Positions 1 to 64,000 of a DNA stretch of 64,000 nucleotides are shown piece by piece (the first letter of the stretch is position 1; each line of letters opens with the position of its first letter). Below the pieces are notes generated by a model. That model had not been told where the DNA came from. It saw only the letters and a list, made by a program, of their open reading frames with translations, and ran no database searches. Source of the DNA: Escherichia coli (GTDB lineage: Bacteria; Pseudomonadota; Gammaproteobacteria; Enterobacterales; Enterobacteriaceae); the NCBI RefSeq assembly GCF_044324875.1, contig NZ_CP172185.1, one strand, 5' to 3'. Position numbers and translations under genes: made by a program.

Positions 1-1
1 T

Positions 2-262
2 TTCGGCATTCTGGGGATCAGCGGCATCGATAGCGACGGCTCGTTGCTGGAATTCGATTACCACGAAGTTCGCACCAAACGCGCTATTATTGAGAACTCG
101 CGCCACGTTATGCTGGTTGTCGATCACTCGAAATTTGGCCGTAATGCGATGGTCAATATGGGGAGCATCAGCATGGTTGATGCTGTCTACACCGACGCCC
201 CGCCGCCAGTAAGCGTCATGCAGGTGCTGACGGACCATCATATTCAACTGGAGCTGTGCTGA
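2..262 (+). CDS. glpR: DeoR-family repressor of the glycerol-3-phosphate regulon, C-terminal fragment (5' end outside window)
   Basis: Open frame entering from window edge, ending ...VLTDHHIQLELC with stop at 260-262; recognised as GlpR C-terminus; adjacent to rtcR as in E. coli. Confidence 0.7.
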   Translation, partial: FGILGISGIDSDGSLLEFDYHEVRTKRAIIENSRHVMLVVDHSKFGRNAMVNMGSISMVDAVYTDAPPPVSVMQVLTDHHIQLELC

Positions 263-1842
263 TCCTGCAAGGCTTCCCACGTCAGACCAAAACGCGCCAG
301 GTATTTGCGTAGCCGATCCGCGTCATTGACGCTGGCTTTGCCCTGGCGCGAAACGTCAAAAAGCTGGCGTCCGGCAGCAGAAAGTGACTTTGCCTGGCGG
401 CAGATGGCTATTACGTGTTCCAGTTGCAGTCGATCAAAGAGGTCGATGTTTTCTGCCTCAGCGCCCAGCAACGCCGGAAGCGCGGAGGGGCGACTCTCCT
501 GCCAGTTATAGCGCAGACGGTTTATCTCATCTTCTACGGTTTCCAGAGTAATGCGCCCGCTATCGGCAAAGGTTGCCATCCGCGTGACGCTGGCAGAAAG
601 TTCTCGAAAGTTACCGCGCCATGTTGCCTGGGGAGATGTCGCAAAAGCCAGCCAGGCGCGCCGTGCTTCGGTGTTCAAACGCACGCTGTCGCCAGTAAGC
701 GCGGCGTGGCGCTCCACTTCATAATCCAGGTTCGGTTCGATATCTTCCTGGCGCTGGCGCAGCCCCGGCAGGGTGAAGGTCCAGAGATTAATGCGTGCGT
801 ACAGGTCTTCGCGAAATTTGCCTTCGGCAACCAGCTGGCGCAAATCGCGCACCGTTCCGGCGATCAGCTGAAAATCACTGCTCACCTGGCGATCGCTGCC
901 AAATGGGTAAAAGGTTTTCTCTTCAATGGCTTTCAGCAACATCGCCTGTTCGTCTGCGCCCAGTTCGCCAATCTCATCAAGAAATAACATCCCGCCGTTG
1001 GCGCTGCGTAATAATCCTTCCCGCGACTCCCGCGCCCCGGTAAACGCGCCTTTCACATGACCAAACAGCGTCGACATGGCGGTATCGCCACGCAGGGTGG
1101 CGCAGTTCACTTCCACAAACGCGCCGCTAAACTGATGCCGCGCCTGTTTCAATTCAAAGATGCGTCGCGCCAGAAATGACTTACCCGCCCCGGTCGGGCC
1201 GTTGAGCAGGATCGGTGCGCGGGATTTAATCGCCACTTTTTCGATCTGCTCAATCATGCGGTTGAAGTGGGGGTTACGCGTGGCAATGCCGGATTTGAGG
1301 AAATCGAGGGTTTGCTGGCGTTCCTCGGCAAAGCGGCTGGCGATGGCGTTATAACGGCTTAAATCGAGATCGATAATCGTCACTTCACCTGCGCCGCGCG
1401 GTTGTTCTTTTTTGCGCGGTGGTGAAGATTGTATCAACCGGGCGGGTAGATAACGCGCTTCTGCCAGCAGAAACCAGCAAATCTGCGCGACGTGGGTACC
1501 GGTGGTGATGTGAATTAAATAGTCTTCTTTTTCTGGCTGGAACGCGTAACCACGGGCGAAATCATGCAGGCAGGCGTAGACCTCTTCGAAATCCCACGGG
1601 TTATGCAGTTCTATCTCAACGCCCACCACTTCTGTTTCTGGCGAAACGCTGGCGATATCGCGTTTAAGCGTTTCAAATAGCGAGCGCGAGCGGGCGTCAT
1701 GCAATAATTCCAGTCGATCGATGACCAACGATTCTTGCTGGCATAAACAAAGCGTCGGACGCCATTTCGACCAGCGCTGACTGCCGCGCCCGGCATAATC
1801 CAGCACCGTTCCGACAAAACCAAAAGCCACTGTTTTACGCAT
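244..1842 (-). CDS. rtcR: sigma54-dependent transcriptional activator RtcR
   Basis: 532-aa ORF; AAA+ core with Walker A GPTGAGKS and GAFTGA sigma54-contact motif; divergent from rtcBA. Confidence 0.9.
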   Translation of the reverse strand: MRKTVAFGFVGTVLDYAGRGSQRWSKWRPTLCLCQQESLVIDRLELLHDARSRSLFETLKRDIASVSPETEVVGVEIELHNPWDFEEVYACLHDFARGYAFQPEKEDYLIHITTGTHVAQICWFLLAEARYLPARLIQSSPPRKKEQPRGAGEVTIIDLDLSRYNAIASRFAEERQQTLDFLKSGIATRNPHFNRMIEQIEKVAIKSRAPILLNGPTGAGKSFLARRIFELKQARHQFSGAFVEVNCATLRGDTAMSTLFGHVKGAFTGARESREGLLRSANGGMLFLDEIGELGADEQAMLLKAIEEKTFYPFGSDRQVSSDFQLIAGTVRDLRQLVAEGKFREDLYARINLWTFTLPGLRQRQEDIEPNLDYEVERHAALTGDSVRLNTEARRAWLAFATSPQATWRGNFRELSASVTRMATFADSGRITLETVEDEINRLRYNWQESRPSALPALLGAEAENIDLFDRLQLEHVIAICRQAKSLSAAGRQLFDVSRQGKASVNDADRLRKYLARFGLTWEALQDQHSSS

Positions 1843-1976
1843 CTCTAGATATCCTTATAAAAGACGATATTTCATTATCGGTAAATTGGCTTTGCGGGAA
1901 ATCTCCGTTTACGGACGTAAAGATTTAATCTATTAAAAACAATAAATTAAAAAATTAAGCTGCTTATTTAATTTTC

Positions 1977-1992
1977 TGGCACGACGGTTGCA
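1977..1992 (+). promoter_or_regulatory. sigma54 (-24/-12) promoter of rtcBA
   Basis: TGGCAC-N5-TTGCA exact match to the sigma54 consensus about 40 bp upstream of the rtcB ATG. Confidence 0.7.
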
Positions 1993-2030
1993 ATTATCAG
2001 GACAGCAAACAACGAAAAGAGAAAAACAAA

Positions 2031-3257
2031 ATGAATTACGAATTACTGACCACTGAAAATGCCCCGGTAAAAATGTGGACCAAAGGCGTGCCGGTAGAGG
2101 CCGATGCGCGTCAGCAACTTATTAATACGGCGAAGATGCCGTTTATTTTCAAACATATTGCGGTAATGCCTGATGTACACCTGGGTAAAGGTTCCACCAT
2201 TGGTAGCGTGATCCCAACCAAAGGGGCGATTATTCCGGCGGCGGTGGGCGTGGATATCGGTTGTGGAATGAACGCGCTGCGTACCGCGTTAACGGCGGCA
2301 GACCTGCCGGAAAACCTGGCGGAGCTGCGTCAGGCAATTGAAACTGCCGTGCCGCACGGGCGTACTACCGGGCGTTGTAAACGTGATAAAGGCGCATGGG
2401 AAAACCCGCCTGTTAACGTCGATGCGAAATGGGCTGAGCTTGAAGCCGGTTATCAGTGGTTAACGCAAAAATATCCCCGTTTCCTTAACACTAACAACTA
2501 TAAACACCTGGGAACGCTGGGAACGGGTAACCACTTTATTGAAATCTGCCTTGATGAGTCGGACCAGGTGTGGATTATGCTGCACTCCGGTTCACGCGGA
2601 ATCGGTAATGCCATCGGAACTTACTTTATCGATCTGGCGCAAAAAGAGATGCAGGAAACGCTTGAAACATTGCCGTCGCGTGATCTGGCGTACTTTATGG
2701 AAGGTACGGAATACTTTGATGATTACCTGAAAGCCGTGGCCTGGGCGCAGCTTTTTGCCAGCCTTAACCGCGATGCGATGATGGAAAACGTGGTAACGGC
2801 GTTGCAGAGCATTACGCAGAAAACGGTCAGACAGCCACAAACGCTGGCGATGGAAGAGATCAACTGTCACCACAACTATGTGCAAAAAGAACAGCACTTT
2901 GGTGAAGAGATCTACGTGACGCGTAAAGGCGCGGTGTCTGCGCGTGCTGGTCAATATGGAATTATTCCCGGTTCGATGGGGGCGAAGAGCTTTATCGTCC
3001 GTGGGCTGGGAAATGAAGAGTCGTTCTGTTCGTGCAGCCACGGTGCCGGGCGGGTTATGAGCCGTACTAAAGCGAAAAAAATGTTCAGCGTGGAAGATCA
3101 AATTCGTGCCACCGCGCATGTGGAATGCCGTAAAGATGCCGAAGTGATCGACGAAATCCCGATGGCGTATAAAGATATTGATGCGGTGATGGCGGCACAA
3201 AGCGATCTGGTGGAAGTTATCTATACCCTGCGTCAGGTGGTGTGCGTAAAAGGATAA
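2031..3257 (+). CDS. rtcB: RNA-splicing ligase RtcB
   Basis: 408-aa ORF recognised as RtcB family; immediately followed by rtcA. Confidence 0.95.
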   Translation: MNYELLTTENAPVKMWTKGVPVEADARQQLINTAKMPFIFKHIAVMPDVHLGKGSTIGSVIPTKGAIIPAAVGVDIGCGMNALRTALTAADLPENLAELRQAIETAVPHGRTTGRCKRDKGAWENPPVNVDAKWAELEAGYQWLTQKYPRFLNTNNYKHLGTLGTGNHFIEICLDESDQVWIMLHSGSRGIGNAIGTYFIDLAQKEMQETLETLPSRDLAYFMEGTEYFDDYLKAVAWAQLFASLNRDAMMENVVTALQSITQKTVRQPQTLAMEEINCHHNYVQKEQHFGEEIYVTRKGAVSARAGQYGIIPGSMGAKSFIVRGLGNEESFCSCSHGAGRVMSRTKAKKMFSVEDQIRATAHVECRKDAEVIDEIPMAYKDIDAVMAAQSDLVEVIYTLRQVVCVKG

Positions 3258-4277
<1,020 letters not shown>

Positions 4278-4290
4278 TATAAAGATGTAA

Positions 4291-4314
4291 GCCGGATCCG
4301 ACGTATTATCCGGC
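4291..4314. terminator. hairpin between convergent rtcA and malT (candidate bidirectional terminator)
   Basis: gccggat-N10-atccggc inverted repeat in the 42-bp gap between two convergent stops. Confidence 0.35.
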
Positions 4315-4319
4315 TAAAC

Positions 4320-7031
<2,712 letters not shown>

Positions 7032-7533
7032 TCACTTCACTGTGGAAAATGAGGAAATATTATTTTTTTTGCGCTTCGTAATTAATGGTTATAAGGTCGG
7101 CCAGAAACCTTTCTAATGCAAGCGATGACGTTTTTTTATGTGTCTGAATTTGCACTCTGTCACAATTCCAAATCTTTATTAATGACTCACCTAAAACGAC
7201 GCTGATACAGCGTGAATGCTGGGTTGTACGGTATTTCCCTTATGTTCATCAGATTCATTTAAGCAAGGGTTTCTTCTTCATTCCTGATGAAAGTGCTATC
7301 TAAAAAGATGATCTTAATAAATCTATTAAGAATGAGATGGAGCACACTGGATATTTTACTTATGAAACTGTTTCACTCCTTTACTTAATTTATAGAGTTA
7401 CCTTCCGCTTTTTGAAAATACGCAACGGCCATTTTTTGCACTTAGATACAGATTTTCTGCGCTGTATGGCATTGATTTGCTGCTAATCCTGTGGTTTGCA
7501 CTAGCTTTAAGTGGTCGAGATCACATTTCCTTG

Positions 7534-7578
7534 CTCATCCCCGCAACTCCTCCCTGCCTAATCCCCCGCAGGATGAGG
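7534..7578 (+). promoter_or_regulatory. candidate MalT boxes in the malPQ promoter
   Basis: GGATGAGG at 7571-7578 and inverted ctcatcccc at 7534-7542, resembling the MalT box consensus, about 70-110 bp upstream of malP ATG. Confidence 0.45.
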
Positions 7579-7623
7579 AAGGTCAACATCGAGCCTGGCA
7601 AACTAGCGATAACGTTGTGTTGA

Positions 7624-10041
<2,418 letters not shown>

Positions 10042-10050
10042 GGAAGCTCG

Positions 10051-12132
10051 ATGGAAAGCAAACGTCTGGATAATGCCGCGCTGGCGGCGGGGATTAGCCC
10101 CAATTACATCAATGCCCACGGTAAACCGCAGTCGATTAGCGCCGAAACCAAACGGCGTTTGCTTGACGCGATGCATCAACGTACCGCCACGAAAGTGGCG
10201 GTAACGCCAGTCCCGAATGTCATGGTTTATACCAGCGGCAAAAAAATGCCGATGGTGGTGGAGGGCTGCGGCGAATATAGCTGGCTGCTGACCACCGAAG
10301 AAGGAACGCAGTACAAAGGCCATGTAACGGGGGGCAAAGCGTTCAATCTACCGACGAAGCTACCGGAAGGTTATCACACGCTGACACTCACCCAGGACGA
10401 CCAGCGCGCGCATTGCCGGGTGATTGTCGCCCCGAAACGCTGTTACGAACCGCAGGCGTTGCTGAACAAACAAAAGCTGTGGGGTGCCTGCGTTCAGCTT
10501 TATACGCTGCGATCGGAAAAAAACTGGGGTATTGGGGATTTTGGCGATCTCAAAGCGATGCTGGTGGATGTGGCAAAACGTGGCGGGTCGTTCATCGGTC
10601 TGAACCCGATTCATGCCCTCTATCCGGCAAATCCGGAAAGTGCCAGCCCATACAGCCCGTCTTCTCGCCGTTGGCTGAATGTGATTTATATCGACGTTAA
10701 CGCCGTCGAAGATTTCCATCTTAGCGAAGAGGCTCAGGCCTGGTGGAAGTTGCCGACCACGCAACAGACGCTGCAACAGGCGCGGGATGCCGACTGGGTC
10801 GATTACTCCACGGTTACCGCCCTAAAAATGACAGCATTACGAATGGCGTGGAAAGGTTTCGCGCAACGTGATGATGAACAGATGGCCGCGTTTCGCCAGT
10901 TTGTTGCAGAGCAAGGCGACAGCCTGTTCTGGCAGGCGGCGTTTGACGCACTACATGCCCAGCAAGTGAAAGAGGACGAAATGCGCTGGGGCTGGCCTGC
11001 ATGGCCAGAGATGTATCAGAACGTGGATTCACCAGAAGTGCGCCAGTTCTGCGAAGAACATCGTGATGACGTCGATTTTTATCTCTGGTTGCAGTGGCTG
11101 GCTTACAGCCAGTTTGCCGACTGCTGGGAGATAAGCCAGGGCTATGAAATGCCGATTGGCTTGTATCGTGACCTGGCCGTTGGTGTAGCAGAGGGTGGAG
11201 CAGAAACCTGGTGCGACCGGGAGTTGTATTGCCTGAAAGCGTCGGTTGGCGCGCCGCCGGATATCCTCGGCCCGTTGGGGCAGAACTGGGGATTGCCGCC
11301 AATGGACCCGCATATTATCACCGCGCGTGCCTATGAACCGTTTATCGAGCTGTTGCGTGCCAATATGCAAAACTGCGGCGCATTACGAATTGACCATGTG
11401 ATGTCGATGCTGCGTTTGTGGTGGATACCGTATGGCGAGACGGCGGATCAGGGCGCGTATGTACACTATCCGGTGGATGATCTGCTCTCGATTCTGGCAC
11501 TCGAAAGTAAACGTCATCGCTGCATGGTGATTGGTGAAGATCTCGGCACGGTACCGGTAGAGATTGTCGGTAAGCTGCGCAGCAGTGGTGTGTACTCCTA
11601 CAAAGTGCTCTATTTCGAAAACGACCACGAGAAGACGTTCCGTGCACCGAAAGCGTATCCGGAGCAGTCGATGGCGGTTGCGGCGACACACGACCTGCCA
11701 ACGCTGCGTGGTTACTGGGAGAGCGGGGATCTAACGCTGGGTAAAACCCTGGGGTTGTATCCGGATGAAGTGGTACTGCGCGGTCTGTATCAGGATCGCG
11801 AACTGGCGAAGCAAGGACTACTGGATGCTCTGCATAAATATGGTTGTCTGCCAAAACGTGCCGGGCATAAGGCATCGTTGATGTCCATGACTCCGACGCT
11901 GAATCGTGGCTTACAGCGCTACATCGCCGATAGCAACAGCGCCCTGTTAGGACTACAGCCAGAAGACTGGCTGGATATGGCGGACCCGGTAAATATTCCC
12001 GGCACCAGTTACCAGTATAAAAACTGGCGGCGCAAGCTCTCCGCAACGCTTGAGGCGATGTTTGCCGATGATGGCGTGAACAAGTTGCTGAAGGATTTGG
12101 ACAGACGGCGCAGAGCGGCAGCGAAGAAGTAG
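10051..12132 (+). CDS. malQ: 4-alpha-glucanotransferase (amylomaltase)
   Basis: 693-aa ORF 10 bp downstream of malP; recognised MalQ. Confidence 0.95.
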   Translation: MESKRLDNAALAAGISPNYINAHGKPQSISAETKRRLLDAMHQRTATKVAVTPVPNVMVYTSGKKMPMVVEGCGEYSWLLTTEEGTQYKGHVTGGKAFNLPTKLPEGYHTLTLTQDDQRAHCRVIVAPKRCYEPQALLNKQKLWGACVQLYTLRSEKNWGIGDFGDLKAMLVDVAKRGGSFIGLNPIHALYPANPESASPYSPSSRRWLNVIYIDVNAVEDFHLSEEAQAWWKLPTTQQTLQQARDADWVDYSTVTALKMTALRMAWKGFAQRDDEQMAAFRQFVAEQGDSLFWQAAFDALHAQQVKEDEMRWGWPAWPEMYQNVDSPEVRQFCEEHRDDVDFYLWLQWLAYSQFADCWEISQGYEMPIGLYRDLAVGVAEGGAETWCDRELYCLKASVGAPPDILGPLGQNWGLPPMDPHIITARAYEPFIELLRANMQNCGALRIDHVMSMLRLWWIPYGETADQGAYVHYPVDDLLSILALESKRHRCMVIGEDLGTVPVEIVGKLRSSGVYSYKVLYFENDHEKTFRAPKAYPEQSMAVAATHDLPTLRGYWESGDLTLGKTLGLYPDEVVLRGLYQDRELAKQGLLDALHKYGCLPKRAGHKASLMSMTPTLNRGLQRYIADSNSALLGLQPEDWLDMADPVNIPGTSYQYKNWRRKLSATLEAMFADDGVNKLLKDLDRRRRAAAKK

Positions 12133-12147
12133 TAGGGTGCGGTTGAT

Positions 12148-12168
12148 GCCGGATGCGATGCATCCGGC
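12148..12168. repeat. REP-type palindromic unit between convergent malQ and gntT
   Basis: gccggatgcgatgcatccggc hairpin. Confidence 0.55.
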
Positions 12169-12179
12169 AGTCAGTGTTA

Positions 12180-13496
12180 TCAAATCACCATATTCAGCAG
12201 CAGACAGCCTACCAGACCGCACACCGAGATAATGGTTTCCAGCATCGACCAGGATTTGATGGTCTCGCCGATAGTCAGGTTAAAGTACTCTTTGAACAGC
12301 CAGAAGCCCGGATCGTTCACGTGAGAGAAAATCACACTACCGGAACCAACCGCAATAACCATCAGCTCCGGGCTAACACCCGTCGTTGCAATCAGCGGTG
12401 CCGCGATACCACCCGCAGTGATTGCCGCAACGGTTGCGGAACCCAGCGCGATACGCAGTACGGCAGCAATCGACCAGGCCATCAGCAGCGGAGAAATGTT
12501 GGTTTCGTGCATCATGGAAGCAATGTATTTGTCCACGCCGCTGTCTACCAGCACCTGCTTGAACGCACCGCCACCACCGATAATCAACAGCATCATCGCA
12601 ATGATTTTGATGGAAGAAACCAGCGTGTCGTTAATCTGATCCATTGAACGACCACGGTTCAGACCAAAGGTGAACATCGCAATCAGTACGGCAATCAGCG
12701 TTGCCATTACCGGGTCACCGAGGAACTCCGCTACCGGCAGGAAAGCGTGACCTTTCGGCAGGATCATTTCGGCAATCGCACGCATCGCCATCAGCACTAC
12801 CGGCACCAGAGAGGTCCAGACGCTGACGCCAAAGCTCGGCATCTCTTCTTCGCTGAAGGTTTTCGCGCTGTACAGACCTTCCGGGATCGGCTTATCGATA
12901 CCTTTCAGCACGCGAGCGTAAACCGGACCGGCGAGAATCACGGTCGGGATTGCCAGAATAGTACCGTACAGCAGGGTTTTACCCATATCGGCATTGAAAA
13001 TGGTGGCAATCGCAGTCGGACCCGGATGCGGTGGCAGGAAGCCGTGGGTCACAGACAGTGCAGCCGCCATTGGTACACCAACATACAGCAGTGGAATATT
13101 CGCGGAAGCCGCGATGGTAAACACCAGCGGCAGCATCAGCACGAAACCCACTTCATAGAACAGGGCAAAACCAACGGTAAAACCGGTCAGTACCACCGCC
13201 CACTGGATGTGTTTTTTACCAAATTTAGCAATCAGCGTGGTGGCGATACGTTGTGCGCCACCACAGTCTGCCAGCATTTTGCCCAGCATTGCGCCAAAAC
13301 CCATGATCAGGGCAAGGCTACCGAGCGTTCCGCCGACACCGGCTTTGATGGAGCCAATAACTTTATCCAGCGGCATTCCTTGCATTAATCCAACAGCAAG
13401 CGCCACGAGGACGAGAGCGATGAAGCCGTTCATTTTGAAACGGATCATCAGGAGCAACAACAAGATTACACCGATAGCAACAATGACTAATGGCAT
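12180..13496 (-). CDS. gntT: high-affinity gluconate:H+ symporter
   Basis: 438-aa polytopic membrane ORF of the GntP family, recognised as GntT. Confidence 0.9.
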   Translation of the reverse strand: MPLVIVAIGVILLLLLMIRFKMNGFIALVLVALAVGLMQGMPLDKVIGSIKAGVGGTLGSLALIMGFGAMLGKMLADCGGAQRIATTLIAKFGKKHIQWAVVLTGFTVGFALFYEVGFVLMLPLVFTIAASANIPLLYVGVPMAAALSVTHGFLPPHPGPTAIATIFNADMGKTLLYGTILAIPTVILAGPVYARVLKGIDKPIPEGLYSAKTFSEEEMPSFGVSVWTSLVPVVLMAMRAIAEMILPKGHAFLPVAEFLGDPVMATLIAVLIAMFTFGLNRGRSMDQINDTLVSSIKIIAMMLLIIGGGGAFKQVLVDSGVDKYIASMMHETNISPLLMAWSIAAVLRIALGSATVAAITAGGIAAPLIATTGVSPELMVIAVGSGSVIFSHVNDPGFWLFKEYFNLTIGETIKSWSMLETIISVCGLVGCLLLNMVI

Positions 13497-13656
13497 GATT
13501 TACCTGGCCTTTCATTTGTTATGGGTAACGTCAATTTTCTGACGACAAACTCTAATTATCCCAATCGGGAACAGAGATATTGCGGCACCACGACTGATAC
13601 CCACTAAAACTAATTATTGTAGTCAGATGTCAGGAGTATGTTTGGTACCCACGTGA

Positions 13657-13672
13657 ATGATACGGGTAACAT
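13657..13672. promoter_or_regulatory. candidate GntR-type operator upstream of gntT
   Basis: Imperfect palindrome atgatacgggtaacat (12 of 16 positions symmetric) about 160 bp upstream of gntT start. Confidence 0.25.
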
Positions 13673-13797
13673 CCGGCGTTTGAGAATCACCAGAGCGGGG
13701 TAAATTTAAATTATGAGAGGTTGGTCATATTATCGCGGGGAAACGAAGGGAGGGATTTGCCAAAGCAATGCTGCGCCAACGTCTGGCTCATGTTCAA

Positions 13798-13856
<59 letters not shown>

Positions 13857-14432
13857 TTAGTAGTAGGAGTGCTCGCCGCGCTGGTGTTCGGTGAGATCGC
13901 GCACACCTTTCAGCTCCGGGAATTCGTTCAGCAGCTGCTTCTCGATCCCTTCTTTCAGCGTCACATCTACCATAGAACAACCGTTACAGCCGCCGCCAAA
14001 TTGCAGAATGGCGTAACCGTCTTCGGTGATTTCCATCAGCGAAACGCGACCACCGTGACCAGCAAGCTGTGGGTTGATCTGCGACTGCAGCATATACTCC
14101 ACGCGCTCCATCAGCGGTGCATCGTCTGCGACTTTACGCATTTTGGCGTTAGGCGCTTTCAGCGTTAACTGGGAACCCAACTGGTCTGTAACAAAGTCGA
14201 TCTCTGCATCTTCCAGGTAAGGAGCGCTTAACTCATCAACATACGCGGTCAGCAGGTCAAATTTCAGGGCAGTGTCGGTGGCTTCCACAGCGTCCGGCGG
14301 ACAATAAGAAACGCCACATTCAGCGTTAGGCGTGCCAGGGTTAATCACAAATACGCGGATTTGTGTCCCTTCTTCCTGATTTGCCAGCAGTTTGGCAAAG
14401 TGCGCTTGTGCAGCATCGGAAATACGGATCAT
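13857..14432 (-). CDS. nfuA: Fe-S cluster carrier protein NfuA
   Basis: 191-aa ORF; C-terminal Nfu domain with CNGC motif (GGGCNGCSM). Confidence 0.9.
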
Positions 14433-14490
14433 AGTAATGGCCTAATAGTTGACTATTTTAGTTGGTTATAATACGCCCATCATCGAGGCT

Positions 14491-15982
<1,492 letters not shown>

Positions 15983-16010
15983 GCAGCTTTTGAAATGGCG
16001 AGACAGAATT

Positions 16011-16184
16011 TTACTGACTCGCCGCAGCCAACTCTTCTTCTGACACCCCGGTAAAACGCATGATGTCCGCAAGAGGGACTCCGGATTACAGCATTCTTTT
16101 GGCGATATCCGGGGCTTCCAGGCGTCGATCCAATAAATAACCAATCAGGTAACTAATAAGATATTCTCTTTCTGCATCTGTCAT
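16011..16184 (-). pseudogene. degenerate duplicate of the rpnA C-terminal (RpnS-like) module with an in-frame stop
   Basis: Minus-strand translation MTDAEREYLISYLIGYLLDRRLEAPDIAKRML-stop-SGVPLADIMRFTGVSEEELAAASQ aligns with the rpnA C-terminus MTIAERL...[32 protein letters not shown]; nucleotide similarity visible by eye. Confidence 0.5.
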
Positions 16185-16201
16185 TAAAACCATCCTTTAC
16201 G

Positions 16202-16366
16202 TTATTGATGATTTATTTCAGCAAGGTCTTCAACCGTCAGGCTGGTAAATCGCAGAACGTCCTCAAGAGAGACTCCGGCATCCAGCATGGTTTTGGCAAT
16301 ATTTAGGGCGTTGGTACGTATACCTTTCTGAAACCCCTCTTGCCGCAATCTTTCCGCAATAGTCAT
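16202..16366 (-). CDS. candidate in-frame internal small protein (RpnS-like, 54 aa) nested in the 3' end of rpnA
   Basis: Internal ATG ([11 protein letters not shown]...) preceded by AAGGAGAG 6 nt upstream on the coding strand; same frame and stop as rpnA. Confidence 0.45.
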
Positions 16367-17095
16367 TAAACTCTCCTTGTGTTTCGGTGAACGTTCGGCA
16401 ACACCGTCGATAAAATCGTTAAAACGTACCGCATCGCCAGTTTGCAGTATGTAATTAAACAGCCCTTTGATTTGTCTGTCATTAGCGTATCCACTACTTA
16501 ATAAGCAGGCCATTTGCTCTACCAGCCCCATCAGGTCGCGTTGACGAATATGTTTTTGAATTAACTCCAGTAGTGCCATACGTCGGTGCTGCATGATTTC
16601 ATCATCAGGCATGACGGTGACATCAATCAGCGGAAATGCAGAGGCATAAAGCTGCCTTGCCAGGTTGGGATCGGCGAAACAATCAAGCCAACACAGCGAA
16701 TAGGGATAGGGGCTTTCAATACCGTGGTAAAACAACAATGGCACCACCATCGGCAAGGTTTTGTATCCGGCATCCAGGTGATTTTGCATTGCGGCAATGG
16801 CGTAGCGCATCATGCGAAATGCGATCAGTTTGTTTGAGGTGCTTTGATGTTCAATCAGACAATAGATGTATCCTGGTCCTTGTTCCGTTTTCACCGACCA
16901 CAGCACGTCGGAATAGCTTTCACGCAGATCGTCATCAATAAAGCTGCTCGACTCCAGCTTGAGGGTTTTCATATCACAGAGCGCGTGAATAGGTGCCGGT
17001 AAATGGAACGCAAGAAAATCGCGCGCCGTCTCCGGTTGGCGTAAAAAGAGTTTGAACAGCGCATCGTGTGGGGTGGAACTCTGCTTTTTGCTCAT
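16202..17095 (-). CDS. rpnA: Rpn-family recombination-promoting nuclease (transposase_31 / PD-(D/E)XK-like)
   Basis: 297-aa ORF recognised as YhgA/RpnA. Confidence 0.85.
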
Positions 17096-17240
17096 GGCGT
17101 TCCTTCACCTGTTGTTTGAATGCCGCGACTCTACGCGCCACTCCACACCTGTGCATTAGCGAGTTTTCATCCCTGCGAGACGCTTTCAGAGGAACTTGCG
17201 CCGTGCTGCAAGGGTTACATTTTTATGGAAAGTCGCACGC

Positions 17241-17276
17241 AAAAAAGCCCGGATGCAAACGCATACCGGGCTTTTC
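17241..17276 (-). terminator. rho-independent terminator downstream of feoC
   Basis: gcccgg...ccgggc stem followed by T-run on the minus strand, just after the feoC stop. Confidence 0.55.
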
Positions 17277-17297
17277 AAAACAGGTGATGGAGTATGG

Positions 17298-17534
17298 TTA
17301 ACGCAGCGCCCACCACTCGCGCAGGCAGGCTTTGCCTTCCGGGCAGCTTTTACAATTGCCAGAGAGGCAGCCGTCAGGTTCTTCCCGAATCCGCACGGCT
17401 TTGCCCATGCTTTCCAGCTGTTGCAGCATGGCGTTAATCATTGGCTGCGGGGTGTTCAATGTCTGGCTTATCTGGGCCGCTTCCATACGGCCCCGTAACG
17501 CCAGCAAATCACGCACCTGAATAAGTGAAGCCAT
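17298..17534 (-). CDS. feoC: ferrous iron transport protein FeoC
   Basis: 78-aa frame starting [11 protein letters not shown], overlapping feoB stop by 1 nt. Confidence 0.85.
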
Positions 17535-19855
17535 TAATGGCAATCACCGGTGGTGTTGGCTGCGCAGCAACTGCTTACCGACTTGCGCGTTGCCAGCAGT
17601 TCGATATCCACCCGGCTACGCGCGCGACGCAGCAAACCGATAACCACGATGTTAAACAGGATAACCGCCAGAATGCACACCAGGCTGTAAGTTGGATGCT
17701 GGCTGTAGCTGGCGACTTGATAGAACAATGTTGCCAGCGAGTAAGCGATATTCAGCCCCCACAGGATGGAGAAGCCCATCCAGCCACGGCTTGATTCACG
17801 GGCGATAGCACCCATCACCGAGATGCACGGTACGTACAGCAGGACGAAAATCAGGTAGCTGTATGCGGCAGCTGCACTACCGAATTTCTGATCCATCACA
17901 CCCATCGCCCCGGTACCCATTTCGCCGTCGCCTTTGCTCGCTTCAATCGGGTTCATCAGTACGCTAAGGCTGAAGGTGTCTTTCAGGCTCTGCCAGGTTT
18001 CATCTACCGCACTGAACAGCTCTTCACCGAGGTTAAATTCCGCCGGATTGAACTCTTCGTCCTGAATATTTTCTGCGGTGTAGAGGGTGTTGAGCGTACC
18101 CACCACCACTTCTTTCGCCATTGCGCCTGTAAACAGGCCAACCGTTGCCTGCCAGTTATCTTCATGCACGCCAATCGGCTTGAAGACTGGGGTGATCACC
18201 CGGCTGACGGAAGCCAGCGCCGAGTCGTTGATGTTATCGACGATTTTCCCGCTCAGAGAGAAGCTGTTGAAAGCACTCAGGAAAATGCTGACGATGATAA
18301 TCACTTTACCAGCACGCAGAACGAAGCCTTTCAGACGCTGCCAGGTCTGGATAATCAGGCTTTTAACGTGTGGTACATGGTAGACCGGCAGCTCCATGAC
18401 AAATGGCGTCGCTTCACCGCGCATGATGGTGTACTTGAGCATCAGGCCAGTCAGCACCGCCATCACGATACCGAGCATATACAGCGAGAAGACCGCCAGC
18501 GCACCGTTCTGCCCGAAGAAGGCAGCCGCGAATACGGCGAAGATAGCCAGACGCGCGCCGCAGGACATAAACGGTGCCATCATGATGGTCATCAGACGTT
18601 CACGCGGTGCATCAAGCGTACGTGCGCCCATTACCGACGGTACGTTACAACCGAAACCAACGATCAGCGGCACAAAGGATTTCCCCGGCAAGCCCAGCGC
18701 CTGCATCAGACGGTCCATCACAAACGCCGCACGCGCCATATATCCGGAGTCCTCGAGGAAGGAGAGGAACAGGTACATCATGCCGATCTGCGGCACCAGT
18801 GGCAGCACGGTGTTAATACCGCCGCCCAGGCCCTGGGCGAGGAAGATAGTCAGCCAGTCCGGGAAGTGGAGCGTGTAGCCAATCCACTGAATACCATGCA
18901 CAAACAGCGCCACGGAACCGACATCAAACAGCGGCTGTAACGCCCCGCCGATGTTGATAGCCAGCAGGAACATCAGGTACATCACAAAGAGGAAAATCGG
19001 CAGACCGAGGAAACGGTTGAGCACGATTTTATCTACCGCAGTGGTGAAACGGCTGGGTTCTGCCGTCAGGGTGTTGCTTACCACATCACAGATGGCAGCA
19101 ATGCACTGGTAACGCGCATCGGCAATGTGCAGCGCCGGATCGTCCATCTCATTACGCAGACGGGCGAGGGCGGCATCCAGATGCTGCGACGCTTCACCGG
19201 CGTAGGCGCGGCTGTAGATATCGCCTTCCAGCATTTGCAGGCCCAGCCAGCGACGTTGTTTCAGCGGGATGTCGGAAGGCATCACTTTTGCCAGTGAATC
19301 TGCTTCGTTGAGCAGCGGCTGTGCGTAATGCACCAGTTCCACATTCTCGTTAGCTTTATAGCGATCAATCGCCAGCTTGAGCGCTTCAATACCGCGACCA
19401 CGGGTTGAAACCAGCGGGATCACCGGGCAGCCAAGACGCGCCGACAGAGCATCAATTTCAATACGAATATTTTGCTTCTCGGCAATGTCGAGCATGTTCA
19501 GTGCCACGATGCAGGGAATGCCGAGTTCCAGCAGTTGCAGCGTCAGGTACAGGTTACGCTCAAGGTTAGACGCATCCACCACGTTAATCAGCAGGTCGGC
19601 GTCGCCACTCAGAATATAGTGACAGGCGATTTGCTCATCGAGCGAGGTCTGCGATGAGATGGTGGTCAGAGAATAGGTGCCGGGCAGGTCCACCAGCGTG
19701 ACCTGATGATCGGTGGTGGAGAATTGCCCTTCTTTACGTTCGACGGTAACGCCAGCCCAGTTACCTACACGCTGACGTGCGCCAGTGAGCTGGTTAAATA
19801 AGGTTGTCTTGCCAGAATTTGGATTACCAATTAAGCCAATGGTTAATTTTTTCAT
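17534..19855 (-). CDS. feoB: ferrous iron transporter FeoB (GTPase-permease)
   Basis: 773-aa frame from [21 protein letters not shown]; N-terminal G-domain then polytopic membrane domain. Confidence 0.95.
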
Positions 19856-19871
19856 TGTTGTTATCACCGTA

Positions 19872-20099
19872 TTAACAGGAAACCGCTTCCACTTCTAATA
19901 AGGCCAGATCTTTTTTGCGTAATACCAGGCTCACTCGACGGGTTTCGATATGAATGGGGTCGCCAAGTGGAGCGACGCGCACCACATTAAAAGAGGAGCC
20001 AGGTAACATGCCAAGAGAAAGCAGTTTTTGGCGATATGCCGGGCTGATTTCACGGGAAAAGCCAGTGATTTTCCACGCAGTATCTGGAGTGTATTGCAT
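19872..20099 (-). CDS. feoA: ferrous iron transport protein FeoA
   Basis: 75-aa ORF 4 bp upstream of feoB. Confidence 0.9.
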
Positions 20100-20206
20100 A
20101 GGTGCCTACTTGTTTCTCATTAACTGGATAACTACCTCATGGGGCGTTTGACAGCGACATGAGACCAGATGATTTGCCAACGAAGGAGAGATTAAATAAT
20201 CAACAA

Positions 20207-20225
20207 CACAATGATAATGAGAATG
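20207..20225. promoter_or_regulatory. candidate Fur box in feoA promoter
   Basis: aatgataatgagaat matches the Fur consensus core (GATAATGATAATCATTATC) at about 12 of 15 positions, about 110 bp upstream of feoA. Confidence 0.45.
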
Positions 20226-20288
20226 GTTTCTATCAGCAATACTTAAAATGTGTGCGAATGTTGGTTTGAATAATAATCTGACTCAATG

Positions 20289-20302
20289 TTGATGTGGCTC
20301 AA
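20289..20302. promoter_or_regulatory. candidate FNR/CRP-family half-site pair upstream of feoA
   Basis: TTGAT-gtgg-CTCAA resembles the FNR consensus TTGAT-N4-ATCAA. Confidence 0.25.
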
Positions 20303-20482
20303 GGTTATATCGCAGCGAAAATATAATTCGAATAGCGAATTACCAGGACTGGTTAATGTTTAATTAAGGTTTCAGTTGTTAATGAAGTGATAAATATTAA
20401 CGGGATATATTGAGAGTTTGGTTGTGGAATAAAAAGGCCGGAGATATTCTCCGGCACTTTTATGTCAGGCAAGGCGTTCGTT

Positions 20483-20515
20483 GCCAGATGCGGCGTGAAC
20501 GCCTTATCTGGTAGG
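20483..20515. repeat. REP element downstream of yhgF
   Basis: gccagatgcggcgtgaacgccttatctggtagg. Confidence 0.5.
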
Positions 20516-20538
20516 TTTACGTTTGTCTATCAGGGCGT

Positions 20539-22860
20539 TTAACGTTTTTTGCCCATTGCCGCCGCCAGCGCATCCATCATCGCGCTGTTACCGGCAGGCT
20601 GCGCTTCACGCCCACGCGGTTTGGCTGCCGGGCGGTTGTTTTGCGGGCGTTCATTACCGCCGCCGCGACGGGCGTTGGTTTCGCCAGGCTGCTCGTCCAG
20701 ACGCATAGTCAGGGCGATACGTTTACGCTGAAGATCGACTTCCAGCACTTTCACCTTCACAATGTCGCCCGCTTTCACCACGGTATGCGGATCTTCCACA
20801 AACTTATTCGACAATGAAGAGATGTGAACCAGGCCGTCCTGATGCACGCCGATATCGACAAACGCGCCAAAGTTGGTGACGTTGGTCACCGCGCCTTCGA
20901 GGATCATACCCGGTTGCAGGTCGTTCATTGTCTCGACGCCATCAGCAAACTGAGCGGTTTTAAATTCCGGACGCGGATCGCGACCCGGTTTTTCCAGCTC
21001 TTTGATGATGTCAGTTACTGTCGGCACACCGAATTTCTCATCAGTAAAGTCAGACGCTTTCAGGTTACGCAGCTCGCTGCTGTTACCCATCAGATCTTTC
21101 AGTGCCTGCTGTGTTGCTGCCAGAATGCGTTCCACCACCGGATAGGCTTCCGGGTGAACGGTAGAGGCGTCCAGCGGGTTATCGCCGTGGTTAATACGCA
21201 GGAAGCCCGCACATTGCTCGAAGGCTTTCGGCCCCAGACGGCTCACTTTCAGCAGTTGCTGACGGTTCTGGAACTGACCGTTCTCATCGCGCCAGGCCAC
21301 GATGTTTTGCGCCATCATGCGCGTCAGGCCCGCCACGCGAGTTAACAGCGGAACAGAAGCGGTGTTGAGATCGACGCCAACAGCGTTTACGCAGTCTTCT
21401 ACTACTGCATCCAGTTTGCGGGCCAGCTGCGTCTGGCTGACGTCATGCTGATACTGACCTACGCCGATAGATTTCGGATCGATTTTCACTAGCTCCGCCA
21501 GCGGATCTTGCAAACGACGGGCGATAGATACCGCGCCACGCAGCGAAACGTCGAGATCCGGGAACTCCTGCGCTGCCAGCTCGGAAGCCGAGTAAACCGA
21601 CGCGCCTGCTTCGCTGACGATCACTTTCTGCGCGGTCACTTTCGGGAACTGCTTCTGCACGTCGAGATAGAAACGCTCAGTTTCGCGGGAAGCTGTACCG
21701 TTGCCGATCGCCACCAGTTCAACATTATGCTTTTCACACAGGGCAGCAACGGTCATCGCTGCTTTTGCGGCTTGTCCGGTGTGCGGGTAAATGGTATCGG
21801 TCGCCACCAGTTTGCCAGTTGCATCGACCACCGCTACTTTTACCCCGGTACGCAGACCCGGATCGAGGCCCATCGTTGCACGCAGTCCGGCTGGGGCCGC
21901 CATCAGCAGATCGTGCAGGTTACGGGCAAAGACGTTGATTGCTTCATCTTCCGCGCGTTCGCGCACGGTGCCCATCAGTTCGGTTTCCAGATGCATCAGC
22001 ACCTTGATGCGCCACGTCCAGCTCACCACGCCTTTGCGCCAGCTATCCGCCGGGGCATTGTTCAGGCGCAGGCCGAGATGATCCATAATGATTTGCTCGC
22101 AATAGCTCTCTTTTGGCGGCTCATCGAACTGCGGATCGGCATTCAGCGAAAGTTGGAGTACGCCTTCGTTACGCCCACGGAACATCGCCAGCGCGCGGTG
22201 AGAAGGCACCGTTGACAGCGGTTCGTGATGATCGAAATAGTCGCGGAATTTCGCCCCTTCCTCTTCTTTACCACTCACCACCGTAGAAACCAAATGCGCG
22301 TTCTTCCACAGATAATCACGCACTTTCGCCAGCAGCGCGGCATCTTCGGCAAACCGTTCCATCAGGATATAGCGCGCGCCGTCCAGCGCGGCTTTGGTAT
22401 CTGCCACGCCTTTATCGGCATCAACATATTGTGCAGCGGCGACTTCTGGCGTGTGTGATGGAGAGCTCCACAGCAGGTCAGCCAACGGCTCAAGCCCTGC
22501 TTCAATGGCGATTTGCCCGCGGGTGCGGCGTTTAGGTTTGTAGGGCAGGTAGAGGTCTTCGAGTTCGGTTTTGCTTAGTGTGGCGTTGATGGCATTCGCC
22601 AGCTCGTCAGTGAGTTTGCCTTGCTCGGAAATGGACTTGAGGATCGCCTGACGTCTCTCTTCCAGCTCGCGCAGATAGCTCAGACGCGTTTCCAGATTAC
22701 GCAGCTGCGTGTCATCCAGACCGCCGGTGATTTCCTTACGATAACGTGCGATAAACGGCACGGTATTCCCTTCGTCAAGCAGGCGAACGGCAGCGTCAAC
22801 CTGTTCCGGGCGCGCCTGAATTTCACCCGCAATAATGCGGCAGAACGAATCATTCATCAT
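20539..22860 (-). CDS. yhgF: Tex-like transcription accessory protein (S1 RNA-binding domain)
   Basis: 773-aa ORF recognised as YhgF/Tex; C-terminal S1 domain and basic tail. Confidence 0.9.
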
Positions 22861-22956
22861 GGTTTGAGTTCATCTTTTCGGATCAAAAATCAGGGGATAG
22901 TTATACGGACTGGCTGGCAAAAATGCCAGCCATCGGCAGGAGGTTAAGACTCTTCC

Positions 22957-23433
22957 TTACGGTTTCACGTACTCGATAGCATTAACATACCAGCTCGCTT
23001 CCCCGGCAGGGGTATTGACCACCGCCAGGTCGCCCACCTCTTTTTTCAGCAATGCGCGAGCCATCGGGGAATCGATAGAGATGTAATCTTTACGGCCAAA
23101 AATTTCATCGTAGCCGACAATACGGAAACGGTGAGTCACGCCATCGTCGTTTTCAATCTCCACCCACGCGCCAAAAAAGACTTTGCCTTCCTGCTGCGGG
23201 GAGTAATCGACGATTTTGAGATTTTCCATGCATTTAGTGAGATAGCGCACGCGACGGTCGATTTCACGCAGACGCTTTTTATTATACTGATAGTCAGCAT
23301 TTTCGCTGCGGTCGCCCAGACTTGCAGCCCAGGTCACCTTTTTTGTGACCTCCGGGCGTTCTTCACGCCAGAGATAATTAAGCTCTTGTTTGAGTTTTTC
23401 ATACCCTTCCCGGGTAACCAGGGGCGTTTTCAT
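22957..23433 (-). CDS. greB: transcript cleavage factor GreB
   Basis: 158-aa frame from MKTPLVTREGYEKLKQEL; Gre-factor coiled coil plus FKBP-like domain. Confidence 0.9.
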   Translation of the reverse strand: MKTPLVTREGYEKLKQELNYLWREERPEVTKKVTWAASLGDRSENADYQYNKKRLREIDRRVRYLTKCMENLKIVDYSPQQEGKVFFGAWVEIENDDGVTHRFRIVGYDEIFGRKDYISIDSPMARALLKKEVGDLAVVNTPAGEASWYVNAIEYVKP

Positions 23434-23660
23434 CTCGTTGATTCCCTTTGTCTGTTTGATAATGCGCACATTGGGTATAACGTGATCATATCAACAGAAT
23501 CAATAATGTTTCGCCGAATAAATTGTATACTTAAGCTGCTGTTTAATATGCTTTGTAACAATTTAGGCTGAAATTCATACCAGATTTAGCTGGTGACGAA
23601 CGTGAGCTTTTTTAAGAATACACGCTTACAAATTGTTGCGAACCTTTGGGAGTACAAACA

Positions 23661-25729
<2,069 letters not shown>

Positions 25730-25743
25730 ATAAAACGGGAGGC

Positions 25744-25773
25744 GAAGGTGCCTCCCGTTTTGCTTTCTATAAG
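25744..25773. terminator. bidirectional rho-independent terminator between envZ and pck
   Basis: aaaacgggaggc-gaag-gtgcctcccgtttt hairpin flanked by A-run and T-run. Confidence 0.6.
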
Positions 25774-25805
25774 ATACTGGATAGATATTCTCCAGCTTCA
25801 AACCA

Positions 25806-27428
25806 TTACAGTTTCGGACCTGCTTCTACCAGCGCGGCACCCGCAGGGGTGTCGGTGTATTTATCGAAGTTGTCGATAAACAGTTTCGCCAGGGTTTCAG
25901 CTTTTTCCTGCCACTGTTCCGGAGAAGCGTAGGTATTACGCGGATCGAGGATCCTGGTGTCTACGCCCGGCAGTTCAGTTGGGATCGCCAGGTTAAACAT
26001 CGGCAAAGTGAAGGTTTCTGCGTTATCCAGCGAACCGTTGAGGATGGCGTCGATAATGGCGCGGGTATCTTTAATGGAGATACGTTTGCCAGTGCCGTTC
26101 CAGCCGGTGTTAACCAGATACGCCTGCGCGCCTGCCGCCTGCATACGTTTCACCAGCACTTCTGCGTACTGAGTCGGGTGCAGCGACAGGAATGCCGCGC
26201 CGAAGCAGGCAGAGAAAGTTGGCGTCGGTTCGGTGATGCCACGCTCAGTACCGGCCAGTTTGGCGGTGAAGCCAGAGAGGAAGTGGTACTGGGTTTGATC
26301 GGCCGTCAGACGAGAAACCGGTGGCAGCACACCAAAGGCGTCTGCGGTCAGGAAGATAACTTTCGTTGCGTGGCCCGCTTTGGAAACCGGCTTAACGATG
26401 TTATCGATGTGATAGATCGGATAAGAAACGCGGGTGTTCTCGGTTTTTGAACCATCATCAAAGTCGATAGTGCCATCTTCACGCACGGTGACGTTTTCCA
26501 GCAGCGCATCGCGACGGATAGCGTTGTAGATTTCAGGTTCCGCTTCTTTCGACAGCTTGATAGTTTTTGCGTAGCAGCCGCCTTCGAAGTTAAACACGCC
26601 GTCATCGTCCCAGCCGTGTTCGTCATCGCCAATCAGGCGACGTTTCGGGTCGGTGGAAAGGGTGGTTTTACCGGTGCCGGAAAGGCCGAAGAACACCGCA
26701 ACATCGCCTTTCTCGCCAACGTTGGCGGAGCAGTGCATAGAAGCGATACCTTTCAGCGGCAGCAGGTAGTTCATCATTGAGAACATCCCTTTCTTCATTT
26801 CGCCGCCGTACCAGGTGCCGCCAATCAGCTGCATGCGCTCGGTCAGGTTAAACGCCACGAAGTTTTCGGAATTCAGACCCTGTTCTTTCCACTGCGGGTT
26901 AGTGCACTTCGCGCCGTTCATAACGATAAAGTCTGGTTTGAAACCTGCCAGCTCTTCATCGCTCGGGCGAATAAACATGTTTTTGACAAAATGCGCCTGC
27001 CAGGCCACTTCGGTGATGAAACGGACGGAAAGACGAGTATCCGGGTTCGCACCACAGAAAGCGTCGACAACGAACAGACGTTTGCCGGAAAGCTGTTTGG
27101 TCACCAGGCTTTTCAGATGCTGCCAGGTTTCCGGAGAGAGAGGTTTGTTGTCGTTCTTACCTTTGCCTTTGTCTGCCCACCAGAAAGTATCGCGAGTGGT
27201 ATCGTCACGGACGATATACTTATCTTTTGGTGAACGACCGGTGAAGATCCCGGTATCGACGGCAACGGCACCCAGATTAGTTAACACCCCGCGCTCATAA
27301 CCTGTCAGGCTCGGATCGAGCTCTTCCTGATACAGCAGGTCGTAGCTTGGGTTGTAAACGATATCATGTACGTCACTGATACCATAAGCCTCGAGTTCTT
27401 GCGGGGTCAAACCATTGTTAACGCGCAT
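25806..27428 (-). CDS. pck: phosphoenolpyruvate carboxykinase (ATP)
   Basis: 540-aa frame from [17 protein letters not shown]; kinase P-loop GLSGTGKTT. Confidence 0.95.
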
Positions 27429-27806
27429 TTCACTGCTCCTTAGCCAATATGTATTGCCTGAATAGTAAAGTCTTTTTGGGGGTGTTAACCGCGACAAGGC
27501 TCATAGATTTACGTATCTGGAGAAATTCATATTTGACAAAAAACTCCGTGATTCCTGTCACGAAACGGTTGCTATTATCGCAGAAATAGCATTTTAGGTG
27601 TGGAAAATGTTCTTAAAAGGTTAAATCTTGGTTTATATGGCGGGAATATTGTGAGTGGAATCGCATTCCGGAATGAAATTGATGCAAATTCAATCGGTAA
27701 AGTATCGATTCACCACGCTAACTTTTTTTGATTATTTTCTGAAAAAAGCAAAATACTACGGCCCGGATGCGATAATTAACCCACGTTTTGATTCTGGATA
27801 ACTAAC

Positions 27807-29531
27807 ATGGATAACGTTGAACTTTCACCCGCAACACGCTGGGGGATGATTGCTACCGGATTACTTCAGGGTCTGGTTTGCTACCTACTGATCGCCTGGC
27901 TTGCCGGAAAAAATCTCAGTTGGATTGTTTATGGCGTGCCTGCGACCGTCGCGTTTTCATCCGTTTTACTCTTCTCCGTGATCTCCTTTAAACAGAAGCG
28001 CCTTTGGGGATGGCTGGCGCTGGTGTTTATTGCCACGCTAGGGATGAGCGGTTGGCTAAAGTGGCAAATTGATGGCATGAACCCCTGGAGAGCTGAAAAG
28101 GCGCTTTGGGATTTTGGCTGCTATCTGCTGCTGATGGCAATGTTGTTGCTACCGTGGATACAACAAAGCCTTCGCATCCGCAATGACAGTAGCCGCTATC
28201 GCTATTTTTACCAGTCAGTATGGCATAACGTACTTATATTACTGGTGATTTTTCTCGCCAATGGCCTGACATGGCTGGTACTTTTACTGTGGGGCGAGTT
28301 GTTTAAACTTGTTGGCATCACGTTTTTCAAAACGATCTTTTTTGCAACCGACTGGTTTATTTATCTCACGTTAGGTCTGGTTACCGCACTGGCGGTGATC
28401 CTCGCGCGTACACAGTCACGTTTAATCGACTCTATTCAAAAGTTGTTCACGTTAATCGCCACGGGGTTGCTGCCGTTAGTATCATTGCTAACCCTGATGT
28501 TTATCATCACCCTGCCGTTTACGGGCCTGAGCGCGATTTCTCGCCACATTTCCGCCGCCGGGTTGCTGTTGACGCTGGCCTTTTTGCAATTGATCTTAAT
28601 GGCTATTGTCCGCGATCCGCAAAAATCGTCACTTCCCTGGACGGGGCCGTTGCGTTGCCTGATTAAAACCGCTCTGCTGGCTGCTCCGCTGTATGTGTTC
28701 GTCGCCGCCTGGGCGTTATGGCTGCGGGTCGCTCAGTACGGCTGGACTGTCGACCGCTTGCAGGGCGCGCTGGCAGTGCTGGTGTTACTGGTATGGTCGC
28801 TGGGGTATTTTGTCAGTATCGTCTGGCGTAAAGGGCAAAACCCCCTTGTTCTTCAGGGCAAAGTGAACCTTGCGGTTTCGTTATTGGTGTTGGTAATACT
28901 GGTGCTTCTTAATTCTCCGGTGCTGGACAGTATGCGCATTAGCGTGAACAGTCATATGGCGCGTTATCAGAGCGGCAAAAACACGCCAGACCAGGTAAGT
29001 CTCTATATGCTCGAACAGAGCGGTCGCTATGGACGTGCGGCGCTTGAGTCGCTGAAAAGCGATGCCGGGTTTATGAAAGACCCGAAACGCGCGCGGGATC
29101 TGTTGATGGCGTTAGATGGAGAGCAACATCTTCAGCAACAGATATCGGAAAAAGTATTAGCCGAAAATGTGTTAATTGCCCCTGGTTCTGGTAAACCGGA
29201 TGCGACATTCTGGTCGGCCTTAATCCAGGATCGCTATAACGTGATGACCTGTATTGAAAAAGACGCCTGCGTACTGGTCGAGCAAGATCTGAATAGTGAT
29301 GGCAGGGCAGAGCGGATCCTCTTTGCCTTTGATGATGAAAGATACATTGTCTATGGCTTTGATCCTGACAAGAAAGAATGGCAAGAGCTTACGATGAGTT
29401 TACTTCCGCGTGATATAACGAAAGAAAAATTACTCACAGCTGCGAAGGATGGAAAACTGGGAACGAAGCCTAAAGCGTGGCGCGATCTTGTAGTGGATGG
29501 TGAAAGGCTGGATGTGAATCTGAATGAGTGA
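27807..29531 (+). CDS. yhgE: uncharacterised polytopic inner-membrane protein with hydrophilic C-terminal domain
   Basis: 574-aa ORF; about 10 hydrophobic segments in first ~400 aa, then soluble ~170-aa C-terminus. Confidence 0.8.
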
Positions 29532-29562
29532 CAAAGCGCATCAGGTGTATTAGTCGTAAAAT

Positions 29563-29586
29563 CCGGCAGAGCTCTCTCTGCCGGAC
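29563..29586. terminator. hairpin between convergent yhgE and hslO
   Basis: tccggcagag-ctct-ctctgccgga inverted repeat. Confidence 0.5.
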
Positions 29587-29593
29587 ATACTCA

Positions 29594-30472
29594 TTAATGA
29601 ACTTGCGGATCTGCCGGGGACGCGTTGTTGCGGATTTCAGCAATATCCATCGCATTGAACAGATAGTGGTTACCGCAGTAATCGCAATGCATGTCAATTT
29701 CGCCATCTTCCGCCAGGATGCTATCGACTTCTTCATCCGGCAGCGTTTTTAGCGCGTCGGCGCAACGTTCACGCGAGCAGGTGCATTTGAACTCCACATC
29801 CTGCGGATCGTAAACCGTCACCTCTTCTTCGTGATACAAACGCCACAACACTTCGTTTGCCGGTAAGGTCAACAGTTCTTCGGTTTTGATGGTTTCGGTT
29901 AGCGTCGCCAGGTGGTCAAAGTCGTCCTGCTGGGCATTTTGCGCAGGCATTACCTGCAACAACATACCGCCTGCAGCCGGTTTGCCGTCTACGTCGCCGG
30001 TGCGAATAAAAAGGCGCGTCGGCAGCTGTTCAGAACGCATAAAGTAATCTTCCAGGCAGGCCGCCAGGGTATCACCTTCCAGACCCACCACGCCCTGATA
30101 GCGTTCACCTTCGCTTGGGGTGATGGTGATCACCACGTAACCATTGCCGACCAGCGTTTTCAGGTCGGCATTTTCTGGAATTTCTCCCTGCACGCGCGCT
30201 ACACCGCGCATCTGCTGGTTGTTGTTACCGTTAATAACCGCCAGATTCATCGGACCGTCGCCTTGCAGCTGTACGGTGATATCACCATCAAACTTCAGCG
30301 TAGCGGTTAACAGGCTGGTCGCAACCAGCAGTTCTGCCAGCACGTTTTTAACGGGTTGCGGATAATCGTGATTCTCAAGGATCTGTTGCAGGGTTTCCGA
30401 AACGGTTACCAGTTCGCCGCGCACGGCAAAGTTTTCAAACAGATAGCGATGTAATTGGTCATGTTGCGGCAT
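29594..30472 (-). CDS. hslO: redox-regulated chaperone Hsp33
   Basis: 292-aa frame; C-terminal zinc centre CTCSRERC...CDYCGNHY. Confidence 0.9.
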
Positions 30473-30496
30473 AATCATCTCTCTTGCAGGTGACAG

Positions 30497-30898
30497 TTAT
30501 TCACTGTCGCCGTGTTTAAATCGTAACAGGTCGCGGCGCTCTTTTTTGTCCGGGCGTCGGTCCGGGTGCGGCATGGTTAAGGCATTAAGTTTACGTGCCA
30601 GCGCCATTTTTTCGCGTTTCTCTACACTTTCCGCAGTCTCTTCATACAGCAAGGCTGCCTCGCTGGCGGGGCGACGCTGTTCAGTAATCGCCTTTACAAT
30701 CACCGTGCGTTCGTCATTTCCCTGGCGCAGAGTGAGCGTGGCATTCAGCTCGACGATTTTGCTCGGCTTGCTGCGCTGCCCGTTGTAATGCACCTTACCG
30801 CCTTCAATCATTTCACGGGCCAGCGCGCGGGTTTTATAAAAACGGGCAGCCCATAGCCATTTATCCAGTCGAACCTCAACAGCAGGTTTTTCTTTCAT
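30497..30898 (-). CDS. hslR: ribosome-associated heat-shock protein Hsp15 (S4 domain)
   Basis: 133-aa ORF upstream of hslO. Confidence 0.9.
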   Translation of the reverse strand: MKEKPAVEVRLDKWLWAARFYKTRALAREMIEGGKVHYNGQRSKPSKIVELNATLTLRQGNDERTVIVKAITEQRRPASEAALLYEETAESVEKREKMALARKLNALTMPHPDRRPDKKERRDLLRFKHGDSE

Positions 30899-30908
30899 GG
30901 CGTCTCCT

Positions 30909-31577
30909 TCACATTAGCGAGGGGATCAGGCGGCGGTAGTCATTCAGTGACGGATGGCGTTGATACTGTTTCTCGGCAATCCCGGAATCAGGATTAGTCA
31001 CGCCGAGGCAGTAACGAATACCAAATTGCGCGGCAGCATCGAGAATCGCTTCGCTGTCATCAATAAACAGCGTTCTTTCAGCTTTCAGACCCGTAGCTTC
31101 GGCCACCGCATGCCATAACCGCTGATCCTCTTTCGGATAACCAAATGTGTGGGTGGAAAGTAATAAATCAAGGTGTGCGTCCAGACCGGTATGCTCAAGT
31201 TTTACCGCCAGGTTGTGCGGATGAGCATTGGTGAGCAAAATTCGCTGCTTACCGCTGGCTTTCAGTGCCTCAAGAAACGGAATGGTATCTTCACGCAGTA
31301 CGGCACGCGGTCCCATCTCGGTGGTCATCGCACAGATATCCAGACCCAGTTGCTCACTCCAGTAATCAAGACAGTACCAGTTTAGCGTATGCTGTACGTC
31401 GTGATATTGCTGGCGCATATATTCCATCGCTTCCTGTGGCGTAACCCCGTTTTTCGCGCCCCATGTTTCAGGCACCAGCTTTTGCCAGAAATAGTTATCG
31501 AAGGCGAGGTCGAGCAACGTGCCGTCCATATCCAGCAGAACGGTATCTACGTCCTGCCAGGCAATGTTGATATGCAT
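30909..31577 (-). CDS. yrfG: HAD-superfamily purine nucleotidase
   Basis: 222-aa frame from MHINIAWQDVDTVLLDMDGTLLD; HAD motif I DMDGT. Confidence 0.85.
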   Translation of the reverse strand: MHINIAWQDVDTVLLDMDGTLLDLAFDNYFWQKLVPETWGAKNGVTPQEAMEYMRQQYHDVQHTLNWYCLDYWSEQLGLDICAMTTEMGPRAVLREDTIPFLEALKASGKQRILLTNAHPHNLAVKLEHTGLDAHLDLLLSTHTFGYPKEDQRLWHAVAEATGLKAERTLFIDDSEAILDAAAQFGIRYCLGVTNPDSGIAEKQYQRHPSLNDYRRLIPSLM

Positions 31578-31641
31578 GAGGGAAATCTCCAGAGTGAAGC
31601 AATTTGCGCGACAGGGTAGCATAACCTGCCGCGCAAACGTG

Positions 31642-33777
31642 TTATTCGATAAGGCTTTCTGAAGGGGTGATCAGTTGCGGGTTCAGGCAGCTTTCATAAT
31701 AGGCCTGAATCTTCATCATGCGAGTACGATGACGCTGGTAACGACGCCAGGCCTGTACGCCATTATAAATGGCGCTACCCAGCATCGTCAGTAGCAGCAG
31801 TGTGGTGCTGAGATAGCGCCACAGGCCGGAACGATCCGGGATCGGATGAAGGCCTATATGCTGCGTACCATTGGCGTCAGTGAAGATTTTTGTGACGATA
31901 CCTTCGGCGTTAAACGGCGTATGCATCAGCATTTGTGCCAGTTTCTGGAAAGCGTTCCACTGTTCTTGCGGCGGGTAGTCGTAAAGTGATGCCGAAGGCC
32001 AGGGCTGATCAACAAAATCGCTGCCTTCGTCGCTGACAATCAGGAATCCACCGGGAGCCGGACTGTTTAGTGATTGTGCCGCTCGCGCCGTTTCATGCGT
32101 GATAAACGGCGCGGTGGAGGTTGCCACCAGGTTATCCAGTGATTCCGCACTCACCGGGCGTAATAACACATTCACGCCATCGAGTTTCCCGGCGTTGGCG
32201 CGTTTTACCAGCGCGTCCCAGTCTTTACTGTTGCCGAGATTGACCAGCGCATTTTTCAGTCGCACACAGTCATCTTTGGCATAACACAGATCCGCTGTCT
32301 TCAGTACTATGTCGCCAAAATCATCAAGCAATACCATGCCGGATTTTTGAATTGCTGAACGTAATGAGGCGCTGACGCGAGATTCATCTTCCGGTTTAGG
32401 GTGCAGCTGGCGATTAACTGCTTCGGTCAATGCCGTCGCTTTGTTGACCAATTCAGATTCTGGTAATGGCAATGAGCGGGCGTCATTCCAGATGATCTGC
32501 GAGCAGTCAAACGGTAAAAAAGGTGAGTTGGTTTTCGCGCTCCAGGTACCGGAAGTGCGAATATTACACATTCCCGTACCGCTAATACGCAATGTATCGC
32601 CAACCCGCACGCCAGCGTCAGCCAGTTGTTTCACGCTGGTGGCTTCAATGGTCTGCGCGCCTTTCATCCACGAGAGGGTGAATTTCAGCGGCATATCCAG
32701 CGGGATCCAGAATAACAGCATAAACAGCACCAGTAGCGAGCCCGCAGCGATAATCGTACTGCGCAGCCAGTGCTGTAACGGAAAGTTTTTTACTTCATCA
32801 TGGAGCGAAAGATATCGCCCCTGACGCACTACGTGGCGGTCGAGATAGATATCGATATCGGTTTGTTGACCGAGATCCTGAGCAATGTATGGCTGCCAGT
32901 GTGCGGGGTAGACCAGGTCGATAATACCGAGTGAAATATTGTTGATCTGTTCCTGATCGTTTTCGCCAAACAATCCCCAACGACGGGGTGTACCGCGCAG
33001 ACAATGAATTTCCCGCAGGGAGGATTTTGCCGGGGGCGCGAATAGCCCCCACAGACCTGCGCCCAGCAGCAGTAACGCGCCGCCTGCCAGCCACGGAACA
33101 AATACATCCGGGGTAATCAGGCAGAAAAAGAACATTAGGAATGAGGCGACAATCAGCAACGCTTCACGCAGCCCGCGCGGACGACTTAGCGCATACTCTT
33201 CGTGCGTTTCTTTGCGAATATTGAGTAGCTCGATTTGCTCACTCTCTTCCCCGCGAATCGACGCCTGTGTTGACGGAACAGGTTGCAAGGCATAGCCGCG
33301 AGTTTCCTGCATGTACTCCTGCAGCGTATGACCGTTGAGTGAAATAACCAGCGGCAGCGAATCGGTATGAATCAGTTCAACGGTATTCTCATCGTTGATG
33401 TACTGCTCCCAGAAAGGGGGCAGGTGGACTTCTACCGAATCGAGGTAGTAACGCCATTTATTCGGATCGTCGGTAGAGATGCCGTAACGCGTGATAGCGT
33501 GTGTCAGCATCATGACGTTGTTGCTTTCGGCATTCAGCGCCAGAGAGATCGGTGCCGCGCTGGCTCCCGTTGGGCCAGGCACCTGTAATACCTGCGTCAG
33601 GCTCTCAAGATAATTTTCAACGGCGCTATGTTCTTCAGGTGTGAGTTTACGCGTTTGCGCATCCGCGAAGGCGTTGGTCCAGGGCAGCTGACGCCGTCTG
33701 GATCGCACTTTTATCAGCCATCCCGCAAGTAGTGAGCAGGCCAGCAAAGCAGCTAAAAAAATCACAATGGTGCTCAT
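31642..33777 (-). CDS. igaA: inner-membrane attenuator of the Rcs phosphorelay IgaA
   Basis: 711-aa ORF recognised as YrfF/IgaA. Confidence 0.9.
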   Translation of the reverse strand: MSTIVIFLAALLACSLLAGWLIKVRSRRRQLPWTNAFADAQTRKLTPEEHSAVENYLESLTQVLQVPGPTGASAAPISLALNAESNNVMMLTHAITRYGISTDDPNKWRYYLDSVEVHLPPFWEQYINDENTVELIHTDSLPLVISLNGHTLQEYMQETRGYALQPVPSTQASIRGEESEQIELLNIRKETHEEYALSRPRGLREALLIVASFLMFFFCLITPDVFVPWLAGGALLLLGAGLWGLFAPPAKSSLREIHCLRGTPRRWGLFGENDQEQINNISLGIIDLVYPAHWQPYIAQDLGQQTDIDIYLDRHVVRQGRYLSLHDEVKNFPLQHWLRSTIIAAGSLLVLFMLLFWIPLDMPLKFTLSWMKGAQTIEATSVKQLADAGVRVGDTLRISGTGMCNIRTSGTWSAKTNSPFLPFDCSQIIWNDARSLPLPESELVNKATALTEAVNRQLHPKPEDESRVSASLRSAIQKSGMVLLDDFGDIVLKTADLCYAKDDCVRLKNALVNLGNSKDWDALVKRANAGKLDGVNVLLRPVSAESLDNLVATSTAPFITHETARAAQSLNSPAPGGFLIVSDEGSDFVDQPWPSASLYDYPPQEQWNAFQKLAQMLMHTPFNAEGIVTKIFTDANGTQHIGLHPIPDRSGLWRYLSTTLLLLTMLGSAIYNGVQAWRRYQRHRTRMMKIQAYYESCLNPQLITPSESLIE

Positions 33778-34096
33778 GCTTTCCCCATCTTACTTAGTCT
33801 GTCAGGCGTGGTCAGTCGCACCGGACACAAAACATGATTCTGCGGTTGGCTATCGGCAAGCGTGGAGTTTAACTTGAGCATCATTAAGCACATCACAGTA
33901 ACCGCTGATCATAGCAAACCCTCTGAAGGCGGAATATCAGCAAATTCCTGGAGTTATTTCAACCTATTGACTTTTAATTTGATTTGAGGACGATTATTTA
34001 TTAAGTTACATAAATGTAAATAACATGCAATTCACATTGCCGAAAGCGTGTCCTATATCGCACAATAACCGCTGATTTCACAGCATAGATCCCACG

Positions 34097-34657
34097 ATGA
34101 GCAAATCATTACAAAAACCCACCATTCTGAATGTTGAAACTGTAGCCCGTTCCCGACTGTTTACCGTCGAAAGCGTGGATCTGGAGTTCAGCAATGGCGT
34201 GCGGCGTGTTTATGAACGAATGCGTCCAACCAACCGGGAAGCAGTGATGATTGTGCCGATTGTGGACGATCACCTGATCCTGATCCGCGAATACGCAGTG
34301 GGAACTGAATCCTACGAATTAGGTTTTTCGAAAGGATTAATTGATCCGGGTGAAAGCGTCTTCGAAGCCGCGAACCGCGAGCTAAAAGAAGAGGTGGGAT
34401 TTGGTGCGAACGATCTGACTTTTTTGAAGAAGCTCAGCATGGCACCGTCTTACTTTTCCAGCAAAATGAATATCGTGGTAGCGCAAGATCTCTACCCGGA
34501 ATCGCTGGAAGGCGATGAGCCAGAGCCGCTACCACAGGTGCGCTGGCCGCTGGCGCATATGATGGATTTGCTGGAAGACCCTGACTTCAACGAAGCGCGT
34601 AATGTCAGCGCGCTGTTCCTCGTGCGCGAATGGTTGAAAGGGCAGGGGCGGTTGTAA
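34097..34657 (+). CDS. nudE: ADP-sugar/nucleoside diphosphate hydrolase NudE
   Basis: 186-aa ORF; Nudix box GLIDPGESVFEAANRELKEEVG. Confidence 0.9.
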   Translation: MSKSLQKPTILNVETVARSRLFTVESVDLEFSNGVRRVYERMRPTNREAVMIVPIVDDHLILIREYAVGTESYELGFSKGLIDPGESVFEAANRELKEEVGFGANDLTFLKKLSMAPSYFSSKMNIVVAQDLYPESLEGDEPEPLPQVRWPLAHMMDLLEDPDFNEARNVSALFLVREWLKGQGRL

Positions 34658-34670
34658 ATGCGTGAAGTTT

Positions 34671-34696
34671 GCCTGATGCATAATGCTTATCAGGCC
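34671..34696. repeat. REP-like palindromic unit downstream of nudE
   Basis: gcctgatgcataatgcttatcaggcc. Confidence 0.5.
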
Positions 34697-34798
34697 TGTG
34701 CGGCTCCTGCAATATATTGATTTTTCTAGATGTTGCTAGACGGGTAAAGTGTTCACGCCGTATCCGGTATAAACAAAGTGCACTTTGTCAGCAAACTT

Positions 34799-34822
34799 AA
34801 AAAGGCGCTGAAGCGCCTTTTT
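34799..34822. terminator. bidirectional rho-independent terminator between nudE and mrcA
   Basis: aaaaaggcgc-tgaa-gcgccttttt. Confidence 0.6.
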
Positions 34823-34824
34823 AA

Positions 34825-37377
34825 TCAGAACAATTCCTGTGCCTCGCCATTATCGATAATGGTCGTTCCCACCTCGTGCACCGCCTGTTGTGTCGGCTGC
34901 GTACCTTCGATGAAATACTCTTCGCGGCTGTTGCCACCATTAGCTAACTGCCCGGTGCTGCGATCGATATTCACCGTCACAATACCCGGCGGCGGCGTCA
35001 GCGGCTGCTCCGGCACACCTTCAAGAACGGCTTTCATATAAGCGTCCCATGCAGGCTGGGCACTCTTGGCACCGCCTTCGTAACCTGAGATCTGATCTTT
35101 AATCGCTCCGGAAGCCGTTGTATGACCGAGATTACGACGGTGATCATCAAAGCCAATCCAGACCGAGGTCACAACGCCCGGACCGTAACCCGAAAACCAC
35201 GCATCTTTCGAACTGTTAGTGGTACCGGTTTTCCCGCCGATATCGCGACGCTGCAAATCACGACCTGCACGCCAGCCGGTACCCTGCCAGCCTGGCTCAC
35301 CAAAGATATTGGTGTTCAAAGCACTCTTAATCAGGAATGCCAGCGGAGTGTTGATGACGTGCGGTGCGTACTCCTGCGCGCCAGTCTTCGCCACTAACGC
35401 CTGATTTGCCTGCTCCAGCTGCGGCATTGGCACAGAAACATTCTGCTGCTCGCGGGAGATAGCGACATCTTCAACATCGTTATTTTCCAGCACGTTCGAT
35501 TTCTGCGTATCACCGTAAATTACCGGAATATCGCATTCCGGGCAGGCTACTTTCGGTTTCGCTTCGAAAATCACGCCGCCCTGATCGTTTTCAATTTTGC
35601 TGATAAACCACGGGTCCACCAGGAAGCCGCCGTTCGCCATGACCGCGTAGCCGCGCGCCACCTGCATTGGGGTGAATGACGCTGAACCCAGCGCCAGCGA
35701 TTCGGTGTGGACAATGTTTTGCGCCGGGAAGCCGAAGCGTTGCAGATATTCTGCAGCGTAGTCGACGCCCATCGCCCGCATTGCGCGTACCATCACCACG
35801 TTTTTCGACTGGCCCAGTCCCTGACGTAAGCGAATTGGACCAGCATATTGTGGCGGCGAGTTTTTCGGCTGCCAGTCAGAACCGGCACCTGCGTCCCAGC
35901 GAGAAATTGGCACATCGTTCAACATACTTGCCAGCGTCAGACCTTTATCCATCGCCGCGGTGTAGAGGAACGGTTTGATGTTGGAACCCACCTGACGCAG
36001 TGCCTGGGTGGCGCGGTTAAACTTGCTCTGATTGAAATCAAAGCCACCGACCAGCGCCATAACGGCACCGTTTTGCGGATTGATCGACACCAGCGCCGAG
36101 TTCACTTCCGGCACTTGTGCCAGCCACCAAGCATCGCCAACCTGACGAACCCAGATTTGCTGACCCGTTTGCAGAACATCGGTCACTTTACGCGGCGTCG
36201 GTCCCTGCTGAGTATCCGAACGGTAAGGACGCGCCCAGCGAACGCCTTCCATACTCAATGCGACGGTCGACCCGTCCGCCAGCATCGCCGTCGCTTCCTG
36301 AGGATTGGCGCTGGTGACTGCGGCAGGTAGCAGAGGACCATAGGTCGGCAGCGCCTTCAACGTATCGGTAATCTTGTTGTTATCCCACGCCGACTCGCCC
36401 ACTTTCCACAGCACATTTGCCGGGCCGCGATAGCCGTGGCGCATGTCGTAGTCCAGCACGTTATTACGTACCGCCTGCTGTGCGGCCTGCTGCACTTTGC
36501 GGGTGATGGTGGTGTAAATGCGATAACCGTCTTCATAGGCACTTTCGCCATAACGGTTATACATCTCCTGGCGCACCATTTCGCTCAGGTACGGCGCAGA
36601 GAAAGCAATCTCCGGCGCGTGATAGTTAGCGTTAATCGCCTCAGTGCGTGTCTGATCGAACTGTTGCTGGGTGATATACCCTTCATCCAGCATCCGCGAC
36701 AGTACGACGTTACGCCGCGCGACGGCACGATCCATTGAGTAGAGCGGATTAAAGGTGGAAGGCGCTTTCGGCAGCCCGGCTATCACCGCCATTTCGTTCA
36801 GCGTCAGTTGGTCGACCGTTTTACCGAAATAGACTTGTGCCGCAGCACCGACACCATAGGCGCGGTAACCGAGGTAAATCTTGTTCAGATAAAGCTCGAG
36901 GATCTCGTCTTTCGTCAGCAATTGTTCAATGCGAATCGCGAGGAAGACTTCCTTAATCTTACGCATCAGCGTGCGTTCTGGACTGAGGAAGAAGTTTCTC
37001 GCCAGCTGCTGGGTAATGGTACTCGCCCCTTGTGACGCGTGGCCGGAGAACAGCGCCACACTTGCCGCACGGAAGATCCCCACCGGGTCAACGCCGTGAT
37101 GCTCGTAGAAGCGGCTGTCTTCCGTCGCGATAAAGGCTTTCACCATCTCCGGCGGGATTTGATCCAACGTAACCGGAATACGACGTTTCTCACCGTATTG
37201 AGCGATCAGCTCGCCATCGGCGCTGTAAATCTGCATCGGAATTTGCAGGCGAACATCTTTTAATGTCGCCACATCCGGCAGTTGTGGCTCGATGTAGCGG
37301 TATAGGCCATAAATCGAGCCTGCTCCCAGCAGAATGCAACAGACTGCAAGGATCAAAAAATACTTTACGAACTTCAC
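34825..37377 (-). CDS. mrcA: penicillin-binding protein 1A (bifunctional transglycosylase/transpeptidase)
   Basis: Frame 34825-37401; start assigned to GTG at 37377 (VKFVKYFLILAV) giving 850 aa. Confidence 0.9.
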   Translation of the reverse strand: MKFVKYFLILAVCCILLGAGSIYGLYRYIEPQLPDVATLKDVRLQIPMQIYSADGELIAQYGEKRRIPVTLDQIPPEMVKAFIATEDSRFYEHHGVDPVGIFRAASVALFSGHASQGASTITQQLARNFFLSPERTLMRKIKEVFLAIRIEQLLTKDEILELYLNKIYLGYRAYGVGAAAQVYFGKTVDQLTLNEMAVIAGLPKAPSTFNPLYSMDRAVARRNVVLSRMLDEGYITQQQFDQTRTEAINANYHAPEIAFSAPYLSEMVRQEMYNRYGESAYEDGYRIYTTITRKVQQAAQQAVRNNVLDYDMRHGYRGPANVLWKVGESAWDNNKITDTLKALPTYGPLLPAAVTSANPQEATAMLADGSTVALSMEGVRWARPYRSDTQQGPTPRKVTDVLQTGQQIWVRQVGDAWWLAQVPEVNSALVSINPQNGAVMALVGGFDFNQSKFNRATQALRQVGSNIKPFLYTAAMDKGLTLASMLNDVPISRWDAGAGSDWQPKNSPPQYAGPIRLRQGLGQSKNVVMVRAMRAMGVDYAAEYLQRFGFPAQNIVHTESLALGSASFTPMQVARGYAVMANGGFLVDPWFISKIENDQGGVIFEAKPKVACPECDIPVIYGDTQKSNVLENNDVEDVAISREQQNVSVPMPQLEQANQALVAKTGAQEYAPHVINTPLAFLIKSALNTNIFGEPGWQGTGWRAGRDLQRRDIGGKTGTTNSSKDAWFSGYGPGVVTSVWIGFDDHRRNLGHTTASGAIKDQISGYEGGAKSAQPAWDAYMKAVLEGVPEQPLTPPPGIVTVNIDRSTGQLANGGNSREEYFIEGTQPTQQAVHEVGTTIIDNGEAQELF

Positions 37378-37496
37378 TGGAAATTTCCCATTTAGTTTCA
37401 TTTGGGCAGTTTATAAACAAACGCGCGGTAGTATAAAGGCAAGCCAGACGCATTGATATACCCGTCAGAGTGACGGGTGATAAGGAGATCATCACA

Positions 37497-38276
37497 ATGG
37501 CATTTAAGATCTGGCAAATTGGTTTGCATTTACAACAGCAAGAAGCGGTAGCGGTTGCTATCGTGCGGGGCACAAAAGAATGTTTTTTGCAACGCTGGTG
37601 GCGGTTGCCGCTGGAGAACGACATAATCAAAGATGGGCGGATTGTTGATGCGCAGCGGCTGGCTAACACGTTGTTACCGTGGAGTCGCGAACTGCCGCAG
37701 CGTCATCACATTATGTTGGCGTTTCCCGCCAGTCGCACATTACAGCGGTCATTTCCACGCCCGTCGATGTCCCTTGGTGAGCGGGAGCAAACGGCCTGGC
37801 TGTCCGGGACGATGGCCCGCGAGCTGGATATGGATCCGGACTCCCTGCGCTTCGATTACAGCGAAGACTCACTCAGTCCCGCCTATAACGTGACTACCGC
37901 GCAAAGCAAAGAGTTGGCAACGCTGCTTACTCTGGCAGAAAGGTTGCGTGTTCATGTTAGCGCGATCACCCCGGATGCCAGTGCATTACAGCGATTCCTG
38001 CCTTTTTTACCTTCTCATCAGCAATGTCTGGCCTGGCGTGATAACGAACAGTGGCTGTGGGCGACGCGCTATCGCTGGGGGCGCAAACTGGCGGTGGGGA
38101 TAACTAGCGCGAAGGAGCTGGCGGCAGCGTTATCCGTTGATCCCGAAAGCGTCGCGATATGTGGCGAAGGCGGATTTGATCCCTGGGAGGCCGTTTCTGT
38201 TCGTCAGCCGCCGCTACCGCCGCCAGGTGGAGACTTTGCCATCGCGCTGGGGCTGGCGCTTGGGAAGGCGTACTGA
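37497..38276 (+). CDS. hofM: PilM-like type IV pilus/DNA-utilisation assembly protein
   Basis: 259-aa frame from MAFKIWQIGLHL; first gene of five overlapping genes. Confidence 0.8.
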   Translation: MAFKIWQIGLHLQQQEAVAVAIVRGTKECFLQRWWRLPLENDIIKDGRIVDAQRLANTLLPWSRELPQRHHIMLAFPASRTLQRSFPRPSMSLGEREQTAWLSGTMARELDMDPDSLRFDYSEDSLSPAYNVTTAQSKELATLLTLAERLRVHVSAITPDASALQRFLPFLPSHQQCLAWRDNEQWLWATRYRWGRKLAVGITSAKELAAALSVDPESVAICGEGGFDPWEAVSVRQPPLPPPGGDFAIALGLALGKAY

Positions 38277-38815
38277 TGAACCCGCCAATTAATTTTTTGC
38301 CCTGGCGACAGCAACGCCGGACCGCTTTTCTTCGTTTCTGGTTGCTGATGTTCGTTGCGCCTCTGCTGCTGGCTGTCGGGATAACGCTAATACTGCGTCT
38401 GACAAGCAACGCCGAAGCACGCGTAGACACCGTTTTGCTTCAGGCGGAACAACAACTCGCCCGCAGCTTACAGATAACGAAACCACGTTTGCTGGAACGC
38501 CAGCAGTTACGCGAACAGCGTTTGCAAAGGCAGCTCCAGCGACAATTTACCCGTGACTGGCAATCTGCGCTGGAAGCACTGGCGGCGCTTTTACCCGAAC
38601 ACGCCTGGCTGACAACGATAAGCTGGCAGCAGGGAACGCTGGAGATCAAGGGGCTGACAACAAGCATTACCGCGTTAAACGCACTAGAAACGTCACTCCG
38701 CCAGGATGCTTCTTTTCATCTCAATCAGCGGGGGGCCACGCAGCAGGATACGCAGGGACGCTGGCAATTTGAGTATCAGTTAACAAGAAAGGTTAGCGAT
38801 GGACATGCTCTTTGA
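38276..38815 (+). CDS. hofN: PilN-like DNA-utilisation protein
   Basis: 179-aa ORF, ATGA overlap with hofM stop; single N-terminal TM helix. Confidence 0.8.
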   Translation: MNPPINFLPWRQQRRTAFLRFWLLMFVAPLLLAVGITLILRLTSNAEARVDTVLLQAEQQLARSLQITKPRLLERQQLREQRLQRQLQRQFTRDWQSALEALAALLPEHAWLTTISWQQGTLEIKGLTTSITALNALETSLRQDASFHLNQRGATQQDTQGRWQFEYQLTRKVSDGHAL

Positions 38816-39239
38816 CTGGTGGTTCGTCGCATCACCCCGCCTCCGCCAGCTTTGCTGGGCAGTCTGGTTGCTGGTGTTAGTTACGCTCATTTTTCTGTCA
38901 TCGACACACCAGGAAGAGAGCGACGCATTAATTCGACTACGGGCGAGTCATCACCAGCAGTGGGCCGCACTGTATCGCCTGGTAGACACCACTCCCTTCA
39001 GCGAGGAAAAAACGCTGCCCTTTTCGCCACTGGATTTTCAGTTATCCGGCACGCAACTGGTTTACTGGCATCCATCCGCGCAGGGAGGTGAGTTGGCGTT
39101 GAAAACGCTGTGGGAAGCAGTGCCATCGGCATTTACACGGCTGGCAGAGCGCAACGTCAGCGTGAGCCGTTTTTCGTTAAGCGTGGAAGGTGATGACCTT
39201 TTGTTCACGCTACAACTGGAGACGCCGCATGAGGGTTAA
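38799..39239 (+). CDS. hofO: PilO-like DNA-utilisation protein
   Basis: 146-aa ORF overlapping hofN. Confidence 0.8.
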   Translation: MDMLFDWWFVASPRLRQLCWAVWLLVLVTLIFLSSTHQEESDALIRLRASHHQQWAALYRLVDTTPFSEEKTLPFSPLDFQLSGTQLVYWHPSAQGGELALKTLWEAVPSAFTRLAERNVSVSRFSLSVEGDDLLFTLQLETPHEG

Positions 39240-39633
39240 ACGCTGGTTGTTGGCAGGTATTGCATTGTGCCTTTTAACCGGTATGCGTGACCCTTTTAAA
39301 CCGCCGGAAGATCTATGCCGGATTAGCGAACTTAGCCAGTGGCGCTATCAGGGGATAGTAGGGCGAGGCGAGCGCATCATCGGTGTAATAAAAGACGGGC
39401 AAAAGAAATGGCGACGGGTGCAGCAAAACGATGTGCTGGAAAACGGTTGGACAATTTTACAGCTGACGCCAGACGCACTAACGCTGGGAACCGGGACAAA
39501 CTGCGAACCGCCACACTGGTTGTGGCAACGGCAAGGAGATACAAATGAAGCAATGGATAGCCGCACTACTGTTGATGCTTATACCCGGCGTACAGGCGGC
39601 AAAGCCGCAAAAAGTGACGCTGATGGTGGATGA
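39229..39633 (+). CDS. hofP: PilP-like DNA-utilisation lipoprotein
   Basis: 134-aa frame from MRVKRWLLAGIALCLLTG (lipoprotein-like signal). Confidence 0.75.
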   Translation: MRVKRWLLAGIALCLLTGMRDPFKPPEDLCRISELSQWRYQGIVGRGERIIGVIKDGQKKWRRVQQNDVLENGWTILQLTPDALTLGTGTNCEPPHWLWQRQGDTNEAMDSRTTVDAYTRRTGGKAAKSDADGG

Positions 39634-40783
39634 CGTTCCGGTAGCTCAGGTGTTGCAGGCGCTGGCTGAACAGGAGAAGTTGAACCTGGTCGTGTCGCCA
39701 GACGTCAGCGGTACGGTGTCGTTACATCTAACAGATGTTCCCTGGAAGCAGGCACTACAAACTGTAGTAAAAAGCGCCGGACTGATAACGCGGCAGGAAG
39801 GCAACATTCTCTCGGTGCATTCCGTTGCCTGGCAGAATGACAATATCGCCCGTCAGGAGGCGGAGCAGGCGCGGGCGCAGGCAAATCTGCCGCTGGAAAA
39901 TCGCAATATTACTCTGCAATACGCCGACGCCGGAGAGCTGGCGAAAGCGGGGGAGAAGCTACTGAGTGCCAAAGGGAGTATGACCGTCGATAAACGCACC
40001 AATCGCCTTTTGCTGCGAGATAACAAAGCGGCGTTAAGCGCGCTTGAACAGTGGGTAGCGCAAATGGATCTGCCGGTCGGGCAGGTTGAGCTGTCGGCGC
40101 ATATTGTCACCATTAATGAAAAAAGTTTGCGTGAGTTAGGCGTGAAATGGACGTTGGCTGATGCGCAACAAGCTGGTGGCGTTGGGCAAGTCACCACGCT
40201 TGGCAGCGACCTCTCCGTAGCGACGGCGACAACGCATGTCGGTTTTAACATTGGACGCATCAACGGACGTTTACTGGATCTTGAGCTTTCCGCGCTCGAA
40301 CAAAAACAGCAGCTGGATATTATCGCCAGTCCGCGTCTGCTTGCCTCACATCTTCAGCCTGCCAGCATTAAACAGGGGAGCGAAATTCCATATCAGGTTT
40401 CCAGCGGGGAAAGTGGCGCGACGTCGGTGGAATTTAAAGAGGCCGTCCTGGGGATGGAAGTTACGCCCACGGTGTTACAAAAAGGTCGCATCCGGCTGAA
40501 ATTACACATCAGCCAGAACGTTCCGGGGCAGGTGCTACAGCAGGCCGATGGCGAAGTGTTGGCGATTGATAAGCAGGAGATCGAAACGCAGGTCGAGGTC
40601 AAAAGCGGAGAAACGTTGGCGCTGGGCGGCATTTTTACCCGTAAAAATAAATCGGGTCAGGATAGCGTACCGTTGCTTGGCGACATTCCCTGGTTCGGGC
40701 AATTATTTCGTCATGACGGAAAAGAAGATGAACGACGCGAGTTAGTGGTGTTTATCACGCCACGACTGGTTTCCAGTGAGTAA
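39545..40783 (+). CDS. hofQ: outer-membrane secretin (PilQ/ComE-like)
   Basis: 412-aa ORF with signal peptide and secretin C-terminal domain. Confidence 0.9.
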   Translation: MKQWIAALLLMLIPGVQAAKPQKVTLMVDDVPVAQVLQALAEQEKLNLVVSPDVSGTVSLHLTDVPWKQALQTVVKSAGLITRQEGNILSVHSVAWQNDNIARQEAEQARAQANLPLENRNITLQYADAGELAKAGEKLLSAKGSMTVDKRTNRLLLRDNKAALSALEQWVAQMDLPVGQVELSAHIVTINEKSLRELGVKWTLADAQQAGGVGQVTTLGSDLSVATATTHVGFNIGRINGRLLDLELSALEQKQQLDIIASPRLLASHLQPASIKQGSEIPYQVSSGESGATSVEFKEAVLGMEVTPTVLQKGRIRLKLHISQNVPGQVLQQADGEVLAIDKQEIETQVEVKSGETLALGGIFTRKNKSGQDSVPLLGDIPWFGQLFRHDGKEDERRELVVFITPRLVSSE

Positions 40784-41183
40784 ACAGCCGTAAAAGCGGT
40801 AATGTTTTTACGCTGAACATGTTTCATCTATTTGACGCGCGCAGGTATTTAGCATACAAGGAGTACCGATTTGAGAGTTGGTGCTCTTCGCTGCCTGCGT
40901 TCCATGATGATGATTTATCATTCAGGCGGCATTTTGCTGTCTTTTTTACGCTAATCTTACCCGGTGATTTATCGCCAGAGCGGTGGTAGCAAGGCAGCGC
41001 GCTTGCAGCGACCAGATATGCAGAGGGATGGGTGATTTATTCAGTTGCCAAACCCGCTGGAGTATTGAGATAATTTTCAGTCTGACTCTCGCAATATCTT
41101 ATGAGGTTTCAGTTCATGTCCTGCGGCGCTCTCTGAGCGAAGCGGGTTTATCATTAACGAATAGTCTTAGTAGTACCGAAAAA

Positions 41184-41705
41184 ATGGCAGAGAAACGCAA
41201 TATCTTTCTGGTTGGGCCTATGGGTGCCGGAAAAAGCACTATTGGGCGCCAGTTAGCTCAACAACTCAATATGGAATTTTACGATTCCGATCAAGAGATT
41301 GAGAAACGAACCGGAGCTGATGTGGGCTGGGTTTTCGATTTAGAAGGCGAAGAAGGCTTCCGCGATCGCGAAGAAAAGGTCATCAATGAGTTGACCGAGA
41401 AACAGGGTATTGTGCTGGCTACTGGCGGCGGCTCTGTGAAATCCCGCGAAACGCGTAACCGTCTTTCCGCACGTGGCGTTGTCGTTTATCTTGAAACGAC
41501 CATCGAAAAGCAACTTGCACGCACGCAGCGTGATAAAAAACGCCCGTTGCTGCACGTTGAAACACCGCCGCGTGAAGTTCTGGAAGCGTTGGCCAATGAA
41601 CGCAATCCGCTGTATGAAGAGATTGCCGACGTGACCATTCGTACTGATGATCAAAGCGCTAAAGTGGTCGCAAACCAGATTATTCACATGCTGGAAAGCA
41701 ACTAA
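41184..41705 (+). CDS. aroK: shikimate kinase I
   Basis: 173-aa frame from [21 protein letters not shown] (P-loop). Confidence 0.95.
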
Positions 41706-41761
41706 TTCTGGCTTTATATACACTCGTCTGCGGGTACAGTAATTAAGGTGGATGTCGCGTT

Positions 41762-42850
41762 ATGGAGAGGATTGTCGTTACTCTCGGGGAACGTAGTTAC
41801 CCAATTACCATCGCATCTGGTTTGTTTAATGAACCAGCTTCATTCTTACCGCTGAAATCGGGCGAGCAGGTCATGTTGGTTACCAACGAAACCCTGGCTC
41901 CTCTGTATCTCGATAAGGTCCGCGGCGTACTTGAACAGGCGGGTGTTAACGTCGATAGCGTTATCCTCCCTGACGGCGAGCAGTATAAAAGCCTGGCTGT
42001 ACTCGATACCGTCTTTACGGCGTTGTTACAAAAGCCGCATGGTCGCGATACTACGCTGGTGGCGCTTGGCGGCGGCGTAGTGGGCGATCTGACCGGCTTT
42101 GCGGCGGCGAGTTATCAGCGCGGTGTACGTTTCATTCAAGTCCCGACGACGTTGCTGTCGCAGGTCGATTCCTCCGTTGGCGGCAAAACTGCGGTCAACC
42201 ATCCCCTCGGTAAAAACATGATTGGCGCGTTCTACCAGCCTGCTTCAGTGGTGGTGGATCTCGACTGTCTGAAAACGCTTCCCCCGCGTGAGTTAGCGTC
42301 GGGGCTGGCAGAAGTCATCAAATACGGCATTATTCTTGACGGTGCGTTTTTCAACTGGCTGGAAGAGAATCTGGATGCGTTGTTGCGTCTGGACGGTCCG
42401 GCAATGGCGTACTGTATTCGCCGTTGTTGTGAACTGAAGGCAGAAGTTGTCGCCGCCGACGAGCGCGAAACCGGGTTACGTGCTTTACTGAATCTGGGAC
42501 ATACCTTTGGTCATGCCATTGAAGCTGAAATGGGGTATGGCAATTGGTTACACGGTGAAGCGATCGCTGCGGGTATGGTGATGGCGGCGCGGACGTCGCA
42601 ACGTCTCGGGCAGTTTAGTTCTGCCGAAACGCAGCGTATTATAACCCTGCTCACGCGGGCTGGGTTACCGGTCAATGGGCCGCGCGAAATGTCTGCGCAG
42701 GCGTATTTACCGCACATGCTGCGTGACAAGAAAGTCCTTGCGGGAGAGATGCGCTTAATTCTTCCGTTGGCAATTGGTAAGAGTGAAGTTCGCAGCGGCG
42801 TTTCGCACGAGCTTGTTCTTAACGCCATTGCCGATTGTCAATCAGCGTAA
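41762..42850 (+). CDS. aroB: 3-dehydroquinate synthase
   Basis: 362-aa ORF recognised as AroB. Confidence 0.95.
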
Positions 42851-42941
42851 CAACAAGAAAGGTCAGGCCGCTTATCAAGCGGTCTATTAGCTTCAGGTTA
42901 ATTGCAACGTGGTAAGCATTAACCTTTTAGTGGGGTGTTAA

Positions 42942-44228
42942 ATGGATGAATTCAAACCAGAAGACGAGCTGAAACCCGATCCCAGCGATCGTCGTACTGG
43001 TCGTTCTCGTCAATCTTCTGAACGTTCTGAGCGTACTGAACGTGGCGAACCGCAGATCAATTTTGATGATATTGAACTTGATGACACTGACGATCGCCGT
43101 CCGACTCGTGCGCAAAAAGAGCGCAATGAGGAACCGGAACTCGAAGAAGAAATTGACGAATCCGAAGATGAAACCGTGGATGAAGAGCGCGTAGAGCGTC
43201 GTCCGCGTAAGCGCAAAAAAGCAGCCAGTAAACCCGCTTCTCGTCAGTATATGATGATGGGCGTCGGCATTCTGGTTCTCCTGCTGTTGATTATCGGTAT
43301 CGGTTCTGCGCTAAAAGCCCCCTCGACCTCTTCCAGCGATCAAACCGCGTCTGGCGAGAAGAGTATTGATCTTGCTGGCAATGCGACCGATCAGGCGAAT
43401 GGCGTGCAGCCAGCACCGGGAACCACGTCTGCGGAAAATACTCAGCAGGATGTATCTCTGCCGCCGATCTCTTCTACGCCGACTCAAGGGCAAACCCCGG
43501 CGGCAACGGATGGTCAACAACGTGTTGAAGTGCAGGGTGACCTGAACAATGCGCTGACCCAGCCACAAAATCAGCAACAGTTGAACAATGTGGCGGTCAA
43601 TTCCACGTTGCCGACTGAACCCGCGACGGTCGCGCCTGTTCGCAATGGCAATGCATCGCGTGACACGGCGAAAACGCAAACCGCTGAACGTCCGGCCACC
43701 ACGCGTCCAGCTCGTCAGCAGGCGGTGATTGAACCGAAAAAACCGCAAGCAACCGTGAAAACGGAACCGAAGCCGGTAGCTCAGACGCCGAAGCGTATTG
43801 AACCAGCTGCTCCTGTGGCGAGCGCGAAGGCACCGGCTGCGACCTCTACGCCAGCACCAAAAGAGACCGCAACTACGGCTCCAGTACAGACGGCATCCCC
43901 GGCGCAAACCACGGCAACACCAGCCGCTGGAGGGAAGACCGCAGGTAATGTTGGTTCGTTGAAATCGGCACCGTCCAGCCATTACACTCTGCAGCTGAGC
44001 AGTTCCTCTAACTACGACAACCTGAACGGTTGGGCGAAGAAAGAGAATCTGAAAAACTACGTTGTCTATGAAACGACGCGTAATGGTCAGCCGTGGTATG
44101 TCCTGGTTTCTGGCGTGTACGCTTCGAAAGAAGAGGCGAAAAAAGCGGTATCTACATTGCCAGCAGATGTCCAGGCCAAAAACCCGTGGGCGAAACCGCT
44201 GCGTCAGGTACAGGCCGATCTGAAGTAA
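42942..44228 (+). CDS. damX: cell-division protein DamX (SPOR domain)
   Basis: 428-aa ORF; acidic N-terminus, single TM, long Q/P/A/T-rich linker, C-terminal SPOR domain. Confidence 0.9.
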
Positions 44229-44334
44229 TCAAGGTTATCTCCCGCAATGGTTTATCATCGCGGGAGTTGCCTGAAGCGCTGGATGCTGTCGGAGCTTTCT
44301 CCACAGCCGGAGAAGGTGTAATTAGTTAGTCAGC

Positions 44335-45171
44335 ATGAAGAAAAATCGCGCTTTTTTGAAGTGGGCAGGGGGCAAGTATCCCCTGCTTGATGATATTAAA
44401 CGGCATTTGCCCAAGGGCGAATGTCTGGTTGAGCCTTTTGTAGGTGCCGGGTCGGTGTTTCTCAACACCGACTTTTCTCGTTATATCCTTGCCGATATCA
44501 ATAGCGACCTGATCAGTCTCTATAACATTGTGAAGATGCGTACTGATGAGTACGTACAGGCCGCACGCGAGCTGTTTGTTCCCGAAACAAATTGCGCCGA
44601 GGTTTACTATCAGTTCCGCGAAGAGTTCAACAAAAGCCAGGATCCGTTCCGTCGGGCGGTACTGTTTTTATATTTGAACCGCTACGGTTACAACGGCCTG
44701 TGTCGTTACAATCTGCGCGGTGAGTTTAACGTGCCGTTTGGCCGCTACAAAAAACCCTATTTCCCGGAAGCAGAGTTGTATCACTTCGCTGAAAAAGCGC
44801 AGAATGCCTTTTTCTATTGTGAGTCTTACGCCGATAGCATGGCGCGCGCAGATGATGCATCCGTCGTCTATTGCGATCCGCCTTATGCGCCGCTGTCTGC
44901 GACTGCCAACTTTACGGCGTATCACACAAACAGTTTTACGCTTGAACAACAAGCGCATCTGGCGGAGATCGCCGAAGGTCTGGTTGATCGCCATATTCCA
45001 GTGCTGATCTCCAATCACGATACGATGTTAACGCGTGAGTGGTATCAGCGCGCAAAATTGCATGTCGTCAAAGTTCGACGCAGTATAAGCAGCAACGGCG
45101 GCACACGTAAAAAGGTGGACGAACTGCTGGCTTTGTACAAACCAGGAGTCGTTTCACCCGCGAAAAAATAA
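44335..45171 (+). CDS. dam: DNA adenine methyltransferase (GATC)
   Basis: 278-aa ORF; catalytic DPPY motif. Confidence 0.95.
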
Positions 45172-45188
45172 TTCTCAAGGAGAAGCGG

Positions 45189-45866
45189 ATGAAACAGTAT
45201 TTGATTGCCCCCTCAATTCTGTCGGCTGATTTTGCCCGCCTGGGTGAAGATACCGCAAAAGCCCTGGCAGCTGGCGCTGATGTCGTGCATTTTGACGTCA
45301 TGGATAACCACTATGTTCCCAATCTGACGATTGGGCCAATGGTGCTGAAATCCTTGCGTAACTACGGCATTACCGCCCCTATCGACGTACACCTGATGGT
45401 GAAACCGGTCGATCGCATTGTGCCTGATTTCGCTGCCGCTGGTGCCAGCATCATTACCTTTCATCCAGAAGCCTCCGAGCATGTTGACCGCACGCTGCAA
45501 CTGATTAAAGAAAATGGCTGTAAAGCGGGTCTGGTATTTAACCCGGCGACACCTCTGAGCTATCTGGATTACGTGATGGACAAACTGGATGTGATCCTGC
45601 TGATGTCCGTCAACCCAGGTTTCGGCGGTCAGTCTTTCATTCCGCAAACACTGGATAAACTGCGCGAAGTACGTCGTCGTATCGACGAGTCTGGCTTTGA
45701 CATTCGTCTGGAAGTGGACGGTGGCGTGAAGGTGAACAACATTGGCGAAATCGCTGCGGCGGGCGCAGATATGTTCGTCGCCGGTTCGGCAATCTTCGAC
45801 CAGCCAGACTACAAAAAAGTCATTGATGAAATGCGCAGTGAACTGGCAAAGGTAAGTCATGAATAA
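45189..45866 (+). CDS. rpe: ribulose-phosphate 3-epimerase
   Basis: 225-aa ORF recognised as Rpe. Confidence 0.95.
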
Positions 45867-46617
45867 GTTTGAAGATATTCGCGGCGTCGCTTTTGATCTC
45901 GATGGTACGCTGGTGGACAGTGCTCCTGGCTTGGCTACCGCAGTAGATATGGCGCTGTATGCGCTGGAGTTGCCCGTCGCAGGTGAAGAACGCGTTATAA
46001 CCTGGATTGGTAACGGCGCAGATGTTCTGATGGAGCGCGCATTGACCTGGGCGCGTCAGGAACGTGCGACTCTGCGTAAAACAATGGGTAAACCGCCCGT
46101 TGATGACGACATTCCGGCAGAAGAACAAGTACGTATTCTGCGTAAACTATTCGATCGCTACTATGGCGAGGTTGCCGAAGAGGGGACGTTTTTGTTCCCG
46201 CACGTTGCCGATACGCTGGGCGCATTGCAGGCTAAAGGCCTGCCGTTGGGCCTGGTCACCAACAAACCGACGCCGTTCGTCGCGCCGCTGCTGGAAGCCT
46301 TAGATATCGCTAAATACTTCAGCGTGGTGATTGGTGGTGATGATGTGCAAAACAAAAAACCGCATCCGGACCCGCTGTTACTGGTGGCTGAGCGGATGGG
46401 AATTGCTCCACAACAGATGCTGTTTGTTGGCGACTCACGCAATGATATTCAGGCAGCAAAAGCGGCAGGTTGCCCATCAGTTGGCTTAACCTACGGATAT
46501 AACTACGGCGAGGCTATCGATCTCAGCCAGCCTGATGTAATTTATCAGTCTATAAATGACCTTCTGCCCGCATTAGGGCTTCCGCATAGCGAAAATCAGG
46601 AATCGAAAAATGACTAA
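45859..46617 (+). CDS. gph: phosphoglycolate phosphatase
   Basis: 252-aa ORF; HAD motif [10 protein letters not shown]; overlaps rpe stop. Confidence 0.95.
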
Positions 46618-47614
46618 GCCCATCGTTTTTAGTGGCGCACAGCCCTCAGGTGAATTGACCATTGGTAACTACATGGGTGCGCTGCGTCAGTGGGTAAACA
46701 TGCAGGATGACTACCATTGCATTTACTGTATCGTTGACCAACACGCGATCACCGTGCGCCAGGATGCACAGAAGCTGCGTAAAGCGACGCTGGATACGCT
46801 GGCCTTGTATCTGGCTTGTGGTATCGATCCTGAGAAAAGCACCATTTTTGTTCAGTCCCACGTACCAGAACATGCGCAGTTAGGCTGGGCACTGAACTGC
46901 TATACCTACTTCGGCGAACTGAGCCGCATGACGCAGTTTAAAGATAAATCTGCGCGTTATGCCGAGAACATCAATGCTGGTCTGTTTGACTATCCGGTGC
47001 TGATGGCAGCGGACATCCTGCTGTATCAAACTAATCTGGTACCGGTGGGTGAAGACCAGAAACAGCACCTGGAACTGAGCCGCGATATCGCCCAGCGTTT
47101 TAACGCGCTGTATGGCGAGATCTTTAAAGTGCCGGAGCCGTTTATTCCGAAATCTGGCGCGCGCGTAATGTCGCTGCTGGAGCCGACCAAAAAGATGTCC
47201 AAGTCTGACGATAACCGCAATAACGTTATCGGCCTGCTGGAAGATCCGAAATCGGTGGTGAAGAAAATCAAACGCGCGGTCACCGACTCCGACGAGCCGC
47301 CGGTAGTTCGCTACGATGTGCAGAACAAAGCGGGCGTTTCCAACCTGCTGGATATCCTTTCTGCGGTAACGGGCCAGAGCATCCCGGAACTGGAAAAACA
47401 GTTCGAAGGCAAGATGTATGGTCATCTGAAAGGCGAAGTGGCTGATGCCGTTTCCGGTATGCTGACTGAATTGCAGGAACGCTATCACCGTTTCCGCAAT
47501 GACGAAGCCTTCCTGCAACAGGTGATGAAAGATGGCGCGGAAAAAGCCAGCGCACACGCTTCCCGTACGCTAAAAGCGGTGTACGAAGCGATTGGTTTTG
47601 TGGCGAAGCCGTAA
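46610..47614 (+). CDS. trpS: tryptophan--tRNA ligase
   Basis: 334-aa ORF; class I aaRS KMSKS motif. Confidence 0.95.
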
Positions 47615-47629
47615 TTTAACATTAATGCC

Positions 47630-47656
47630 AAAAACCGGGGAAACCCGGTTTTTTTA
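47630..47656 (+). terminator. rho-independent terminator of the dam-trpS operon
   Basis: ccgggg-aaa-cccgg stem followed by TTTTTTT. Confidence 0.65.
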
Positions 47657-47724
47657 TCCTCTTTTTGTAATAATCCGAAAAAATGTGAAGCGCCTCGCCG
47701 TTTCCACATCTCGCAGTTGCCACT

Positions 47725-47746
47725 TATCTTCATTTTTATGAAGATA
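47725..47746. promoter_or_regulatory. perfect 9-bp inverted repeat (candidate operator) upstream of yhfZ
   Basis: tatcttcat-tttt-atgaagata, ending 29 bp before the yhfZ ATG. Confidence 0.4.
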
Positions 47747-47774
47747 TAAATATTCATTTTATTGAAAATTTACT

Positions 47775-48680
47775 ATGCGTCGAACGTTTATCAAAAAAGA
47801 AGGCGTCGTCATCACGACACTGGCCCGTTATTTGTTGGGTGAAAAGTGCGGTAATCGACTGAAAACCATAGATGAGCTGGCAACTGAATGCCGTTCATCC
47901 GTTGGCCTGACGCAGGCCGCGTTGAAAACGCTGGAATCAAGCGGAGCGATACGGATTGAACGCCGTGGGCGCAATGGCAGTTATCTGGTCGAGATGGATA
48001 ACAAAGCATTGCTGACTCATGTGGATATCAACAACGTGGTATGTGCGATGCCCTTGCCCTATACCCGTTTGTACGAAGGCCTGGCGAGCGGATTGAAAGC
48101 CCAGTTCGATGGCATTCCTTTTTACTATGCGCATATGCGCGGCGCGGATATTCGCGTGGAGTGTTTACTTAACGGCGTGTATGACATGGCGGTTGTTTCC
48201 CGACTGGCGGCGGAAAGTTATCTCACGCAAAAAGGCTTATGCCTCGCGCTGGAGTTGGGGCCGCACACCTACGTTGGCGAGCACCAGTTGATTTGCCGTA
48301 AAGGCGAGTCCGCAAACGTGAAGCGCGTGGGGCTGGATAACCGTTCGGCGGATCAGAAAATCATGACCGATGTCTTTTTTGGCGATAGTGATGTGGAACG
48401 TGTCGATCTCTCTTATCACGAGAGTTTACAACGCATTGTTAAAGGCGATGTTGATGCGGTGATCTGGAACGTGGTGGCGGAAAACGAACTGACCATGCTG
48501 GGATTAGAAGCGACGCCGCTCACAGACGATCCGCGATTTTTACAGGCCACCGAAGCCGTGATCCTGACGCGAGTCGATGATTACCCAATGCAACAATTGC
48601 TGCGTGCAGTTGTTGATAAACAGGCCCTGCTTGCCCATCAACAACGAGTGGTCAGTGGGGAACAGGAACCCAGTTATTAA
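47775..48680 (+). CDS. yhfZ: putative HTH transcriptional regulator of the yhf cluster
   Basis: 301-aa ORF recognised as YhfZ. Confidence 0.8.
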   Translation: MRRTFIKKEGVVITTLARYLLGEKCGNRLKTIDELATECRSSVGLTQAALKTLESSGAIRIERRGRNGSYLVEMDNKALLTHVDINNVVCAMPLPYTRLYEGLASGLKAQFDGIPFYYAHMRGADIRVECLLNGVYDMAVVSRLAAESYLTQKGLCLALELGPHTYVGEHQLICRKGESANVKRVGLDNRSADQKIMTDVFFGDSDVERVDLSYHESLQRIVKGDVDAVIWNVVAENELTMLGLEATPLTDDPRFLQATEAVILTRVDDYPMQQLLRAVVDKQALLAHQQRVVSGEQEPSY

Positions 48681-48696
48681 ACGAAAGGCATCTGAA

Positions 48697-48807
48697 ATGG
48701 AAACCAGACTCAACCTGCTTTGCGATGCAGGCGTTATTGATAAGGACATCTGCAAAGGCATGATGCAGGTCGTCAACGTACTGGAAACTGAGTGTCATCT
48801 ACCGGTG
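48697..48807 (+). pseudogene. yhfY: 5' fragment (37 codons) of PRD-domain gene yhfY, interrupted by IS insertion
   Basis: ATG at 48697 with upstream AAAGG; frame METRLNLLCDAGVIDKDICKGMMQVVNVLETECHLPV runs into the IS end. Confidence 0.75.
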
Positions 48808-48880
48808 TGCGTATTCCGCTCTATTCGATCACGGATTGGCATCGAAGTCCGATCAGCGATTCGCATCCATTCGATCAACC
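48808..48880. repeat. IS21-family terminal repeat block (istB-proximal end)
   Basis: Reverse complement of the other end aligns over the tcgatc motif; repeated cgatcacggattggcatcg / cgatcagcgattcgcatcc units. Confidence 0.6.
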
Positions 48881-48906
48881 GGGAACTTAACTTTTTCTAC
48901 CGCTTT

Positions 48907-49662
48907 TTAACGCGTTTTTTCGCTGCTTTCCACTACCGGGGGATTTTTCCTCAGTGACTCTCCCTGAAGGACCACTCGGTGTGAGTTATGTACCAGTCTG
49001 TCCAGGATGGCATCTGCTGTTGTTGGGTTCTCCATCAGACCATGCCATTTATCTACCGGGAACTGGCTTACCACTATCGTGCTGCTTTGTCCGTAACGAT
49101 CCTCTATGAGCTCCAGAAGGTCATTACACTGGGCGTTACTTAACTGTTCCAGCCCCAGATCGTCCAGGATTAGAACCTGTATTTTTTGCAACTGTTTCAG
49201 ATATTTCAGCCAGCTGCCATCAACACGTCCCTGAGCCAGTTGTTCCAGTAATCGCCCGGTTCTACAGTACCGGACGCTGTGTTTCTGTCGACATGCCTGT
49301 TCGCCCAGCGCATTGGCTATCCAGCTCTTGCCACATCCTGTCGGACCGGTTATCAGCAGGTTTTTCCTGTGGGTTATGTAGTGGCCGTTCAGCAGTTCTC
49401 TCATCTGTTCAGCCCGCAGACCTCTTGAGGCCGGATAGCGCAGCCCTTCCGGTGTTGCCTGGTATTTCAGGCCGGCATTTTTTCTCAACCGTGCCACACG
49501 GCTGTTTTCCCTGCTCAGAAGCTCGTCATCAACCAGCAGCGTCAGCCTTTCCTCGAACGACAGTTCGTCGTAGGTCTGAGGCGTTTCCCGCTGCCGTATC
49601 AGGCTCCCGGCCATCGCCGGGAGTTTCAGTTGGGTCAGTTTGTTTAACAGGTTATCACTCAT
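48907..49662 (-). CDS. istB: IS21-family transposition helper ATPase IstB
   Basis: 251-aa frame from MSDNLLNKL with AAGGA RBS; Walker A GPTGCGKSW; start overlaps istA 3' end. Confidence 0.85.
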   Translation of the reverse strand: MSDNLLNKLTQLKLPAMAGSLIRQRETPQTYDELSFEERLTLLVDDELLSRENSRVARLRKNAGLKYQATPEGLRYPASRGLRAEQMRELLNGHYITHRKNLLITGPTGCGKSWIANALGEQACRQKHSVRYCRTGRLLEQLAQGRVDGSWLKYLKQLQKIQVLILDDLGLEQLSNAQCNDLLELIEDRYGQSSTIVVSQFPVDKWHGLMENPTTADAILDRLVHNSHRVVLQGESLRKNPPVVESSEKTR

Positions 49663-49678
49663 ACTGTTGTTCCTTCTG

Positions 49679-51214
49679 TCAGTGGTAGTAGCCCGGACCA
49701 CGCAGGTTTTCATGCTCTGAAGCATATGCCGGATGTTGTTCGCCCTGGCGGGATAATGGAAGCTCCAGGTTCTCCCGATGGTGACGCAGCAGATTGTCGA
49801 TAAAGCGTCTGTCAGGGGCGTTATAGTGCAGGGCAACGTAACAGGCCTTTTCCAGCCGTTCCGGGCCGTATTTTTTCTGAAGTGCCAGCAGCCCCAGAAC
49901 TGCACGATAAGCCAGTTCCGGATGGGGTTTTGCCTTCAGCATGGATTCAACCACCCGGCCTGTGGACGGGCCCGTACGTTTTCCCTGCTCGATCAGGCGT
50001 TCCGGTGTCCATGTCCCGTGCTGCCGGTGGCGCTCTGGCATGTGAAGCGGATTGGTTGTGTGTTTATATTCATGTGTGCTGCGCGGATGTTGCGCCACAC
50101 ACTGCCCCTTGTGCCAGAGCTGTACCACCGACTGCCCCGCCTTCAGTGACAGACGCTGACCGACCAGTTCGTGTGGAACGGAGTACCAGTGACGGGCATA
50201 TTCAACGTGGTAGTCAGGGCCAACCTTCACAGCTTTGTATTCCGTGTATTCATAAGGTGCCAGAGGCAGCGGAGAGAGTGCTGGCGCATCCAGTATGCGG
50301 AAGCGTTCTGCACGGGTTTGATTGCCGTACCCCTTCATTGGCCGGTTATTCATGTCTGTCAGTAACTCCCTAAGGCGCGCATTCAGCGCCCTGAGCGTGT
50401 GGAAGGTTTCATTACGGATGCGGGCAAGAAGCCATCGTTCAACGATGAGGACGCCGTTTTCTGCTTTTGGTTTATCTTTAGGTTTGCGTGGTCGGGCCGG
50501 GATGATAACCGTGCCATAGTGCTCAGCCAGTGCCTGATAACTGTCGTTGATGACAGGCTCATATCGATCGGCCTTTTTCACTGCGCTTCTGAGGTTATCG
50601 GGGATGAGCAGCTTCGGTACGCCGCCCAGGAAGGTCAGGCAACGGCTGTGGGCATTTAACCATGACATCATGTCCTGACCTTCGCACGCTTCAACGTAGG
50701 TATAGTTGGACGCCCCCATTACGGCCACGAAGATTGCCACGCGGCGTATCTCACCGGTGTCCGGATTAATAACAGGAACCGTAGGACCACAGAAGTCGAT
50801 AAAAAGCTTTTCGCCGGCACGATGCTCCTGGCGCATGGAGAGACGTCGCGTTTTTTTCCACTCCCGGTAGCAACGGCAGAAGTGCGAGTATCCCATCGCT
50901 TTGTTACCCGCCTGTGCCTTGTATTCCATCCACAACAGTTGCCGCGTCACACCTGGTTTTCTCATTTCCGTATCGAAGTACAACATGTCAGGCATTACAA
51001 GCTCTGATGCAAAGGTGTCTTTGGGCGGAAAAATGAGTTTCTCCAGCGTGTCATGGGATATATCAGCAGGTAATGGCCATGACAGAGAAGAGGCTTTGAA
51101 GCGGGCAAGAACCTCAAAAACGGTTGAGGCGCTGATGTGTAACGTCAGTCCGATACAACGGTTAGTCAGCTTCTTGTCGAACTTGAGCTGAAGGATCTTA
51201 AAACAGGTTTCCAT
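49679..51214 (-). CDS. istA: IS21-family transposase IstA
   Basis: 511-aa frame from METCFKILQ with AGGAG 5 nt upstream; DDE-integrase region with IstA-like RPRKPKDKPKAENGV motif; longer ORF-track start would lie in the terminal repeats. Confidence 0.8.
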   Translation of the reverse strand: METCFKILQLKFDKKLTNRCIGLTLHISASTVFEVLARFKASSLSWPLPADISHDTLEKLIFPPKDTFASELVMPDMLYFDTEMRKPGVTRQLLWMEYKAQAGNKAMGYSHFCRCYREWKKTRRLSMRQEHRAGEKLFIDFCGPTVPVINPDTGEIRRVAIFVAVMGASNYTYVEACEGQDMMSWLNAHSRCLTFLGGVPKLLIPDNLRSAVKKADRYEPVINDSYQALAEHYGTVIIPARPRKPKDKPKAENGVLIVERWLLARIRNETFHTLRALNARLRELLTDMNNRPMKGYGNQTRAERFRILDAPALSPLPLAPYEYTEYKAVKVGPDYHVEYARHWYSVPHELVGQRLSLKAGQSVVQLWHKGQCVAQHPRSTHEYKHTTNPLHMPERHRQHGTWTPERLIEQGKRTGPSTGRVVESMLKAKPHPELAYRAVLGLLALQKKYGPERLEKACYVALHYNAPDRRFIDNLLRHHRENLELPLSRQGEQHPAYASEHENLRGPGYYH

Positions 51215-51337
51215 AGTGCTCCTGGATTTTCTCTTTCTGGACATTGACGTCTCCACTGGTTTAAACACGGCAATGGAGACTGTGGTGAAAAGAGTTAATT
51301 CCCGGAGTGACTGGCAGGATGCCAATCAATGATCGGA

Positions 51338-51445
51338 AGCATGCCAAATCGTGATCGATTGTGATGCCAAACTGTGATCGGAGATGGATGCCAAATCATG
51401 ATCGATTCGAATGCCAAACTGCGATCGATTCAGATGCCATTTTGC
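51338..51445. repeat. IS21-family terminal repeat block (istA-proximal end) with about 5 iterated ~22-bp units
   Basis: gcatgccaaatcgtgatcgatt / gatgccaaactgtgatcgg / gatgccaaatcatgatcgatt / gaatgccaaactgcgatcgatt / cagatgccattttgc. Confidence 0.7.
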
Positions 51446-51446
51446 A

Positions 51447-51704
51447 CCGGTGCGCAGCGAGCAAGGAATGATGGCGATGACACATATGGCGAGCGCACTG
51501 ATGCGCAGTCGCCGTGGTGAAGAAATAGAGCCGCTGGACGCCGAATTGCTGGCAGAACTGGCGCAATCCAGCCACTGGCAAGCCGTTGTGCAATTGCATC
51601 AGGTATTGTTGAAGGAATTTGCACTGGAAGTTAACTCGTGTGAAGAAGGCTATTTGCTGGCCAACCTTTATGGATTATGGATGGCCGCGAACGAAGAGGC
51701 CTGA
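51447..51704 (+). pseudogene. yhfY: 3' fragment (83 codons) of yhfY separated from its 5' part by the IS
   Basis: Frame RSEQGMMAMTHMASALMRS...WMAANEEA is in phase with the 5' fragment once the IS and one copy of accggtg are removed. Confidence 0.75.
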
Positions 51705-51787
51705 AGCTCACTACAAATCCACGTCGCATATCTTAAATATTCAAAAAAATGAATATTTGATTCAAGGAACAGAAACGAGGCAACAAG

Positions 51788-64000: not shown

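Follow-up and report, generated by a model that had tools for sequence, protein, structure and literature searches.

The terminal inverted repeats (TIRs) of IS21-family elements comprise 23-bp direct repeats, designated L1/L2 and R1/R2 (PMC10122671, PMC11208146). In IS5376, each repeat consists of the boxes CS1 and CS2 and, according to cryo-EM, HTH-2 of the transposase IstA contacts CS1 while HTH-1 contacts CS2 (PMC10122671). Integration by IS5376 needs two complete repeats: a tetramer of IstA synapses the two ends, with the catalytic protomers on R1 and the structural protomers on R2, and IstB then activates the IstA–DNA complex (PMC10122671, PMC11208146). The IS5376 oligonucleotides read tip(7)-GCCGAT-N8-CCCCAA-N4-GCCGGT-N8-CCCCAG, and the target duplication of this element is 5 bp (PMC10122671). 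In both IS21 and IS5376, a −35 element lies in the right TIR and a −10 element in the left TIR; the outward −35 of IS5376 is the right tip TGTCAA, whose reverse complement is TTGACA (PMC10122671).

In structure, IstA is stated to be closely related to MuA and TnsB (PMC10122671). Phage Mu (L1–L3, R1–R3) and Tn7 (TnsB sites) have asymmetric ends with multiple transposase sites that are read by tandem HTH domains, as is probably the case for the element described below. However, these systems belong to other families: the spacing of their sites is irregular instead of following a strict 23-bp tandem register, and they depend on further proteins or an enhancer.

An ISSso4-type element in yhfY

The window, that is, the whole 64,000-nt stretch of Escherichia coli DNA that was analysed, contains an intact IS21-family element of the ISSso4 type, inserted in yhfY (Table 1). 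The boundaries of the 2639-bp element were fixed by an empty site and by many independent insertions elsewhere. Its tips read TGCGT... at 48808, with TG first, and ...TTGCA at 51446, with CA last. In strain 7/2, the empty site reads CATCTACCGGTGCGCAGCG and holds one CCGGTG only. Moreover, a construct from which the IS and one CCGGTG had been removed found an end-to-end, one-piece match in 5076 of 5426 complete E. coli genomes. Other copies of the element are flanked by target duplications of 5–7 bp. The range for the IS21 family is 4–8 bp.

The IS disrupts yhfY directly behind codon 37. The preliminary description of this DNA had placed the distal end of the element antisense to yhfZ and trpS; the orientation was right, but the nearest neighbour is actually the 5′ fragment of yhfY. 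On the other side, yhfX (51788–52951) and yhfW (52952–54178), the rest of the yhfZYXW/php run, lie downstream and are apparently intact by ORF length.

The element encodes an IS21-type DDE transposase, IstA, and, directly downstream after a 16-nt gap, the AAA+ ATPase IstB. IstA matched NF033546 (IS21 family transposase) with 284.7 bits over residues 9–317, the cutoff being 160, and contains the Pfam domains rve and Mu-transpos_C_2. It matched IstA of IS5376 (PDB 8B4H/8Q4D) with an E-value of about 1e-13 (6e-14) in an alignment that covers residues 75–373 only. IstB matched NF038214 (IS21 helper ATPase; 257.8 bits, cutoff 200) and PF01695, IstB_IS21 (E = 2.4e-60). The TG/CA termini and the short target duplication, a 6-bp CCGGTG checked against the empty site, are likewise those of the IS21 family.

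The ISSso4 assignment was made via the NCBI/RefSeq 'ISSso4 family' labels, with a copy from S. sonnei as comparator. This copy, carried on pInv and annotated as ISSso4 family, is 96.3% identical to the window IS over its full length. E. coli copies, such as that of H18, are 100% identical over the full length and bear the same RefSeq label. ISSso4 is probably the same element type. The copies compared have the same layout, five left and two right units as defined below, and the window IS would differ only in insertion site.

Of 5426 complete E. coli genomes, 2354 carried the 2.64-kb element, in up to 23 places per genome; the search located 3460 places overall. Among the best 25 of 2557 records with a match, no copy had both flanks matching those of the window. 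For strain Z1323CEC0006 (H1), the right flank seemed to match, but through an artefact of alignment; direct comparison showed the flanks to be unrelated, and this copy is therefore a different insertion. The element is a catalogued IS and its terminal repeats, a well-known and already described hallmark of the IS21 family, are not a new feature. The value of the result is mostly one of annotation: it sets the exact limits of the IS (48808–51446), the target duplication and the disrupted gene.

Table 1. Coordinates of the IS, its terminal repeats and genes, and neighbouring features in the window.
Feature	Position	Strand	Remarks
Complete IS21-family IS, ISSso4 type	48808–51446	−	2639 bp, 5′-TG...CA-3′
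Target-site duplication CCGGTG, left copy	48802–48807	.	6 bp; empty-site comparison
Target-site duplication CCGGTG, right copy	51447–51452	.	6 bp; empty-site comparison
Left terminal array	51319–51446	−	tip TGCAAA, six A boxes and five B boxes
Tip A box ATGGCAT	51434–51440	−	positions 7–13 from left tip
Left unit TCGATCGCAGTTTGGCAT (B-N4-A)	51411–51428	−	26.8 bits
Left unit TCGATCATGATTTGGCAT	51388–51405	−	27.8 bits; one of two units absent from the 3-unit allele
Left unit CCGATCACAGTTTGGCAT	51364–51381	−	28.2 bits; one of two units absent from the 3-unit allele
Left unit TCGATCACGATTTGGCAT	51341–51358	−	28.3 bits
Innermost full left unit CCGATCATTGATTGGCAT	51319–51336	−	25.1 bits; beyond the range of the preliminary description
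Inner block, left partner, GAAAAGAGTTAATTCCCGG on + strand	51287–51305	−	directly inside the left repeats
Right terminal array	48808–48877	+	tip TGCGT, three A boxes (first degenerate, ATTCCGC) and three B boxes
Distal unit TCGATCACGGATTGGCAT, inverted relative to left array	48825–48842	+	26.8 bits, matrix from left end only
Distal unit CCGATCAGCGATTCGCAT, degenerate A box	48849–48866	+	15.1 bits; second-best non-training match in window
Third distal B box TCGATCA	48871–48877	+	makes a third unit if read A-B from the tip, as in IS5376
Inner inverted-repeat block CCGGGAACTTAACTTTTTC	48879–48897	+	directly inside the distal repeats; inverted-repeat search
GATC sites, left	51331, 51353, 51376, 51400, 51423		
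GATC sites, right	48827, 48851, 48873		
istA	49679–51214	−	511-aa DDE transposase; NCBIfam NF033546, Pfam and PDB matches
istB	48907–49662	−	251-aa AAA+ helper ATPase; 16 nt downstream of istA
trpS	46610–47614	+	upstream of yhfY
yhfZ	47775–48680	+	upstream of yhfY
yhfY 5′ fragment, codons 1–37	48697–48807	+	empty-site yhfY annotation (L001) mapped onto window
yhfY 3′ fragment	51447–51704	+	first 6 nt are the duplicated CCGGTG
3-unit allele copies (L003, L017/L018, L019, L021)	3001–5592 of each record		L018 copy internally deleted, 3001–5276

Two-box repeat units at the IS ends

The units of the left (istA-proximal) end are bipartite, of the form TCGATCr-N4-TTGGCAT, and recur with a period of 22–24 bp. 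There are five full units and, at the tip, a sixth half unit of the TTGGCAT type. Counted from the tip inward, the A boxes (TTGGCAT) start at 7, 30, 53, 77, 100 and 122 and the B boxes (yCGATCr) at 19, 42, 66, 89 and 111; the unit steps are 23, 23, 24, 23 and 22 bp. About five tandem copies had previously been described between 51338 and 51445. The count of five stands, but this range holds four full units and a truncated tip copy; a fifth full unit lies at 51319–51336, so that the array extends from 51319 to 51446. Tandem Repeats Finder reported a 23-bp period with 4.3 copies and a stronger, two-unit period of 47 bp with 81% matches. Within 51317–51427, the block made up of units 2 and 3 is 84% identical to that made up of units 4 and 5, with the same 47-bp periodicity.

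The distal end contains two full inverted units together with two halves, one a box at the tip and the other a half unit further in, in agreement with the two or three degenerate inverted copies noted there before. From the right tip inward, the A boxes start at 6 (the degenerate ATTCCGC), 29 and 53 and the B boxes at 18, 42 and 64, with unit steps of 23–24 and 22–24 bp. Considering both ends, the offset from the start of a B box to that of the following A box is 11 bp in seven of seven cases, while the A-to-B offset is 11–13 bp. As the sequence alone is compatible with either register, we give both unit counts: five left and two right in the B-N4-A register, and 5.5 left and three right in the A-N5-B register of IS5376. 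Each end thus has at least two direct repeats with a spacing of ~23 bp, as do the TIRs of the IS21 family.

The similarity of the two ends greatly exceeded that of shuffled sequence. Alignment of the ends, which had been set beforehand as a test, gave a local score of 46, compared with 16.9 ± 2.6 for shuffles (maximum 28 in 1000); 1301 other segments of the window scored ≤26 in the same test. The consensus ATGCCAAAYYGTGATCGATT, with ≤3 mismatches allowed, had five matches in the window against 0.01 expected. All five fell at the two IS ends, and none of 100 shuffles reached this number. Finally, when a matrix was built from the five left units only, nothing else in 128 kb scored as high as the two right units, which had 26.8 and 15.1 bits; the site after them had 11.7.

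We also compared the boxes between elements. This test is independent of the way in which the boxes were found, because they were defined by repetition within the element. The comparison covered four 5-unit copies, found in E. coli, S. sonnei, Edwardsiella and Enterobacter and belonging to elements that are 84–100% identical. Variable positions numbered 2 of 72 in the boxes and 11 of 50 in the spacers (Fisher p = 0.0016), and 22 of 104 over the remaining leader. The B boxes were variable at 0 of 30 positions across diverged copies.

Similar ends were found in six relatives whose IstA proteins are 37–47% identical: ISEc12, ISPpu7, ISAs29, and elements from an IncP plasmid, Cereibacter and Sulfurospirillum. 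IS408 and ISFK1 were also fetched, and their ends lie outside the comparison. All six relatives carry bipartite units with 22–24-bp steps, approximately 4–5 at the left end and 2–4 at the right. Like the window IS, these long-IstA relatives encode an IstA of ~510 aa, have a 22–24-bp register and possess more left than right units; the tip in most is TGC(A/G)(T/G) or TGTAA. The first box lies at position 6–8 from the TGC../TGT.. tip in five of the six and at 18–19 in ISEc12. By contrast, the boxes are specific to each element, examples being ATTCCACG/TCCGGACA and ATTCCGG/GTGAACA. Box sequences that vary with the protein while the geometry remains fixed are as expected for cognate transposase sites.

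The tip-CS1-N8-CS2-N4-CS1-N8-CS2 layout of IS5376 parallels the tip(5–6)-A-N5-B-N4-A-N5-B layout of the window IS, including the constant 4-bp junction. Both elements have TG..CA tips, 23-bp direct bipartite repeats and a first box 6–8 nt from the tip; the left tip A box occupies the position of CS1 in the IS5376 TIRs and of the first box in the relatives. IstA of IS5376 comprises an N-terminal pair of HTH domains, a DDE domain and a beta-barrel, an architecture that the window IstA probably shares, and IstB is an AAA+ helper in both elements. The two systems nevertheless differ in several respects. IS5376 has two repeats per end, as opposed to 5–6 left and 2–3 right in the window IS, and its boxes, GCCGAT/CCCCAA, are unrelated to TTGGCAT/TCGATC and separated by N8 rather than the closer N5. 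The solved IS5376 IstA chain comprises 406 residues, whereas the window IstA has 511 and extends further at both termini. The target duplication is 5 bp in IS5376 and 6–7 bp in the window element type, and the right tip that yields an outward TTGACA in IS5376 is replaced by TGCGTA, which does not.

An AlphaFold model of IstA residues 1–150, based on a 10-sequence alignment, contained two three-helix bundles (H3-41 and H77-122) connected by a linker, with a mean pLDDT of 79. In a fold search with this N-terminal model, no match was significant: the best was the Pax6 paired domain (E = 0.077), and 8B4H ranked 12th (E = 0.77). The top matches were other tandem-HTH proteins, namely the Pax6 paired domain, TnsB, IstA 8B4H and CENP-B, all with E > 0.07. 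A Pfam scan of residues 1–130 returned HTH_23 only (E = 0.16), and the first HTH did not rise above noise.

The identification of the repeats as multiple putative IstA-binding sites is well supported by homology and by comparison among copies and relatives. Homology contributes to this support because the repeats match L1/L2 and R1/R2, to which the HTH domains of IS5376 IstA bind. The preliminary description had held multi-repeat termini to be typical of the IS21 family, and the matches to curated IS21 models, the TG..CA tips, the 6-bp duplication and the 23-bp register are all consistent with that view. The array may look odd, but IS21-family elements normally end in this way. In our judgment, it is highly likely that an intact ISSso4-type IS has these repeats as its composite terminal inverted repeats and that they serve as IstA sites, the extra left ones being accessory.

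From the sequence and its parallels with IS5376, we infer IstA binding, the placement of its protomers and the role of the surplus units as follows. Each 22–24-bp unit would offer IstA two boxes, A (TTGGCAT) and B (TCGATCr), which start 11–13 bp apart, or about one helical turn. The two tip-proximal units of each end would seat the catalytic and structural protomers, and the IstA tetramer would synapse the ends and present the terminal CA for strand transfer after activation by IstB. The invariant 4-bp gap between B and A may correspond to the constant 4-bp R1–R2 junction of IS5376; its rigidity would fit equally well with one protomer per B-N4-A. The three further istA-side units would be accessory IstA sites, dispensable for movement, that most likely raise the local occupancy of IstA and/or let it damp its own expression. 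Such a role appears the most plausible because of the position of the surplus units in the 232-nt leader that precedes istA. Autoregulation by these units is a conjecture, since the istA promoter was not located.

Surplus units in the istA leader

The accessory nature of the surplus units is indicated by a natural allele. This 2592-bp allele carries a 47-bp deletion by which two units are missing and three left units remain. It occurs at four different sites, on plasmids and chromosomes, with a separate 6–7-bp duplication at each (GCCAGA, GTTATT, ATCTAAG and CCAGAC), and istA and istB are intact in three of the copies from these four sites. The 3-unit alleles are 97–99% identical to the window copy and differ among themselves only in spacers. 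Since an allele with three units has moved to at least four sites, the surplus left units are dispensable: three left units suffice for transposition, and the others are accessory. The 47-bp periodicity of the array suggests that the 5-unit array and the 3-unit allele are interconverted by unequal recombination between units.

Natural left-end alleles with three and five sites, both of them mobile, provide a ready-made test of the role of the extra sites, a question left open by the IS5376 and Tn7 structural papers. The structural work covered two sites per end, while the long-IstA branch has ~4–6 left and 2–4 right sites in a strict 23-bp register. The new points are modest ones: the 23-bp arrays of the long-IstA branch, the mobile 3-unit allele, an inner block described below and the presence of a GATC in each B box.

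One possibility, which we put forward tentatively and hold to be less probable than not, is that the surplus left units are mainly operators, at which bound IstA represses or occludes the istAB promoter. All five or six left units fall inside the 232-nt leader, which runs from the tip to the istA start codon, and left units outnumber right ones in the window IS and in the six relatives. The mobility of the 3-unit allele further indicates that units 2 and 3 are unnecessary for movement, and the authors of the IS5376 study proposed that IstA binding masks the promoter elements of the TIR (PMC10122671). However, the array and the adjoining sequence yielded no sigma-70-like promoter. Consensus and relaxed scans detected no istA promoter inside the array, the best candidate being a weak 8/12 site at 51255, TGGAGA-18-GAAAAT, ~60 nt inside the last unit. 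The A box hexamer TTGGCA matches the sigma-70 −35 at five of six positions and points inward at both ends (51319–51440 and 48836–48866); there is no −10 at 16–18 nt from it, because that position is taken, 17 nt on, by the TTGGCA of the next A box, a sequence unlike a −10. An operator function of the surplus units is compatible with the role in synapsis that we assign to the two outer units.

Transposition of IS10, IS50 and IS903 is controlled by Dam. In the window IS, there is one GATC in every B box, five at the left end and three at the right, against a window average of ~4.7 per kb. The units could therefore be Dam-sensitive, such that IstA binding would depend on methylation and transposition would be coupled to the passage of the replication fork. 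The invariance of the B boxes in diverged copies agrees with this idea. So does the distribution of GATC among the relatives: the units of the enterobacterial ISEc12, although unrelated in sequence (GAGATC), also hold GATC, and the boxes of the Pseudomonas, Cereibacter and Sulfurospirillum relatives are without it. Nevertheless, the GATC may merely belong to the recognition sequence, the Aeromonas element and the E. coli IncP element lack GATC in their boxes despite belonging to Dam-bearing lineages, and Dam control of IS21-family elements was not found in the literature examined. Overall, we consider Dam sensitivity unlikely.

A combination of the two ideas, in which the surplus istA-side sites and their GATC would constitute a dosage- and methylation-sensitive switch that sets istAB expression and the timing of transposition, is distinctly unlikely. 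If it were true, the 3-unit and 5-unit alleles would be differently tuned versions. With the 5-unit element as query, genomes with up to 23 copies were found; the 3-unit allele was mostly single-copy among the records listed.

The preliminary description had further suggested that the distal end can carry an outward −35 element. If so, hybrid or junction promoters might drive antisense transcription into yhfY, yhfZ and trpS. The split arrangement of −35 and −10 in IS21 and IS5376 is a precedent (PMC10122671), and the distal end of the window IS does face yhfY (5′), yhfZ and trpS in antisense. However, the distal tip is TGCGTA, not TGTCAA, and its reverse complement, TACGCA, matches TTGACA at three of six positions only; moreover, the TTGGCA hexamers of the units face inward. 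A consensus scan yielded no promoter-like site on the minus strand between 48500 and 51700, a relaxed scan (≥8/12) yielded no site with its −35 inside the distal IS end, and no promoter of ≥8/12 was found at modelled right–left junctions with 0–6-bp spacers. The split-promoter arrangement, which is not family-defining, is thus not supported by the sequence, and we did not retain the suggestion of an outward −35, which we regard as very improbable.

Very improbable, too, is a neutral origin of the array by slippage or unequal recombination, for example by a 47-bp two-unit duplication, with only the outermost sequence functional and the inner copies decaying: the 47-bp period does outscore the 23-bp period, units 2–3 and 4–5 do form closely similar blocks and close relatives do vary in unit number (5, 4 and 3), but the boxes of all five units are kept while spacers change in copies down to 84% identity, inner units are as well conserved as outer ones, and distant relatives keep ~4–5 left units of different sequence, which argues for maintenance and against decay. 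Passive duplication as the sole explanation of the 47-bp period was accordingly rejected on box conservation.

Inner blocks and other features

A further pair of inverted repeats, with the consensus CCGGGAAyTTAACTyTTTTC, lies inside the iterated units at both ends. No part of the leader is better conserved than this inner block, in which TCCGGGAATTAAC.CTTT does not vary among all seven aligned left ends, one of them from a relative with 72% identity. Its possible roles include that of a host-factor site or of an additional contact for IstA or IstB. Judged by eye, and with ISEc12 left out, each of the relatives has a private inner block common to both of its ends.

Several relatives differ from the window IS in that their left end also contains their unit in inverted orientation. 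One or two such copies, following the direct units, were seen ~100–150 nt from the left tip in ISEc12 (L009), ISAs29 (L011), the IncP element (L012) and the Sulfurospirillum element (L016); an example from ISEc12 is GTTATTCAGTGATCTC.

Lastly, residues 6–70 of IstA (window ~51005–51199, minus strand) matched the NCBIfam model for the IS66-like accessory protein TnpA with E = 9e-15, which is below the cutoff of that model. This match hints at a DNA-binding module common to IS21-family IstA and IS66-family TnpA.
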